Virus record (IMG/VR): IMGVR_UViG_3300006141_000016
Strand: one strand, 5' to 3'
DNA from: a virus
Length of the DNA: 57,386 bases
This document shows, piece after piece, positions 1-57,386 of the stretch (position 1 is the stretch's first letter; every line of letters starts with the position of its first letter). The position numbers and the translations under genes were made by a program. Under the pieces are notes generated by a model. It was not told the DNA's origin. It made no database searches and saw only the letters and a program-made list of their open reading frames with translations.

Positions 1-1833
1 ATACCATGGCTTACACAGCTTGTAAGTGCTATTTCTACAGCCATGACGTACGTGGCGCAGTTTATCGCCGTATTGAGTGGGAAAAGCACGTTCACAAAAG
101 CCAAAAAAGTGCAGGATGATTACAACAAATCTTTGGGCGGCACGGCGAAAGCGGCAGACAAGGCGAGGGGAGCCTTAGCCAAATTTGATGATCTGGATGT
201 GTTGGAAAAGAAAGAAGATACATCCGGCGGGGGAGCTGGAACGGAAGAGACCGGGGCAAACATGTTTGAAGAAGTTCCGGTTGACACTGAAGTATTGAGT
301 TTCTGGCAGCGGGTGCAGGAGGTTATGAAACCGGTTATTGAGTATGCCCGGCAGCTTAAAGATATTTTTTCTCAAGGCTTTTTTGATGGTCTGGGGGATT
401 GGGAATACCGTTGGGAATCCATCAAGTCAAGCATTTCGTCTGTAAAGGAAAGCTTAAAGAATATTTTCACAGACCCGGCAGTATTAGGGGCATCTAATAG
501 CTGGGCACAGTCAGTGGCATATACTCTTGGCTCTATTGCAGGCTCTATATCAAGCATTGGATTAACTATTGCCGAGAATCTGTTCGGAGGAATAGAAATA
601 TTCCTTGATGAAAATAAAGAACAGATTAAAGAAAATCTAATTTCCATGTTTGATGTCATAGAAGACATCAACTATTTGATAGCTTCTTTTGCTGAATCGT
701 TTGCTTACGTTTTTGAAGCATTTGGTGGTGAAAACGGGCAACAACTTACCGCAAATCTTATAGAGATATTTACAAATTCGTTTTTGGAATTAGGTGTAAT
801 AGTCGGAGAACTGGCCGGAGACATTCTAAACATCATCATAAAGCCATTTATAGATAACAAAGAAAAATTTCGCACTGCGTTGGATGGCTTTTTAGGTGTT
901 CTCTCAGAAGTGACAGAAACTATAAAGCAAGGCATAGAAGATACATTTGATAAATTCAATGAAATGTATGATGAGCATCTCAAGCCGTTTTTTAATTCCA
1001 TTGCGGAAGGTCTGTCAGATACTGCCGGAAAGTTTTTTGATTTCTGGAACGAGAACGTGCAGCCAATATTGGAGGAGTGGGCAGAAGGATTTGATGTTTT
1101 GTGGCAGGAACATATTCAGCCAATGTTAGATAAATTTATTGGGTTACTGGGAAAAGTAGGGGATTTCTTGTTAGCTGTTTGGGAAAACATCTTGAAGCCA
1201 CTTATTGACTGGATAATTGAAAATGTTCTTCCAGTTATTCTTCCGATTATAAAAGGAATCGGAGATGCAATCGGAACCTTATTTGGATTAATATCGGATG
1301 TTGTAGGAGGAATTTTTGATATATTTGGCGGACTTATTGATTTCGTAGTAGGTGTGTTCACGGGTGACTGGGAAAAGGCCTGGAATGGTATAGTTGATGT
1401 CTTCAAAGGAATATTTAATCTTATTCCAACTATCATAGAGGGAATACTAAATCTGGCAATAGATTTGATAAACGGGCTTGTAGACGGAATAAATGTTGTT
1501 ACCGGAGTTGTTGGGATACCTGAAATACCAGATATACCAAAAGTAAAACTCCCCCGCCTGGCCACCGGAGCCGTCATCCGCGGCGGAAATCCATTTATGG
1601 CAATCCTGGGCGACCAGCCGGCCGGAAAAACAAATATCGAGGCGCCGCTGGACACCATCAAGCAGGCCGTCCGGGAGGAACTGTCCGGAATTGACTTTGG
1701 AAGTGCCAGAAGCGGGCAGACAAAAGTGGTACTGAATATTAATGGTGTGGATGTGGGAGAAGCGGTGCTGGATGATCTGTTTTCGGTCATGTCCAGGCGT
1801 GGATATGATGTGAGTGTGCTGGGGGTGACGTGA
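1..1833 (+). CDS. Tape measure protein, C-terminal part; same ORF as 55990..57386, wrapping the circular junction (1-131 duplicates 57256-57386)
   Basis: Frame 1 is open from base 1 to TGA 1831-1833. Contains G/I/L-rich hydrophobic blocks (GIGDAIGTLFGLISDVVGGIFDIFGGLIDFVVGVF). Lies directly upstream of the tail genes. Confidence 0.85.
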   Translation: MPWLTQLVSAISTAMTYVAQFIAVLSGKSTFTKAKKVQDDYNKSLGGTAKAADKARGALAKFDDLDVLEKKEDTSGGGAGTEETGANMFEEVPVDTEVLSFWQRVQEVMKPVIEYARQLKDIFSQGFFDGLGDWEYRWESIKSSISSVKESLKNIFTDPAVLGASNSWAQSVAYTLGSIAGSISSIGLTIAENLFGGIEIFLDENKEQIKENLISMFDVIEDINYLIASFAESFAYVFEAFGGENGQQLTANLIEIFTNSFLELGVIVGELAGDILNIIIKPFIDNKEKFRTALDGFLGVLSEVTETIKQGIEDTFDKFNEMYDEHLKPFFNSIAEGLSDTAGKFFDFWNENVQPILEEWAEGFDVLWQEHIQPMLDKFIGLLGKVGDFLLAVWENILKPLIDWIIENVLPVILPIIKGIGDAIGTLFGLISDVVGGIFDIFGGLIDFVVGVFTGDWEKAWNGIVDVFKGIFNLIPTIIEGILNLAIDLINGLVDGINVVTGVVGIPEIPDIPKVKLPRLATGAVIRGGNPFMAILGDQPAGKTNIEAPLDTIKQAVREELSGIDFGSARSGQTKVVLNINGVDVGEAVLDDLFSVMSRRGYDVSVLGVT

Positions 1834-2225
1834 TGAAATTTCAAAAAGGAATAATAGTCGACGGGATATTTTTTGACATCCCCATGGTTTCACTGAAACG
1901 TTCTGCGGATTTCCTGGACAAGTATGCAGAGCGCACAGAAGATGGAGAACTGCAGAGGGAGCTGATCGGGGTGTATTACAATTACACCCTGACAGCCGGT
2001 ACGAGCAGCGATTTTGGCGATACGGATTATGATGCATTTTGGGACAAAATGACGGAGCCGGTGGAGTTCCATGACATATCCATCCCATTGAAAAACGGAT
2101 ACTACACATTCCGCGGTTACATATCCAGTGTATCAGACGAATACAAGAAAATCCTGGACAATGAAGCAGAGTTTACCGGCTTTACCTGTAAATTAACCGC
2201 TAAATCCCCAGCGAGGAGACCATGA
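1830..2225 (+). CDS. Small tail protein in the distal-tail (Dit) position
   Basis: ATGA overlap with the TMP stop; 131 aa. Synteny is TMP, this gene, then a large tail protein. No motif recognised. Confidence 0.5.
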   Translation: MMKFQKGIIVDGIFFDIPMVSLKRSADFLDKYAERTEDGELQRELIGVYYNYTLTAGTSSDFGDTDYDAFWDKMTEPVEFHDISIPLKNGYYTFRGYISSVSDEYKKILDNEAEFTGFTCKLTAKSPARRP

Positions 2226-3943
2226 GAACAGAATTTTTTGTTGATTACAACCTATATGACTTGACAGCATTGGACAATGCCCGAGAATCTTCAGCCAGCA
2301 ATGCCATGTTTGCAGATATCAGTCGGATAAAAGAAAACCTTCCAGCACCGGATTACGGTACCCTTGAACACAATTTCTTTGTGCTTGACGAGAGTCGGGA
2401 GGAGTTCCCGGACGTTCCGAAGGACCTTGTGTATTTTTCTTCCGGTCAGTCCGTGGCGGACGGAACCTTTCCTGCGGAGCAGTCGATCTCTATCCGCTTC
2501 ACGGAAAATCATACAAGTGTAGGGCTGACATTGACCTTTTTGGACACATATCCCATGGAGCTGGAAATATCCTGGTATGATCTTGGCGGGAACATGAAAT
2601 CGAAAAGAAAGTTTTTTCCTGATGCTCTTGTATATTTCTGTGAGCATCAGGTAGAAGATTACGGACAGATCAAGATCATATTTTTGAAAGCTCTTCCATG
2701 GCACAATGTAAAGCTGCAGTATATTAAATATGGTACAAGCATAACCTGGAACAGTGATACAATCAAAATAGGGAAATTAATTAATGAAGTGGATCCCATC
2801 AGCGACCGGATATCAACAGATACCCTTACATTTGAATTTATTGATAAACATGATGAATTCAACCTGGGGAATCAAAGCGGAATGCACAAGACATTTCAAC
2901 GGCGGCAAAACATGCTTGCCTATGAAAGAGTTGACAATGAGGTTATACCACTTGGAACTTTTTTTCTGGATAGTACTTCTATTACAAAGAATATCTGCAA
3001 AATGACGGCAATTGACTATAAAGGGATGCTGGCAAACACAGATTTTATAGACGGGAGAATGTATAACGGGGAAAAAGCAGGCGGAATCATAGCAGAAATT
3101 ATGGCGTCTGCTGGAATTACTGATTATGAAGTGGATGAAGTAACGGCAGACACGCCGTTATATGGCACGCTTAAAATCCAGACCTGCCAGAAAGCTCTCC
3201 GGGAAGTGCTGTTTGCGTGCGGAAGTATCATCAACACGTCACGACAGAAAGGAATATCCATTTACAGCAGTAAAAAAACAGTCAAGTCTGGTATTGGGAG
3301 AAGCAGAAAATTTGAGACGGCAATAGAGATGGAACGATATGTGTCGGATATAAATGTAAAATACCAGACATGGACGCTGGAAGAAAAGAGAAGTGAAATC
3401 ACAAAGGGGAGCTATCCGCCGGGGAGTCATATGATACAATTTGCAAGTCCGGCGGCCGAGTTGATGTCAAGCGCCGGGAAGATAATAAAGCAGATGCCAT
3501 ACTATGTGATATTGGAAATCCCGGCCCAGCAGCGGTCTGAAGTAGTTATTACTGGCCGAAAATACGTTGGAGAAGAACTGACAGTACTGTCCAGTATTGA
3601 GAAGATAAAAAGCGGGGAACTACGGAATTCAAAAACATTTTCTGGTGCGTTGCTTGATCTGGTGGCGGCGCAAAATGTGGCAAATAAGATTCTGGAATAC
3701 TATCAGTTGCAGCAGATTATAAAGACAAAGTACATTGCCTCAGAAGAAAAAGCTGGGGACATGGTGGAAATCGAAAACCCTTCCAGAAAGCATGGAAATT
3801 TCGCTGCATCCATTGAATCTGTGACAACGGACCTTGCAGGCGGATTTATAAGCACTGCAAAATGCAGGGGATATTATAAAATGCTTACAGATTACTATAT
3901 GGCGGGTGAAATCTATGCTGGAGAAGAGACCGGGATAATATAG
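2222..3943 (+). CDS. Tail-associated / baseplate hub protein (Tal position)
   Basis: 573-aa ORF with GAGGAG RBS, coupled to the upstream gene. Position after TMP/Dit. C-terminal GEIYAGE motif is shared with 5618..6163. Confidence 0.6.
   Translation: MRTEFFVDYNLYDLTALDNARESSASNAMFADISRIKENLPAPDYGTLEHNFFVLDESREEFPDVPKDLVYFSSGQSVADGTFPAEQSISIRFTENHTSVGLTLTFLDTYPMELEISWYDLGGNMKSKRKFFPDALVYFCEHQVEDYGQIKIIFLKALPWHNVKLQYIKYGTSITWNSDTIKIGKLINEVDPISDRISTDTLTFEFIDKHDEFNLGNQSGMHKTFQRRQNMLAYERVDNEVIPLGTFFLDSTSITKNICKMTAIDYKGMLANTDFIDGRMYNGEKAGGIIAEIMASAGITDYEVDEVTADTPLYGTLKIQTCQKALREVLFACGSIINTSRQKGISIYSSKKTVKSGIGRSRKFETAIEMERYVSDINVKYQTWTLEEKRSEITKGSYPPGSHMIQFASPAAELMSSAGKIIKQMPYYVILEIPAQQRSEVVITGRKYVGEELTVLSSIEKIKSGELRNSKTFSGALLDLVAAQNVANKILEYYQLQQIIKTKYIASEEKAGDMVEIENPSRKHGNFAASIESVTTDLAGGFISTAKCRGYYKMLTDYYMAGEIYAGEETGII
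2730..2763 (+). promoter_or_regulatory. Intragenic copy of the conserved promoter motif (ATGGTACAA-N19-TACAAT)
   Basis: Exact match to the bipartite motif, with the same 19-nt gap as the seven intergenic copies. Lies inside CDS 2222..3943. Confidence 0.4.
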
Positions 3944-3957
3944 ATAGGAGAAATCGT

Positions 3958-5613
3958 ATGCAGTACCCTAAACAGACAGACAACTACGATGTTGATATTT
4001 TCAATTCCAATTTCAGGGATCTGGCCAGCCAGATACTGTCTCTGGATACGGCAAAGCTTGACAGGACAGACGCCCAGGGACTTTTCAGGGACGTGTTCTT
4101 CAACCGGAGCAATGGCGCCATCGTTTTTACGCTTTATGACGGGTCAACCAAGACAATCGACACGCTGCTAGAAAAGCTTGCGGTGAATTTTGACTTCGAC
4201 CGGGAGACACAGAGGCTTATTGTTACTCTGGACGACGGCACCGAGAAATATGTGGATCTGTCCGCCTTTGTTTCCCAGTATGAGTTCACGGACTCCGACA
4301 CTGCCGTCTGGGTTCTGGGCGACAGCGGGGAGGTATCTGTAAAGATCAGGGAGGGGAGCATTGAAGAGAAGCACCTTCGTCCGGACTATCTGGCCGATAT
4401 TAGGGCGGAAGCGGAAAAAGCCATGGCATCCAGCCGGGAGGCGGCAGAGAGCCAGCGTAGCGCAGAGGAATCGGAGGCAGGGGCCGTCGCAGGGGCCGCG
4501 GCTTCCGCAGAAAGCGCAGGGAATGCAGAGGCCGCGTCATGGGCAGCCCTCACGGCAAAAGAGGCAGCGCTAGAGGCCGCCGAGGCCGCACGGGATTCTG
4601 CGAACCACTCACAGAGCTATGCGGTGGGAACGGGAGGCGCCCGCCCGGATGAGTCCACAGACAGCGCAAAGCACTATTATGAGCAGGTCCGGCTGATCGC
4701 GGAGCGGATAGAAGGCAGCTCCGTTACCGCGGTCAACGGGAAAACGGGAAACGTAGTGCTTGACAGTGAAGACATCGGCGCGCTGCCTGATACTACTAAA
4801 TACGCAGGCTCCGAGACTGTGGGGGGGCCGGCAAATAGTTTGAAAAATTTTTTCAACTCACTGAATATAGATGCAGGACTTGACCCAGGAGTGGTAAACA
4901 TCATATCTTATGTAAGTAACACGGGTAATATATATGGCGCAATGGATGGAGCAGAATTTGTTCAATCGTACAATTCCGATTACGCGTATCAGATGTATGG
5001 GGACTATCGATCAGGGCAGCTTGCCACAAGGGGGAAGAGCGGCGGCACATGGGGCCCGTGGCGGAAACAGCTGGACTCCGAAAACTATACTGGGCTGACC
5101 CCGAAGCTTGCCCCGCAAGTTCATTACGGCACTATGGCGAGGCGGCAGGGATACTACAAGGTTAATATAAACTCTGCCGTCGGATGGATGCTCTCCTGCA
5201 TGGTGATGTTGTATCAGGACTATAATGCGTATGTAATTCTGGTAAACGGATATCAATATGATAATAATTTCTGGTATTTACCCAAGGTGGATCTGGTTTC
5301 CGCAACAGAGGGCATAAACAGCATTCCAGTCAAGTTTGGGTATGACGGTATCGGAAAGCTGTGGTTTGCTGTTCCGTCAGGTAGTTATACAGGTATAACA
5401 GTATGCAACATCAACAACGGGTATATACAAGTGGAGGGCTGGGCGGACAAGATATCCATCAAATACGAGGAATCCCTCAGCGGAACAGTGCAGGCTGAGA
5501 AAACCGCGTATGCGCCGACGAAATCCCCCGAGGTGCGAAGTATCAGAAAGGTGGCTTCACTGCCCCCCGACGCGGCAAGTCATCCGGACACGTTATATGT
5601 TATTGTGGGGTGA
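3958..5613 (+). CDS. Tail fibre / receptor-binding protein
   Basis: 551 aa with GGAG RBS. An Ala/Glu-rich coiled segment (AEAEKAMASSREAAESQRSAEESEAG...) is followed by a beta-rich C-terminal domain. Confidence 0.7.
   Translation: MQYPKQTDNYDVDIFNSNFRDLASQILSLDTAKLDRTDAQGLFRDVFFNRSNGAIVFTLYDGSTKTIDTLLEKLAVNFDFDRETQRLIVTLDDGTEKYVDLSAFVSQYEFTDSDTAVWVLGDSGEVSVKIREGSIEEKHLRPDYLADIRAEAEKAMASSREAAESQRSAEESEAGAVAGAAASAESAGNAEAASWAALTAKEAALEAAEAARDSANHSQSYAVGTGGARPDESTDSAKHYYEQVRLIAERIEGSSVTAVNGKTGNVVLDSEDIGALPDTTKYAGSETVGGPANSLKNFFNSLNIDAGLDPGVVNIISYVSNTGNIYGAMDGAEFVQSYNSDYAYQMYGDYRSGQLATRGKSGGTWGPWRKQLDSENYTGLTPKLAPQVHYGTMARRQGYYKVNINSAVGWMLSCMVMLYQDYNAYVILVNGYQYDNNFWYLPKVDLVSATEGINSIPVKFGYDGIGKLWFAVPSGSYTGITVCNINNGYIQVEGWADKISIKYEESLSGTVQAEKTAYAPTKSPEVRSIRKVASLPPDAASHPDTLYVIVG
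5561..5607 (+). repeat. 47-bp perfect direct repeat, copy 1 (3' end of the fibre gene)
   Basis: tgccccccgacgcggcaagtcatccggacacgttatatgttattgtg is identical to 6407..6453. Confidence 0.95.
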
Positions 5614-5617
5614 GCGC

Positions 5618-6163
5618 ATGAACCATGATTTCTTCAGACATTATTCCCACGAAAGACTCCGGCGGTATACCCATGGACAGATGTCCCTGACCTACTGGTT
5701 CGTTTTTGTGTATGACCGGACCAAGAAGGATGTACTCCGGGTAGTGGAGCTAAATGAAAAATACCTGAATCGCACAATCACAGAAGAGGAGAAAGAGGAA
5801 TGGATCTCTGGCATCAAGGGGGCCCTCAACGTCCTTGACCTGAATAGGATAGAGTGGAACACGCGCCTGATAGGGGAGTTTGAGCTGCTGCGTCTCTCAG
5901 TAAGGACCAGAAGATGGAATCAGGGCGACCTCCCCAGATCAAGTGATTTTGTGCGGATACTTGATAATGTACAGAAAATAAGAAATGCATGGGCCGTGAC
6001 GTCCTCCACCCCACAGACGCCAGAGCAGCCCCTTACCTCATACCAAAAATGGAACGACATAGAGCGAATCATGCATGACATTGCATTTACATATGGGAGA
6101 TCAATAGGAGATCTCAGCTATTGCGGCGAGATATACGCCGGGGAAGGGATAGGTACAATCTAA
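5618..6163 (+). CDS. Tail-fibre-module protein, function unknown
   Basis: ATG 5618 lies just after the fibre stop; the 5510 start in the ORF track overlaps the fibre. 181 aa. The C-terminus YCGEIYAGEGIGTI resembles the end of 2222..3943. Confidence 0.55.
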   Translation: MNHDFFRHYSHERLRRYTHGQMSLTYWFVFVYDRTKKDVLRVVELNEKYLNRTITEEEKEEWISGIKGALNVLDLNRIEWNTRLIGEFELLRLSVRTRRWNQGDLPRSSDFVRILDNVQKIRNAWAVTSSTPQTPEQPLTSYQKWNDIERIMHDIAFTYGRSIGDLSYCGEIYAGEGIGTI

Positions 6164-6459
6164 TGGCATTTATTAAGAAGGAATGGAAGGATCGGCTGGC
6201 GGAGTTTGCCGGGAGGCGCAGGCTGACCAATATCGACACCGGCGAGGAAATGACCGTAGATGTAGAGCGGGACGAGGGCCTCGTGTCCCAGACAGGGGAC
6301 AGCTTTTCCGGGAAAAACATGAATGACCTGGAGGGCAGGATAGAGGCTGCGTTTGCCGAATGTACCAGATCTGCTGTTGTCAAAAACATCAACAGTGTCC
6401 AGACCTTGCCCCCCGACGCGGCAAGTCATCCGGACACGTTATATGTTATTGTGCAATAG
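6163..6459 (+). CDS. Short tail-fibre-like protein (98 aa)
   Basis: TAATG-coupled start. The N-terminus (KKEWKDRLAEF..RRRL..NMNDLEGRI) resembles Firmicutes phage fibre N-termini. The last 15 aa are identical to fibre 3958..5613. Confidence 0.55.
   Translation: MAFIKKEWKDRLAEFAGRRRLTNIDTGEEMTVDVERDEGLVSQTGDSFSGKNMNDLEGRIEAAFAECTRSAVVKNINSVQTLPPDAASHPDTLYVIVQ
6407..6453 (+). repeat. 47-bp perfect direct repeat, copy 2
   Basis: Identical to 5561..5607. Encodes the same LPPDAASHPDTLYVIV C-terminus. Confidence 0.95.
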
Positions 6460-6472
6460 GAGGAGTATGGTT

Positions 6473-7399
6473 ATGCCGATTTATTTTGGGGCAAGTAAAG
6501 CTAAATTTTCTGTGGGAAACAAAAAAGTTATAAAGATGTATCAAGGCGCACAGCTTGTTTATTCCTCAGGGAACGTTTGTAATTATTATGTAAACGGATC
6601 TTTGGTTCACACTCAGGAATACGACGAAGGTCAAAGCGTCTTAAGCCCTTCCTATACTGTCCCGTCTGTTAGCGGGAGAGTTTTTAAAGGCTGGAGCACT
6701 ACTAACGGCGGCCAGCCTGCCGGCTCCTTGACAATGGGAGATTCGCCAATTTCTTTGTATGCCAGGTTTAACTATATTGTAACCTATAACTTCAACGGCC
6801 GGAATTATACTCAAGAGTATGACGAAGGCCAAAGTGTATTATCCCCTTCCGTTGTCTATCCTGCTATCACGGGGGCAACCTTTCTTGGTTGGGTTACTAG
6901 CAGAACCGCCACTACTCCACTAACCAACTTGACGATGGGCTCCGACCCGATTACTTTGTACGCGTTGTTTAAATGGGCTGATACTGACCGCGTTAACCAG
7001 ATTGGTTTGCGTATTAGTTTTGGACAACCTTACAATATCAATTCAAACGAGATCAACGCGACCACGAACCACTCTGGAACGTATACTTATCCGATGGATA
7101 CAAGCAAATACGATCGTCATTATATTAAGGGATATGCTATGGAGCTCCTATGCAACAATAATACAGTTGGGCAAGTATGGTCTACCTCTTACATCGATGG
7201 CGTAGTTGTAAAGCAATACAAAAGTCCTTATGGTGGTGGCGACATTCAAACCATTGTGGATAAGGGTGTAATTGAGTGGACGGTTGCGGGACCTCCGACG
7301 TTTACAGTCGCGGATGGTTCTAGCTTTCATGGCGGGGGTACTAGAAACGGTTTTTATGTAGAAAGTATTAGATTTCTTGGTAAAACGACAACTATTTAA
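6473..7399 (+). CDS. Putative adhesin / receptor-binding protein with two Listeria-Bacteroides (InlB B-repeat-like) repeats
   Basis: AGGAGG RBS. Two tandem ~66-aa repeats (..TQEYDEGQSVLSPS...G..F.GW....LTMG..PI.LYA.F). An alternative ATG lies at 6467. Confidence 0.65.
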   Translation: MPIYFGASKAKFSVGNKKVIKMYQGAQLVYSSGNVCNYYVNGSLVHTQEYDEGQSVLSPSYTVPSVSGRVFKGWSTTNGGQPAGSLTMGDSPISLYARFNYIVTYNFNGRNYTQEYDEGQSVLSPSVVYPAITGATFLGWVTSRTATTPLTNLTMGSDPITLYALFKWADTDRVNQIGLRISFGQPYNINSNEINATTNHSGTYTYPMDTSKYDRHYIKGYAMELLCNNNTVGQVWSTSYIDGVVVKQYKSPYGGGDIQTIVDKGVIEWTVAGPPTFTVADGSSFHGGGTRNGFYVESIRFLGKTTTI

Positions 7400-7437
7400 T
7401 TGTAGACATTTTATAAAAAGAAAGGAGGAAATTCAAA

Positions 7438-7530
7438 ATGGGCTATTATTTTAATCCATGCTTACCGCAAGGTTGCAAGTCAAGAGAAGCCATGCGCATA
7501 AGAGCCTCCCCCAGACGGGGGACAACATAA
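7438..7530 (+). CDS. 30-aa micro-ORF (MGYYFNPCLPQGCKSREAMRIRASPRRGTT)
   Basis: Strong RBS AAAGGAGGAA 8 nt upstream of the ATG. No other support. Confidence 0.25.
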   Translation: MGYYFNPCLPQGCKSREAMRIRASPRRGTT

Positions 7531-7543
7531 AACAAAAACCATG

Positions 7544-7575
7544 AGCCGGGACACCTTGTGAGGGTGGTTCCGGCT
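7544..7575 (+). terminator. Hairpin after the tail/fibre block
   Basis: AGCCGG-ACACC...GGTG-TCCGGCT stem followed by the A/T-rich ATTATTAT. The U-tract is weak. Confidence 0.4.
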
Positions 7576-7581
7576 ATTATT

Positions 7582-7615
7582 ATGGTACAACAGCCTTTGC
7601 ATTTGGATGTAAAAT
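7582..7615 (+). promoter_or_regulatory. Conserved promoter motif copy (ATGGTACAA-N19-TAAAAT) upstream of the lysis cassette
   Basis: Bipartite motif with exact spacing. Intergenic, 29 nt upstream of the xhlA-like start. Confidence 0.6.
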
Positions 7616-7643
7616 TTAAATAAAAATCGAGGTGATAATTATT

Positions 7644-7961
7644 ATGGAAGTGGCTTATGTATCGAGGCAGGAGCACAATGAGTTTGCCCGCCGAATCGAC
7701 GAGGAAAACGCGCGCCAGAACCGCAGGCTACAGCTTTTGGAGGATAATGTCCGGCAAATCAACGCCCTCACTGTATCGGTAGAAAAAATGGCAGTCAACA
7801 TGGGCAATATGCTGGAGGAGCAGAAGAAGCAGGGAAAGCGCCTGGAGGCATTGGAAAAAGAACCCACGGAATCGTACAAACATATCAAAATGGCAATTAT
7901 CACATCGGTAATCAGCACAATCGTAGGTGCCTTAATTGGTGCAGTGGTGGTTCTTTTATAA
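7644..7961 (+). CDS. XhlA-like lysis-associated membrane protein
   Basis: GAGGTGA RBS. Coiled-coil followed by a single C-terminal TM segment (MAIITSVISTIVGALIGAVVVLL), as in PBSX XhlA. Sits before the holin and amidase. Confidence 0.7.
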   Translation: MEVAYVSRQEHNEFARRIDEENARQNRRLQLLEDNVRQINALTVSVEKMAVNMGNMLEEQKKQGKRLEALEKEPTESYKHIKMAIITSVISTIVGALIGAVVVLL

Positions 7962-7975
7962 GAAAGGAGAATAAA

Positions 7976-8191
7976 ATGAAAAACAGGAATTGGATGGAAT
8001 GGATGAAGAAGGCAGGAATCAGGGCAGTGAAAACAATGGCCCAGACAGCAGTGGCGATGCTCCCCGCAGCTGCTACCATTACGGCGGTAGATTGGAAGAC
8101 CGTGGCAGGGACAGCGGCACTTGCAGGCGTAGCCTCTTTGCTTACATCTCTTAAGGGACTGCCGGAGTTAGAAGACGGGGCGCAGGTGTAA
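7976..8191 (+). CDS. Holin (phi LC3 / Phage_holin_1-like)
   Basis: 71 aa. The pattern IRAVKTMAQTAVAML....VDWKTV...ALAGVASLLTSLKGLPE matches the LC3-family signature as recalled. Position between the XhlA-like gene and the amidase. Confidence 0.8.
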   Translation: MKNRNWMEWMKKAGIRAVKTMAQTAVAMLPAAATITAVDWKTVAGTAALAGVASLLTSLKGLPELEDGAQV

Positions 8192-8227
8192 CTACAATAT
8201 TGAAATTGGACAAGGAGGAACGTGAGT

Positions 8228-9199
8228 ATGAGTAGAATTATTGCAATTGACGCAGGGCACGGGATGGGGACATTCGGCAAGCGTTGCTTGAAAAGCATCG
8301 ATCCGGCCCAGACCAGGGAGTGGTACCTGAACGACCGGATCGCCGATCTGGTGGAAGCGGACCTGAAAAAGCATTATGACTGCACCGTCATGCGGGTGGA
8401 CGATACCACCGGGGCAAAGGATATCAGCCTTTCCGCCAGGGTAAAAGCGGCCAACAATGTAAAGGTGGATTTTTACCTGAGCATCCACCACAATGCCGGG
8501 ATTAACGGCGGCGCCGGCGGCGGGACGGTGGTATTTTACTATAATGATGCGGAGATGCGGGCCAAGGCGCAGCGCCTCTATAATGCGGTCATAGCCCGGA
8601 CCGGCCTGGTGGGCAACCGGAGCAGCAAGGTAGCGGTCGGCGATCTGTACGTGATCAGGTACACTACCATGCCGGCGCTTCTGCTGGAAAATGGCTTTAT
8701 GGATTCCACCCACGACACGCCGATCCTCTTGACGGCAGCCCATGCCCAAAAGACGGCGCAGGGGATTGTGGATTTCCTGGTCAAGGAGCTGGGACTCAGC
8801 AAAAATGAATCGGTGCAGGATACTCCCGCATCTGATAAGCCGCAGGAGAATGGTCCTTACATCACTGTGAACAAGGGAGACACGCTCTCCAGAATCGGAA
8901 AGAGAATAGGAGTGGCGTGGAAGGACATTGCCGACCTGAACGGCCTGGTAAGCCCGTACACGCTTCATGTGGGGCAGAAGCTCTATATTCCGTCCAAGGC
9001 ATCCATGCAGTATTATCCGGCATATACGGGAAAAAAGACCACTCTGGCGGCAGCATTGACCAGTATTGGGGTAAGCAGCAGCTATTCCTTCCGGGTGAAG
9101 ATTGCAAAGGCCAACGGGATCACGGGCTATCTTGGCACCGCGGCCCAGAATACCCGGATGTATAATCTGCTGGTGGCCGGACTGCTGAAGAGAGTATAG
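8228..9199 (+). CDS. Endolysin: N-acetylmuramoyl-L-alanine amidase (Amidase_3) with a LysM domain
   Basis: IAIDAGHG, SIHHNA and LLENGFMDS motifs, plus LysM (YITVNKGDTLSRIGKRIGV...LHVGQKLYIP). AAGGAGGAA RBS; an alternative GTG lies at 8222. Confidence 0.9.
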   Translation: MSRIIAIDAGHGMGTFGKRCLKSIDPAQTREWYLNDRIADLVEADLKKHYDCTVMRVDDTTGAKDISLSARVKAANNVKVDFYLSIHHNAGINGGAGGGTVVFYYNDAEMRAKAQRLYNAVIARTGLVGNRSSKVAVGDLYVIRYTTMPALLLENGFMDSTHDTPILLTAAHAQKTAQGIVDFLVKELGLSKNESVQDTPASDKPQENGPYITVNKGDTLSRIGKRIGVAWKDIADLNGLVSPYTLHVGQKLYIPSKASMQYYPAYTGKKTTLAAALTSIGVSSSYSFRVKIAKANGITGYLGTAAQNTRMYNLLVAGLLKRV

Positions 9200-9224
9200 C
9201 TGCGACGTCGCAACGGCAGAAAAG

Positions 9225-9247
9225 GGCGGTAGGGTTACCCTGCCGCC
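9225..9247. terminator. GC-rich hairpin, bidirectional terminator candidate
   Basis: GGCGGTAGGG-tta-CCCTGCCGCC. The T-run is on the minus side (TTTTCTGCC). Near-identical hairpin at 43770..43793. Confidence 0.5.
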
Positions 9248-9306
9248 TGCTCTGAAAACAGTCATAATGTTTAAAATAATTCGATGTTGTTTTTGGTAAT
9301 TTTAAG

Positions 9307-9330
9307 CGGTTAGCAACACGTTAGCAACAA
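9307..9330 (+). repeat. attP-region repeat CGGTTAGCAACACGTTAGCAACAA (copy 1)
   Basis: 24-mer, itself a tandem GTTAGCAACA(C). It recurs at 9505..9528 with one mismatch, flanking an AT-rich non-coding stretch next to int. Confidence 0.8.
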
Positions 9331-9504
9331 ATTTTACTGAGAAATGCAATAATATCACGGTTTGACTCCATATTTTATTAACACATCCCTTAAAATTGAG
9401 CAAAACGGCGGATATGACAAAACCGCAGAAAATGCCCTGTATATATAGGGTTCCGCTCATTTTTAAGGCAATTTTCATCCGTAAAAAATCGGTGAAAATC
9501 AGAA

Positions 9505-9528
9505 CGGTTAGCAACACGTTAGCGACAA
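9505..9528 (+). repeat. attP-region repeat (copy 2)
   Basis: CGGTTAGCAACACGTTAGCGACAA, ending immediately before the int stop codon (int occupies 9529..10653). Confidence 0.8.
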
Positions 9529-10653
9529 TCATTTACCTATCTTATTGATTTCAGCCCTGAGTTCATCAAGAGTTCTGTGCCCATATTTTAAATCTGTCAC
9601 ATCATTCCCCAGTGCATGCCCCATAAGCATTTTCTTAGACAGTGCGTTTACATTATATTTATCACACAACCAGGAAAAGGTGTGCCTGCAGTCATGTGGG
9701 GTATGGTCCGTTATCCCAATATCCTTCAGCGCAGCGGAAAAAAAGGATCGGAATTGAACAGCCGGCGATGTAAAAAGGGGATTGTCTCTGTGGATGAAGG
9801 GGACTATTCCTTTATTGAATGGAACGATTCTGTTCTTGCCGGCAGCTGTCTTTACGCCTCCCTGGAAGTACTGCTGTTCCATATTGATTTCAAGCTTCTG
9901 GTATGCGGAGATCCGGAAGCCGCTGTAGATCATGATAAGCACGGCCTGCAGAATGTCATTTCCTTCTGCATGCGTCCAGATCAGGGAAAGCTCCTGCTCT
10001 GTAAAGGGTTCTCCTTTTTCATCATCATCGGGTGTATTGATCCTGACATGGTCAGAATACTTTCTGTCACATATGTCATGGGCATATGCGTAGTCATACA
10101 TTTGACGGAAAAGGTTTACAATGTGTTCTTTTGTGGCATGCTTTTTGGAACAGTTGTCAACTACCATTTGTAAATCTTCTGTTTTTATGTTATGGAAGGG
10201 CATATCGTGAAGCGCGGCCGCCTGATTGTACGCGGCTTTTGTAGCTCCAATAGAAGATTTAGAGTAAATGCGTGTCTTATCTCTTTCGTATTTATAAGAA
10301 AAAAATTCTTTATATACTTCAGAGAAGGATTTTGTCTGAGCGGCGTCCCGCGTCTGGCGGTTATAGGAGGCAATGATCCTGGATACCACATCCTGTCCTT
10401 TATCAGACTGGCTGATTGCTGGAGCAGAGAAGTGACCTGGATCAAATGAGCCGGCCCTGTATTCCATCAGGGCATAAAAGCCTGTGTACCAGTCCGAAAC
10501 ATAGCACAGTGCTTTCGGGGTTTTAGGGGAACCGTTTGGAGAAAATTCCGTGGTGGGAGGATATACGGCATATGGGTTTGTCCGGTTGCCGGACAGTTTT
10601 TTGATGCTTCCGAATCCGTTTGGCAGTTTTGGGTGTTTTGGTCTTCTTGACAT
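9529..10653 (-). CDS. int: Tyrosine integrase (site-specific recombinase)
   Basis: C-terminal catalytic motifs HDCRHTF, LMGHA and YGHRT. 374 aa. AAGGAGGA RBS. Confidence 0.9.
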   Translation of the reverse strand: MSRRPKHPKLPNGFGSIKKLSGNRTNPYAVYPPTTEFSPNGSPKTPKALCYVSDWYTGFYALMEYRAGSFDPGHFSAPAISQSDKGQDVVSRIIASYNRQTRDAAQTKSFSEVYKEFFSYKYERDKTRIYSKSSIGATKAAYNQAAALHDMPFHNIKTEDLQMVVDNCSKKHATKEHIVNLFRQMYDYAYAHDICDRKYSDHVRINTPDDDEKGEPFTEQELSLIWTHAEGNDILQAVLIMIYSGFRISAYQKLEINMEQQYFQGGVKTAAGKNRIVPFNKGIVPFIHRDNPLFTSPAVQFRSFFSAALKDIGITDHTPHDCRHTFSWLCDKYNVNALSKKMLMGHALGNDVTDLKYGHRTLDELRAEINKIGK

Positions 10654-10731
10654 TGTATCATCCTCCTTGTGAAATGTGCACAGCGATCAGCTGATATCCT
10701 ACGCTTAAAATTTGGCTGATCTGCATAAATG

Positions 10732-10752
10732 GGTACAAAAAAGGTACAAAAA
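10732..10752 (+). repeat. Tandem GGTACAAAAA x2 (11-bp register), 80-100 bp upstream of int
   Basis: GGTACAAAAA at 10732 and 10743. Shares the GGTACAA core of the conserved promoter motif. Confidence 0.7.
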
Positions 10753-10898
10753 TAACAGTCGGCGAAAATTTCGCTTGCAGGCTGCTCTCGGAGATGATAC
10801 AATCATTGTAGGTTTGTGAGACCTGATTGTATCCCTCCGGGGTATATCTAAAGCCGTTCGGTGTTGGCGCACCGGGCGGTTTTACTTTGGTATAAAAC

Positions 10899-10933
10899 GC
10901 TCCGTTTTTTCCAACTTGTGCCTGGGACGGAGC
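10899..10933 (-). terminator. Hairpin downstream of the TM2-domain gene
   Basis: GCTCCGT...ACGGAGC 7-bp stem (large loop) followed on the minus strand by GTTTTAT. Confidence 0.35.
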
Positions 10934-10951
10934 TTTTGCTACAAAGCGGTT

Positions 10952-11413
<462 letters not shown>

Positions 11414-11456
11414 TTATCCCCCTTTTCTTTAGATTTTATCAAATCGCCGTAGCGGT

Positions 11457-11672
11457 TTAATCATTATGTGCTTCATATTCTATTTTTTGCACATCCTCTT
11501 TACAGAAATCATTTTCTGTTATATGCCTTAAAGCATGATAATAATACTTCAACTGACTGTCCCTTGACAATCTGGCATTTAAAAAGATTGTGTATGAATC
11601 ATCAGCATTCTTGACCAGATGCTCCGGAACCATGGTGTCCATGTCTATAATCTGTACATTTATTTCTTCCAA
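11457..11672 (-). CDS. Small protein downstream of the repressor, function unknown
   Basis: 71-aa ORF co-oriented with the CI-like gene. YYHALRHI is only vaguely ImmA-like, with no HExxH. Confidence 0.5.
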   Translation of the reverse strand: MEEINVQIIDMDTMVPEHLVKNADDSYTIFLNARLSRDSQLKYYYHALRHITENDFCKEDVQKIEYEAHND

Positions 11673-11723
11673 TCAAATCACCCCTTGTATATAATACAAT
11701 ATTTTGAGTCCGATAAAACGGAC

Positions 11724-12098
11724 TTAAAAATTACTTTCCTTTTCCTGATCATACAGATTCTTCATAAAGTCCATATGTGCCTTAAACCGATCCGGTGGCA
11801 TTGTGCGCTTCATATGGAAGAGGGAGCGCATGTCTTCATCCTCAAACATTTCCTGGGCAAGTTTGGCGGTTTCTTCATTGGTGTAATATATTGGAGAATC
11901 TTCTTTTTCTTCGCCTGTCGTTAGGTATTCAACGGAAACACCTAGAAAATCAGCTATTTTTTGAATTTTATCAACACTCGGTGTTATAGTCTTAAACTTT
12001 CCTATATAACTTCTGGCAAAACCGAGTTCTTGTTCCAATTTATTTATTGAATACCCTTTGTTTTTTGCAGCCTCTTTTACGTTCTCATATAGTCCCAT
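11724..12098 (-). CDS. CI-like repressor (XRE-family HTH)
   Basis: HTH segment YSINKLEQELGFARSYIGKF. GGAGG RBS 8 nt before ATG 12098. Divergent from the Cro-like gene. Confidence 0.85.
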   Translation of the reverse strand: MGLYENVKEAAKNKGYSINKLEQELGFARSYIGKFKTITPSVDKIQKIADFLGVSVEYLTTGEEKEDSPIYYTNEETAKLAQEMFEDEDMRSLFHMKRTMPPDRFKAHMDFMKNLYDQEKESNF

Positions 12099-12131
12099 AG
12101 TAAATTCCTCCAAATTTTGCGTAATTTACTA

Positions 12132-12159
12132 TTGACATACGTAAAATCTTGTGTATAAT
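12132..12159 (+). promoter_or_regulatory. Sigma-A-type promoter toward the Cro-like gene (TTGACA-16-TATAAT)
   Basis: Perfect -35 and -10 hexamers are visible. Confidence 0.65.
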
Positions 12160-12233
12160 AGAATTATAGATACGCAAGATTTTGCGAATGTTCAAAATAA
12201 ATAGCAGATATTCTTTTTGTTGGTCGCACTTCA

Positions 12234-12262
12234 AATATAGAATATTTTGCGCAATTTGTCAA
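12234..12262 (-). promoter_or_regulatory. Sigma-A-type promoter toward the CI-like gene (TTGACA-17-TATATT)
   Basis: Read on the minus strand. It lies to the right of the + promoter, so the two would be convergent (face-to-face). Confidence 0.5.
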
Positions 12263-12306
12263 TATAAAAATCGCTAAATTTTGCGTTTTTTAAAGGAGGT
12301 GAGAAA

Positions 12307-12489
12307 TTGCTTTACGATAATGTGAAAGCCATATGCAAAGAAAAGAAGATAACCGTGTCGCGTCTGGAGACAGAACTTGGTTTTCCCAGGAGCAGTATCC
12401 GCAAGTGGAATACGAACGAACCGAGCGTGGGTAAGGTGAAAAAGGTGGCTGATTTCTTCGGCAAGCCAATCGAGTATTTTCTGGAGTAG
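12307..12489 (+). CDS. Cro-like XRE-family HTH regulator
   Basis: TTG start after AAAGGAGGTGA. 60 aa. HTH segment ITVSRLETELGFPRSSIRKW. Confidence 0.8.
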   Translation: MLYDNVKAICKEKKITVSRLETELGFPRSSIRKWNTNEPSVGKVKKVADFFGKPIEYFLE

Positions 12490-12506
12490 GAAGGGGAGGT
12501 GAGGAA

Positions 12507-12668
12507 GTGGAAGAAGAAACGAAAAATATATTTGCTGAAGAGAGAGAACTTCTCCACAAGCAGTTGGAGCTACTTGCGGAGAAGTCCAAAGAGAGTTGTT
12601 CATATGAATCTCTTTCAATGCTTACAGAGCAGATGGTAAATATTTACTCCACATTGAATCCTTATTAG
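12507..12668 (+). CDS. Small helical protein (53 aa)
   Basis: GTG start after GGGGAGGTGAGGAA. The ORF is below the track cutoff. Confidence 0.4.
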   Translation: MEEETKNIFAEERELLHKQLELLAEKSKESCSYESLSMLTEQMVNIYSTLNPY

Positions 12669-12889
12669 GGTTCACGCTTTGTGACTTCGATTGCCATCAA
12701 ATTATCTCCCAAGACAGTGTAATTTCCACTATCGCTATGAAGATACATTGTCTGCAATGGGATATTGGCAGTAAGAATTTCATCACCGGAAATATCCTTA
12801 AGCCCTTCGGATGTTTGAATGGTGATTTTGGTGATATCGCTTGCGCTATACGCACTGTCGTTTAAGTAAATAAAGCGGAAATCAAACAT
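12665..12889 (-). CDS. Small minus-strand protein (74 aa) antisense to the early transcript
   Basis: AAAGGAGAA RBS 8 nt before ATG 12889 (MFDFRFIYLNDSAYS...). The longer 116-aa ORF in the track has no RBS. Confidence 0.5.
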   Translation of the reverse strand: MFDFRFIYLNDSAYSASDITKITIQTSEGLKDISGDEILTANIPLQTMYLHSDSGNYTVLGDNLMAIEVTKREP

Positions 12890-12961
12890 TGTAGTATTCT
12901 CCTTTCTTCCGTATTCCAGATGGCGGTCTGGTACATACAGTATAGGAGATAAGCAGACAAA

Positions 12962-13036
12962 AAGCAATAAAAACGCCCCGGCGGTGCAGCGAACACCCCG
13001 GAGCATGGCAACCAACTAAGTAAGTAGCTGATTGTG
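12962..13036 (-). ncRNA. Candidate ~70-nt antisense small RNA or attenuator
   Basis: Bounded by the promoter at 13043..13071 and the intrinsic terminator CCGGGGTG..CACCGCCGGGG + CGTTTTTATTGCTTTTTG. Confidence 0.35.
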
Positions 13037-13042
13037 GAACTA

Positions 13043-13071
13043 ATTCTACCATAAAATTCCACATGATGCAA
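13043..13071 (-). promoter_or_regulatory. Minus-strand promoter TTGCAT-17-TAGAAT
   Basis: Hexamers and 17-nt spacing read on the reverse complement. No + or - CDS overlaps it. Confidence 0.5.
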
Positions 13072-13102
13072 GAACAAATGTTCTGAAATGGAGGAAAATT
13101 TT

Positions 13103-13261
13103 ATGGATGAAATCAGATTACGGTCAAAGAGGGACCGGGAGCCTATGACAGATGAGCGGCTGAAGCTTGTCCTGACCTACGTCATGTACCTGATTGGCGA
13201 GGTTCTGGGATTTGGGCTGGCATTTGTCTTTATCCTCTGCATGGCCGGGGTATTGAAATAA
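13103..13261 (+). CDS. Small membrane protein (52 aa)
   Basis: GGAGGAAAA RBS. TM segment LVLTYVMYLIGEVLGFGLAFVFILCMAGV. Confidence 0.5.
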   Translation: MDEIRLRSKRDREPMTDERLKLVLTYVMYLIGEVLGFGLAFVFILCMAGVLK

Positions 13262-13275
13262 GGGGGTGGCCTGTC

Positions 13276-13461
13276 ATGACAGAGTACATATACACAGTGA
13301 TCAGAGAGTATCCCGACGGGAGCCGGGCGAAGCGTAAGAGGGAACACCACCGATGCAAGCCTGATTTAAAGATCGGCGGACTTTACACCCATCTTGGCGG
13401 ACTTCCGGGGATGCAGCGGGTTCTGGCAGTGGACACTGAAGAATGGCCAGATTGGGAATGA
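13276..13461 (+). CDS. Hypothetical early protein
   Basis: 61-aa ORF with a GGGGGTGG RBS-like stretch. Confidence 0.5.
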   Translation: MTEYIYTVIREYPDGSRAKRKREHHRCKPDLKIGGLYTHLGGLPGMQRVLAVDTEEWPDWE

Positions 13462-13493
13462 TAAGGACTCTGTGCAGGAGGGAGGTGATACAG

Positions 13494-13715
13494 GTGAGTG
13501 AAAGGGTAACTGTGGACGAAGCCGCAAAAATCCTTGGAATGTCTAAACAGGGGCTCCGGGAACATATGAAGAGAAACCTGTTTGCTACTCCGATCGGAGA
13601 AGTGACTAAAGTTAGCAAGGGGCGGTATCAGTACCATATATATCGAAGCATGCTGGACAAGCATATCGGAAAAACAGGAGGTTTGGGAGGGGCGGTGGCA
13701 GCAGACAATTCCTGA
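13494..13715 (+). CDS. Small HTH DNA-binding protein (excisionase-like candidate)
   Basis: GTG start after GGAGGGAGGTGA. VTVDEAAKILGMSKQGLREHMKR resembles Xis/MerR-type HTH. Confidence 0.5.
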   Translation: MSERVTVDEAAKILGMSKQGLREHMKRNLFATPIGEVTKVSKGRYQYHIYRSMLDKHIGKTGGLGGAVAADNS

Positions 13716-13848
13716 TTCTATAACCAATCAAATTATCCGTGTCCTGCGCGTGGTGTACAGACACCACAACCCCCTTTCACAAGGTGCGCAGCTTTTGCCA
13801 GGCTGTGCACCCCGCGGAGGGCACGGAGGGAAAGAAAGGAGGAGACAG

Positions 13849-14034
13849 ATGGGAATCAGTAATTACCGCGTAAAGATCCAGTGCGATGACGGGAGAGTGA
13901 CTTATCGGGAATGTAACACCATGGAACAGGCCTGGGAGTATTACGATGAAGTGGATGGGGAAGCAGAGATTCAGCAGTACAATGCGGCGCTGGGCACCTA
14001 TGAGATTGTGGTGTATCCCGCATTCGAATACTAA
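13849..14034 (+). CDS. Hypothetical early protein (61 aa)
   Basis: AAAGGAGGAG RBS before ATG 13849. Confidence 0.55.
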   Translation: MGISNYRVKIQCDDGRVTYRECNTMEQAWEYYDEVDGEAEIQQYNAALGTYEIVVYPAFEY

Positions 14035-14049
14035 GGAAGGAGGAAATCA

Positions 14050-14238
14050 GTGACACACAGGATTTTTAACGCCGGCAACGTGCTGGGCGGGACTGCCTTC
14101 CTTGCCATGATAGGCGTCGTAGGGGCCGCAAGCTGGGCCATAGAAAATGACGGTTCCTACTGGAGTACTATCGCATTTATGGTACTGCTGATCGCATGTG
14201 CATACCTGTCTATACGGGAAGAAGGCAAAAGAAAATAG
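14050..14238 (+). CDS. Small two-TM membrane protein
   Basis: GTG start after AAGGAGGAAA. Two hydrophobic segments. Confidence 0.55.
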   Translation: MTHRIFNAGNVLGGTAFLAMIGVVGAASWAIENDGSYWSTIAFMVLLIACAYLSIREEGKRK

Positions 14239-14326
14239 GCTCCGCCTGCCAACCAAAGCACGGAGCCTACCAAATACTTAAAAATATCTATGCATCCATT
14301 ATAAGGGATGCGGAAAGGAAGGTCAA

Positions 14327-14503
14327 GTGGATTTCGTGTTTTGCAGTTGTGAGGAGTGCGCATACAACCGGGACAGGATGTGCAGAAGGGAATCTATCTC
14401 TATATCCTGGACAACCTCCAATGAGTTCCGTTGCGGAGAACGAATAAGCTATCCGGTATGTGCGGATTATCAGGAGGTTGGAGAAGCAGATGGCACAGAT
14501 TGA
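14327..14503 (+). CDS. Small Cys-rich protein (DUF1540-like pattern)
   Basis: GTG start. FCSCEECAYNRDRMCRRESISI resembles the C..C.YN....C.A..I motif. 58 aa, below the track cutoff. Confidence 0.45.
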   Translation: MDFVFCSCEECAYNRDRMCRRESISISWTTSNEFRCGERISYPVCADYQEVGEADGTD

Positions 14504-14642
14504 GGTAGAGAACATCGTGGTCACTGATTGGTGGTGGGGCGAGCAGGAATACCGGGTGCCCAGCCGGGCCCGGATGAAGAGGGAAAGACAGGCCTATGAA
14601 GAGGCGGAAAGAGAGGACGGGGAAATTGAAGACAGGAGATAA
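14490..14642 (+). CDS. Hypothetical (50 aa)
   Basis: AGGAGG RBS before ATG 14490. Confidence 0.45.
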   Translation: MAQIEVENIVVTDWWWGEQEYRVPSRARMKRERQAYEEAEREDGEIEDRR

Positions 14643-14886
14643 GGTGACATGGGACAGCCAGTCCGGCGGGACATGGACGGAAAAGACCGGTACGGTCATC
14701 AGGGAAGTCCCATCTGGAGAGTCGGCAAAACAGTATGTGCCAGATGGGATAAGGAAATCCCATGTCAAATTTGACAATGTAAGCAAGAATGATAGGGTGC
14801 TTGTGGCCGTTCCGGCCGGCAAGGATGGGAAGATTACCCATTATTACTGCCCGAGGAAAAGCATGCTGGCTGTAAAGGAGGATTAG
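14596..14886 (+). CDS. Hypothetical; GDKVTWDSQSGGTWTEKTGTV resembles the Hva1/TUDOR (DUF2945) pattern
   Basis: The ORF is in the track. The start is uncertain: ATG 14596, or GTG 14644 after AGGAG. Confidence 0.5.
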   Translation: MKRRKERTGKLKTGDKVTWDSQSGGTWTEKTGTVIREVPSGESAKQYVPDGIRKSHVKFDNVSKNDRVLVAVPAGKDGKITHYYCPRKSMLAVKED

Positions 14887-14892
14887 GAGAGC

Positions 14893-15384
14893 ATGAGTAC
14901 ATTGTATGAAATCACAGGAGATTATCTCCGTTTACTGGAAATGTTGGAGGAAGAGGAAAACATTGACCTGCAGGCATTTCAGGACACCTTAGAGGGAATT
15001 GATGGGGAGTTTGAGATTAAGGCTGATGGTTATGCCAGGGTATTGAAGGAGCTTGCGGCCGAAGCGGGGAAATATGACGCTGAAATCCAGCGCATGACCG
15101 CAAGGAGGGATTCTCTTAACAACCGGAGTAAGATGCTCAAACAGCACTTGTATGAGAGCATGAAAGCTACTGGCAAGCTGAAATTCAAGACGGATTTGTT
15201 CAGTTTTGGCATCCAGAAGAATGGCGGTTTACAGCCGATGGAGATTTTACCGGACGTTACAGTCCCGGACGAATACTGCCGGAAGGAGCCTGACAACATG
15301 AAAATCCGTGAAGCGCTCAAAAACGGTGCAGAACTGCCTTTTGCGGTGTTGAAAGAGCGAGGAGATCATTTGGTTATCAGATAA
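14893..15384 (+). CDS. Siphovirus Gp157-family protein
   Basis: N-terminus MSTLYEITGDYLRLLEML...DTLEGI....K, coiled middle and conserved position before the recombination ATPases. Confidence 0.7.
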   Translation: MSTLYEITGDYLRLLEMLEEEENIDLQAFQDTLEGIDGEFEIKADGYARVLKELAAEAGKYDAEIQRMTARRDSLNNRSKMLKQHLYESMKATGKLKFKTDLFSFGIQKNGGLQPMEILPDVTVPDEYCRKEPDNMKIREALKNGAELPFAVLKERGDHLVIR

Positions 15385-15408
15385 AAAATCATAGGAGAAT
15401 AGGGAAGA

Positions 15409-16839
15409 ATGAAAGTATCAAAAATCATTATCAAGAATCTTTTTGGAATTACAGAACAGGAATTGGACAGCCGCAGCGTGGAACTGATCGGCGAGAACGG
15501 AACCGGGAAAACGTCCGTGATTGATGCCATCAAGTATGCGCTGACCAACAAATCGGACCGGGATTACATCGTGCGAAACGGCGAGACAGAGGGCGAAATC
15601 ATTATTGAAACGGATACTGGCCTGAGCATTAACCGGAAATCCCGGACAACGCAGACGGATTTTAAGTCTGTCAAGCAGAATGGGAATATCGTTCCGTCTC
15701 CGGAAGCGTTCCTGCGTGACATTATTACTCCCCTGCAACTGCAGCCTATGGAGTTCATGCGCATGGGTAAGAAAGAGCAGAATGCGACAATACTTAACAT
15801 GATTGATTTTCCGTGGAATATGGAGACAATCCGGGAATGGTTCGGGGAAATTCCGGCAGATGTGAATTATGAGCAGAACATTCTGGCCGTTTTGAATGAC
15901 ATCCAGGCAGAGAACGGTACATACTTCCGTAGCCGGCAGGACGTGAACCGGGACATAAAGTCGAAGAAATCCGTTGTAAATGACATCAAGGCAGCATTGC
16001 CGCAGGACTATGACGGCAGCAAGTGGGAAAGTGTCAATGTTGGGGAGCTGTACACCCAGATTGAGAAAATTCGTAAGTCTAATGAGCAAATTGAAAAGGC
16101 AAAGCGGCTGAAAGACGGGTTTGAGAACAAACTCCGGGCGATTGAAGCTGATAGAGATATTGCCTTGTCTGCCTTGAATAGTGAAATGGCGGCAAAAGAG
16201 CGGAACATTGACACGCAGCTTGCCACACTGAAAGAGCAGATTAATTCCCTTGAAAAAGAGAAATCCGGCTTATCTTCTGTTAGAGCGGATCGGGAAAAGG
16301 TCATTCAGAGCGAATATCGGGAGAACGTGGCAAAGCATGAATCTACTGTAGCCGCTTATTCGGAATATGCAGACAAGGAACCGCAGCCGGTGGATGCGCT
16401 GCTGAAAAAGGCAGAGGAAACCGAGAAGATGAAATCCCATATTAACGAGTGGCACCGGATGCTGTCTTTACAGAAAGATATTGAAGAACTGACAAAGAAG
16501 TCCACTTCCTACACGGAGAAGATTGAGAAAGCCCGGAATCTGCCCGGTGAGATTTTGGAGAAAGCCACGATTCCGATTGATGGGTTGTCCGTCAAGGATG
16601 GTATTCCGCTTATCAACGGACTTCCGGTAAGCAATCTGTCAGAGGGTGAGAAGCTTGACCTTTGCATTGATGTGGCAATCCAGAATCCGGCAGGATTGCA
16701 GATTATCCTTATTGATGGAGTGGAGAAGCTGTCTACGGAAATGCGTGAGCGGCTGTACAGTAAGTGCAAGGAAAAGGGATTGCAGTTCATTTCCACACGT
16801 ACCACGGATAGCAAGGAATTAACTGTGATTGAACTGTAA
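15409..16839 (+). CDS. SMC/RecF/SbcC-like AAA ATPase
   Basis: Walker A GENGTGKTS, a long coiled-coil middle, and C-terminal LSEGEK...ILIDGVEKLS (signature motif and Walker B). Confidence 0.8.
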   Translation: MKVSKIIIKNLFGITEQELDSRSVELIGENGTGKTSVIDAIKYALTNKSDRDYIVRNGETEGEIIIETDTGLSINRKSRTTQTDFKSVKQNGNIVPSPEAFLRDIITPLQLQPMEFMRMGKKEQNATILNMIDFPWNMETIREWFGEIPADVNYEQNILAVLNDIQAENGTYFRSRQDVNRDIKSKKSVVNDIKAALPQDYDGSKWESVNVGELYTQIEKIRKSNEQIEKAKRLKDGFENKLRAIEADRDIALSALNSEMAAKERNIDTQLATLKEQINSLEKEKSGLSSVRADREKVIQSEYRENVAKHESTVAAYSEYADKEPQPVDALLKKAEETEKMKSHINEWHRMLSLQKDIEELTKKSTSYTEKIEKARNLPGEILEKATIPIDGLSVKDGIPLINGLPVSNLSEGEKLDLCIDVAIQNPAGLQIILIDGVEKLSTEMRERLYSKCKEKGLQFISTRTTDSKELTVIEL

Positions 16840-16894
16840 CTATGGGAAAGGCGGGGCAGTTTAAAGGCTGTCCTGCTGAATTAGGAGAGTGGAT

Positions 16895-17062
16895 ATGGAA
16901 ACTTTACCATTAAACTGTGAGTGCGGTTGCATGGAAACAGAGGAAAGAAATGTCTATAAAGAGGATATTTGCGGAATATTTACTCCTGTTGAATGGGATT
17001 TGCATTGTAAAAAATGCGGTAAGTATTTAGGACATTTCGCATATGGACATTGGGAATATTAG
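16895..17062 (+). CDS. Small zinc-ribbon-like protein (55 aa)
   Basis: GGAGAG RBS. Cys pairs CECGC and CKKCG. Confidence 0.45.
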   Translation: METLPLNCECGCMETEERNVYKEDICGIFTPVEWDLHCKKCGKYLGHFAYGHWEY

Positions 17063-17084
17063 GAGATTGGAGGATTAGGGAAAT

Positions 17085-17723
17085 ATGGCAAAAGTAATTG
17101 CAATAATGGGAGAGTCCGGTTCTGGGAAAACCACTTCCATGCAGAACCTTGACCCAAAAACAACATTTTATATCGACGCAGACAGAAAAGGTTTGTCATG
17201 GAGAGGTTGGAGGGAACAGTACAGCGAGAAAAAAGGAAATTATTTGAAAAGTGATGATGTGAACATTGTCCGGCAGTACATCCGAAAAATCGCTGAAATG
17301 AAAAACTGGAAAGTGGTGGTTGTTGATACCATTAACGGCTTAATGGTTGCTGATGAAATGCGCCGGAGCAAGGAAAAGGGATATGACAAGTGGGTTGACC
17401 TTGCAACCTGCGTTTGGGACTTGGTAGTTGACTGTTATGATTACCGGGATGACTTGACAGTTATTTTTACGGCGCATACACAGACAGAAACAGATGATTC
17501 CGGGTATCGGTTTACCAGAATCCAGACATCCGGCAAAAAGTTAAATAAGATTGTTCTGGAAAGCAAGTTCACAACAGTTCTTCTGTCAAAGTGCGTAGAT
17601 GGGAAATATCTTTTTGAAACGCGAGCGAACAACAGCACTGCAAAGACACCAAAAGGAGCATTTGAGGATTTTGAAATAGAGAATGATATCACAACAGTGA
17701 TTAAGGCATTGGAGGAATTTTAA
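17085..17723 (+). CDS. AAA_24 / Sak4-like RecA-fold ATPase
   Basis: Walker A GESGSGKTT, VVVDTINGL. Size and synteny with the DUF669 gene. Confidence 0.75.
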   Translation: MAKVIAIMGESGSGKTTSMQNLDPKTTFYIDADRKGLSWRGWREQYSEKKGNYLKSDDVNIVRQYIRKIAEMKNWKVVVVDTINGLMVADEMRRSKEKGYDKWVDLATCVWDLVVDCYDYRDDLTVIFTAHTQTETDDSGYRFTRIQTSGKKLNKIVLESKFTTVLLSKCVDGKYLFETRANNSTAKTPKGAFEDFEIENDITTVIKALEEF

Positions 17724-18329
17724 ATGAAAAAATTAAATGGATACGAAAAAGCACAGGCATACAGCGATACAGAGCGGCTCCCGGTTGGCGGGTATGTGCT
17801 GAAAATTCTTGATGCAGTGGAGCAGGACAACTCTGACAAGGGATGGAATAATCAGCTTATTATATCGTTTGACATCGCAGAGGGTGAGCATAAAGATTTC
17901 TTTGCAGCTAATTACAAGGCACAGACAGGCGAAGATAAAAAGTGGAAAGGTACATACCGTCTGCGCGTTCCAAAAGACGATGGAAGCGAACAGGACAACT
18001 GGACAATGCGCCGGTTCAAAACAGTGATGAATGCCTTTGAAGATTCCAACAAAGGTTATCGCTTTGACTGGGACGAAAAGAAACTCAAAGGCTTGTTGAT
18101 TGGAGCATTATTCAATAACAAGGAATACGAATTTAACGGCAGGCATGGATTTTTTACAAACTGCCATTCTCTTGTGACAGTAGAGAAAATCCGTTCAGGC
18201 AAATTTGAGATTCCGGCAGATACGCTTTTAAAAAATAATGGACAACAGAGCGGCGGGTATGGAAAGCCGGATGCAGACGGATTTATGAATATTCCTGACG
18301 GGATAGATGAAGAGCTGCCTTTTAATTAG
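17724..18329 (+). CDS. DUF669-like ssDNA-binding protein candidate
   Basis: Synteny after AAA_24. Acidic SSB-like tail ...DGIDEELPFN. Confidence 0.6.
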   Translation: MKKLNGYEKAQAYSDTERLPVGGYVLKILDAVEQDNSDKGWNNQLIISFDIAEGEHKDFFAANYKAQTGEDKKWKGTYRLRVPKDDGSEQDNWTMRRFKTVMNAFEDSNKGYRFDWDEKKLKGLLIGALFNNKEYEFNGRHGFFTNCHSLVTVEKIRSGKFEIPADTLLKNNGQQSGGYGKPDADGFMNIPDGIDEELPFN

Positions 18330-18337
18330 GAGCCGTT

Positions 18338-18853
18338 ATGACACCATTTGAGTTAAAAAAATCTCTGGAATCTATGACATTGCTTGTAGATTCCAGAGAA
18401 CAACCAACGGAAAACCTTAAAAGACGCATAGAGCAGACAGGCTTACCACATGAGCGACGCAAGCTGGATTTCGGGGATTATTCCTGCCAGTGTGTGTTGC
18501 CAGATGGAAGTACCCTTGATTTCTCCAACAGGGCAGTGATTGAGCGGAAAATGAATCTTGATGAACTATGTCTGTGCTTTGGGAAAGAGCGTGGGCGGTT
18601 TGAAAGGGAGTTTGAAAGGGCTAAAGCCGCAGGGTGCCGGATTTACCTGTTAGTGGAAAATGGTACATGGGAACACGCTTATTGTGGTAAGTATAGAAGC
18701 ATGTATAATCCCAAGGCTTTGATTGCCAGCATTGACGCATACAGGGCAAGGTATGGTATGCAACTGGATTTCTGTAAAGCTGAAACGACTGGAAAACTTA
18801 TAAGGGATATTCTGTATCGAGAACTGAAAGAAGTGTTGGAAAATGAATACTGA
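18338..18853 (+). CDS. ERCC4/XPF-Mus81-type nuclease
   Basis: VDSREQ, GDY and IERK motifs in the canonical order. Confidence 0.75.
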   Translation: MTPFELKKSLESMTLLVDSREQPTENLKRRIEQTGLPHERRKLDFGDYSCQCVLPDGSTLDFSNRAVIERKMNLDELCLCFGKERGRFEREFERAKAAGCRIYLLVENGTWEHAYCGKYRSMYNPKALIASIDAYRARYGMQLDFCKAETTGKLIRDILYRELKEVLENEY

Positions 18854-18928
18854 CTCTGCCAAAAGGAAGAAACAGGGCAAAAAATCATAGAGATTCTTGG
18901 CGGAACAATGAAGGAGGATTAAGAGGAA

Positions 18929-19102
18929 ATGAAATTAGGTGAACTTTACAGCAAGCCGTTACAGGAAGTATTGCAGGAATTAGAGCTTGTGGACATGAAA
19001 GTACATACAGATGATTCTGGGGAAGTAAAGGCGGTAGAACTGAAATACGAAGAAAATAACATAGAAAAGAACATAGAAAAGAAGAAAGAACCAATGTGGT
19101 GA
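18929..19102 (+). CDS. Hypothetical (57 aa)
   Basis: AAGGAGGA RBS. Stop overlaps the next start (TGATG). Confidence 0.45.
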   Translation: MKLGELYSKPLQEVLQELELVDMKVHTDDSGEVKAVELKYEENNIEKNIEKKKEPMW

Positions 19103-19590
19103 TGACTAAGGAAGAAATAAAAGACCTCTATTCCATGAAAGATATTCTTGAACGGTATGGACTGCCGCAGCCGAACAGGGCAGGGTTTATATGCTGCCCG
19201 TTTCACAAGGAAAAGACGGCGAGCATGAAGATATACAAGGATTCCTATAACTGCTTTGCCTGCGGTGCAAATGGTGATGTGTTTTCCTTTGTCCAGTCTA
19301 TGGAAAATGTGGACTTCAAAACAGCATTTAAGATGCTTGGCGGCACCTATGCTGATAAGTCAGATTACCAACATAAGCTTTTCCAGTATAGGTGCCAGAA
19401 ACGAAAAGAAACAAAGAGAATCCGGGAAGAAAAAAGGAAAGCGCTCCATGCGGAAGTCCTGGAAGAAATCAATCTAATGAAAGCTATAAAACTGCTTTCT
19501 CCGGTGTTTTCTGATGATTGGTGCTATGCCGTGAATAAACTTGAATATGATTTTTATCTGCTTGAACATTTAATGGCAAGAAGGAGGTGA
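19102..19590 (+). CDS. CHC2 zinc-finger (DnaG primase-type) protein
   Basis: CPFHKEKTASMKIY....CFACGANGDVFSF matches the zf-CHC2 pattern. Confidence 0.8.
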   Translation: MTKEEIKDLYSMKDILERYGLPQPNRAGFICCPFHKEKTASMKIYKDSYNCFACGANGDVFSFVQSMENVDFKTAFKMLGGTYADKSDYQHKLFQYRCQKRKETKRIREEKRKALHAEVLEEINLMKAIKLLSPVFSDDWCYAVNKLEYDFYLLEHLMARRR

Positions 19591-19597
19591 GAAGAGA

Positions 19598-21463
19598 TTG
19601 GATATTACGGCTTTAGACACAAAGGAAAAGCTTCTGTCAAAGGCTGTCCTGGATGAAGTATTTGAGATTCAAGACGAAATAGACCGGGCAATCATGCTTC
19701 TCTCCCTGCAGGAAAAAGCGAAAATGCTAGGGGTAAAAGGGCAGTTTGACGACCTGGTAAGGGCATACAAAAAGGTGGATTTATCATTTAAAAAAGCGAG
19801 CCAAAGAGCGCCGGGATCAGGAATGGATAATTACACAGATTTTGACGGGCCATATGCGCCTATGTACTGCGGATCCTGGCTTGCAAATGAAAATGGTGTA
19901 TATTCGCAGAACATGTCCCAGGTGGAACAGATTGCCTGTTACCATCCAATCCTGCCAATAGAACGGCTTAAGAACCTTGAGACTGGCGAAGAACAGATTA
20001 AGCTTGCTTTTAAGCGAAATGGGCGCTGGGAAGAAATAATTGTGCCGAAGGTGATGATAACTTCTGCCAGTAAAATAGTGGCTTTGTCAGGCCGCGGAGT
20101 GGCTGTAACGAGCGAAAATGCGAAGCTGCTGGTCAGGTACTTATCAGACGTTGAAAACCGTAATACAGGGCAGATAGCAGTGCAGTATTCCAGTTCAAAG
20201 CTTGGGTGGATTAAGAAAGAATTTCTTCCTTACGATACGGAAATCACTTTTGATGGAGATTCACGATTTCGGCAGTTGTTTGAGAGCATCGGGGAGCATG
20301 GGAGTCAGGAAAAGTGGTATGAGCATGTTAAGGGGCTGCGGCAATCCTGTAGAATGGAAATAAAGCTGATGTTGGCGGCATCCTTTGCAAGCGTGCTAAT
20401 CCATCAAATAGGAGTGCTACCATTTTTTGTTGACCTGTGGGGAGAAACAGAAGGTGGAAAGACTGTAACCTTGATGTTAGCGGCATCTGTTTGGGCGAAT
20501 CCGGCAGAGAGCGCATACATCGGGGATTTTAAAACAACGGATGTGGCCTTGGAAGCGAAGGCGAACATGCTGAACCATCTGCCTATGATTCTGGATGATA
20601 CCAGCAAGAAGAACCGGCGAATTGAAGAGAACTTTGAGGGTGTAGTGTATGACTTATGCTCGGGCAAGGGCAAGACACGCTCTAACCGGGATATTGGAAT
20701 CAACACGGAAAGCCACTGGAACAACTGCATACTGACGAATGGAGAACGCCCTCTGACATCTTATGTCAGCCAGGGCGGCGCAATCAACCGTATATTGGAA
20801 ATTGAATGTGGAGAAAAGGTGTATTCAGACCCACAACTCACCGCTGATACACTGAAACAGAATTATGGTTTTGCTGGGAAAGACTTCGTGGAAGTCATTA
20901 AGTCCATGGGGGCAGATGAAGTCCGGGAGATTCAAAAAGATTTCCAACAGAAGCTTTTTGACGATGAGAAAATGCAGAAGCAGAGCATATCACTTTCCAT
21001 CATCCTGACAGCGGATAAAATCGCCACAGACACGCTTTTTAAAGATGGGCAGTATATTTGTATTGACGAGGCGAAAAAGGTCTTAATTGACCGGAATGAG
21101 CTGTCTGACAATGAGCGGTGCTATCGTTACATACTGGATAAGGTTGCCATGAACTGTACGCGGTTTGACGATGATACTGCCTGCGAGAAGTGGGGAACGC
21201 TTAAAGACGGGTATGCCGTGTTTTATCCTCAGGCTTTGGAAGAATTGTGCAAGACTGGCGGTTTTTCAAAGAAATCGTTTTTGTCATGGGCAAATAAGAA
21301 AAGCCTATTGTCTCATTCAAGCGGTGCAAACACGAAACCTACAAGAATAAACGGCACTGTATGTAAGTGCGTTTGGCTAAAAATCGAAGAAGTTTCGGAG
21401 ATTGAAACTGATGAAAATGGATGGATAAAAGTTGATGAGCAAATGAAATTGCCGTTTGATTAA
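19598..21463 (+). CDS. Replicative helicase / primase-associated P-loop protein (DUF927 / SF3-like)
   Basis: TTG start after AGGAGGTGA. Walker A GETEGGKT, Walker B ILDDT. 621 aa, after the CHC2 finger. Confidence 0.7.
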   Translation: MDITALDTKEKLLSKAVLDEVFEIQDEIDRAIMLLSLQEKAKMLGVKGQFDDLVRAYKKVDLSFKKASQRAPGSGMDNYTDFDGPYAPMYCGSWLANENGVYSQNMSQVEQIACYHPILPIERLKNLETGEEQIKLAFKRNGRWEEIIVPKVMITSASKIVALSGRGVAVTSENAKLLVRYLSDVENRNTGQIAVQYSSSKLGWIKKEFLPYDTEITFDGDSRFRQLFESIGEHGSQEKWYEHVKGLRQSCRMEIKLMLAASFASVLIHQIGVLPFFVDLWGETEGGKTVTLMLAASVWANPAESAYIGDFKTTDVALEAKANMLNHLPMILDDTSKKNRRIEENFEGVVYDLCSGKGKTRSNRDIGINTESHWNNCILTNGERPLTSYVSQGGAINRILEIECGEKVYSDPQLTADTLKQNYGFAGKDFVEVIKSMGADEVREIQKDFQQKLFDDEKMQKQSISLSIILTADKIATDTLFKDGQYICIDEAKKVLIDRNELSDNERCYRYILDKVAMNCTRFDDDTACEKWGTLKDGYAVFYPQALEELCKTGGFSKKSFLSWANKKSLLSHSSGANTKPTRINGTVCKCVWLKIEEVSEIETDENGWIKVDEQMKLPFD

Positions 21464-21465
21464 TC

Positions 21466-21673
21466 GTAACCACTTGTATTTTGTAACCACTTGTACCCAC
21501 CTACTGAGGGTTCATCTTATAGGAGACTATAAATGTGTGTATATTATACAATCCCTAATTTTTGTAATGGCATTGTACAAAAGTGGTTTCACTGGTTACA
21601 TCCGCATAAAATCAATATTTTTGATAGTTACTCAAAAAAGTTACACAAAGTTACAAGAGTAAAAATAGGTTAC
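21466..21673. repeat. Iteron cluster, putative replication origin
   Basis: GTAACCACTTGTA at 21466 and 21483; an inverted, imperfect copy (one extra T) at 21576..21588; five (A/G)GTTAC units at 21595-21673, two of them as AAAGTTACA 10 bp apart. Confidence 0.5.
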
Positions 21674-21687
21674 GATGGAGGAAAGAT

Positions 21688-21990
21688 ATGCGGGAAAAAG
21701 AAGTTTTTAAGGAAATAGACGGATATTTTGGGCGGTATTCTGTTAGCAACTATGGCATGGTTATTAATAACAAGACAAGGCGTGAAATAGCGGCGCGTTA
21801 CAATTCTAATCATCCGCCCGTTGTGATTTTAAGCTTGAATGGGGTTAGGACAACGCACTTTGTATACATGTTAGTTGCAAAAGCTTTTGTTGACAATCTG
21901 AACAGCTATGAGTATGTGCGTTTTATTGACGGAGACAGCAGACACCACATGGCAGATAACCTTGAATGGGTAGAGTCATCAGAAGATTAG
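21688..21990 (+). CDS. NUMOD4/HNH_3-like small protein (truncated homing-endonuclease-like)
   Basis: GRYSVSNYGMVIN (NUMOD4-like) and DNLEW. 100 aa. Confidence 0.55.
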   Translation: MREKEVFKEIDGYFGRYSVSNYGMVINNKTRREIAARYNSNHPPVVILSLNGVRTTHFVYMLVAKAFVDNLNSYEYVRFIDGDSRHHMADNLEWVESSED

Positions 21991-21999
21991 GAGATTATC

Positions 22000-22452
22000 A
22001 TGCAGGGAAAAATAGAAGATATAAAGAACATCCAGAACATACTCTGGGCTACATTCAAAGTTTTTTATGAAAGAGACCACAATGTTGAGCAATATTGCAA
22101 CAAAGTGAATGATTTGGTCAGCGAGTATGACAGTGAACTGCAATGGTTCTGTAAAAATATTGTAATTTCATGGAAATCAATGATTGATAGCTTTGCAGAA
22201 GATTTCAGGTATGGAAGAGATACGGCAGAAAAGTTTTATTGCGTCAAACATATCCAGAACACGCTGTGGAGGATATACAAAGAGTTTCTGGCAGACCACA
22301 AAGTAAAGGCTTATACAGATAAAGCTGCAGCGCTGGTGCATGAGTATGACGGCAAAAAAGACATGATGCTATTCGCGCAGACGCTCATCCTGTCATGGAC
22401 ACCGATTATAAATGGGCTTGCAGAAGAGTTCAGGAACGGGACAGGTGGCTGA
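22000..22452 (+). CDS. Hypothetical with an internal ~70-aa duplication
   Basis: IKNIQNILWATFKVF...SWKSMIDSFAEDFRYG versus VKHIQNTLWRIYKEF...SWTPIINGLAEEFRNG. Confidence 0.6.
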   Translation: MQGKIEDIKNIQNILWATFKVFYERDHNVEQYCNKVNDLVSEYDSELQWFCKNIVISWKSMIDSFAEDFRYGRDTAEKFYCVKHIQNTLWRIYKEFLADHKVKAYTDKAAALVHEYDGKKDMMLFAQTLILSWTPIINGLAEEFRNGTGG

Positions 22453-22453
22453 C

Positions 22454-22696
22454 ATGAAAAGAGAGAAAGCCCCATGGGGGACATACTCAATGGTATTCTG
22501 GAAATTTTATGAATCAGAAGCCCGGAAGCAGAGGGAAGAATTTGAAGATACAGACCAGGCAACGCGGGCCCAGAGATCCATGCTCTGTCTTATGGGCAGG
22601 AAGGGGATCCATGATGTGAAAGTTAAGCGGCGGAGGAATGTGCTGTATCTGGAAAGGGTGGAGAAGAATGTTAGAAGAAATCGTTCTGGAGATTGA
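22454..22696 (+). CDS. Hypothetical basic protein (80 aa)
   Basis: ATG 22454 directly after the upstream stop. Confidence 0.45.
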   Translation: MKREKAPWGTYSMVFWKFYESEARKQREEFEDTDQATRAQRSMLCLMGRKGIHDVKVKRRRNVLYLERVEKNVRRNRSGD

Positions 22697-23108
22697 AGAA
22701 ATGGAATATCCCAGTGGGGAGATATTCCAGGGCCTGATAGCAGAAGGGATCCATGACAGGGGAGCGGCTGCCGCCCATGGGTTTGGTGAGGCGCAGGAGA
22801 GGATTATGGCGATTATCCGCAGTCACAGCAATGACGGGTGGACATACTGCGGAGACGGAAAGAACCTGCCGGAGGAGCCTGGTGATGGATTGAGGGATAT
22901 GGATGAATTGGAAGAATACATAGTCATGATTGAAGACGCGGAAGTGCCTACGGTTCTTGAATATGCTGGAGGCGGTGAATGGCACAGGGACGGAGTATTC
23001 TACAGCGTCATTGCATGGCAGCCCCTTCCGTCTCCATACCGCCCACAGAAGGCTGTGGGAGATGACTATAAGAACCGGATCATGGACAGGTTCTTGCGGA
23101 CGGAATAA
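22668..23108 (+). CDS. DUF551-like protein (paralog 1)
   Basis: GGTGGAGAAGA RBS. DGW..C....LPEE ... VIAWQPLPSPYRP. Confidence 0.6.
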   Translation: MLEEIVLEIEEMEYPSGEIFQGLIAEGIHDRGAAAAHGFGEAQERIMAIIRSHSNDGWTYCGDGKNLPEEPGDGLRDMDELEEYIVMIEDAEVPTVLEYAGGGEWHRDGVFYSVIAWQPLPSPYRPQKAVGDDYKNRIMDRFLRTE

Positions 23109-23171
23109 AGATTTCAGAAAGGAGCCGGAACCTTCCCGGGAAAAAGGCGCGCCGGGTTCCTTGATGGAAAA

Positions 23172-24293
23172 ATGAGTGAGCAATACAGAAGCAGGGTATA
23201 TACAGACAGGCCGGATTATGCGGATCTTGATCCTCCGGAAAAATTTCAGGCGATCATGGGCATTATAATGACGCATTTGAGGCAGCATCCCAAAACGATC
23301 TGTTCTTATTCCGGAGGGGCAGACAGTGATATCATGATTGACTTAATTGAGACCACACGAAAGATTGCGCCGTCTCTTCCGCCGGTAAAGTATGCTTTTT
23401 TTAACACAGGCCTGGAGATGAAAGCCACGAAAGACCATGTCAAAGAGACGGAGGAGAAATATGGCATAACGATTGAGCCATACCGTCCAAAGATTGGAAT
23501 CGTCCAGGCATCCAGGACTTACGGCATCCCCTTTGTATCAAAAATAATGTCTGCAGGGCTTGAAGGCTGGCAGAAAAAGAAGATACCTCTGTCAATAGCA
23601 GATGAATACGCGCAGGCTGAGGATAAGGCGGCAAAAAGGAGGGAGCTGAGCGAGAGATTTCCAAAGAGTGAGAGTATAATCAATTTCCTCTGCTGCTGCA
23701 ATTCCGCAGGGGAGCCGAGGCCGAACATCCAGCTGGTGATCAACTCGTCAAAATATATGCGTGATTTTATCGGAGAGTATCCGCCGGACTTCCAGATCAG
23801 CGCGCAGTGCTGTGACTACTGCAAGAAACAGGTGGCGCACAGTGCACAGAAGGGCTATGAAATGATTGTCACGGGAGAGCGGAGGGAGGAAGGCGGTATG
23901 AGGTCCGTCCCACGCAAGGACAATACGGCGCTGTGCTTTACTGAGACGACCGGAGGGCAGTATAGATTCAGGCCCCTTTACTATGTCACCGACAAGGATA
24001 AGGCCTGGTACAAGGAGCAGTTTGAAATAAGATATTCCGATGCTTACGAGGTCTACGGCCTTACCAGGACGGGCTGCTGTGGGTGCCCGATCTCATACAA
24101 GGCAGTTGAGGATCTGGAGCTGATCCGGCCATACGAACCGAATGTTGTGAAGGCAGCATGGAACATCTTTGGGAAGAGCTATGAGTACCGCAAGAAATAT
24201 AATGCCTATAAGGATGCCAGGATGGCAGAAGAGAAGAAAAAGAAATCAAATGTAGATGGGCAGATGGAGATGTTTGATTTTATGCAGGGATAA
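23172..24293 (+). CDS. PAPS-reductase-family PP-loop protein (DndC-like fold candidate)
   Basis: PP-loop SYSGGADSD. C-terminal Cys clusters CCDYCKK and TGCCGCPISY. Confidence 0.7.
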   Translation: MSEQYRSRVYTDRPDYADLDPPEKFQAIMGIIMTHLRQHPKTICSYSGGADSDIMIDLIETTRKIAPSLPPVKYAFFNTGLEMKATKDHVKETEEKYGITIEPYRPKIGIVQASRTYGIPFVSKIMSAGLEGWQKKKIPLSIADEYAQAEDKAAKRRELSERFPKSESIINFLCCCNSAGEPRPNIQLVINSSKYMRDFIGEYPPDFQISAQCCDYCKKQVAHSAQKGYEMIVTGERREEGGMRSVPRKDNTALCFTETTGGQYRFRPLYYVTDKDKAWYKEQFEIRYSDAYEVYGLTRTGCCGCPISYKAVEDLELIRPYEPNVVKAAWNIFGKSYEYRKKYNAYKDARMAEEKKKKSNVDGQMEMFDFMQG

Positions 24294-24351
24294 ACGAGAG
24301 AAAGGAGCCGCCTCCGGCCGGGGCAACGCTATAGCAGAGAGGAAAAGGAAA

Positions 24352-24687
24352 ATGAGAGTATATATATCGGGTGCAATCAGTGGGACGGATGATTATATGG
24401 AGCGGTTTCAGAGGGCGGAGGACAAACTGAACGCTGAAGGAATCAAGACCATTAACCCAGCAAAGGTCAATGAGAACCTGCCATTTACATATGAGGAGTA
24501 CATGAAAATTGACCTTTTGATGATTGATATGTGTGACGGAATCTATATGATGCGTGGATGGCAGAAATCTCCTGGAGCGAACCGTGAGTTAGGATATGCG
24601 TTGGCGAAGGAAAAGACGCTCCTGTTTGAGGAGAATGGAGAATGGAGAATGGAGAATGAACAATGTACTCAAATATCCAGGCAGTAA
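24352..24687 (+). CDS. DUF4406 / nucleoside 2-deoxyribosyltransferase-like protein
   Basis: MRVYISGAISG...INPA...CDGIYMMRGWQKSPGANRELGYA pattern. GGAAAAGGAAA RBS. Confidence 0.6.
   Translation: MRVYISGAISGTDDYMERFQRAEDKLNAEGIKTINPAKVNENLPFTYEEYMKIDLLMIDMCDGIYMMRGWQKSPGANRELGYALAKEKTLLFEENGEWRMENEQCTQISRQ
24630..24657 (+). repeat. Perfect heptanucleotide tandem repeat (GGAGAAT)x4
   Basis: Four exact units spanning the DUF4406 3' end and the Dam start. Each unit carries GGAG and an ATG. Confidence 0.95.
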
Positions 24688-25474
24688 ATGGAACATAGCC
24701 AGGCAATTGGTGGAACTTATCCCGCCACATCACAGTTATGTGGAGCCGTATTTCGGCAGCGGGGCGGTGCTGTTCAGCAAGGCACCGTCCGCAATCGAGA
24801 CGGTGAATGACCTGGACGGCAATGTGGTGAATCTCTTCCGCTGCATTCAGCAGGACTCAGAGCGCCTGGCCAGACTGGTGATGACGACGCCTTACTCTCG
24901 GGAGGAATATGATAAGCAGTATTCCCCAGGAAATTCATATGCCAGCCGGTACCAGCGGGCGGCAGGATTCTTGGTTCGGTGTTGGCAGGGCCATGGGTTC
25001 CGGACGAACGGGTATAAAGTCGGGTGGAAGAACGATGTACAAGGCCGGGAAAGATCATATGCTCTCTGGAACTGGTACCGTCTGCCGGACTGGATTATAG
25101 AGATTGCGGAGCGCCTGCGGAAAGTGCAGATTGAAAACAGGCCGGCGCTTGAAGTGATAACGAGATTTAACTATCCGAACGTGTTTATGTACCTGGATCC
25201 GCCCTATCTGCTGGATGTCAGGAGCGGAAAGCAGTATAAGCACGAGATGACCAATGACGATCATGAGGAGCTGCTGAAAACTGTCCTGCAGAGCAGGGCC
25301 AAAATCATGATTTCCGGGTACGAGTCGGAGATGTATAACAGCTATCTGCAGGGATGGCGGAAGGAATTTTTTACCAGCTGCGCAGAACATCATGGGACAC
25401 GCCAGGAAGTAGTCTGGATGAACTACGAATACCTTGCGCAGATGACGCTGGGGGATATGGAGGTGGCGGAGTGA
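24656..25474 (+). CDS. dam: DNA adenine methyltransferase (D12-class Dam)
   Basis: VLKYPGSKW, YFGSGAV and DPPY motifs. An alternative in-frame ATG lies at 24635, inside the repeat. Confidence 0.85.
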   Translation: MNNVLKYPGSKWNIARQLVELIPPHHSYVEPYFGSGAVLFSKAPSAIETVNDLDGNVVNLFRCIQQDSERLARLVMTTPYSREEYDKQYSPGNSYASRYQRAAGFLVRCWQGHGFRTNGYKVGWKNDVQGRERSYALWNWYRLPDWIIEIAERLRKVQIENRPALEVITRFNYPNVFMYLDPPYLLDVRSGKQYKHEMTNDDHEELLKTVLQSRAKIMISGYESEMYNSYLQGWRKEFFTSCAEHHGTRQEVVWMNYEYLAQMTLGDMEVAE

Positions 25475-25689
25475 GACAGTATTGCAGATATTGCGCTTAT
25501 TTTTGCACTGGAAATGGGCTATGGTGCGATAAACAGGGGCGAGAGATAAAAGAGGCTACAGCAAAATCCCCAAACAGGTGTCATGATTTTGCCTTCTGTG
25601 TAATGGATGCATTCGCAGAAAATGATAAAGGGTACCGTCCCAGAGTGCCTAGGAAAAAGCAGTGTGATGGGCAGTTAAGTTTATTTTGA
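25471..25689 (+). CDS. Small Cys-rich protein between the two methyltransferases
   Basis: GTGA-coupled start after GGAGGTGG. CRYCAYFC....WC...C..FAFC. Confidence 0.5.
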   Translation: MRQYCRYCAYFCTGNGLWCDKQGREIKEATAKSPNRCHDFAFCVMDAFAENDKGYRPRVPRKKQCDGQLSLF

Positions 25690-25702
25690 GGGAGGTGGGA
25701 TT

Positions 25703-27211
25703 GTGATAAATGGAGAACTAATAGTGGACAATTTTGCCGGAGGCGGTGGAGCCAGCACTGGCATAGAGATGGCAACCGGAATCAGCGTGGATATCGCCAT
25801 CAACCATGACCCGGAAGCCATCCGGATGCATAAGACGAACCATCCCAGCACAAAGCATTACTGTGAGAGCGTATGGGACGTTGACCCGGTAAAAGCTTGC
25901 GGCGGTCATCCGGTGGCACTGGCGTGGTTCAGCCCAGACTGCAAGCATTTCAGCAAGGCCAAGGGCGGGAAGCCGAAGGATAAAAATATCCGGGGGCTTG
26001 CATGGGTGGCGCTGCGGTGGGCAGGAAAAGCCAGGCCCAGGGTGATTATGCTGGAAAATGTGGAGGAGTTCAAGACCTGGGGACCGTTGAACCGGAACCA
26101 CAGGCCCATAAAAGCAAAGCAGGGCGTGACGTTCCGGAAGTTTGTAAGCCAGCTGCAGGAGCTGGGGTACCAGGTAGAACACCGGGAGCTGGTGGCGGCA
26201 GACTTTGGGGCGCCAACCATGCGGAAAAGGTTTTTCCTAGTGGCAAGATGTGACGGGAAGCCAATTATATGGCCGGAACCGACACATGCCCCTGCGGACA
26301 GCATATTCGTGGCGGCAGGTATCCGGGAGCCATACATAGGGGCGTATAGACAGATTGATTTCTCCCTTCCGTGCCCGAGCATATTTGATACAGCAGAAGA
26401 AATAAAGGAAAAGTACGGCATCAAGGCAGTGCGTCCGCTGGCAGAAAATACAATGAAGCGGATTGCCAGAGGAATAAAGAAATTTGTTCTGGATAATCCG
26501 GATCCCTTTATTGTTGGAAATGAAATCCCTTATTTATCAGTAAGCCGGGAGAATCATTTTGGGAGTGATATGAGAGATCCAGTCCATACGATAACTTCCA
26601 ATAATCAGCATATGCTTATGACACCAGCGTTGATACAATATCATTCCGAGACCACCCAGAGTGAGGTCAGAGGACAGGGGATTGAAGGACCGATTATGAC
26701 AGTAGATGCGTCAAACAGGTATGGTCTGGTGACATCATTCTTAAGCAAATTTTATAAAAGCGGTACAGGACAGGATTTGCGAGAGCCGCTACATACAATT
26801 ACATGTTCTCCGGGGCATTTCGGTGAAGTAAGGGCGCTGTTAATCAAGTATTACGGTCAAGGCACGGGACAGGACATCAGAAAGCCGCTTGATACCGTGA
26901 CAACACAGGATCGGTTTGGACTTGTCACGATACGGGGAGTAGACTATCAGATCGTGGATATCGGACTGAGGATGCTGGAGCCAAAGGAGTTATATGGATG
27001 TCAGGGCTTTCCGGATAATTACATAATTGACAGGGATTACACCTGGAAGACTTATCCGCGAAGCGAGCAGGTAAAGAGGTGCGGCAATGCAGTGTGCCCG
27101 CCCATACCGGCAGCACTGGTCAGGGCAAACCTGTCGGAACTGTGTGTAGCGGAGCGGAAGCCAAACCCAGTGATATCAACGGAGCAGACATGGCAGCTGA
27201 GGTTTGCATAA
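25703..27211 (+). CDS. dcm: DNA cytosine-5 methyltransferase
   Basis: Motifs DNFAGGGGAS, SPDCKHFS, LENVEEF, RKRFF, QGFP and GNAVCPP. Confidence 0.9.
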   Translation: MINGELIVDNFAGGGGASTGIEMATGISVDIAINHDPEAIRMHKTNHPSTKHYCESVWDVDPVKACGGHPVALAWFSPDCKHFSKAKGGKPKDKNIRGLAWVALRWAGKARPRVIMLENVEEFKTWGPLNRNHRPIKAKQGVTFRKFVSQLQELGYQVEHRELVAADFGAPTMRKRFFLVARCDGKPIIWPEPTHAPADSIFVAAGIREPYIGAYRQIDFSLPCPSIFDTAEEIKEKYGIKAVRPLAENTMKRIARGIKKFVLDNPDPFIVGNEIPYLSVSRENHFGSDMRDPVHTITSNNQHMLMTPALIQYHSETTQSEVRGQGIEGPIMTVDASNRYGLVTSFLSKFYKSGTGQDLREPLHTITCSPGHFGEVRALLIKYYGQGTGQDIRKPLDTVTTQDRFGLVTIRGVDYQIVDIGLRMLEPKELYGCQGFPDNYIIDRDYTWKTYPRSEQVKRCGNAVCPPIPAALVRANLSELCVAERKPNPVISTEQTWQLRFA

Positions 27212-27255
27212 AGGCAGGCTCCCGGAGGTATCCGGAAGCCGTATCAGCCCAGAAA

Positions 27256-27600
27256 TCAGGAATCCCCGGTACCTTCCAGAAGTACGAGGAAGTCAACCAG
27301 GAAGGAAAGGCGTTTCTCCGGCAAGGTATCCAAAAGATGCAGGAACCTGTCAAGCGTGTATTTACCGTATATCACTCTTTGCTGGGGCAGTCCAGTACTC
27401 TGTCTCCCAATGAGGTAATCAATGGAGACTCCGTAAAATTCTGCAAGAAATGCCAGCGTATCACAGCCAGGTTCATGGATATCATTTTCATAGTTGGATA
27501 TGGTGCTGTTGGATAGATGCAGGCGAGATGCCAACTCCTTTTGAGTAATGCCCCGCTGGGAACGGAGCCGCTTAAGATTTTGTGATAGTTTCTCTGTCAT
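27256..27600 (-). CDS. XRE-family HTH regulator (minus strand, convergent with dcm)
   Basis: LKRLRSQRGITQKELASRLHLSNSTISNYEN. AAGGAGGA RBS. Confidence 0.8.
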   Translation of the reverse strand: MTEKLSQNLKRLRSQRGITQKELASRLHLSNSTISNYENDIHEPGCDTLAFLAEFYGVSIDYLIGRQSTGLPQQRVIYGKYTLDRFLHLLDTLPEKRLSFLVDFLVLLEGTGDS

Positions 27601-27670
27601 AATGTCCTCCTTTGTGAGATTTAGTTAGTTTACGATAATACAGTACCGCAGTATGCGGAGAAAGGAAAAT

Positions 27671-28057
27671 ATGGAGAGATTGACAAAAGCTGAATTGGTA
27701 AATGGATTTCCGGTATGCTATCCGAATAATTGTTCTGGATTGCCGGAATTTGTGACAAAGGGGAATCCATACAGGAATATAGTGGAAAGGCTAAAAGCGT
27801 ATGAAGACCTTGAGGAACAAGGGAAACTGCTGAAACTGCCTTGCGCGGTAGGTGATACGGTTTATGCCTTGGATAGATTTTGTTCGGGTTCTTCCTTAGA
27901 TTGTCCGAGTAGACCATGCGAATCTTGCGAAGATTATCAACTTGAAATTTACGAGGGAGAATTCAAGCTAAATGATATAAATGATTTCGGCAAAACCGTT
28001 TTCCTCACCAGAGAAGAAGCCGAGGAAGCGCTGAAAAGGATGGAGGATGAGAAATGA
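27671..28057 (+). CDS. Hypothetical
   Basis: AAAGGAAAA RBS. 128 aa. LKLPCAVGDTVY motif of unknown family. Confidence 0.6.
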   Translation: MERLTKAELVNGFPVCYPNNCSGLPEFVTKGNPYRNIVERLKAYEDLEEQGKLLKLPCAVGDTVYALDRFCSGSSLDCPSRPCESCEDYQLEIYEGEFKLNDINDFGKTVFLTREEAEEALKRMEDEK

Positions 28058-28476
28058 GAAAACTTAAACCCTTACTCCGGAAGCATTGGAATTGTATTCT
28101 ATGGTTTGTTGTAGGAATACTTGTCATGGTATATGGAGAAGTATCAACATTGCAGTATTTTTTATGTTGGTCAGTGCTGATAACATATCTTTGGAGAAAA
28201 CCAGTTAAAGAAGGGGACATTGTGATAGAGAAGAATGAAGAAAGTTTGAGGACGGGAAATGAGACTGAGTGCGAGAAGCCAAAAGCGATCCTGGTGATGG
28301 AGATGCCGAAGAACTGTGACGACTGCTATTTGTGCGTGGAGTATGGAGGGTGCTACAAATGCGCTGCTACAGGTGATGTGATGGCAAGGCCCCATGAGAT
28401 AAGGCCGGCCTGGTGTCCGATCCGGGAGCTGCCAGAACGGCCAGGCGTTGGATTGGGAGTAAAACCTAATTTCTGA
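28054..28476 (+). CDS. Membrane-anchored Cys-rich protein
   Basis: N-terminal TM segments. C-terminal CDDCYLC...CYKC...RPAWCPIRELPE. Confidence 0.6.
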   Translation: MRKLKPLLRKHWNCILWFVVGILVMVYGEVSTLQYFLCWSVLITYLWRKPVKEGDIVIEKNEESLRTGNETECEKPKAILVMEMPKNCDDCYLCVEYGGCYKCAATGDVMARPHEIRPAWCPIRELPERPGVGLGVKPNF

Positions 28477-28482
28477 TAGGAG

Positions 28483-28947
28483 GTGATGATATTGCGCAGA
28501 AAATGCCATAACTGCCTGTGCCGGACATGTTTAACGGTATGCGGAAAGTGTGTGGAATGCAAAGAAAAAATTACATACTGCGAGAATTACAATGGGTTTG
28601 AGCAGATAAGCATTTTCTGTGCACCGCAGGAGCCGCGGCACCATAGAACACCACGGCACTCGATAGAGTATTACGGACTGACAGATGAGCGGGTTGCGGA
28701 ATTAGAAAAGCTGATACAGTCCGGCAGATATGCCTCTCTCGCTTCGCAGGCGGCTCATACAGCTAATGAAATGATAGCAGAGTATATCTTGCTTAGCATT
28801 ACTCAAAACAAGTCCTATGACGCTCTCAGGGTGAAATGGGAGCTAAAAGAAATGGAGCAGATACCGTACTGCCGGACGGATTTTTATGGGATTAGGAGAT
28901 ATTTCATGGCGATTTTTGACAAGGAAATGAGGAGGATAGGGAAATGA
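28483..28947 (+). CDS. Candidate late-gene transcriptional activator (RinA/ArpU-like position)
   Basis: Cys-rich N-terminus. C-terminal segment ILLSITQNKSYDAL...CRTDFYGIRRYFMAIFDKE resembles RinA/ArpU-type ends. Lies just upstream of the late promoter and terS. Confidence 0.4.
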   Translation: MMILRRKCHNCLCRTCLTVCGKCVECKEKITYCENYNGFEQISIFCAPQEPRHHRTPRHSIEYYGLTDERVAELEKLIQSGRYASLASQAAHTANEMIAEYILLSITQNKSYDALRVKWELKEMEQIPYCRTDFYGIRRYFMAIFDKEMRRIGK

Positions 28948-29111
28948 TTAGATGTAACAGTCCGTTTGCGTGCTATAACAGATGTGTAATTGATATGGAT
29001 GCACAACAGTCGCAAGGTGGAACTATCTGCTGTGATATGGCGGAAGAGATGGATTTTGACAGGAGCCGCATACTGCAACGATGTGAACATGCGGAGAACG
29101 TGGAAGAATAA
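28944..29111 (+). CDS. Small Cys-rich protein (55 aa)
   Basis: ATGA coupling with a GGAGGA RBS. Confidence 0.45.
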   Translation: MIRCNSPFACYNRCVIDMDAQQSQGGTICCDMAEEMDFDRSRILQRCEHAENVEE

Positions 29112-29112
29112 T

Positions 29113-29146
29113 TTGGTACAACTTCCCCTCAAATCTCCTATACAAT
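29113..29146 (+). promoter_or_regulatory. Conserved promoter motif copy (TTGGTACAA-N19-TACAAT) ahead of the terminase block
   Basis: Bipartite motif with exact spacing; intergenic. Confidence 0.6.
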
Positions 29147-29221
29147 ATTATTAGGGGATTTAGGGGGTGTGGAGTGAAATATGAAGTATTGGAGAATTGA
29201 AAATACATAATTGACAAGGGA

Positions 29222-29386
29222 ATGAGCCTTAGAGGATTTGCGGCCCAATGCGATATTCCGTCCTCTGTTATGTGCCGGTTCCTGAATAGAAAGACGGATA
29301 TTCAGAAAAGGAACATTGATAAGATTCTGAAAGTGACTGGATTGACCTATGAGGAATGTTTTGAGGTAATAGAACCATTTGGATAG
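29222..29386 (+). CDS. Short HTH-like protein, possibly the remnant of a longer XRE gene
   Basis: MSLRGFAAQCDIPSSVMCRFLNRK. In the same frame upstream, TTG 29189 gives MEN-TGA-KYIIDKG. Confidence 0.4.
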   Translation: MSLRGFAAQCDIPSSVMCRFLNRKTDIQKRNIDKILKVTGLTYEECFEVIEPFG

Positions 29387-29397
29387 AGGAGAGAAAT

Positions 29398-29574
29398 ATG
29401 GGAATCAGAGTAGATTGTGATTTTGTTGAGGATACGGAGCGTGGGGAATATTGCGAACTGAACCATTGTGCTTGCGATTCAGAAAATTGCGAAATATTGA
29501 AATATGGTATTTGCATGGAGGATATTGAGCAGGGGCAACTGGCGCAATGGGAAATTATGAATCAACATTTATGA
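29398..29574 (+). CDS. Small Cys-rich protein (58 aa)
   Basis: GGAGAGAAAT RBS. Confidence 0.45.
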   Translation: MGIRVDCDFVEDTERGEYCELNHCACDSENCEILKYGICMEDIEQGQLAQWEIMNQHL

Positions 29575-29589
29575 TTGAGGTGAGAGAAA

Positions 29590-30102
29590 GTGGCTGCCAG
29601 GCTGACAGATAAACAGAAAAAAGAAATAATTGCTGATTATGTGGAGTCTGGCAGCTATAGAGCAACGGCAAAGAAGTTTGGAGTGTCAGATAACACTGTA
29701 AAAAAGATTTGCAATGAAAATGCGCAAATTGCGCAGATGTGCGAAGAGAAAAAAGAACAGAACACTGCTGACATTTTGGATTATATGGAATCCAGAAAAG
29801 AGAAAGCGAAAGATGTTTTAGATGCTTACATAGAAGCCTTGAAAAAGCCAGAAAAAATACAGGCTGCGAAGCTGTCAGAGATTGCTACTGCAATGGGGAT
29901 TGTGATAGATAAATTTATCAACAATCCAATGAAACATCAGTTAGATAAGCAGAAGCTTGAAATCGAACTCCTGAAGCTGGAAAGCCAGGTCAAGGACAGC
30001 CAGCCGGAGGAAGAAGCAGAGGACAACTTCATGGACGCTCTGAACGGAACGGCGGCGGAAGTGTGGGAAGAAAGTGAGGTAGAGGAAGATGACAGAGAAT
30101 GA
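29590..30102 (+). CDS. terS: Terminase small subunit
   Basis: GTG start after GAGGTGAG. N-terminal HTH (SYRATAKKFGVSDNTVKKI), an acidic tail, and a position before terL. Confidence 0.75.
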   Translation: MAARLTDKQKKEIIADYVESGSYRATAKKFGVSDNTVKKICNENAQIAQMCEEKKEQNTADILDYMESRKEKAKDVLDAYIEALKKPEKIQAAKLSEIATAMGIVIDKFINNPMKHQLDKQKLEIELLKLESQVKDSQPEEEAEDNFMDALNGTAAEVWEESEVEEDDRE

Positions 30103-30412
30103 AGCGATTTCAAGAATGAGATATAGAGTAGACACCGCAACGCATATTATCGGAAAAGGCGTTGACGGAAAAGCTTATGAAGATATGGAAATGGCAATTA
30201 AAGCCCTTGAAGAAATCCAACAGTACCGAGCAATCGGCGCAGTCGAGGAATGCCGGGAGGCAAGGGAAAAGCAAATCCAAAAGAAACCTATCCATGGCGG
30301 GCTATATGCTTGCCCCAACTGCCACACAATTATGTTGCAAGGCGCTTTTGAAGCAAGGGGGAGATGTTGCAAGGAATGTGGGCAGGCATTGGATTGGAGT
30401 GAAACGGTTTGA
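30089..30412 (+). CDS. Zinc-ribbon protein inserted between terS and terL
   Basis: CPNC....CCKEC; 107 aa. Confidence 0.55.
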   Translation: MTENEAISRMRYRVDTATHIIGKGVDGKAYEDMEMAIKALEEIQQYRAIGAVEECREAREKQIQKKPIHGGLYACPNCHTIMLQGAFEARGRCCKECGQALDWSETV

Positions 30413-31731
30413 ACGAAATTAACACCCGGATAGAAAATATCCGCAAAGGCATAGCAAAACGCGCCGCCGCAATGAAAGCAAAGGTGCAGAAGCAGGGCTT
30501 CCAGTTCAAGCCATTCTCCACCAAGCAGAAGAAAGTCCTAACCTGGTGGTGTCCTGCAAGCCCGGTCAAGGATATGGACGGAATCATAGCAGACGGGGCA
30601 ATCAGGAGCGGGAAAACGCTGTCTATGTCCCTGTCATATGTCCTTTGGGCTATGAACAGCTTCAACCAACAGAATTTTGGAATGGCCGGTAAGACAATCG
30701 GATCCTTTCGCCGGAATGTACTGTTTTGGCTGAAACTGATGCTTGCGAGCAGAAAGTATACAGTAATAGACAAGAGAAGCGACAATCTGCTGATTGTAAG
30801 CAAGGGAAACACAGTTAATTACTTTTACATATTCGGCGGAAAGGATGAACGCTCCCAGGACTTGATCCAGGGTATCACGCTTGCCGGAATGTTCTTTGAT
30901 GAAGTAGCACTGATGCCGGAATCCTTTGTCAACCAGGCAACCGGTCGCTGTTCGGTGGACGGTTCTAAGTACTGGTTTAACTGTAACCCGGACAGCCCCC
31001 GGCACTGGTTCAAGGTCAACTGGATTGATAAGGCAGAGGAAAAGCGGCTTGTATATCTGCATTTCACCATGGACGATAATCTTTCCCTATCAGAGCGCAT
31101 AAAGGCACGATACCGGGGAATGTATGTGGGAGTGTTCTTCAAGCGGTATATCCAAGGACTGTGGTGTGTGGCAGAGGGGCTTGTCTACTCTATGTTTGAC
31201 GAGGACAAGCACGTCAAAGACAAGCACATGACCGGGGCGAAAGAATGGGTAGTGTCTGTGGACTATGGAACGGTGAACCCATTTGCAGCAGGCTTATGGG
31301 CATTTGATGGTCGGCACGCTCAAAAGGAATATGAATACTACTACGACAGCAAAGAAACCGGAATCCGGAGAGATGATGAAACACATTACCAGGAAATATG
31401 CAAGCTGATAGGAGATAGAAAGGTATCATTTATCATTGTTGACCCGTCCGCAGCGTCTTTCATTGAAACAATCAAAAAGCATGGGAAGTACATTGCAAAG
31501 GGTGCGGAAAATGATGTGCTGGACGGAATCAGGGTGCAGACAACGTTCCTGAACAGAGGAATTATCAGCTATTACAAGGACTGCGAAGCAACCATAAATG
31601 AGTACGGGCTGTATTCGTGGGATATGGAAAGCCCGGAGGACGCTGTTATAAAAGAGTTCGACCACTGTTTAGATAGCGACCGTTATTTATGTTATACATT
31701 CCTGCGGCGGCGGTTGAGGTGGAAATATTAA
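30409..31731 (+). CDS. terL: Terminase large subunit (PBSX-type)
   Basis: Walker A GAIRSGKT, Walker B MFFDEVA, C-terminal nuclease-like region. 440 aa. Confidence 0.9.
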   Translation: MNEINTRIENIRKGIAKRAAAMKAKVQKQGFQFKPFSTKQKKVLTWWCPASPVKDMDGIIADGAIRSGKTLSMSLSYVLWAMNSFNQQNFGMAGKTIGSFRRNVLFWLKLMLASRKYTVIDKRSDNLLIVSKGNTVNYFYIFGGKDERSQDLIQGITLAGMFFDEVALMPESFVNQATGRCSVDGSKYWFNCNPDSPRHWFKVNWIDKAEEKRLVYLHFTMDDNLSLSERIKARYRGMYVGVFFKRYIQGLWCVAEGLVYSMFDEDKHVKDKHMTGAKEWVVSVDYGTVNPFAAGLWAFDGRHAQKEYEYYYDSKETGIRRDDETHYQEICKLIGDRKVSFIIVDPSAASFIETIKKHGKYIAKGAENDVLDGIRVQTTFLNRGIISYYKDCEATINEYGLYSWDMESPEDAVIKEFDHCLDSDRYLCYTFLRRRLRWKY

Positions 31732-31760
31732 AATGGATATGTGGTAGAAAGGGAAAGGAT

Positions 31761-31946
31761 ATGCTTTTTAGACGCAAAAATCAGTATCTATTCAAGTTTA
31801 AAGATATACGTGAAAAAGAAAGATATGCTACAGTAACGGCAAAAAGTGAAGCAGACGCGGTTTGGAAGTTCATAAACAATCGTGCATTTCTTATGGTAAA
31901 TCTTGATTGCGAATATGAGGTAATTGGAGGAATAAAAGCGATTTGA
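31761..31946 (+). CDS. Hypothetical (61 aa)
   Basis: GGGAAAGGA RBS. Confidence 0.45.
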   Translation: MLFRRKNQYLFKFKDIREKERYATVTAKSEADAVWKFINNRAFLMVNLDCEYEVIGGIKAI

Positions 31947-31981
31947 AGCATCTGCCAATGTGGTAAGGAGAGGATAGGAAA

Positions 31982-32182
31982 ATGAATCTCATACAGTACA
32001 TATCGTTCAGCATAGACAAGGCTATTGAAATGCTTATGGATAGCAAGACAAGCAAAATGGACGTTGCATTATTCCTGATGGATTTTAAAAAGATTCTGAA
32101 TAAACCGGAAAAGGAAATCGTGGACGGAGGTTTTAAAGAGGTTGAAATAAGAGGGATTGAGGAAAGGGGATTGACAGAATGA
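31982..32182 (+). CDS. Hypothetical (66 aa)
   Basis: AAGGAGAGGA RBS. Confidence 0.5.
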   Translation: MNLIQYISFSIDKAIEMLMDSKTSKMDVALFLMDFKKILNKPEKEIVDGGFKEVEIRGIEERGLTE

Positions 32183-32541
32183 GCATTAGCGAACAGGTAA
32201 GGGAATTAAGGGAAGTCGCAGAAATGTATGAGGGATTGGACGGTGGTAAAATTCTGTCAGAAGCCGCCGACACCACAGAATCCTTATCCGCAAAGCTGCA
32301 AGCGGCGAATATGGAGCGGTCAGCGGGGGATTGCAACGGGTGGATTCCGTGCAAGGAGAGATTGCCGGAAATAGGAAAGCTTGTAATATTATCTTTGAAA
32401 AACCTTGATATTTGTATTGGATATAGGGAAAATGATAGTATTTCAAGAATGACAGCTTATCTTACTGAAAAAGGATGCAGAATTGAATTCGGATATGTAT
32501 TAGCATGGCAACCTCTCCCAGAGCCATACCATGAGCCTTAA
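32179..32541 (+). CDS. DUF551-like protein (paralog 2)
   Basis: NGWIPCKERLPEIGK...VLAWQPLPEPYHEP. Confidence 0.65.
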   Translation: MSISEQVRELREVAEMYEGLDGGKILSEAADTTESLSAKLQAANMERSAGDCNGWIPCKERLPEIGKLVILSLKNLDICIGYRENDSISRMTAYLTEKGCRIEFGYVLAWQPLPEPYHEP

Positions 32542-32611
32542 CCAATCCATCACCCACGGCAAAGAATACCGCAAGCCATACCGGGGAGCGAAAGGGATAG
32601 AAAGGATATAA

Positions 32612-32773
32612 ATGAGTGCTTATAAAATTTTTGCAATAATTTTTCTTTCGATTGTTTTGTTGAATTATTTACTCCAAATGACAAAGTGTAATGAAAGAAT
32701 AAAAAGAATAATGAATGGGATAGCTTTGATAGCCATATATGCAGTTGCCTTTTGTTTAAGTGGATTGAATTGA
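32612..32773 (+). CDS. Small two-TM membrane protein in a visibly AT-rich patch
   Basis: AAAGGATATAA before the ATG; hydrophobic 53 aa. Confidence 0.4.
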   Translation: MSAYKIFAIIFLSIVLLNYLLQMTKCNERIKRIMNGIALIAIYAVAFCLSGLN

Positions 32774-32835
32774 ACGCTAAAAGGCAACTGCGGCAGGTGC
32801 AGGAGTTGGGAGAATATGAGAGGGGCGGTGATTGA

Positions 32836-33069
32836 ATGATTTCAGCAAATGAAGCAAGGGAAAAGACAGAAGCGGTAAGAAATAACGGCGTTGAGCGTGA
32901 ACTGGAAAGAATCGAACATGAGATTGAGGAAGCTATCAGAAATGGAGATAACAATATAGCTTTAGACGGTACGATAAGTCACCCAACAGCTAACTATATG
33001 CGGCAACTGGGATATGAGGTACACACTGGCAGTCAGTACAACGAATCGTATTTTACAATCAAGTGGTAA
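32836..33069 (+). CDS. Hypothetical (77 aa)
   Basis: ORF with a GGGGCGGTGA RBS-like stretch. Confidence 0.5.
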   Translation: MISANEAREKTEAVRNNGVERELERIEHEIEEAIRNGDNNIALDGTISHPTANYMRQLGYEVHTGSQYNESYFTIKW

Positions 33070-33081
33070 GGTGAGTATAAC

Positions 33082-34560
33082 ATGGGCTTAATTTCGTGGA
33101 TAAAGGAGAAATTCAAAATGCTGTTTAAAACGGACGCTGAAAAGGCTTTTGGTGTGGAAACGTACCTGTCGCCGGAAATGGACGCTGCTATTAAGCTATG
33201 GCAGCAGTTGGAGAGTGGTAAGCCTCCGTGGGTAGATGGGGATACCAAAACAATCCGGTTTTCAAACACTGTGGCCAGGGAGCTGTCTAAGCTAGTCACA
33301 CAGAATATTGACATTAAGGTGCAGGCCAAGTATGGGATTGGGGAAACGGCGGCCAAAATCCAGAAAGCCATTGACAATTATTTCCTGAAGAACGCTCAGG
33401 AGATTATTGGCAATCAAATCATGCTGGGTGGTGTGATGGCGAAGTGGAACGGTAAGGGAATGGACTACATACCGCCGGATCGGTTCCTGGTGACGGAGTT
33501 TGACAGCAACGGGGATATACATGGGGCAATCTTCTTCTCCTACTACCAGAAAGAAAAAAAGTTCTACACAAGGGCAGAATGGCACAGGTTCGAGGATGGC
33601 ACACAGAAGAACGAAGCCGGTGAAATGGTATCGGTCCACATTTACCAGGTGTCCAACAAAGCCTTTGTGTCGGACCAACAGGACCAGATCGGCCGGGAGA
33701 CCACACTTAAAAATACTAAGTGGGCGGATATTGTGCCGGAGTTTACAGCGGAGAACCTTGAAAAGCCTTTATTCGTATACATAAAGAATCCATACAGCAA
33801 CACCATAGACTCTGACAGTCCACTGGGAGTATCCTGCTTTTCAGAGTGCATAGAGGAGCTTCGGTGGCTGGATATTGCAATGAGTACTATGGGTATAGAA
33901 ACAGAGGATTCGGCACCTAAAATGATTGTCGGGCAGTCTGCAATACAGTATGCGAAAAATAATGGGATTAAACTTCCGAGAATGGTGCTTAATACTGGAC
34001 TGGACGATATGACAGACAAACCATTTGAGCAGTGGCAGCCACAGTTGCAGGTGGCGAGCCGGACGGAGGGCATTAATTTCTATCTGAATATTATTTCTGC
34101 AAAAGTAGGGCTGGATACCGGGACTTTCGTGTTTAACGGTCAAAAGGTGGTGGTTGCCACAGCTACCCAGATAGAAGCCACAGAGCGAAAGACCATCAAT
34201 ACCATGATGATGTATCGTCAAGTCCTGGACAGGCCGGAATCGAACGGAGATGGGCGCGTTGGGGTGATACATGATATTGCGTATATCATTAACGCCATGG
34301 AAGCTATTAACGGCGATATAGCCCCATCCGAATTTGGAAACTATAAGCTGTATGCTGACTTCGGCGATCCATTCAGCAATAAAGAAGAGGACAAATTCTT
34401 TGAGCTGCAGCTTGCTAACCAGGGATATATGGCAAAGTGGCGCTTTAACGTCCGCCACCTGGGAGTTACGGAGGAAGAAGCAAAGCAGATGGTGCAGGAG
34501 GCTGTTGAGGAAAGAAACGCGAATCAACCGGAGGAAAGCAGACTGTTTGGGGAGGAATAG
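33082..34560 (+). CDS. Portal protein (SPP1 gp6-like)
   Basis: 492 aa with AAGGTGAG RBS. Position after terL and before the MuF-like head-morphogenesis gene. Confidence 0.8.
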   Translation: MGLISWIKEKFKMLFKTDAEKAFGVETYLSPEMDAAIKLWQQLESGKPPWVDGDTKTIRFSNTVARELSKLVTQNIDIKVQAKYGIGETAAKIQKAIDNYFLKNAQEIIGNQIMLGGVMAKWNGKGMDYIPPDRFLVTEFDSNGDIHGAIFFSYYQKEKKFYTRAEWHRFEDGTQKNEAGEMVSVHIYQVSNKAFVSDQQDQIGRETTLKNTKWADIVPEFTAENLEKPLFVYIKNPYSNTIDSDSPLGVSCFSECIEELRWLDIAMSTMGIETEDSAPKMIVGQSAIQYAKNNGIKLPRMVLNTGLDDMTDKPFEQWQPQLQVASRTEGINFYLNIISAKVGLDTGTFVFNGQKVVVATATQIEATERKTINTMMMYRQVLDRPESNGDGRVGVIHDIAYIINAMEAINGDIAPSEFGNYKLYADFGDPFSNKEEDKFFELQLANQGYMAKWRFNVRHLGVTEEEAKQMVQEAVEERNANQPEESRLFGEE

Positions 34561-34564
34561 GGAA

Positions 34565-34792
34565 ATGACATTACAAGAATTGGCTGACATATTGACAGAA
34601 GCATGGGGCGGCATTTCTGAAAAGATGGAAAAGCTGGCAGAAGCATTACGAAAGGCATTTGATGAAGCCAATAAGAAAATCGAGGAACACAAGAGGCTTT
34701 TGCGAAGACCGCCAAAATGGTACAGCAAAGCGAATGCTCCCGCTATACTTGTGAGTAGAAGCAAGCTGTATCATTGCCGGGATAATTGTTAG
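34565..34792 (+). CDS. Hypothetical (75 aa)
   Basis: ATG 34565, 5 nt after the portal stop. Confidence 0.45.
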   Translation: MTLQELADILTEAWGGISEKMEKLAEALRKAFDEANKKIEEHKRLLRRPPKWYSKANAPAILVSRSKLYHCRDNC

Positions 34793-34805
34793 AAAGCGTG
34801 ATTTT

Positions 34806-35243
34806 ATGAGAATCAACAAAACAAATGGGAATGTTGACATAAAACTGGATACAAAGCGCATTGACCGCAATATGAAAGAAGCGCAGAAGCTGTTGAACCT
34901 GGCTGTCCGGACTGACTGTGAGCCGTTGGTTCCGTTACTGAATGGGCAGCTTCGCCGGAGCGCCAATTTCCCGGAGGGAGTATATGGGGGAGTGCTGGAA
35001 TACAATACGCCATATGCGCATGCGATTTACGAGGGATTCGTATTTACTCCAAACATACCGATTAAGGACAGCGAGGGAAATATTACTGGTTGGTTTTCGC
35101 CGCCAGGACAAAAGAAACAGAAGACCAACAGAAAAATGCATTTCCACGAACCTGGCACAACAGACCACTTTTTTGAAGAAGCGAAGCGTTTACATGGCGT
35201 TGAATGGATACGGCTTGTAAAAGAAACTGCCGGAAAAGATTAA
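34806..35243 (+). CDS. Minor capsid protein candidate
   Basis: 145 aa. NTPYAHAIYEGF motif as in minor-capsid / head-completion families. Position in the head module. Confidence 0.5.
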   Translation: MRINKTNGNVDIKLDTKRIDRNMKEAQKLLNLAVRTDCEPLVPLLNGQLRRSANFPEGVYGGVLEYNTPYAHAIYEGFVFTPNIPIKDSEGNITGWFSPPGQKKQKTNRKMHFHEPGTTDHFFEEAKRLHGVEWIRLVKETAGKD

Positions 35244-35244
35244 C

Positions 35245-35278
35245 TTGGTACAAATCCCTATGCAATCTATTTTATAAT
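35245..35278 (+). promoter_or_regulatory. Conserved promoter motif copy (TTGGTACAA-N19-TATAAT)
   Basis: Starts 2 nt after the upstream stop codon. Exact spacing. Confidence 0.65.
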
Positions 35279-35283
35279 TATAC

Positions 35284-35357
35284 TGTGAGGATAGCTTGAC
35301 GGAGCGAAAGCGGCAATCCCTAGTCGTTTCCTCACAATTCCAAAATAGGGAGATTGC
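35284..35357 (+). ncRNA. Conserved structured 5' leader, copy 1
   Basis: Shares blocks TGTGAGGATAGC, GGCAATCCCTAG, TTTCCTCACA and AAATAGGGA with 41616..41686. Has an 8-bp closing stem plus loop-to-downstream complementarity. Confidence 0.55.
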
Positions 35358-35374
35358 AGAAAGGGAGTGCGATT

Positions 35375-36061
35375 ATGAGCAAAAGAATAGACATGACCGG
35401 TCGGAAATATGGGAGATTAACAATCATAGAGCTTGACCGGATAGAGAATAACCACACATTTTGGAAGTGTCGTTGCGAATGCGGAAATATCGCTATAATT
35501 GACGGGGCAAAACTGCGTAACGGTCATACAAAAAGTTGTGGTTGTTTTAAGTTGGAAAATGTACGTAGACAGAGAAAGCATAATGAGTATGAAATTTTTG
35601 ACAGCTATGTAAAAGTCAAATTAAGCGATACAGAGTATATGCTTTGCGATATTGAAGATTGGGAGAAATTAAAGAAACATCACTGGTATGTTAATGCTGT
35701 TGGGTATGCCGCGGGCGGAACAAGTAAAAATGGAGTATTCCTTTTCCACAAGAAAGTGACAAATACCACAAGCGAAATCATTGACCATATCAACATGAAT
35801 AAATTGGACAACAGAAAATGCAATCTGCGGATAGCGGACAAGAAAATCAATTCCATAAACAGAGGATTGCAATCAAATAATAAAACTGGATATAAGGGCG
35901 TTTACCATGATAGGCGGTATGGCACATGGAATGCAAGAGTTACTGTTGCCGGAAGAACCATTCATTTAGGCACGTTTCCAACAAAGGAAGAAGCGATTGC
36001 GGCGAGACAAGCAGGAGAAGAAAAATATTATCTTCCACAGCTTGAATCCGTGAATAAATAG
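35375..36061 (+). CDS. HNH homing endonuclease with a C-terminal AP2 DNA-binding domain
   Basis: IIDHINMNKLDNRKCNLR (HNH_3-like) and GYKGVYHDRRYGTWNARVTVAGRTIHLGTFPTKEEA (AP2). Confidence 0.8.
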   Translation: MSKRIDMTGRKYGRLTIIELDRIENNHTFWKCRCECGNIAIIDGAKLRNGHTKSCGCFKLENVRRQRKHNEYEIFDSYVKVKLSDTEYMLCDIEDWEKLKKHHWYVNAVGYAAGGTSKNGVFLFHKKVTNTTSEIIDHINMNKLDNRKCNLRIADKKINSINRGLQSNNKTGYKGVYHDRRYGTWNARVTVAGRTIHLGTFPTKEEAIAARQAGEEKYYLPQLESVNK

Positions 36062-36097
36062 TTTGGCAAATGGAAGAGGCCGGGAAAGGATAGGAGT

Positions 36098-36250
36098 ATG
36101 AGCGATGAAGTAAGGATGTTTGCAATCATGTGTGCAAAGAACAGCATAATGCTTATGTGCTTTACATTATTAGCAATTGTGTTTAGTCATTGGTGGATTG
36201 TATTTTTTGCCGCTTTATTCTGGACATGTCCAGCAAAAGAGGGAAAATGA
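36098..36250 (+). CDS. Small TM protein (50 aa)
   Basis: GGAAAGGA RBS, hydrophobic core. Ends 1 nt before the MuF start. Confidence 0.35.
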   Translation: MSDEVRMFAIMCAKNSIMLMCFTLLAIVFSHWWIVFFAALFWTCPAKEGK

Positions 36251-36251
36251 T

Positions 36252-38207
36252 ATGCTTAGGCCGGAATACTTTGATGGAAAAGAACAGCGCATGATGGAGC
36301 TGTATCAGCAGTTATCCGAGTTTATCCTGAAGGAAATTGCCCGGTTCCTGATTGCTGCCGGGAAGATAACTCCAACAGCTGACCGGCTGCTTCAGCGGCT
36401 CCGGCTGATGGGAGAGACGCAGGCGGAGATTGAGAAGAAGCTGCAAGTCCTGACAAAGCTTTCCAGGAAAGAGCTCCGTGCAATCCTTCAGGATGCTGTC
36501 CTGACATCGTGGGAGATCGATGCGGCTCCTTTTCGGGAGATAGGCATAAATCTATCAGACCCACTCAAAAACCCCGCTGTAATCCGAATTATGGACGCAC
36601 AGTACAAGCGGAGCCAGGGGGAACTGCAGAACCTGACCAGGACTACCATGGACCAGAGCAATGTTGACCTGATGAATATGCTGAGCGAGGCGGACATGCG
36701 GGTGGCTGCCGGAGTACAGAGTTATTCCGCTGCCATAAGCGATATTCTTGACCGGTATGCCCACCGCGGGATATATGTGGACTATCCGAAGACGAACACC
36801 CGCAGGACACTGGAAGCGGCGGTGATGTGCTGTATCCGGACAAGCATGGCGCAGATGGCTGGCCAGGTGACCATGGAATTTATCAAAGAGGCTGGGACGA
36901 ACCTTATCATCACATCGGCGCACACAGGGGCCAGATTCACGGACAAAGACGAACCGGCTAATCACATGTCCTGGCAGGGGAGAGTATTCTACATAACGGA
37001 TGCGGACCTGGCAGAGTTCACGGAGGTAAGGTATAAGATTGAAAGCAGCGGCGAAAGGGCCGGCGGCTCTCCGAACACCAGGAAATATCCTGATTTTCGG
37101 GAAACAACCGGCTATGGTACAGGAGAGGGCCTGGACGGATATAATTGCCGCCATTCCTTCGGGCCTTATGATGAACGCATAGGCAACCCATGGCGGGACA
37201 AGGACGGGAATCTGATAGATGGCGCCGGAAACCTGATAGACAGCGAAGAATCAAAGCAGAAGTATAAGGACTCCCAGCGGCTCCGGGCGATCGAACGCAA
37301 TATCCGGGCAATAAAGCGGCAGCTGGCGGCAAAAGAGCAGTTGATGCAGGGGTCATCCAGGGAAGAACTGGAACGCCTGCAGCCGGAGTATGACAAACTG
37401 GCCTATGAACTTACTAGGGAAAATAAAAAGTATAATGACTTTGCCAAAGAGCATAACCTTACGCCGCAATATGGGCGGACGAAACTGGCTGATTTTGGCA
37501 GGGAGCAGGCAAAGCGGAGTAATGCCGGGGCGAAAAGATATGCAAATAGCCATATGGAATTGCAGGGGGATAATAAAACAGCCGATATTGAAGAAAACAA
37601 TGTCTCAAAACCGGTTGCCCAGGAAGGAAAAGGCAGTTATAATAATATCAGGAGCAGGGAAGAGCTGCAAAGGGCAGCGGAGGATATAAAGTCCCAGATT
37701 GGAAACTTTGCAGTGAATCCATCAAAGTGGAGCGGGAAAATTATTATTGATAATTCACTTGCAGATAAGGGCATACTGGGTGAAAAAAGATGGAGCTGTG
37801 ATATTGTATTAAGTGATACGGTAGATGATGGAACTATATGGCATGAAATGCTCCATTCGTGTTCTATAAGTCATTTTGACTCAAATACATATGTACAAAA
37901 TCAATATATTGAAGAAGCTTCTGTTGAATTTTTAAAACGACAAATTTGTTTAGAGAAAAAAATAGCTTCGGTGGCAGTTTATCAGGATAAAGTAACCACA
38001 TTGCAAATTTTGAATAATAAATTTAAGTATGGAACTGACATGGAATTTGCAAAAGAATTATTTAGTATTCCTCTTCCATTGCGATATCAGTGGCTTGAAG
38101 ATAAGATTGATGAAAGCCTTCATACAATGAGAGTATCTTTTGAGGATTATAATGAGACGATGCGGTTTATTGAAGAATTAAAAGGAGGAGGGGATGGGAG
38201 AAATTAA
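36252..38207 (+). CDS. MuF / SPP1 gp7-like head-morphogenesis protein fused to a C-terminal HExxH domain (MuF polymorphic-toxin architecture)
   Basis: GYNCRHSFGPY MuF motif, a long coiled linker, then WHEMLHSCS in a visibly AT-rich 3' part. Confidence 0.75.
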   Translation: MLRPEYFDGKEQRMMELYQQLSEFILKEIARFLIAAGKITPTADRLLQRLRLMGETQAEIEKKLQVLTKLSRKELRAILQDAVLTSWEIDAAPFREIGINLSDPLKNPAVIRIMDAQYKRSQGELQNLTRTTMDQSNVDLMNMLSEADMRVAAGVQSYSAAISDILDRYAHRGIYVDYPKTNTRRTLEAAVMCCIRTSMAQMAGQVTMEFIKEAGTNLIITSAHTGARFTDKDEPANHMSWQGRVFYITDADLAEFTEVRYKIESSGERAGGSPNTRKYPDFRETTGYGTGEGLDGYNCRHSFGPYDERIGNPWRDKDGNLIDGAGNLIDSEESKQKYKDSQRLRAIERNIRAIKRQLAAKEQLMQGSSREELERLQPEYDKLAYELTRENKKYNDFAKEHNLTPQYGRTKLADFGREQAKRSNAGAKRYANSHMELQGDNKTADIEENNVSKPVAQEGKGSYNNIRSREELQRAAEDIKSQIGNFAVNPSKWSGKIIIDNSLADKGILGEKRWSCDIVLSDTVDDGTIWHEMLHSCSISHFDSNTYVQNQYIEEASVEFLKRQICLEKKIASVAVYQDKVTTLQILNNKFKYGTDMEFAKELFSIPLPLRYQWLEDKIDESLHTMRVSFEDYNETMRFIEELKGGGDGRN

Positions 38208-38484
38208 TAATGTAAGCGAAATTAATGAAAACACTGATATTCATGAGTTTGCTATGTTCTGTAAAAAGTTGCGAAAAAAATGGGAGAACCCAGAGACAGA
38301 AGCGGAAAAACTGATATATAGGATGACGCATGGTAAAATGACGAATAAGGAGTATCTGGAATTAGAAGAAGAAGTAATTAAGTTCATTGCGTCTGATGCT
38401 TCGGAAGAAGATAAGAGAGCAGTTGGAGGGTATGCAGAATCTTTAAGTATGATTTGCAATGGCATAAGAGAGGGATTGCTTTAA
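38194..38484 (+). CDS. Candidate cognate immunity protein
   Basis: AAAGGAGGAGGGG RBS. Overlaps the MuF-toxin 3' end. 96 aa, acidic, AT-rich. Confidence 0.5.
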   Translation: MGEINNVSEINENTDIHEFAMFCKKLRKKWENPETEAEKLIYRMTHGKMTNKEYLELEEEVIKFIASDASEEDKRAVGGYAESLSMICNGIREGLL

Positions 38485-38591
38485 CAGGGGAAAGAATGTG
38501 TTTATAAGAGATATGGAAATTCTGTATCGGTGAAATGCGAAACAGAAGGATGTATATCTGAATCAATAAGAGGTTTATAAAATCCGCAATC

Positions 38592-38621
38592 AGCCGCCAG
38601 CTAAATACTGGCGGCTTTTTT
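38592..38621 (+). terminator. Intrinsic terminator
   Basis: AGCCGCCAG-ctaaata-CTGGCGGCT followed by TTTTTT. Confidence 0.85.
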
Positions 38622-38628
38622 GATTAAG

Positions 38629-38662
38629 TTGGTACAACCTCCGTCCAAATCTGTTGTAAAAT
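38629..38662 (+). promoter_or_regulatory. Conserved promoter motif copy (TTGGTACAA-N19-TAAAAT)
   Basis: Immediately after the terminator. Exact spacing. Confidence 0.65.
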
Positions 38663-38679
38663 TGAGTGAGGAGGTAGTG

Positions 38680-38901
38680 ATGATGAATGAAAAATATTCG
38701 GTTGGTGATAAAGTAGTCACTGCGGATAATTGGGATAATGGTTTTGGTAAAATTATTCCTAAAGGAAGTGTTGTTAAAATTACAAGAGCCTTTAAATTTG
38801 ACGGGATAAATATGTATGATTGTGAATACAATGGAGGCAGCGCTATATACGATGAAGAATGGCTCGGAGAAATATATGATCAACCAAAAATCGGCGGTTA
38901 G
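38680..38901 (+). CDS. 73-aa protein; N-terminal part of an interrupted DUF551-type gene
   Basis: GAGGAGG RBS. Ends at TAG 38899, exactly where paralogs have the Trp of G-W-IPC. Confidence 0.55.
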   Translation: MMNEKYSVGDKVVTADNWDNGFGKIIPKGSVVKITRAFKFDGINMYDCEYNGGSAIYDEEWLGEIYDQPKIGG

Positions 38902-39114
38902 ATTCCATGCAGTGAGCGGTTGCCGGAGGACGACGTTGATGTTCTCGTATGGTATGAGTATTTCAGATATGAAGAATACAATAGATTGTTTCAGACAATA
39001 GGAATTTTATTCACATATAACGGCAAATGGTCTGGATTTGTTAATGATCAAAGTGGTTCGAGTCAATTAATGATTATTGCATGGTAACCATTACCAGGGG
39101 CGTATCATGGATAA
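38902..39114 (+). pseudogene. DUF551 domain remnant (paralog 3) cut off by in-frame TAG and TAA
   Basis: In frame with 38680..38901: IPCSERLPEDD...IIAW-TAA-PLPGAYHG. The TAA (39085-39087) replaces the Gln of AWQPLP. Confidence 0.7.
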
Positions 39115-39138
39115 GTGATTGAAAAACCTATCTCAAGT

Positions 39139-39147
39139 TGGTATAAT
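39139..39147 (+). promoter_or_regulatory. Extended -10 promoter element TGGTATAAT
   Basis: TGnTATAAT, 31 nt upstream of ATG 39178. Confidence 0.45.
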
Positions 39148-39177
39148 ATGGGAAAATACATACCGGAGGGGAAAACC

Positions 39178-39501
39178 ATGGGAAACGAAGAAAAGAAAGA
39201 TGAAGTATTGAACATTGCAAACGAATTGCTTCAAGAAATGAAGATTCAGGCGGAAAGATCGCATAAAGCGCTGATAACTGTTGCATGGCTTTGGTTTGCG
39301 TCTGTAATAGCTATTGTGGCCGGATTCCTGATTTACCTGTACCAGTATGATTTTACGGCAACAGTGGAGCAGACCGGGGTATACACTCTTATGGACAGTC
39401 AGGGAAATGTCATATCGTCAGATCTGACGCCTGAGGACATAATCAAGATAGAGGAGATTTTGGAAAGTGGCAAAGACCAAGGTGACCAAGAGCAGAAGTA
39501 A
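39178..39501 (+). CDS. Single-pass membrane protein (107 aa)
   Basis: GGAGGGG RBS. TM segment LITVAWLWFASVIAIVAGFLIYLY. Confidence 0.6.
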   Translation: MGNEEKKDEVLNIANELLQEMKIQAERSHKALITVAWLWFASVIAIVAGFLIYLYQYDFTATVEQTGVYTLMDSQGNVISSDLTPEDIIKIEEILESGKDQGDQEQK

Positions 39502-39547
39502 GAAGAGCGGCAAGAAGAGAGGAACGGCGAAAAGGAAGAAGTAAGGA

Positions 39548-39757
39548 ATGGCACGAAACATTATCCCGGATTTCAGCAGAGAGAAAAGAGAATATTTCAG
39601 GAGAGAATGCAATTTCACTCCAAGAGAAGAACAACTTTTTGATTTGAGGAACCAGGAATATTCTTTGGAGGAATGCGCCGAACTTATGCACTGCAGTGAA
39701 TCCACCATAGGACGAATCAGTAAAAAGATGCTTCGGAAGATAATGGAGCAAATTTGA
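39548..39757 (+). CDS. Small sigma-70 region-4-like / LuxR-type HTH regulator
   Basis: FTPREEQLFDLRNQEYSLEECAELMHCSESTIGRISKKMLRKI. Confidence 0.6.
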   Translation: MARNIIPDFSREKREYFRRECNFTPREEQLFDLRNQEYSLEECAELMHCSESTIGRISKKMLRKIMEQI

Positions 39758-39787
39758 CGGTTTTATGAGAGACTTTTGAAAAGATTT

Positions 39788-39820
39788 AGAGGCTTATCTG
39801 ACATGGTAAGTCTCTTTTTT
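39788..39820 (+). terminator. Intrinsic terminator
   Basis: AGAGGCTTA...TAAGTCTCT 9-bp stem followed by TTTTTT. Confidence 0.75.
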
Positions 39821-39853
39821 GTATGCGAAAATATAGGCGTAGGAGGCATACAA

Positions 39854-40021
39854 ATGCTTTTTAATCTTTGGAACTATACCCCGTCTTACCAAAGCGCGAG
39901 TGACGGGATGATGATAGAGGATGCAATTAAGTCAATGGAGGAGAAAGATGTATCCGAACAATTCCATGCTGAATCAGCAGATGGCGCAGCTCGATCAGGA
40001 GTATGCGCAGAGAAAAGCTAA
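39854..40021 (+). CDS. Possible 55-aa ORF overlapping the next gene
   Basis: Strong AGGAGG RBS 7 nt upstream, but it overlaps 39948..40439 by 74 nt out of frame. Confidence 0.25.
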   Translation: MLFNLWNYTPSYQSASDGMMIEDAIKSMEEKDVSEQFHAESADGAARSGVCAEKS

Positions 40022-40439
40022 TATCATGCAGAGTTTCTACGACCAACAGCAGGGAGGTAGCTGGGGACGGCAGAGCGCACAGGGAACACAGCAATCGCAG
40101 ACATCTAGCCAAAATGTAAACTGGATATATGTTTCCGGCGTTGATGGGGCAAAGAATCAGATTGTGCAGCCGGGACAAACTGCCTGGATGATGGATAATA
40201 ATGAGCCTTATTTTTATGTAAAATCCGTGGATAATGTGGGAAGCTCCACTTTCCGTATATTTCAGTTTGCGGAGGTGCAGGAAATTCAGCCAGAACAGGC
40301 AGTACAACCACAAATAGACCTGTCTCAGTACGTCCAGCGTGACGAATTTGACGCTTTAAAGGCGCAGCTTGAACAACTTACCAATACACAGAAAAAACAG
40401 CCTACAAAGGCAAATAAGGGGGTAGAGGACAATGGCTAA
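39948..40439 (+). CDS. Q/N-rich protein of unknown function
   Basis: GGAGGAGAAAG RBS. Q-rich N-terminus, then a conserved-looking core NWIYVSGVDGAKNQIVQPGQTAWMMDNNEPYFYVKSVDNVG. Confidence 0.65.
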   Translation: MYPNNSMLNQQMAQLDQEYAQRKANIMQSFYDQQQGGSWGRQSAQGTQQSQTSSQNVNWIYVSGVDGAKNQIVQPGQTAWMMDNNEPYFYVKSVDNVGSSTFRIFQFAEVQEIQPEQAVQPQIDLSQYVQRDEFDALKAQLEQLTNTQKKQPTKANKGVEDNG

Positions 40440-40725
40440 TCCTTTAATGGGAATGATGGGCGGATCCCAAGGGGGCAATCCGGCAATGGCGCATATGGGG
40501 AATATGGAAATGATTAAACAGGCAGCGCAGTCTGCCAAAAAGATGATGGGTATGCTGAATGGGGTTAAGAACCCGCAGCAGGCTCTCATGATGGCGGCAC
40601 AACAGAACCCTGGACTTAATTCTGTAATGCAGATGGTGGGCGGACGGGATCCTCGACAAGTTTTTTATGAGGAATGTAAGAAAAACGGAGTAAATCCAGA
40701 GGATATTTTAAAAGAATTACGCTAA
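40432..40725 (+). CDS. Met/Gln-rich small protein of unknown function
   Basis: 97 aa. MGMMGGSQGGNPAMAHMGNMEM...NPQQALMMAAQQNPGLNSVMQMVGG. Confidence 0.6.
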   Translation: MANPLMGMMGGSQGGNPAMAHMGNMEMIKQAAQSAKKMMGMLNGVKNPQQALMMAAQQNPGLNSVMQMVGGRDPRQVFYEECKKNGVNPEDILKELR

Positions 40726-40816
40726 CACCACCAAAGACGGTGTTAAGAATAAACTGACGCACAAATCGAAAGTGCGCCACTAACCCCTAAAAGCTATGGG
40801 GTAGAAAGGAGAAGCT

Positions 40817-41467
40817 ATGGATAGCTCTAATGATTTTGCAGTAGGTTATGCAGTCGGTGACAATGCCGCAAACCGTAACTGCGGTTATGGCAATGGCATG
40901 TTTGGCGCAGACGGAGGATTCTTCTGGATCTTCGCATTGCTGTTACTGCCCATGATGACCAACGGCGGTCTGTGGGGGACCAACGGCAGGGGACAGGCTG
41001 TGACAGAAGCAGGGCTGTGCAATGCCATGAATTTCAACAACCTGGAGAACGCTGTGGGTCGTTTGAGCGACCAGCAGGCGGCAATCGCACGCCAGACAGA
41101 CAATGCGATTTGCAATCTGGGTTATGAAACCCTGCGGAACTTTAACAGCCTGGAACAGCAGTTGGCGGCTTGTTGCTGCGGTATCGAAAAGGCAATCCTT
41201 GAGAACCGCTATCTGGCAGCACAGAACACCAGCGAGATTATCCAGGCACAGGAGAGAGGGACACAGAAAGTTCTTGACTGGCTGTGCAACCAGGAAAACC
41301 GCAATTTGCGTGACGAGAATATGAGGAATTATATTCAGTCTCAGTTCTGTGGCGTTCCGAGATTCCAGCCTGGTACGGTATACGGTGCAGTTCCGGCAAA
41401 TCCGTTTTTCGGAAACTGGAATAACTGCGGCGGATGCGGTGGCTGTTGCGGAAACGGCAACATCTAA
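40817..41467 (+). CDS. Cys-rich protein with a YjcZ-like G/Y/F hydrophobic N-terminus and CGGCGGCCGNGNI tail
   Basis: AAAGGAGAAG RBS. NCGYGNGMFGADGGFFWIFALLLLPMM is reminiscent of tiny YjcZ-type sporulation proteins. Contains a CCC motif and terminal Cys clusters. Confidence 0.6.
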   Translation: MDSSNDFAVGYAVGDNAANRNCGYGNGMFGADGGFFWIFALLLLPMMTNGGLWGTNGRGQAVTEAGLCNAMNFNNLENAVGRLSDQQAAIARQTDNAICNLGYETLRNFNSLEQQLAACCCGIEKAILENRYLAAQNTSEIIQAQERGTQKVLDWLCNQENRNLRDENMRNYIQSQFCGVPRFQPGTVYGAVPANPFFGNWNNCGGCGGCCGNGNI

Positions 41468-41496
41468 TCATTGGTCACACTGACCGGGGAGAAAGG

Positions 41497-41530
41497 CGGG
41501 GTGGCTGAAAAATCGGTTGCCCCGTTTTTA
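41497..41530 (+). terminator. Intrinsic terminator
   Basis: CGGGGTGGC...GTTGCCCCG stem (with G-U pairs) followed by TTTTTATT. Confidence 0.7.
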
Positions 41531-41576
41531 TTGTACATTGAAAACCGAATACTGGCAGTAGTTTGTGGGCTTTAGA

Positions 41577-41610
41577 ATGGTACAACTGATTTATTCCCTC
41601 ATGGTAAAAT
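41577..41610 (+). promoter_or_regulatory. Conserved promoter motif copy (ATGGTACAA-N19-TAAAAT)
   Basis: Exact spacing. Followed 6 nt later by leader copy 2. Confidence 0.65.
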
Positions 41611-41615
41611 ATCAT

Positions 41616-41686
41616 TGTGAGGATAGCCAACCGGTGGCGACAAGTGGCAATCCCTAGCCATTTCCTCACATTGTAAATAGGGAATT
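41616..41686 (+). ncRNA. Conserved structured 5' leader, copy 2
   Basis: Same four conserved blocks and the same geometry relative to the -10 as 35284..35357. The variable inner hairpin is GCCA...TGGC. Confidence 0.55.
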
Positions 41687-41705
41687 ACAAGGAGGGAATG
41701 TAATT

Positions 41706-42617
41706 ATGGGAATGACAAATAATATGTTGTCGCTTGTGCGGTATGTGGCAGAAAATGACCTATCAAAAGCCAAACAGTATGCGCTTAGCTGTTGTGTGGA
41801 AGATACCACACAGAAAAACAAGTATTATGTATCAAGGTATAAGCAGTTGCTCACTACTGGCGGCTTAAATATGATTGAATTGCCGCCTAACGTGTCAAAA
41901 TTTGCCACAATGGAAGATGTATCTATGACATACATAGAAAATAGGTATTATCTGACGGAGGACGAAAAGAAACTGTTTGAACTGATACGAGATATGAACG
42001 ATGTTGCCTTACAGCTTATGGAAAAACAGATACCATATCTGAATGCTACTTTGTTATACGGAGAAAGCGGAGTTGGAAAGACAGCATTTTCAAAATATGT
42101 CGCATACAAACTTGAAATGCCTTATCTGTATGTGAACTTTTCCAAAATGTTAGACAGCTTACTTGGAGGAACCGCAAAGAATTTGACTGCATTGTTTAAT
42201 TATATCAATCAGCAAAAATGCGTAATAATGCTTGATGAAATTGACTGTATGGCAGGAAATAGAAAGTATTCTGATGGTGGAGCGTCGGCAGAAGTATCAA
42301 GAAGTACAACATGCCTATTACAGCTTTTAGACGCAGTTACAAACGACCATGTAATACTAGCGGCAACAAATCTGATTGATGATGTTGACCCGGCTGTAAA
42401 AAGAAGATTTACAGAAAAACATGAAATGCACCGTCTGACCACTGATGAAAATTATGCTTTCATCTGTCAATACATGAATAGCACTGGTTTTAAATATAGC
42501 CTTCTATCTGCAATGGAATATGCGAGGCAGGAACATTCACAAGCGGAAATTATGACACATATGACAAGGTGCATTGCACAAACGCTTATAAACAAAAAGT
42601 CCATAGTTGAATTTTAA
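41706..42617 (+). CDS. Classical AAA+ ATPase (FtsH/Cdc48-clade AAA domain)
   Basis: Walker A GESGVGKT, Walker B IMLDEID, sensor LAATN, RRF. Confidence 0.85.
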   Translation: MGMTNNMLSLVRYVAENDLSKAKQYALSCCVEDTTQKNKYYVSRYKQLLTTGGLNMIELPPNVSKFATMEDVSMTYIENRYYLTEDEKKLFELIRDMNDVALQLMEKQIPYLNATLLYGESGVGKTAFSKYVAYKLEMPYLYVNFSKMLDSLLGGTAKNLTALFNYINQQKCVIMLDEIDCMAGNRKYSDGGASAEVSRSTTCLLQLLDAVTNDHVILAATNLIDDVDPAVKRRFTEKHEMHRLTTDENYAFICQYMNSTGFKYSLLSAMEYARQEHSQAEIMTHMTRCIAQTLINKKSIVEF

Positions 42618-42685
42618 TAAAACCCAGAAACTACTGTCAGTAAATCGGCAGTAGTTTTTATTTTGCAGAAATGGAGGAAAATATT

Positions 42686-43090
42686 ATGAGTTGTAAAGCG
42701 GCAATATACACAGCCAACACAGGCGCACAAGCATTGCAGATTGGGAGCGTTCTTTCTCTTGGCTCCATTATCCGGCGTTTCGGGTGTGGCGTAAATCTGA
42801 ACGGAAACGGCGTTGTGATTGACAGAGAAGGGTATTATGACGTGGACGCGTCTATCACAGCCACGGCAGCGGCAGCTGGCACTGTAACGGTAACATTGCT
42901 CCGTGATGGTGTAGCAGTTCCGGGGGCGGTAGCGTCTGCAACGGCGGCAGCAGCAGGAACGGTTGCACTCCCTATCACTGCACTTGTCCGGCAGTCTTGC
43001 GGTTGCTCTGGCGGCTCTACTCTTACACTCGTTCTGGGTGGCACAGCGGCGACTATCAATAATGTGGCGCTGAAAGTCATTAAGTTGTAA
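42686..43090 (+). CDS. TNF/C1q-like jelly-roll protein (BclA C-terminal / BxpB-like pattern)
   Basis: GGAGGAAAA RBS. REGYYDVDASITATA..GTVTVTLLRDGVAVPGA......LTLVLGG...INNVALKVIKL resembles exosporium BclA-CTD/ExsFA proteins. Confidence 0.5.
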   Translation: MSCKAAIYTANTGAQALQIGSVLSLGSIIRRFGCGVNLNGNGVVIDREGYYDVDASITATAAAAGTVTVTLLRDGVAVPGAVASATAAAAGTVALPITALVRQSCGCSGGSTLTLVLGGTAATINNVALKVIKL

Positions 43091-43329
43091 TGGACGGCAG
43101 GCAATTTGACGCTCTGGACGCTTTGGGCGTGGCTTCGTTCCTTTTGGGGTTGGAAAATCTTTATGAGAATAGGAGCCAGTCCGCTCAGAATGACGTAGGA
43201 GCCGCAAACGACAAGCAAGCGTCTTATCTTCTGTCCGAGATAGGAAAACGCCTTGACGGGCAGGATAGGACGCTTGAAGCGATATTGAATAAGTTGGAGC
43301 AACTGGAAAGGAGATTGGACAATGCATAA
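43090..43329 (+). CDS. Small coiled-coil protein
   Basis: TAATG-coupled. 79 aa. Confidence 0.55.
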   Translation: MDGRQFDALDALGVASFLLGLENLYENRSQSAQNDVGAANDKQASYLLSEIGKRLDGQDRTLEAILNKLEQLERRLDNA

Positions 43330-43762
43330 GCTGATGGAACGGATTGAAAAAGAACTCCATGAGATTGCGGAAAAGGGATTTTCTCCCACGAATATAGACA
43401 ATGCCATGAAGTTCGTGGACATGTACAAAGACCTAAAATATGTAGAGTACATGGGATTCACAGAGGGCGCTTATCATGAAGTGAAAGAAGAGATGATGCC
43501 GGGCAAGACAAGGACCATGGAGCGCCGAGAAGGCTCCCGGTTTGACCGGAACATCAATGAACTGTATGATAAATATCTCTGGTGCAAGAAAGAGTATGCC
43601 AGGGACGGTTCTGAGGTTCACCGACAGAAAGTGACGGAGGCCCTTGAACGGCTGATGTCGGAAATCTGCGATTTGCTGTTTGACATCAACCGTGATGCTG
43701 ACTTTAAGGCAGAGAGGGACGTTGTGCTGAAATATAAAAAGAGCATGGAGCAGATTTCATAA
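43322..43762 (+). CDS. Helical protein of unknown function (146 aa)
   Basis: Overlap-coupled ORF. Last gene before the terminator. Confidence 0.6.
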   Translation: MHKLMERIEKELHEIAEKGFSPTNIDNAMKFVDMYKDLKYVEYMGFTEGAYHEVKEEMMPGKTRTMERREGSRFDRNINELYDKYLWCKKEYARDGSEVHRQKVTEALERLMSEICDLLFDINRDADFKAERDVVLKYKKSMEQIS

Positions 43763-43769
43763 GAAAAAG

Positions 43770-43793
43770 GGCGGTAGGTGTTATCCTGCCGCC
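43770..43793. terminator. Bidirectional terminator hairpin
   Basis: GGCGGTAGG...CCTGCCGCC, with TTTTTCTT on the minus side and TGTTCTTT on the plus side. Sequence-related to 9225..9247. Confidence 0.7.
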
Positions 43794-43996
43794 TGTTCTT
43801 TACACAAGAAAAATCTAAATCGTTCAATGTCGTATTCTACGGTAACACAGTTGTTGTCAGCAGTATACAGAGCGTATTCTGTGCCGTATGACGCCTTACG
43901 GGAGCGTATTTCAGAACCGTCCGAAAGCCTATACAAACCTTTGAATCTATGGCTATAAATAAAAGATTTCATTCTGTCAAAATCCGAGTTCGTCAT
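43781..43996 (-). CDS. Small protein (71 aa), minus-strand operon
   Basis: GAGGAGGAT RBS before ATG 43996. Confidence 0.55.
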   Translation of the reverse strand: MTNSDFDRMKSFIYSHRFKGLYRLSDGSEIRSRKASYGTEYALYTADNNCVTVEYDIERFRFFLCKEQAAG

Positions 43997-44036
43997 ATCC
44001 TCCTCACTTTCTCCCTGTATTTCTAACAAGGCTACA

Positions 44037-44213
44037 TCAATATTCAGGAATCATACTGGAAAGTTCTTCCATCTGCTCTTTAGTAATCAATTCTGCAGTT
44101 CTGGCGAACATGACCTGACCGTGCCGGAATGCATAATCAACCTTTCCGCATACCCAACTTTCAAGCAGGATTTGATTTTTCAGGTGCTCATACCATTTAT
44201 TCTTTTCATTCAT
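44037..44213 (-). CDS. Small protein (58 aa), minus-strand operon
   Basis: GGGAGGAAG RBS. MNEKNKWYEHLKNQ... Confidence 0.5.
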   Translation of the reverse strand: MNEKNKWYEHLKNQILLESWVCGKVDYAFRHGQVMFARTAELITKEQMEELSSMIPEY

Positions 44214-44261
44214 ATGATTACTCGCTTCCTCCCTGCATTACCCGGCAGGGACGGGGTAAAA

Positions 44262-44486
44262 TCAATCAATAGCTACTTCGATGTAATGTTTCCAGGTTCC
44301 ATCTGATTGCTTGCCAAAAGACCCAAACCTTTTTAAGGTGCGTTCTCCAAAAATACTTTTTATGAGCTCAGATCCACTCATATTATGACTGGAAATGAAT
44401 TGCCCATTGGACGCTGTTTCCCTAACCTCAAAAATATCAGGCGAGTCCCAACCAGACCAAATTTTTAAAACATCTTTTGCCTTCAT
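44262..44486 (-). CDS. Small protein (74 aa), minus-strand operon
   Basis: ORF in the track. AAGAAAGAAGGGATGAT upstream. Confidence 0.55.
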   Translation of the reverse strand: MKAKDVLKIWSGWDSPDIFEVRETASNGQFISSHNMSGSELIKSIFGERTLKRFGSFGKQSDGTWKHYIEVAID

Positions 44487-44518
44487 ATCATCCCTTCTTT
44501 CTTACAGCATAACCTAGG

Positions 44519-44755
44519 TCATTTTTCTATCAATTCAAGATTATAAAGCATATTCTCTAAAGATACATATGCGACCATCATGTCACATTTAATATCTGCA
44601 AAATCTTCATCCGAGATTTCCGAAACGATGTCTTCATGCTTCGATAATTGTTTTTCATACCATTCATCAATTTCGGCTTCCAACTTTGCGGATTTTTCTA
44701 CTAAGGCGTTGTGCCTTTCAATCTTTTTAGAGATATAGTTTGGTATTTTCGGCAT
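44519..44755 (-). CDS. Small acidic protein (78 aa), minus-strand operon
   Basis: GGAGGAAGA RBS. Confidence 0.6.
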   Translation of the reverse strand: MPKIPNYISKKIERHNALVEKSAKLEAEIDEWYEKQLSKHEDIVSEISDEDFADIKCDMMVAYVSLENMLYNLELIEK

Positions 44756-44802
44756 TCTTCCTCCATTTCCCCCGGCGCAACCCCGCCGGGTGGGTGGTGT
44801 GG

Positions 44803-44961
44803 TTATTTTTTAACCATGTGTTTACTTACTTCGTAAATAATAGATAAAATTTCAAAATTTATGCTTTCGAGTTTTTCTTTTGTAAAAATGAAATCATTTG
44901 TTCTGGTTTGGTGTTTTAGTATTTCTTCAATCATATCTTTTTTCGTGAGTTCTTTTGTCAT
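44803..44961 (-). CDS. Small protein (52 aa), first gene of the minus-strand operon
   Basis: GGAGGATATGGAAA RBS before ATG 44961. Confidence 0.5.
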   Translation of the reverse strand: MTKELTKKDMIEEILKHQTRTNDFIFTKEKLESINFEILSIIYEVSKHMVKK

Positions 44962-44993
44962 TTTCCATATCCTCCGTTCCTTTGATAAGACTA

Positions 44994-45022
44994 ATTATAC
45001 ACACTATAATGTGTAATTTCAA
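44994..45022 (-). promoter_or_regulatory. Strong sigma-A-type promoter TTGAAA-17-TATAAT for the small-gene operon
   Basis: Read on the minus strand. Overlapped by an operator-like inverted repeat. Confidence 0.6.
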
Positions 45023-45084
45023 TCAGCATAATAAACAAAGATTTACACATTTTATTGTGCAATAGTTACATTTTAAAGTGTGTA
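44998..45084. promoter_or_regulatory. Three operator-like inverted repeats TACACA-N6-TGTGTA
   Basis: Perfect at 44998..45015, one mismatch at 45044..45061, degenerate at 45067..45084. Confidence 0.55.
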
Positions 45085-45118
45085 ATAATGTGGTATGCTT
45101 TAATGGGAGGTGGTATAG

Positions 45119-45337
45119 GTGATAATTTACAAGGATATTCTGCAAAAACTCAAAGACGCAGGATACAACACGAACCGCATAAGGAAAGAGGGATTGCTGT
45201 CAGAAGGTACTTTGCAGAGATTGAGAGAGGGCAGGCCAATCACAACAGAAACGATAGATATTATATGTAACCTGACAGGGTGCAAGGTCGAGGAAATAAT
45301 AGAGCATAAAATCTCCCACGACAATGGGCGGCAGTGA
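45119..45337 (+). CDS. XRE/Cro-type HTH regulator divergent from the small-gene operon
   Basis: GTG start after GGGAGGTGG. LLSEGTLQRLREGRPITTETIDIICNLTGCKVEEII. Confidence 0.7.
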   Translation: MIIYKDILQKLKDAGYNTNRIRKEGLLSEGTLQRLREGRPITTETIDIICNLTGCKVEEIIEHKISHDNGRQ

Positions 45338-45358
45338 TGCCGCTCTTTTGCGTATAAC

Positions 45359-45392
45359 TTGGTACAAATAAATTCTGGAAGCATGTTATCAT
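45359..45392 (+). promoter_or_regulatory. Conserved promoter motif copy (TTGGTACAA-N19-TATCAT)
   Basis: Exact spacing. Points into the ORF-poor region. Confidence 0.55.
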
Positions 45393-45581
45393 GTATCTAT
45401 CAAACAAAAGGAGGATGCCGACATGAAGACTCGGAATCACAAAGCAAACTTTTAACTAACAATCTGCGGCCAGGACAAAAGCGCCAAACGTGGCGTTCTT
45501 CGGAACAATTCGCGGCTGTAAGAACACGTTAAACTATGTAAGCCCGCACTGCACAGTCCTTGCAGACAGAAAATGGACAAA

Positions 45582-45672
45582 GGCAAGATAGCCCTGACTC
45601 CGAACGTGGAGCAATCAGGTATGTTGGGTTCAGCATTTGAACAAAACGCAGGTTCAATTCCTGCTCTTGCCA
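45582..45672 (+). ncRNA. 91-nt tRNA-like element with a non-canonical core
   Basis: Perfect 7-bp acceptor stem GGCAAGA/TCTTGCC and a canonical T-arm GCAGG-TTCAATT-CCTGC. I could not fold standard D or anticodon arms. Confidence 0.4.
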
Positions 45673-45790
45673 TGCGTGGCGTTGACTTTTTCTTGTTTTG
45701 AAACCACACGTACAAAAAGGGTAGTAAAACAAGTATGGTTCTGATAGGGGATTTTCCCCTGTCGGAAATCGCAAAATGGAGGACATTGGA

Positions 45791-45973
45791 ATGGAAGATA
45801 GGGAGTTTCTGCTTTTTGCTCTTTTACTAAACTGTTTAACAGTACCATCTTGCCCGCCAAACGGACATGGATACTATTATAAAAATGGTGTAGAAAAGTG
45901 CAATGGACAAGCATTTTTTACAGAGGGAATCGGTCTGCATGATGGAACCGGTAGGAAAGTTGAGTTAAGATGA
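45791..45973 (+). CDS. Possible small secreted Cys-containing peptide (60 aa)
   Basis: GGAGGA 8 nt upstream of ATG 45791. Hydrophobic N-terminus FLLFALLLNCLTV. Confidence 0.3.
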   Translation: MEDREFLLFALLLNCLTVPSCPPNGHGYYYKNGVEKCNGQAFFTEGIGLHDGTGRKVELR

Positions 45974-46148
45974 TTTTCTGCCAAACTTTGGCACAATATG
46001 GCCAGTAAAAAGCATTAAGAAATGGGCGCGACATAAGGTAAGACCGAAAAAAGTAGGCACTGAATATAATCAAAGACAGGGACAAATGCGAAGCGTTTCC
46101 TGCGGTACTAATGCTTTTTATTATATAGAAATCGGGAGGGATAGGGAA

Positions 46149-46382
46149 ATGGAAGAATTAAAGAAATGTCCGTTTTGTGGTGGCAAAGCGATATTTAACA
46201 CAGTCAGTAATTCATCGTCACATCACGGAGTTGGATTTGACTTTGAAATCGAATGTGAGGACTGCGGTGTAAAATTGCCAAATAGGTATAAAGTTGAGTT
46301 TTCCTTGACGGATAGCGGTGGCATAAATCCGTTATATGACGACAGAAAGAGGGCTGTTGAAGAATGGAACAATCGACCATGA
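46149..46382 (+). CDS. Lar-family restriction-alleviation-like protein
   Basis: LKKCPFCGGKA...CEDCG...AVEEWNNRP matches the Lar pattern (CPFCG ... WNxR). GGGAGGGATAGGGAA RBS. Confidence 0.65.
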   Translation: MEELKKCPFCGGKAIFNTVSNSSSHHGVGFDFEIECEDCGVKLPNRYKVEFSLTDSGGINPLYDDRKRAVEEWNNRP

Positions 46383-46549
46383 CAGAAAAATGAGTACTCT
46401 GCCCCATCTGCGGAGGAAAAACCCGCACGAAAATCAGACCGGACACGGAGGCGAAAAACCTGCCTATATTCTGCAAGATATGCAAAAATGAATTTCTTGC
46501 AAATATTAAGGATTTGAAAACGGAGGTATCGCATGACAAAAGAAGATAG
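46379..46549 (+). pseudogene. Cys-rich KTR-domain gene interrupted by an in-frame TGA at codon 5
   Basis: MTEK-TGA-VLCPICGGKTRTKIRPDTEAKNLPIFCKICKNEFLANI. The family consensus as recalled has Trp at the stop position. Confidence 0.6.
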
Positions 46550-46706
46550 AGATAACATTTATAGACGGGTAAATGAAGCGGTTATAGAGCCAAGCGAGCC
46601 TATGAATTTAGTTGAAATTAAAGCCTATGTAAAGGGCTGCGAATATGCTTACAACGCATTTTTTGACGCGATTGATAAAGCATACGGAGAAACGAAAACA
46701 GATTAG
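46533..46706 (+). CDS. Hypothetical (57 aa)
   Basis: GGAGGTATCGC RBS before ATG 46533. Confidence 0.5.
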   Translation: MTKEDRDNIYRRVNEAVIEPSEPMNLVEIKAYVKGCEYAYNAFFDAIDKAYGETKTD

Positions 46707-46707
46707 A

Positions 46708-46770
46708 GCCAGACGCATTGACGCAGTGCCAGTAGATGCGTGAGAGCGTGTTTGCTGGCATTTTTATTTT
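46708..46770 (+). terminator. Compound hairpin followed by a T-run
   Basis: GCCAG/CTGGC outer stem and ACGCAT/ATGCGT inner stem, followed by ATTTTTATTTT. Confidence 0.45.
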
Positions 46771-46813
46771 GCTAACATCTTATTTTTGATAAATCCTACC
46801 CTCCTAAGAGGGT

Positions 46814-46864
46814 GCATCCGTCAGTAATGGCGCTGTAAAGGCGGTTCGATTCCGCACGGGTGCA
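46814..46864 (+). ncRNA. tRNA-like minihelix (acceptor stem and T-arm only)
   Basis: GCATCCG/CGGGTGC acceptor stem (one G-U pair) and GGCGG-TTCGATT-CCGC T-arm. Only 19 nt lie between them, so D and anticodon arms are absent. Confidence 0.4.
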
Positions 46865-46934
46865 TTTCTGCATAAACAGTGCAGAACATTTCCCTTTCCA
46901 AGCGCCTGCCCATTGCGGGCGGGCGCACCCTCCT

Positions 46935-47007
46935 CGGATTTTAGCGCAGTTGGCAGAGCACCTGTCTTATATACAGGCGGTCGGTGGTTCGATTCCACCA
47001 ATTCCGA
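46935..47007 (+). tRNA. trnI(UAU): tRNA-Ile, anticodon UAU
   Basis: Manual cloverleaf: 7-bp acceptor stem (one mismatch), D-arm GCGC/GAGC with a GG loop, anticodon stem CCTGT/ACAGG with loop CTTATAT, T-arm GGTGG-TTCGATT-CCACC. Confidence 0.7.
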
Positions 47008-47152
47008 TTACCCCGGCAAAGGTTTATTTGCCTACTCCCTTGCGTGGGCGGCACGCTATAAAAACGCTATGGAGGAAAACTTGGCAAAGTATAAATGCTT
47101 ACTCTCATATGCGGACAGCGCATTATAAAAAATGTTATGGAGGACATGAAGC

Positions 47153-47761
47153 ATGAAAAACATTGAACAGATTTTGAAAGAAGCAGGAGTTGAGGTTACG
47201 GACGAGCAGAAAGCGGCGATTGTTTCCGAGGTTGGCAAGAACTACAGAACATCTACTGACTACGATCGGCAGGCTAAGAAGCTGGAAGCGGCGGAATCTG
47301 ACAGGGACGCTTACAAAGGGCAGCTGGACACGGCGAATGAGACCCTGGAGAAGTTCAAGGACATTGACCCAGAGAAACAGGCAGAGGAAATTCAGAAGTA
47401 CAAGCAGGCGGCAAAAGAAGCGCAGGAAACCGCAGACAAACGGATTCTGGAGCGTGACCAGCGGGACTACCTCAAAGGTGAGTTTGACAAGCTGAAAATC
47501 GAATCAGGACGTGTCAGGGATTCGCTTATGCGTGAAATCATGGGCGAAGACGGTTTGAAGTGGAAGGACGGCGAATTTATGGGGCTGTCGGACTATCTGG
47601 AAAAGGAGAATGAAAAAGACCACTTCTATCAGACCGAAGCTGAAAAGGCAGAAGCCGAAGCCAAAGAGAAAGCCGCCGGAAGTGCGCCGAAATTTACAGA
47701 CAAGTCCGAGCCGAAGCAGACCCAGGTAAAAGATACCAGTCCGGCTCCTGTGATTTTCTAA
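47153..47761 (+). CDS. Scaffolding protein (Phage_GP20-like)
   Basis: Coiled, charged 202 aa. N-terminus MKNIEQILKEAGVEVTDEQKAAI typical of GP20 scaffolds. Precedes the capsid gene. Confidence 0.75.
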   Translation: MKNIEQILKEAGVEVTDEQKAAIVSEVGKNYRTSTDYDRQAKKLEAAESDRDAYKGQLDTANETLEKFKDIDPEKQAEEIQKYKQAAKEAQETADKRILERDQRDYLKGEFDKLKIESGRVRDSLMREIMGEDGLKWKDGEFMGLSDYLEKENEKDHFYQTEAEKAEAEAKEKAAGSAPKFTDKSEPKQTQVKDTSPAPVIF

Positions 47762-47789
47762 ATCAAAAAGAAAAGAAAGGACAAACAAA

Positions 47790-48752
47790 ATGGCTATTGA
47801 TTCATTAAACCTTGTAAAACTTTCCGACTTGGCAGGAACCGAAGACGGAAAACTGAAACTTGCAGAGGAATATAAGGGCATTATTGAGAATGTCGGCAGG
47901 CGGACGATTTCAAGCCTTTTCAAAAATCAGAGATTATCCGGCGACCCGCAGGCAGGAACGCTTGTGGCGAAAAGATTTGCTTCTGCGAAATCAGAGGAAT
48001 ACGGCACGGCAAGGGCGGCAAGAAAAGGAAAGCCCGGCAGGGGATTTGAGGTCGCTGTTGATATCGACATTGACAAGGAAATCATGGAGGAATACGAGGA
48101 AAAGGATATCCGCCTTGGTGGAATCCCCGGCTTACTGTCTGAAAGGCGCACAGCTATCACCCGTGCCATGGTTCGGGAGTTGGATGAAAACTTTTTCCTT
48201 GTGGCCATTGGTAAGCGAAAAGAGAGTGACGGTACTGTCGGAACGGTGACCGGCGGCACAGAGGTCACGGCATCTGGAGATACCATCAAAGACCGGGTGA
48301 CAGCTGTCGTGATGAAACTGCACACCGCAAAGAATGAGTTCGTGGACGGTATTGAAAAAGAAGACATTCATGTTGTCCTGTCCCCGGAAGCCTATGAGGA
48401 AATGCGAGATTATATCGACACCAAAGGAAACGCCAATGTTCAGACGGACGTTGCGGAGTTCGGACGGTATCACGGCGCATGGATTTACTCCAATGTCCAC
48501 CAGCCGGAGGGTATTGAGATTATCGCTATGTGTACCGGGGCGATTGCGGAGCCGGTTATGGCGGACGAATACCAGGCAAAGCAGATTGAGCTTTCCAATG
48601 CGTATGCAATCGGAATGTTCTTCCACTACGGTTGCAAGGTTGTTATGCCTGACCTGATTTTCTACAGCAAGAAACCCGGTGCGGCCAGTACAAGCGAGGC
48701 CGGAGAGGAATCTGGCGGCACGACAAGGGCAAAGAGTACGAAGCTGTCATAA
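47790..48752 (+). CDS. Major capsid protein
   Basis: 320 aa immediately after the scaffold gene. Assigned by position and size. Confidence 0.8.
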   Translation: MAIDSLNLVKLSDLAGTEDGKLKLAEEYKGIIENVGRRTISSLFKNQRLSGDPQAGTLVAKRFASAKSEEYGTARAARKGKPGRGFEVAVDIDIDKEIMEEYEEKDIRLGGIPGLLSERRTAITRAMVRELDENFFLVAIGKRKESDGTVGTVTGGTEVTASGDTIKDRVTAVVMKLHTAKNEFVDGIEKEDIHVVLSPEAYEEMRDYIDTKGNANVQTDVAEFGRYHGAWIYSNVHQPEGIEIIAMCTGAIAEPVMADEYQAKQIELSNAYAIGMFFHYGCKVVMPDLIFYSKKPGAASTSEAGEESGGTTRAKSTKLS

Positions 48753-48819
48753 TGAGCAAGCCGGCATGGGATATGTAAAGTATTTCATGCCGGAAATCAG
48801 ATAGGAGGAAAATAAGACT

Positions 48820-49077
48820 ATGAATTTTGGAGAAGCGTTAGAAGCAATCAAAAACGGAAAGAAGGCAAAGCGCAAGGGCTGGAACGGAAAAGAACAGTAT
48901 GTTGTTTTGGCATACATGAAAACATGCGCCACTAAAGCCGGAGAGGTAGTTATTGACCCGGAGCATGAAAACATTGGAAGCAAATTCCTGATGTTTGTCG
49001 GCACAAGCGGCTACCAGTGCGGCTGGCTTGCTTCCCAGGCTGATATGTTGGCAGAAGATTGGGAAATCGTGGAGTAG
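48820..49077 (+). CDS. DUF2829-like protein (Tad2-type anti-Thoeris sponge candidate)
   Basis: MNFGEALEAIKNGKKAKRKGWNGKEQYVVL...GWLASQADMLAEDWEIVE matches the DUF2829 pattern as recalled. Confidence 0.6.
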   Translation: MNFGEALEAIKNGKKAKRKGWNGKEQYVVLAYMKTCATKAGEVVIDPEHENIGSKFLMFVGTSGYQCGWLASQADMLAEDWEIVE

Positions 49078-49080
49078 CCC

Positions 49081-49635
49081 ATGGGATATGTAACCTACGA
49101 CTACTACAAAAGCATATACGGCGAGGATTCCATGCCGGAAACCACCTTTAACCGGCTGTCATGGGAAGCCTGCCGCCGGATAGATACTATCACGCTGAAT
49201 AAACTGAAATTCGCTTTCCCCACCAATGAGTACGATGTTGAAGCAGTGAAGCGGTGCGTCTGCAAGCTGATTGAGATTGCCGGGCAGATTGAAGCCGCAA
49301 ACAAGCGGGTGTCAGAGGGGCAGGGATATACCATGGATGAATCCGGCGCGCTTCGCGGGAAAGTGGTATCTTCTGTTTCCTCCGGCAGTGAGTCCATATC
49401 GTATACGGCAAAGGCAGAATCCGGCAGTACGCTGATTGACGCTGTTCTGTCTGACAAGGCGGCGCAGGAGCGGCTATATCGTGACACTGTGAGGGAATAT
49501 CTATCACTTGTACCGGATTCCAACGGTGTAAATCTTCTGTATGCCGGAATCCCCTACCCACGCTGCAATGCCCCGATAAGCAAACCGCCGGAGAATAAGC
49601 CAGTGGAGAAGCCGGAGGAAAGTGAGAAATTATGA
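49081..49635 (+). CDS. Head-tail connector / adaptor protein
   Basis: Position after the capsid gene. 184 aa. Confidence 0.55.
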   Translation: MGYVTYDYYKSIYGEDSMPETTFNRLSWEACRRIDTITLNKLKFAFPTNEYDVEAVKRCVCKLIEIAGQIEAANKRVSEGQGYTMDESGALRGKVVSSVSSGSESISYTAKAESGSTLIDAVLSDKAAQERLYRDTVREYLSLVPDSNGVNLLYAGIPYPRCNAPISKPPENKPVEKPEESEKL

Positions 49636-49982
49636 AAGAACAAAAAGTAAATATTTTGGGAACTGAATGGAAAATCATCACTTGCAAAGAACAGGAAAGC
49701 GAACTTCTGAATGAAAAATATCGTGATGGTTGTACTGACAATTCCACAAGAACAATTTATATCTGTGAGAAAAAGCCTGACTGTGAATTGCAGGATTACG
49801 AGATGTGGAAACGTCTTTCCCTGCGGCATGAGATTTTTCATGCGTTCCTTTTTGAAAGTGGTTTGGACGCAAGTTCTGGTATTACAAACAGACCTTGGGC
49901 AGAGAATGAAGAAATGGTTGACTGGTTCGCCATTCAGTCCCCGAAGATTTGCAAAGTCTTTGCGGAACTGGATATTTTGTAG
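49632..49982 (+). CDS. Small HExxH protein in the neck module
   Basis: ATGA-coupled. RHEIFHAFLFESG contains HExxH. Confidence 0.5.
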   Translation: MKEQKVNILGTEWKIITCKEQESELLNEKYRDGCTDNSTRTIYICEKKPDCELQDYEMWKRLSLRHEIFHAFLFESGLDASSGITNRPWAENEEMVDWFAIQSPKICKVFAELDIL

Positions 49983-49995
49983 GAGGGTGGTTTTG

Positions 49996-50142
49996 GTGGA
50001 AATTCAAAAAGCGATTGATAACCTTATTTCGATGAAAACCGAAATTGAATTTGAATCTGACGATACAAAGCAGATGAAAAGAATCAAGATTGACACAATC
50101 AATGAAGCAATTAAGGCTTTAAAGAAGCAAATGGAAGATTAG
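49996..50142 (+). CDS. Small coiled protein (48 aa)
   Basis: GTG start after AGGAGGGTGG. Confidence 0.4.
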   Translation: MEIQKAIDNLISMKTEIEFESDDTKQMKRIKIDTINEAIKALKKQMED

Positions 50143-50153
50143 GTGTTTGCCAT

Positions 50154-50624
50154 ATGGGAATAGGCTATGTTGACAGCGTGGTTGTCTATAACCGCTACGT
50201 AAATGGACTGATGGAAGCAGAAACATATTTCGGCACACGGTTTGACAAAGTGCGGGTGGAACTGACAGAGGGCGCAAATATCGCAAAAAGCGGATTGGAA
50301 AATGCCAATGTGTGCGTTATCAAAGTAAATACTGCAAGCATAAAAAAGTCTGGAAAATCGTACAAAGCGCCCAAAGTGTGGGTAAAACTGACAACAGAAG
50401 AAATGGTTGAAAACTTCACACTGAATAAGGGCGAAGATTTCTTTGTGATTGTTAATAAGGATGATTTGGGTATTGATGTGGATTTGCCGGAAGGCATGGT
50501 TGACAGTGACGTTTATCCAGGCGGATTCTTTGAGTATGTGAAAAACAAGTACGGGTATGCGTACAGCGTTGATACGGTGGACGTGTATACCTTAATACCA
50601 CGATTTGAAATAGGAGGAAAATAA
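50154..50624 (+). CDS. Neck / head-closure protein candidate
   Basis: 156-aa ORF in the neck region. No motif recognised. Confidence 0.5.
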   Translation: MGIGYVDSVVVYNRYVNGLMEAETYFGTRFDKVRVELTEGANIAKSGLENANVCVIKVNTASIKKSGKSYKAPKVWVKLTTEEMVENFTLNKGEDFFVIVNKDDLGIDVDLPEGMVDSDVYPGGFFEYVKNKYGYAYSVDTVDVYTLIPRFEIGGK

Positions 50625-50628
50625 AAGC

Positions 50629-50913
50629 ATGAAGTATAGAAAGAAACCCGTTGTAATTGAGGCGTTTCAGTATGACGGGGATTTGATTGGTTCTAACGGT
50701 CAGTATTATGTGCCGGAATGGGCGAAAAAAGCATATGAGGACGGCACAATATATTATGGAGAACTCGCTGGACAGCCGGGCGAGTTATTCATTAAGACAT
50801 TGGAGGGCGTTCATCATGCAAGTGTAGGGGATTATATTATCCAGGGTGTAAATGGTGAGTTTTACCCTTGCAAGCCGGACATCTTTGAAAAGACCTATGA
50901 GGCGGCAGAGTAA
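50629..50913 (+). CDS. Hypothetical (94 aa)
   Basis: AGGAGGAAAA RBS. KKPVVIEAFQ...VGDYIIQGVNGEFYPCKPDIFEKTYE. Confidence 0.55.
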   Translation: MKYRKKPVVIEAFQYDGDLIGSNGQYYVPEWAKKAYEDGTIYYGELAGQPGELFIKTLEGVHHASVGDYIIQGVNGEFYPCKPDIFEKTYEAAE

Positions 50914-50960
50914 TCCGTTTATACGCTGATATCGAGGTTTGAGATTGGAGGGAAATAAAG

Positions 50961-51518
50961 TTGAAATTATTTTTTGATTGCGAATTTACTGGTTTAAGAA
51001 AAGACACAACACTTATCAGTATCGGCATTGTAGCAGAGAACGGACAGCGGTTTTATGCGGAGTTTACTGATTTTGACTGGGAGTCGGTTCATAAAGACAA
51101 ATGGATTTTGGAAAATGTGGTAAACAAATTGCACTACAGAAAGCATTACTCAGAAAAGACATATATGCCGGATTATCACATTGGAACAAAACAATCAATT
51201 TCAGTTATGCTTCAAAACTGGCTTAAACAGTTTGGCGAAGTGCAGTTTGTTTCCGATGTTTGCCATTATGACTTTGTTCTGCTGATTGATTTGTTTGGTG
51301 GTGCATTTGATTTGCCTGGGAATGTGTCGGCGGCTTGCTACGACATCAATCAGGATATTGCAAGGCATTATGGAATTTCCGAGAAAGAAGCCTTTGACAA
51401 GAGCAGAGAAGACATTGTTTCTGAACTGTGCGGACAGCAGATTGATGGAGAGAAACACAATTCTCTTTATGACGCAGAAGTTATCAAGGCTATCTATTCG
51501 AAAATCTGTGGTGATTAG
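50961..51518 (+). CDS. DEDD-type 3'-5' exonuclease (Rv2179c/Orn-like fold candidate)
   Basis: TTG start after GGAGGGAAA. LFFDCEFTGL (Exo I), HYDFVLL (Exo II-like), HNSLYDAEV (Exo III). Confidence 0.65.
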   Translation: MKLFFDCEFTGLRKDTTLISIGIVAENGQRFYAEFTDFDWESVHKDKWILENVVNKLHYRKHYSEKTYMPDYHIGTKQSISVMLQNWLKQFGEVQFVSDVCHYDFVLLIDLFGGAFDLPGNVSAACYDINQDIARHYGISEKEAFDKSREDIVSELCGQQIDGEKHNSLYDAEVIKAIYSKICGD

Positions 51519-51521
51519 CCT

Positions 51522-51986
51522 ATGCCCGAACAAACAAAAATTGAACCATTAAGCGCAACGGAATATGACATTATCGAAAAAGCCTTGTGGGAGTTGGTGA
51601 AGCAGTATCCAAGTGAGCCGGGCGACCCGGATGTGACAGCGCAGTATGACGAATTAGACGCTGGTGTATCGCTTGCTGTTTTAGTAGATGGAGGAAGGTA
51701 TACAAAAAAATATGTATCCGGAAGCTTTAATGCAGAAGTTTATTTTCGTCTGGCATATAAAAGCAACCCTAAGACATCCCCGCAGCGTATCAATTCGCAA
51801 GCATTTGTTGGAAAAGTTATGAAGTGGTTAGAAAGCACAGATAACTTACCACTTTTGACGGATAACAGAACAATAACAAGAATAACTGCAACTAACGCCG
51901 TGCCTTATAAAGATGAGACAGGGCAAGATAAAAGCATTATTTATGCAGCGGCGGCAGTAATGGAATATTTTAAGAAAGGAGAATAA
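51522..51986 (+). CDS. Tail completion / terminator protein candidate
   Basis: 154 aa immediately before the major tail gene. Confidence 0.5.
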   Translation: MPEQTKIEPLSATEYDIIEKALWELVKQYPSEPGDPDVTAQYDELDAGVSLAVLVDGGRYTKKYVSGSFNAEVYFRLAYKSNPKTSPQRINSQAFVGKVMKWLESTDNLPLLTDNRTITRITATNAVPYKDETGQDKSIIYAAAAVMEYFKKGE

Positions 51987-51990
51987 ACAA

Positions 51991-52536
51991 ATGGCAAATG
52001 ACAGAACAAACATGGTGTCCCTGCTTGACTTTGGAAAGTGGATGGGGGGCACCACGTCAGACATTTTGGAGCTGGGAGACGGATTTACGGAGCTTACAGA
52101 GGACTGGGCTCCAGAAACAGAAGAAAAACAATATGTAAACATGAAGGCGAAGGCAAGTACTCTGAACGGGTATGCGTTTTCCATGTCGCCGGAGCGCGAC
52201 CATCTTTCCGATGAGGCACAGGAGTATATAGATGAGGCGTTCCGCAAGTTTCCCACCGGCAAGAATGCAGAGACGGAGTACTACAGATTCTACAAAACGG
52301 ACAAGGTATCGGATGGCAAGTACAAGGCCATCAAGGTGCCGGTCATCGCGGCTCCATCATCCACCGGCGGATCCGGAGGAGAAACACTTACCTCATCCAT
52401 ACAGCTTAATGGTAACGGAAACGTGGTAGAGGGGATGATCACGATCACTGATGGAACATATACCTTTGTAGAGGGCGCAGCATCTGAATCACCTGAACAG
52501 GGTGCCAGGACAAGCAGCAAAAGCCTGAGTGATTGA
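51991..52536 (+). CDS. Major tail (tube) protein
   Basis: AAAGGAGAA RBS. 181 aa. Position before the chaperones and TMP. Confidence 0.65.
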   Translation: MANDRTNMVSLLDFGKWMGGTTSDILELGDGFTELTEDWAPETEEKQYVNMKAKASTLNGYAFSMSPERDHLSDEAQEYIDEAFRKFPTGKNAETEYYRFYKTDKVSDGKYKAIKVPVIAAPSSTGGSGGETLTSSIQLNGNGNVVEGMITITDGTYTFVEGAASESPEQGARTSSKSLSD

Positions 52537-52607
52537 GGCATTAAGGCAACTAATATAATGGGGTGCGTTCCTTCCGGGCACACCCTGTTTCTGAAAGGAT
52601 ATGAAGA

Positions 52608-53057
52608 ATGGATAAATTAAGGGTAGACAGTGGTATAAAGAATATCGAAGTAAACGATGCCGGAGAGTATATCAGCATTCCGATCAGTGACACAGCATTT
52701 TATGAGCGCTTCGGCGCGGTGATGAAGAACTTTGAGCAGAAGCAGGGAGAGATCGAACAGAGGGCGTCGGTGCTGTCCGATAAGCACAAGGGCAAGCCGA
52801 ACGATGATGTGGATGCCATTGTGGACAGCATACAGCTCTATTCTGAGCTTTGCCGGTACACATGTGCAGAGCTGGACAAGCTGTTTGGCGATGGATGCTG
52901 CAGGAAGGTGTTTGTAGGCATCGAGACTCCCGGTGTGGAACTTATAGGGGATTTCTTCGACCAGATCACGCCTCTGCTTAACCAGTACGCAAAAGAGCGC
53001 AGCCAGAAGATCAGCCTGATATACAGCCGGAACCGCAAGGGCGCAAGGAGTAAGTGA
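52608..53057 (+). CDS. Tail assembly chaperone
   Basis: 149 aa, acidic. Position between the tube gene and the Gp15-like gene. Confidence 0.55.
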   Translation: MDKLRVDSGIKNIEVNDAGEYISIPISDTAFYERFGAVMKNFEQKQGEIEQRASVLSDKHKGKPNDDVDAIVDSIQLYSELCRYTCAELDKLFGDGCCRKVFVGIETPGVELIGDFFDQITPLLNQYAKERSQKISLIYSRNRKGARSK

Positions 53058-53698
53058 TGTTCAATGTTTTGCTGGATAAGCTGCCAATAGAATACAGGGG
53101 ATTCCCGATCGATTCGGATTTTCAGACGGGCATACAGATCATGCAGGCGTTTGATAACGAAGGACTGTCACAGCAGGAGCAGATAGGGGTTGCCCTGTCT
53201 CTCCTGTTTCTGCAGGAGGATAAGGATGGAACTCCTTTGCCGATTCCTGATGAACAGACGGCGGTTGAGGGGCTTATGTGGTTTCTCACAGACTGGAACC
53301 ACGATCACAACAGCAAGATTGACAAGACGCGCGTGACGGATTACGACATAGACCAGTGGCGCATCTATTCCGCATTCCGGCAGCACTACGGGATAAACCT
53401 GAATGCGGAAAAGCTGCACTTCTGGGAGTTTATGGGGCTGCTCACCACGCTGCCAGAATGCGCCTATACGCGCGTTATAGACATTCGGGCGAAGAAAATC
53501 ACATCAAGGATGGGGAAGGACGAAAGAAAGGCGTATACGGAGCTCAAAAAGGTGTATGCGCTTGACCAGGCAAAGGAAGTGGAATACACAGACAGTCAGA
53601 AACAGGCCATTGATGATTTTGACCATATGATGGAAGAGCAGAAGAAAATCAAGGAAGCAAAGAAACTGGCTCAGAAAGCATTTGAGGATATGATATGA
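53057..53698 (+). CDS. Phage Gp15-family protein (second tail chaperone)
   Basis: TGATG-coupled. MFNVLLDKLPIEYRGFPIDSDFQTGIQI resembles the Phage_Gp15 N-terminus. Confidence 0.6.
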   Translation: MFNVLLDKLPIEYRGFPIDSDFQTGIQIMQAFDNEGLSQQEQIGVALSLLFLQEDKDGTPLPIPDEQTAVEGLMWFLTDWNHDHNSKIDKTRVTDYDIDQWRIYSAFRQHYGINLNAEKLHFWEFMGLLTTLPECAYTRVIDIRAKKITSRMGKDERKAYTELKKVYALDQAKEVEYTDSQKQAIDDFDHMMEEQKKIKEAKKLAQKAFEDMI

Positions 53699-53823
53699 CG
53701 GACAAAGAAATCGGAAAGACAGCCCGGGAGATCGCAGAGCGCGGCAACACGGCAGAGGTCAAGCGGAATAAGGATGGGATTGTCATTCTGGAAGTTGAGA
53801 AGAAAATTGTGAAATCAAATTAG
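53695..53823 (+). CDS. Small protein (42 aa)
   Basis: ATGA-coupled. RGNTAEVKRNKDGIVILEVEKKIV. Confidence 0.4.
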   Translation: MTDKEIGKTAREIAERGNTAEVKRNKDGIVILEVEKKIVKSN

Positions 53824-53836
53824 GAGCGTAGCATAT

Positions 53837-54463
53837 ATGGGCGGTAGAGGTGGAACGAGTGGTTTATCTTCTCAAAGCACAATTCAATCTTTTTTAAAGG
53901 CCGGAATCCGGTTTGATGATATGGATAATCTCAACAAAACTGCTGTTGAGCAATCCCTTTCCGGATTTAGAGATGTTTTGCACGATATGGGAATTCCGTT
54001 ATCAGCAATCAATATGATTAGCGGAACTGATGAAAAAGGCGAAATAATGGGAGTTAATGGTTTTAATGATTTGGTATTTTCAAAAAGAGTGTATTCAAGT
54101 TTGGATAAAGCAAAAGAAAATTCAGAAAGCAGAAACGGTTATTTTGTCACAAATGGGCTTTATGGAACCGGCGCACACGAAGCAGGTCATTTGATTATTA
54201 ATGAAATTATTAACAAAACCATGAAAGGCAGCTCTGTTTTAGAAAAAGCAAAAGCAAGAAAATCATATAAGATAGAAAAACAAATTATTAGAGAAGCAAA
54301 GAAAACATATGGAAGTTCGCCCCAAATATCTGGTTATGGGCAAACAAAACCGTCTGAGACAATTGCAGAAGCTGTAGCTGATGTATACACAAACAAATCA
54401 AAGGCCAATCCATACAGCCGTGTAATTGTTGATATTATGAAAAAGAAACTCAAAGGAAAATAA
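53837..54463 (+). CDS. MGGRG-leader protein with an HExxH motif
   Basis: N-terminus MGGRGGTSG. GAHEAGHLI. ISGYGQTKPSETIAEAVADVY resembles MuF-family C-terminal ends. Confidence 0.6.
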   Translation: MGGRGGTSGLSSQSTIQSFLKAGIRFDDMDNLNKTAVEQSLSGFRDVLHDMGIPLSAINMISGTDEKGEIMGVNGFNDLVFSKRVYSSLDKAKENSESRNGYFVTNGLYGTGAHEAGHLIINEIINKTMKGSSVLEKAKARKSYKIEKQIIREAKKTYGSSPQISGYGQTKPSETIAEAVADVYTNKSKANPYSRVIVDIMKKKLKGK

Positions 54464-54464
54464 A

Positions 54465-55085
54465 ATGTATCGCCAATCCAAAAACTATGAAAACTTACAA
54501 AAGCGCATATTTGATGGCGTGGGGCAATACGACATACCACAGATAGAGCCGACACAGTACAAAGAATGCGACTGGATAGGCTTTAACTACGCCAGAAGTG
54601 AAAAGAACAGAGCTGGCAAGGGAGTGCATTTCTTTCTGGACGATTATCAATTTTCAGTTTGCTGGCAGAATCCCGACAAGTACCTTGGTATGTTCCGGCA
54701 GTTCACGCACGTTATGTCCCCGGATTTCTCTACATACACCGACTTCCCGAAAGCCATCCAGATATACAATCACTACCGCAAGCACTGGGTGGGCGCATAC
54801 CTTCAAGAAAACGGCGTGAATGTGATTCCGACAATCTCATGGAGTACGCCGGATAGCTTTGAATGGTGTTTTGATGGCGAGCCAATAGGCGGAGTGGTTG
54901 CAGTATCTTCCGTTGGCGCGACAAATAGCCGGGAAAAGAAAGCACTGTTCCTTGCCGGATATAATGCCATGATAGAGCGGTTGTGTCCGGAAACGGTTCT
55001 CTTTTATGGGAAAGTGCCGGAGGAATGTCGGGGAAATATAATGCAGATACCGCCGTTCCATAAGCGGTTCGAAAAGGAAGTGTGA
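54465..55085 (+). CDS. DUF4417-like protein
   Basis: HFFLDDYQF..W..PDKY, PDFSTY and VIPTISW blocks match the DUF4417 pattern as recalled. Confidence 0.6.
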   Translation: MYRQSKNYENLQKRIFDGVGQYDIPQIEPTQYKECDWIGFNYARSEKNRAGKGVHFFLDDYQFSVCWQNPDKYLGMFRQFTHVMSPDFSTYTDFPKAIQIYNHYRKHWVGAYLQENGVNVIPTISWSTPDSFEWCFDGEPIGGVVAVSSVGATNSREKKALFLAGYNAMIERLCPETVLFYGKVPEECRGNIMQIPPFHKRFEKEV

Positions 55086-55088
55086 GTA

Positions 55089-55649
55089 ATGGGAGGTAGA
55101 GGGGCGGCATTTGAAAGCAAAGGATATTCAAGTGCCATAAAAACGGCAGAGAGTAAGATATACAAAGATAAAGTGGAAACGGCAGTTCTACTTGATAACA
55201 AGGGAAATACTATCTTTACTGAGAGCAGTGGGGCGACTAACTATGTGCAGTTTACGCCGGATCAGCTTGCAAAAATGAAAGGGTCAAATCTGACGCATAA
55301 CCATCCTTCTAATAGCACTTTCAGCGGAACAGATATTTCTCTTTTAACTTCTCGTGAATTGAAGTCAATTAGGGCGACCGGGGAAAAACGTACATATCAG
55401 CTTACGAAAATAAGCGGTAATTTTCCACGAAATGAGTTTGCAAAAGACTTTACAGAGGCGTATAATAGAAACAAGCAAACAACCGATAAAGAATATAACC
55501 AAATAAGAAAATATCAGCATACAGACCCAGTACGGTATTATAGGGAATGTAAAAGGCTTACAGCAAAGTTAAATAGCATGAATAGTGAATGGCTTAAAAG
55601 CAATTCTAAAAAGTATGGATATCGGTATGGAGTAATCGAAAGGAGATAA
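55089..55649 (+). CDS. MGGRG-leader protein with a JAB/RadC-like motif
   Basis: N-terminus MGGRGAAFE. LTHNHPSNSTFSGTDI resembles the JAMM HxH..S..D motif (one residue shorter). Confidence 0.55.
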   Translation: MGGRGAAFESKGYSSAIKTAESKIYKDKVETAVLLDNKGNTIFTESSGATNYVQFTPDQLAKMKGSNLTHNHPSNSTFSGTDISLLTSRELKSIRATGEKRTYQLTKISGNFPRNEFAKDFTEAYNRNKQTTDKEYNQIRKYQHTDPVRYYRECKRLTAKLNSMNSEWLKSNSKKYGYRYGVIERR

Positions 55650-55654
55650 TTACT

Positions 55655-55822
55655 ATGCCAAAAACAAAAAATGGTGGCTTTATATTGGACGACAGTTCTT
55701 GTGATCCTTACGGCGTGGCGAAAATGCGCGAGAAGATGAACGGGGCAAAGAAGAGCAAGACGAATAATGCAGCAAAGAAAAGAGGAACTGGAAAAAGAAA
55801 TGATTTTATGAAAGGGCAGTAG
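55655..55822 (+). CDS. Small basic protein (55 aa)
   Basis: AAGGAGATAA RBS. Confidence 0.45.
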   Translation: MPKTKNGGFILDDSSCDPYGVAKMREKMNGAKKSKTNNAAKKRGTGKRNDFMKGQ

Positions 55823-55838
55823 GAATACTGCTCTTTTA
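55814..55838 (+). terminator. Intrinsic terminator
   Basis: GGGCAGTA-ggaa-TACTGCTC followed by TTTT. Confidence 0.6.
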
Positions 55839-55840
55839 AT

Positions 55841-55874
55841 TTGGTACAAATTCATTCTCAAATAATGATACAAT
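55841..55874 (+). promoter_or_regulatory. Conserved promoter motif copy (TTGGTACAA-N19-TACAAT) ahead of the TMP
   Basis: Exact spacing. Begins 3 nt after the terminator. Confidence 0.65.
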
Positions 55875-55895
55875 AATCATAACTAAATCAAAGCA

Positions 55896-55975
55896 CCCTA
55901 TGAATTGGCATAGGGGAAGGACTAAACGGTGTCATGGATGCGTGTAATGCGCGTCTGTGGCACTTTTTTATTTTT
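55896..55975 (+). terminator. TMP leader: hairpin plus a long intrinsic terminator (attenuator candidate)
   Basis: CCCTATG/CATAGGG hairpin (55896..55915), then a 15-bp stem at 55929..55963 (five G-U pairs) followed by TTTTTTATTTTT, ending 14 nt before the TMP start. Confidence 0.6.
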
Positions 55976-55989
55976 AAGGTGGTGAGATC

Positions 55990-57386
55990 GTGGCAGAGTA
56001 TGATGGAAGTATAAGGATAGGAACGGGAATAGATATACAAGGTTTTGACGATGATGGGAAGAAACTGGAAGCAAAAGCCAGAAGGCTTGCAGAAAACATT
56101 TCCGGAAATTCCGATGTAGAAATAAAGGTAGATTCTACCACTGCAAAAAAAGAATTAAAAGAAGCTTTTGATGACATTGAAAAAGAAGAAAAGAGGATTG
56201 AGGAACTTGCTAAGAGGGCAGTTGAGAGGGCAAGAGGGAGTCAGACGGCGACTTACGTGCCAGAAGAGCCTAGGTATGGTGCGCCTATTTCAACACCCGG
56301 ATATAATCAAGACGCAATTAAAGCTATCGAGGAACAAACTGAAAAAGTAGATAAAATAGATGAACACTGGAACCAGCTCAGAATAGATGTCGAAGAGTAC
56401 GCAAGATCCTTGAAGGAGCTTCAGGGCCAGGGGAAATTTTTTGGCGATGAAGATTATGACCAGCTTTATCTTTATTGGAAAAATGCCACAGATGCCGTAA
56501 AAGCCTATCAGGCAGAGCTGAACAAACAGACAGACTCCGGCCAGACGAAGATCGCCGAACAGGAAGCGAAAGCGACAGAGAAAAGAGAAGCGGCCCAGCG
56601 CCGGGCAGAGGAGCAGGCAGAAAGGGCCTTGCAAAGAGAAAACGAGCGTATCCAGAGGCAGGCCGAAAACGAGGCAAAGCTTGCTGCAAAAGAGGCGGAA
56701 CGCCAGACGAAAATTCAGGCTGAAGCGGAAGAAGAACAGCGTCTTGACCAGATAAGGGTGAATGCCACAGTATCCAATCAGGAGATCGTTGATCTGCTGG
56801 AACGCCGCAGACAGCTAATATCAGAAATCAAAGATATGGAAGCGGCAGGTGTCGGACTGGGCTACCAGCAGTATGAGGACGCAAACCGGGAGCTGGAAGA
56901 GGTAAACGGTAAGATTAAAGAGTACCGGAAGAACCTTGGAAGTGTACCTGAGAAGTTTAATAAAATGCGGAAATCTGCAAACAAAGCTTTTACTGCAGTA
57001 GCGCAGGGAACAAAGAAAAGCAGCGCACTGTTGTCTAATTTCACAAGCAGATTAAAAGGCATCGCCCTTTCTCTCTTGATTTTTAACTGGATATCCAAGG
57101 GTTTTAACGCCATGATATCCGGCATGAAAAAAGGCTTTGAGAACTTTGCCGGATACTCTGATTCCTATGCACAGAATATCCAGAATATGAAGAATGCCAT
57201 GTCGACGCTGGGGAATCAGTTTGCCGCGGCATTTGCCCCTATCGTCCAGATGGTTATACCATGGCTTACACAGCTTGTAAGTGCTATTTCTACAGCCATG
57301 ACGTACGTGGCGCAGTTTATCGCCGTATTGAGTGGGAAAAGCACGTTCACAAAAGCCAAAAAAGTGCAGGATGATTACAACAAATC
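55990..57386 (+). CDS. Tape measure protein, N-terminal part (continues at base 1)
   Basis: GTG start after AAGGTGGTGA. Open to the window end in the same frame as base 1. Coiled-coil Glu/Lys/Gln-rich region. Total about 1032 aa once the overlap is removed. Confidence 0.85.
   Translation, partial: MAEYDGSIRIGTGIDIQGFDDDGKKLEAKARRLAENISGNSDVEIKVDSTTAKKELKEAFDDIEKEEKRIEELAKRAVERARGSQTATYVPEEPRYGAPISTPGYNQDAIKAIEEQTEKVDKIDEHWNQLRIDVEEYARSLKELQGQGKFFGDEDYDQLYLYWKNATDAVKAYQAELNKQTDSGQTKIAEQEAKATEKREAAQRRAEEQAERALQRENERIQRQAENEAKLAAKEAERQTKIQAEAEEEQRLDQIRVNATVSNQEIVDLLERRRQLISEIKDMEAAGVGLGYQQYEDANRELEEVNGKIKEYRKNLGSVPEKFNKMRKSANKAFTAVAQGTKKSSALLSNFTSRLKGIALSLLIFNWISKGFNAMISGMKKGFENFAGYSDSYAQNIQNMKNAMSTLGNQFAAAFAPIVQMVIPWLTQLVSAISTAMTYVAQFIAVLSGKSTFTKAKKVQDDYNK
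57256..57386 (+). repeat. 131-bp terminal overlap identical to 1..131
   Basis: Base-for-base identity read directly from the sequence. Confidence 0.98.

What the first reader, a model, noticed from the sequence alone, without database searches (positions are those of the whole stretch)
45393..46058. Promoter-driven ORF-poor, hairpin-rich region with an embedded tRNA-like element: candidate large structured RNA
A late-type promoter (45359..45392) points into about 650 nt with no convincing CDS. The region holds only a 10-codon ORF (45423..45455, 10 aa) and a doubtful 60-aa ORF.

- It contains a C(UUCG)G tetraloop hairpin (45495..45506) and several other clean stems.
- The 9-mer CGTGGCGTT is repeated.
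- A 91-nt element (45582..45672) has a perfect acceptor stem and T-arm but a non-canonical core.
- A tRNA and a second tRNA-like minihelix lie 0.9-1.3 kb downstream.

Large ornate RNAs of prophages (GOLLD and ROOL classes) are known to lie next to tRNA genes. I cannot confirm membership of either class from memory.
Basis: partly seen in the sequence, partly recalled or inferred. Interest (0 to 1): 0.75.

Follow-up and report, generated by a model that had tools for sequence, protein, structure and literature searches.

The report
Phage tRNA-like RNA gene cassette
The flagged stretch is not one large ornate RNA: it is a promoter-driven cassette in a gut Lachnospiraceae phage that carries a 91-nt tRNA look-alike with no usable anticodon, followed by a real 60-codon gene, and related phages fill the same slot with other tRNA look-alikes, true tRNAs or a tmRNA.

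Summary
Two points fail. The "doubtful" 60-aa ORF (45791-45973) is a conserved gene. The repeated 9-mer is at chance level.

The GOLLD/ROOL reading is not supported. No covariance model other than tRNA matches, even at E<=10. Comparison with 33 related arrays from IMG/VR phages and mouse-gut Lachnospiraceae genomes shows separate, freely exchanged modules, in this order:
- promoter;
- variable leader;
- conserved hairpin (2 compensatory pairs);
- 1-6 tRNA-like modules, sometimes with true tRNAs or a tmRNA;
- conserved hairpin plus ribosome-binding site;
- variable small ORF.

The window's module keeps a perfect 7-bp acceptor stem and 5-bp T arm. Its D arm is a 27-nt hairpin and its anticodon arm ends in a 5-nt loop, so it cannot decode.

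Best reading: a tRNA-derived, non-decoding small RNA matured by tRNA-processing enzymes. This is inferred, and its role is unknown. Only four near-identical variants exist, so covariation cannot separate this from a pseudogene relic.

The parts
45326..45345 (+). Intrinsic terminator ending the upstream HTH gene (45119-45337). The terminator and the last codons of that gene are shared by relatives whose upstream genes otherwise differ.
   Evidence: 8-bp stem with 6 G-C pairs, then a T run.
45355..45392 (+). Phage promoter motif TAACTTGGTACAA, then 19 nt, then TATCAT with TG just upstream (extended -10). The transcription start is inferred near 45399.
   Evidence: Five copies in the window, including one upstream of terS. 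It also precedes the related arrays wherever the held upstream sequence shows a promoter, about 20 of 32.
45410..45455 (+). Ribosome-binding site GGAGGA plus a 10-codon leader mini-ORF (ATG at 45423; MKTRNHKANF*).
   Evidence: One class of related leaders has mini-ORFs of 2-17 codons. Translation is not shown.
45482..45506 (+). Two small leader hairpins: CGCC-AAACGU-GGCG (45482-45495) and GUUC-UUCG-GAAC (45495-45506).
   Evidence: The first is conserved in the same leader type (L029, L013, L041). The second is not.
45549..45581 (+). Conserved leader block. It is a hairpin CUGCA-CAGUCCU-UGCAG followed by ACAGAAAAUGGACAAA, and it ends exactly at the 5' end of the tRNA-like element.
   Evidence: Present in all 33 unique arrays (which were collected with this block as the search pattern). 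98.7% of cells are paired, 2 of 5 pairs show compensatory changes, and slid controls pair in 23-41% of cells.
45582..45672 (+). 91-nt tRNA-like RNA gene ("module A").
- 7-bp acceptor stem GGCAAGA/UCUUGCC with A73.
- T arm GCAGG-UUCAAUU-CCUGC.
- The D arm is replaced by a 27-nt two-part hairpin.
- The anticodon arm is a 3+5-bp stem with a 5-nt loop GCAUU.
- No CCA is encoded.
45668..45690 (+). Weak terminator-like hairpin UGCCA-UGCG-UGGCG followed by a U-rich tract. It overlaps the 3' acceptor strand. Only the window and L050 have it.
45743..45763 (+). Conserved 9-bp hairpin GAUAGGGGA-UUU-UCCCCUGUC just upstream of the ribosome-binding site.
   Evidence: Twenty-five sequence variants in relatives. 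It is always the last non-coding module. In L040 it precedes a tmRNA instead of an ORF.
45778..45973 (+). Ribosome-binding site GGAGGA (45778-45783) and a 60-aa protein gene (ATG at 45791, stop ending at 45973).
46005..46125 (+). A separate structured leader upstream of the Lar gene. A 14-bp closing stem (46005-46018 with 46108-46121) encloses about 90 nt and is followed by a U run.
   Evidence: Ten variants and 3 pairs with compensatory changes. It is an optional insert between a promoter and a ribosome-binding site. One search gives no Rfam match.
46725..46762 (+). Strong intrinsic terminator that closes the small-gene cassette (Lar, KTR, 57-aa ORF).
   Evidence: 17-pair stem followed by a T run.
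46813..46865 (+). Second tRNA-like minihelix: an 8-bp acceptor-like stem, a 20-nt connector, and a 4-bp T stem with loop UUCGAUU.
   Evidence: Eighteen variants in relatives. Substitutions are mixed, about 5 preserving and 6-7 breaking pairs. One copy is a chimera recombined inside the T loop.
46934..47008 (+). Canonical tRNA-Ile(UAU).
   Evidence: ARAGORN; Rfam, 58.2 bits.

Best explanation
The region is one cassette of a modular small-RNA and accessory-gene locus in a temperate siphophage of mouse-gut Lachnospiraceae.

Shown:
- A conserved phage promoter motif (45355-45392) points into the cassette; transcription from it is inferred.
- A leader follows, containing a mini-ORF and small hairpins.
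- A conserved hairpin block (45549-45581) ends exactly where the 91-nt tRNA-derived gene begins (45582-45672).
- After it come a conserved hairpin, a ribosome-binding site and a real 60-aa gene.
- The 91-nt RNA keeps the 12-bp acceptor/T-arm helix and the T-loop consensus of a tRNA.
- It has no D arm with G18G19 and no 7-nt anticodon loop, so it cannot decode.

Inferred from knowledge of tRNA maturation in Firmicutes:
- RNase P cuts at G45582.
- An RNase Z-type cut follows A45672. No CCA is encoded and a U follows the discriminator.
- CCA is then added, giving a stable tRNA-shaped RNA of about 94 nt.
- The downstream mRNA is released with the conserved hairpin near its new 5' end.

Function (speculative, roughly 0.35): the RNA acts in trans as a tRNA mimic. 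It could be a ligand or decoy for a host or phage factor that recognises the acceptor/T-arm half of tRNAs.

How likely is each step:
- tRNA-derived interchangeable module in a tRNA/tmRNA-type array: about 0.85.
- Matured like a tRNA: about 0.6.

The overall confidence of 0.5 is for the statement as a whole, excluding the speculative trans-acting role.
For: Identity as a tRNA derivative:
- Rfam tRNA scores 34.1 bits, above the cut-off, and the orthologue in L010 scores 33.2 bits.
- All 29 base pairs of the four-way junction form, z -4.2. The core alone has z -2.3, the best of 18 modules tested.

Modular array:
- 33 unique arrays share the order promoter, leader, hairpin, modules, hairpin plus ribosome-binding site, small ORF.
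- A strict acceptor-plus-T-arm scan finds 104 elements (64 unique). Block-shuffled controls give 2-7.
- The elements form about 17 non-canonical families. Canonical tRNAs for Ile, Gln, Ser, Tyr, Met, Pro, Thr and Ala occur in the same loci.
- L040 carries a tmRNA scoring 92.5 bits.

Module A moves as a unit:
- It occurs behind five different leaders and in front of two different 3' flanks. Its boundaries coincide with the tRNA-like ends.

Structure-neutral variation:
- The four variants differ at four positions. Two are unpaired and two turn a Watson-Crick pair into G-U. None breaks a pair.

Sibling evidence for constraint on the acceptor/T-arm helix:
- The GGAUAG acceptor family has at least 7 members with different T stems, all fully paired. 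One member has a compensatory change in the acceptor stem.
- The L002 and L043 pair of elements also shows compensatory changes in the acceptor stem.

Maturation route:
- None of 61 elements encodes CCA, and U follows the discriminator in 42 of 61.

Flanking hairpin:
- The leader hairpin covaries.
Against: - No expression, processing or aminoacylation data exist for this element.
- Module A has only four near-identical variants across IMG/VR, 185,579 species genomes and the metagenome collection. No compensatory change can be scored. Four neutral substitutions are only weak evidence (my estimate, p about 0.07).
- A covariance model built from module A finds no diverged homologue. The best other hit scores 22 bits against 117-120 bits for the five near-identical copies.
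- Sibling families show signs of decay:
  - The minihelix family has about as many pair-breaking as pair-preserving substitutions.
  - One minihelix copy is a chimera recombined in the T loop.
  - Isolated T-arm fragments occur in some arrays.
  - Module B has mismatches and no covariation.
- Modules are shared at 96-100% identity because exchange is recent, so sequence conservation says little about function.
- No RNA-handling enzyme is encoded among the window ORFs scanned.
Confidence: 0.5

Rival explanations
1. It is a decaying tRNA pseudogene or recombination relic. The slot is a hot spot where phage tRNA genes are gained, recombined (often within the shared GGTTCGATTCC T-loop sequence) and lost. 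The 91-nt element would be leftover DNA with no function of its own, transcribed only because it lies in a leader.
For: - One minihelix copy is a chimera joined inside the T loop (L050).
- Several minihelix copies carry stem-breaking substitutions (L055, L013, L020, L043, L048).
- Elements with two T arms and lone T-arm hairpins occur.
- Modules A and B show no compensatory change.
- Partial tRNA gene fragments are reported as common in prokaryotic genomes. PMC9897764 makes this point; it appeared and I read only its abstract.
Against: - Decay should produce mismatches. Module A has 29 of 29 pairs intact. Its replacement arms are new, longer, well-formed hairpins.
- About 17 families with unrelated cores all keep the same 12-bp helix. 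My scanner required pairing, so this is partly selection bias.
- Module boundaries coincide with the tRNA-like ends in five different contexts.
- T stems differ but stay paired within the GGAUAG acceptor family.
Confidence: 0.28
2. It is a purely cis-acting processing signal. The tRNA-like fold exists only so that RNase P and RNase Z cut the transcript. That removes the leader and leaves the downstream mRNA starting near the conserved hairpin, which protects it from 5' exonuclease. The excised RNA itself would be discarded.
For: - The conserved 9-bp hairpin always sits between the last module and the ribosome-binding site.
- No CCA is encoded and U follows the discriminator.
- By analogy, and from my own knowledge rather than any test here: the mitochondrial tRNA punctuation model, the MALAT1 mascRNA, and the tRNA-like elements of murine gammaherpesvirus 68.
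Against: - One cut site would be enough, yet relatives carry up to 4-6 different modules in tandem.
- Distinct cores are kept as recognisable families across phages.
- The same slot holds functional tRNAs and a tmRNA.
- A canonical tRNA would serve as a cut site equally well.
Confidence: 0.17
3. It is one large ornate structured RNA of about 650 nt, of the GOLLD or ROOL class or a new class.
For: - The region follows a promoter, is rich in hairpins and lies near tRNAs in a prophage.
- The 748-nt fold has z -2.4, from only 20 shuffles.
- Non-coding stretches reach 1.1-1.6 kb in L061 and L057.
Against: - No GOLLD, ROOL or other large-RNA model matches at E<=10 in the window or in relatives.
- Modules are exchanged independently, and no long-range pairing is conserved.
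- A conserved protein gene lies in the middle of the interval.
Confidence: 0.03
4. The non-coding look is deceptive, and the region encodes proteins throughout. Candidates are the 42-aa ORF 45573-45701 that starts in the conserved block, and the 85-87-aa ORFs on the minus strand.
For: - The ORFs exist.
- The conserved block contains an ATG.
Against: - None has a Pfam match.
- The ATG in the conserved block has no ribosome-binding site. It reads into a different module in each phage, giving 8-, 10- or 42-codon products with nothing in common.
- The minus-strand ORFs span module junctions that differ between relatives.
Confidence: 0.02

Closest known systems
Canonical bacterial and phage tRNA (Rfam RF00005)
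   Same: - 7-bp acceptor stem with discriminator A.
- 5-bp T stem with a 7-nt UUCAAUU loop.
- Four-way junction.
- Scores above the family cut-off.
- Lies in an operon-like array with true tRNAs, and like them has no encoded CCA.
   Different: - The D arm is a 27-nt hairpin without G18G19.
- The anticodon arm has a 5-nt loop with no U33 and no purine at position 37.
- ARAGORN rejects it, and it cannot decode.
tRNA-like domain of tmRNA
   Same: - An acceptor/T-arm helix is kept while the anticodon arm is replaced by non-decoding RNA.
- A true phage tmRNA occupies the same locus type in L040.
   Different: - Only 91 nt long.
- No pseudoknots and no tag reading frame.
- C3-G70 instead of G3-U70.
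- Matched by neither the tmRNA models nor ARAGORN.
Small stable RNAs of the phage T4 tRNA cluster (species 1 and 2, also called RNA C and D). From my own knowledge, not tested here.
   Same: - Non-tRNA small RNAs co-transcribed with phage tRNAs.
- Released by the tRNA-processing machinery.
- Function still unknown.
   Different: - Unrelated sequences, a different host phylum, and no modular exchange described.
- The comparison rests on memory only.
Bacterial Y RNA YrlA, with a tRNA-mimicking domain. PMC4201824 appeared; only its abstract was seen, and the details are from my own knowledge.
   Same: - A non-coding RNA that copies the acceptor, T and D features of tRNA.
- It is handled by tRNA enzymes.
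- A relative of this locus type (Dulem virus 39) has an RtcB ligase gene nearby, as yrlA operons do.
   Different: - No Ro-binding stem formed by the 5' and 3' ends.
- No Ro or RtcB gene in the window.
- No YrlA match in Rfam.
GOLLD and ROOL large RNAs
   Same: Prophage location next to tRNA genes, and non-coding.
   Different: - No covariance-model match.
- The element is small and modular rather than a 500-800-nt conserved fold.
Candidate tRNA-like structured RNAs predicted in IMG/VR phages (PMC10690425)
   Same: - A general class of phage-encoded tRNA-like candidates missed or only sometimes called by ARAGORN.
- Some of the paper's candidate RNAs, including one from phages of Lachnospiraceae, are highly expressed in gut small-RNA data.
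   Different: That survey names no array architecture. I could not check whether any of its models matches this element, because no supplementary files are held.

Membership tests
tRNA (RF00005) | Covariance-model score at or above the gathering cut-off of 29 bits. | tested here: met
   34.1 bits, E 0.0021 for the whole window and 8.8e-05 for the 2.4-kb region.
tRNA (RF00005) | 7-bp acceptor stem with discriminator, and a 5-bp T stem with a 7-nt T loop of consensus UUCRANY. | tested here: met
   GGCAAGA/UCUUGCC plus A, and GCAGG-UUCAAUU-CCUGC. All pairs are standard in four variants.
tRNA (RF00005) | D arm with a 3-4-bp stem and a loop carrying G18G19. | tested here: not met
   The model needs a 26-nt insertion here. 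The fold gives a 5+4-bp hairpin with loop GAACGU and no GG.
tRNA (RF00005) | 5-bp anticodon stem with a 7-nt loop (U33, anticodon, purine 37). | tested here: not met
   The loop is 5 nt (GCAUU). If one pair is opened the loop reads AGCAUUU, with G at position 33 and U at position 37. ARAGORN makes no call.
tRNA (RF00005) | Processing by RNase P and RNase Z, CCA addition, and aminoacylation. | not testable with these tools
   Only indirect evidence: no CCA is encoded and U follows the discriminator, as in the canonical tRNAs of these loci.
tmRNA (RF00023 and clan) | Model or ARAGORN match, a tag reading frame, and G3-U70. | tested here: not met
   No tmRNA call in the window. Position 3-70 is C-G. 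By contrast L040 8772-9078 scores 92.5 bits and has the tag ADRKLAMVA*.
GOLLD / ROOL | Match to the family covariance model. | tested here: not met
   No match at E<=10 in 44800-47200. No match at gathering score in the window or in 25 related loci, nor at E<=1 in three more loci.
GOLLD / ROOL | One conserved long-range architecture spanning several hundred nucleotides. | tested here: not met
   The blocks are exchanged independently between phages whose capsid proteins are 90-98% identical.
Y RNA / YrlA | The 5' and 3' ends form a Ro-binding stem, and a Ro (and often RtcB) gene lies adjacent. | tested here: not met
   - The flanks are not complementary.
- No such Pfam domain was found among the window ORFs scanned.
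- No Rfam match.
Protein-coding gene (for the ORF 45791-45973) | Homologues of conserved length, an excess of third-position changes, and a ribosome-binding site. | tested here: met
   - Homologues of 77% and 68% identity, each 60 aa.
- Differences by codon position are 9/7/17, 13/6/19 and 10/6/16.
- GGAGGA lies 7 nt upstream of the ATG.

The most novel reading that the evidence does not exclude
These Lachnospiraceae phages may carry an exchangeable library of "tRNA-scaffolded" small RNAs. The acceptor/T-arm half of a tRNA would serve as a handle for processing, stability and perhaps CCA addition. The D and anticodon arms would be replaced by diverse effector domains. The library would be expressed from a late-type promoter behind a dedicated conserved leader hairpin, together with true tRNAs and a tmRNA. 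The RNAs would act as mimics or decoys that protect the phage's translation supply from tRNA-targeting host immunity, or that capture tRNA-binding host proteins. The window's 91-nt element would be one member.
Probability: 0.3. Interest if true: 0.8.

Novelty: new variant of a known kind. Interest (0 to 1): 0.55.

Why it matters
Phage tRNA genes are now understood partly as countermeasures to tRNA-cleaving defence systems. tRNA-shaped RNAs that cannot decode have hardly been studied in phages.

This locus type has three features that make it tractable:
- A defined promoter, leader hairpin and 3' hairpin frame interchangeable tRNA look-alikes, true tRNAs and a tmRNA.
- About 17 distinct look-alike families occur in one narrow phage group.
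- Prophages are present in cultured mouse-gut isolates, such as Eubacterium sp. 14-2 and Lachnospiraceae bacterium JLR.KK009.

If the look-alikes are matured and stable, they would be a natural counterpart of the engineered tRNA scaffold. They would also be a new class of phage effector RNA. If they are relics, the locus documents how fast phage tRNA genes are remodelled by recombination at T loops.

There is a practical point for annotation too. Gene callers place spurious small "hypothetical proteins" across such arrays, as in the Dulem virus 39 record.

Tried and rejected
- GOLLD, ROOL or any other Rfam family. Gathering and E<=10 scans of the window, and scans of about 30 related loci, found only tRNA, tmRNA, int-alpA, one RAGATH-27 and noise.
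- Annotated relatives. blastn of the region and of 17 kb of the window against 50,697 GenBank phages found nothing. A related array gave only short tRNA or tmRNA matches plus the leader hairpin in Dulem virus 39.
- More homologues of module A.
  - An exact 25-mer found one near-identical contig.
  - One tolerant pattern was mistyped by one N and wasted a viral scan.
  - The corrected pattern on the metagenome collection found 2 contigs, both identical to known variants.
  - A covariance model of module A found no diverged copy in 375 kb of related loci.
- Stop-codon recoding as a link to the tRNA-like element. The in-frame TGA in the KTR gene suggested it. The rest of the genome reads normally in code 11, and a relative has TGG at that codon, so it is a nonsense mutation.
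- RtcB association. Only Dulem virus 39 has it among the held loci.
- Folding z-scores of module cores as a test of function. Canonical tRNA cores are not distinguishable from shuffles either, so the test has no power.
- The hairpin motif CC-RAACGU-GG as a widespread protein site. It is confined to one leader type and module A.
- Literature. Five full-text searches found no description of this array type.
Full report
**Context**

The window has an exact 131-nt terminal overlap, so it is a circular assembly of 57,255 bp. It is a temperate siphophage genome. Pfam assigns these genes:
- integrase, 9529-10686 on the minus strand;
- DUF927 primase, two DNA methylases, small terminase (29584) and large terminase (30403);
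- minor capsid proteins (34755, 36174);
- scaffold (47153). The major capsid gene (47790) is assigned by its position after the scaffold gene; it has no significant Pfam or PHROG match.

About 9 kb of small accessory genes lie between the minor capsid and scaffold genes, and the finding sits there. Exact matches to a conserved block of the locus occur in 21 IMG/VR contigs and 16 loci of species-representative genomes. All of the latter are Lachnospiraceae or close Clostridia, mostly from mouse gut. GenBank phages hold no close relative.

**Checking the observation**

- Promoter. The string at 45359-45392 belongs to a motif: TTGGTACAA, then 18-20 nt, then TAnnAT (mostly with TGn just upstream; 19 nt in this copy). 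It occurs five times in the window. One copy lies upstream of the terminase genes, which fits the label "late-type". It also precedes the related arrays wherever the held upstream sequence shows a promoter, about 20 of 32. The simple sigma-70 scan does not list it; by my reading the -35 region is atypical.
- Mini-ORF. The 10-codon ORF has a strong ribosome-binding site. It recurs with one residue changed in L029, and as 17- or 2-codon versions in other leaders.
- UUCG hairpin. It exists but is not conserved in the closest leaders.
- Repeated 9-mer. It is at chance level. Both copies lie in look-alike hairpins of the form YCC-RNNCGU-GGR. A third such hairpin lies inside the tRNA-like element.
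- 91-nt element. It matches the Rfam tRNA model above the curated cut-off (34.1 bits), with large insertions in the D and anticodon regions. ARAGORN does not call it. It folds into a four-way junction of -36.5 kcal/mol, z -4.2.
- Downstream features. The tRNA-Ile(UAU) and the minihelix are real.
- The one substantive error. The "doubtful" ORF is a gene. From the ATG at 45791 it encodes 60 aa. Homologues of 77% and 68% identity have the same length. Differences concentrate at third codon positions. Each homologue lies behind the same hairpin and ribosome-binding site.

**What the region is**

I compared the window with phages whose capsid proteins are 90-98% identical. The region turned out to be a mosaic of short conserved blocks separated by unrelated sequence.

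I collected all loci carrying one such block (CTTGCAGACAKAAAATGGAC). This gave 33 unique arrays with a common order:
1. the promoter;
2. a variable leader of 0-230 nt;
3. the conserved hairpin CUGCA-CAGUCCU-UGCAG followed by ACAGAAAAUGGAC;
4. one to six structured modules;
5. a conserved 3' block ending in the hairpin GAUAGGGGA-N-UCCCCUGUC and a ribosome-binding site;
6. a small ORF that differs from phage to phage.

The 5' hairpin is supported by covariation. Two of its five pairs show compensatory changes, 98.7% of cells are paired, and slid controls pair in 23-41% of cells.

The modules right after this hairpin are mostly tRNA-shaped. A strict scan required a 5-bp T stem, a T-loop consensus and a 7-bp acceptor stem. 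It found 104 elements (64 unique) in 1.18 Mb (both strands) of held sequence. Block-shuffled controls gave 2-7. Clustering gives three groups:
- about a dozen canonical tRNAs (Ile-UAU, Gln, Ser, Tyr, Met, Pro, Thr, Ala);
- about 17 non-canonical families of 59-166 nt, in which the D and/or anticodon arms are replaced, expanded or missing;
- two or three chance hits inside genes.

One array (L040) has a tmRNA (92.5 bits, tag ADRKLAMVA*) where other arrays have the small ORF. More distant relatives have 1.1-1.6 kb of such RNA modules in front of the homologous 60-aa gene.

**The window's element (module A)**

It exists in only four sequence variants anywhere I could search. It sits behind five different leaders and in front of two different 3' flanks. 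The exchange boundaries coincide with the ends of the tRNA-like fold.

The four variable positions are two unpaired bases and two changes from a Watson-Crick pair to G-U. All 29 pairs hold in all variants, but there is no compensatory change. A covariance model built from it finds nothing similar beyond the near-identical copies.

Sibling families give mixed signals.
- For constraint: at least seven modules share the acceptor GGAUAG/CUAUCC but have different, always-paired T stems. One of them has a compensatory change in the acceptor. The L002 and L043 pair shows compensatory acceptor changes.
- Against constraint: the minihelix family has about as many pair-breaking as pair-preserving substitutions, and one copy is a chimera recombined inside the T loop. 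Module B shows no covariation.

**How it most likely works**

Shown:
- a conserved promoter motif upstream (transcription from it is inferred);
- a conserved hairpin abutting the 5' end;
- an intact acceptor/T-arm helix;
- no decoding loop;
- no encoded CCA in any of 61 elements, and U after the discriminator in 42 of 61;
- a conserved hairpin and ribosome-binding site downstream;
- a real small gene.

Inferred from established knowledge of tRNA maturation in Firmicutes, where precursors lacking CCA are cut by RNase P and RNase Z and then receive CCA:
- the element is excised as a tRNA-shaped RNA of about 94 nt;
- the downstream mRNA is released with the hairpin near its 5' end.

It cannot read codons, so any function must rest on the acceptor/T-arm half or on the replaced arms. 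I favour a trans-acting tRNA mimic (about 0.35) over an inert relic (about 0.28) or a pure processing signal (about 0.17). My reasons:
- the replaced arms are well-formed new hairpins rather than decayed stems;
- relatives keep several different modules in tandem;
- functional tRNAs and a tmRNA share the slot.

None of this is direct evidence.

**Comparison with known systems**

The element passes the tRNA model score and the acceptor and T-arm criteria. It fails the D-arm and anticodon-loop criteria, so it is tRNA-like and not a tRNA. It is not a tmRNA, a Y RNA, GOLLD or ROOL by any test I could run.

From my own knowledge, the nearest analogues in behaviour are:
- the small stable RNAs of the T4 tRNA cluster;
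- the tRNA-like domain of tmRNA;
- YrlA;
- tRNA-like processing elements such as mascRNA.

A survey of IMG/VR predicted many tRNA-like candidates in phages but describes no such array. Five literature searches found no description of this locus type.

**Verdict**

The large-ornate-RNA interpretation is not supported.

The locus belongs to an apparently undescribed modular array of tRNA look-alikes in Lachnospiraceae phages. That is moderately interesting in its own right. The function of the window's element remains unproven, and a relic origin is not excluded.

Noticed in passing
window 46379-46549 (+): A Cys_rich_KTR gene (Pfam E 7.7e-21 when W is placed at the stop) starts with an ATG that overlaps the Lar stop codon (ATGA). 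It has an in-frame TGA at codon 5 (46391-46393) with no later start codon. The relative L020 has TGG there, so the window copy carries a nonsense mutation. The rest of the genome reads in code 11.
   Followed up: yes
window 1-131 and 57256-57386: The two ends are an exact 131-nt repeat, so the window is a circular assembly of a complete phage genome of 57,255 bp.
   Followed up: yes
window 46005-46125 (+): A structured leader of about 117 nt lies upstream of the Lar gene. A 14-bp closing stem is followed by a U run. Ten variants show compensatory changes at 3 pairs. In relatives it is an optional insert between a TTGGTACAAC...TACAATATA promoter and the ribosome-binding site. It has no Rfam match. 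It is a candidate attenuator or small RNA.
   Followed up: partly
window 35284-35350 (+): An int-alpA RNA motif (45.9 bits, cut-off 35.8) lies directly behind another copy of the TTGGTACAA promoter (35244). It overlaps the start of an ORF with weak, below-cut-off HNH and AP2 Pfam matches. The same arrangement occurs in L010, L035, L043 and L054.
   Followed up: no
L040 8772-9078: A phage-encoded tmRNA (Rfam 92.5 bits; ARAGORN tag ADRKLAMVA*) sits directly after the conserved 3' hairpin, where other arrays have a small ORF.
   Followed up: partly
L013 6026-6099, L022 3040-3113, L035 7862-7935, L037 4181-4254: A 74-nt tRNA with a CCA (Trp) anticodon loop and an odd D arm. ARAGORN misses it and Rfam scores it 33-37 bits. 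The L037 copy has compensatory changes in the anticodon stem, so it is probably a working atypical tRNA.
   Followed up: partly
L020 1944-2085, L022 1610-1708, L029 10355-10452, L057 2278-2419, L061 2331-2408 and 2597-2762, plus the module B copies: A family of tRNA-like modules (78-166 nt) shares the acceptor stem GGAUAG/CUAUCC. Their cores are unrelated. Their T stems differ but are always paired. This suggests a sequence-specific constraint on the acceptor.
   Followed up: partly
L064 (Dulem virus 39, PP511791.1, 54438-59473): A lemur-gut phage carries the same leader hairpin block, tRNAs for Gln, Ser (two) and Ile, a RAGATH-27 RNA (77.2 bits) and an RtcB RNA ligase gene 1.5 kb downstream. 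Several annotated "hypothetical proteins" of 35-80 aa lie across the RNA genes. No other held locus has RtcB.
   Followed up: partly
window 45482-45495, 45598-45611 and 45668-45681 (+): Three look-alike hairpins of the form YCC-RNNCGU-GGR lie within 200 nt, one of them inside the tRNA-like element. The motif is not widespread in relatives.
   Followed up: yes
window 45308-45345 and the matching stretches of L002, L010 and L013: Otherwise different upstream genes in the window, L002 and L010 end in the same C-terminal residues (KISHD-N/K-GRQ*), and their stop codon lies in the loop of the shared terminator. L013 shares only the terminator. The recombination boundary therefore lies inside the gene end.
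   Followed up: no
L050, minus strand, near 6905; also L055, L013, L020, L043 and L048: One copy of the minihelix is a chimera whose 3' half comes from another tRNA-like element, joined inside the T loop. Other copies carry stem-breaking substitutions. T loops seem to act as recombination points, and not all copies are constrained.
   Followed up: partly
window 45634 (loop position 53 of the tRNA-like element) and the L050 copy: The central triplet of the 5-nt loop is CAU in three variants and UAU in L050. Both are anticodons used by AUA-reading tRNA-Ile, and the phage carries a canonical tRNA-Ile(UAU) 1.3 kb downstream. This may be a coincidence.
   Followed up: no
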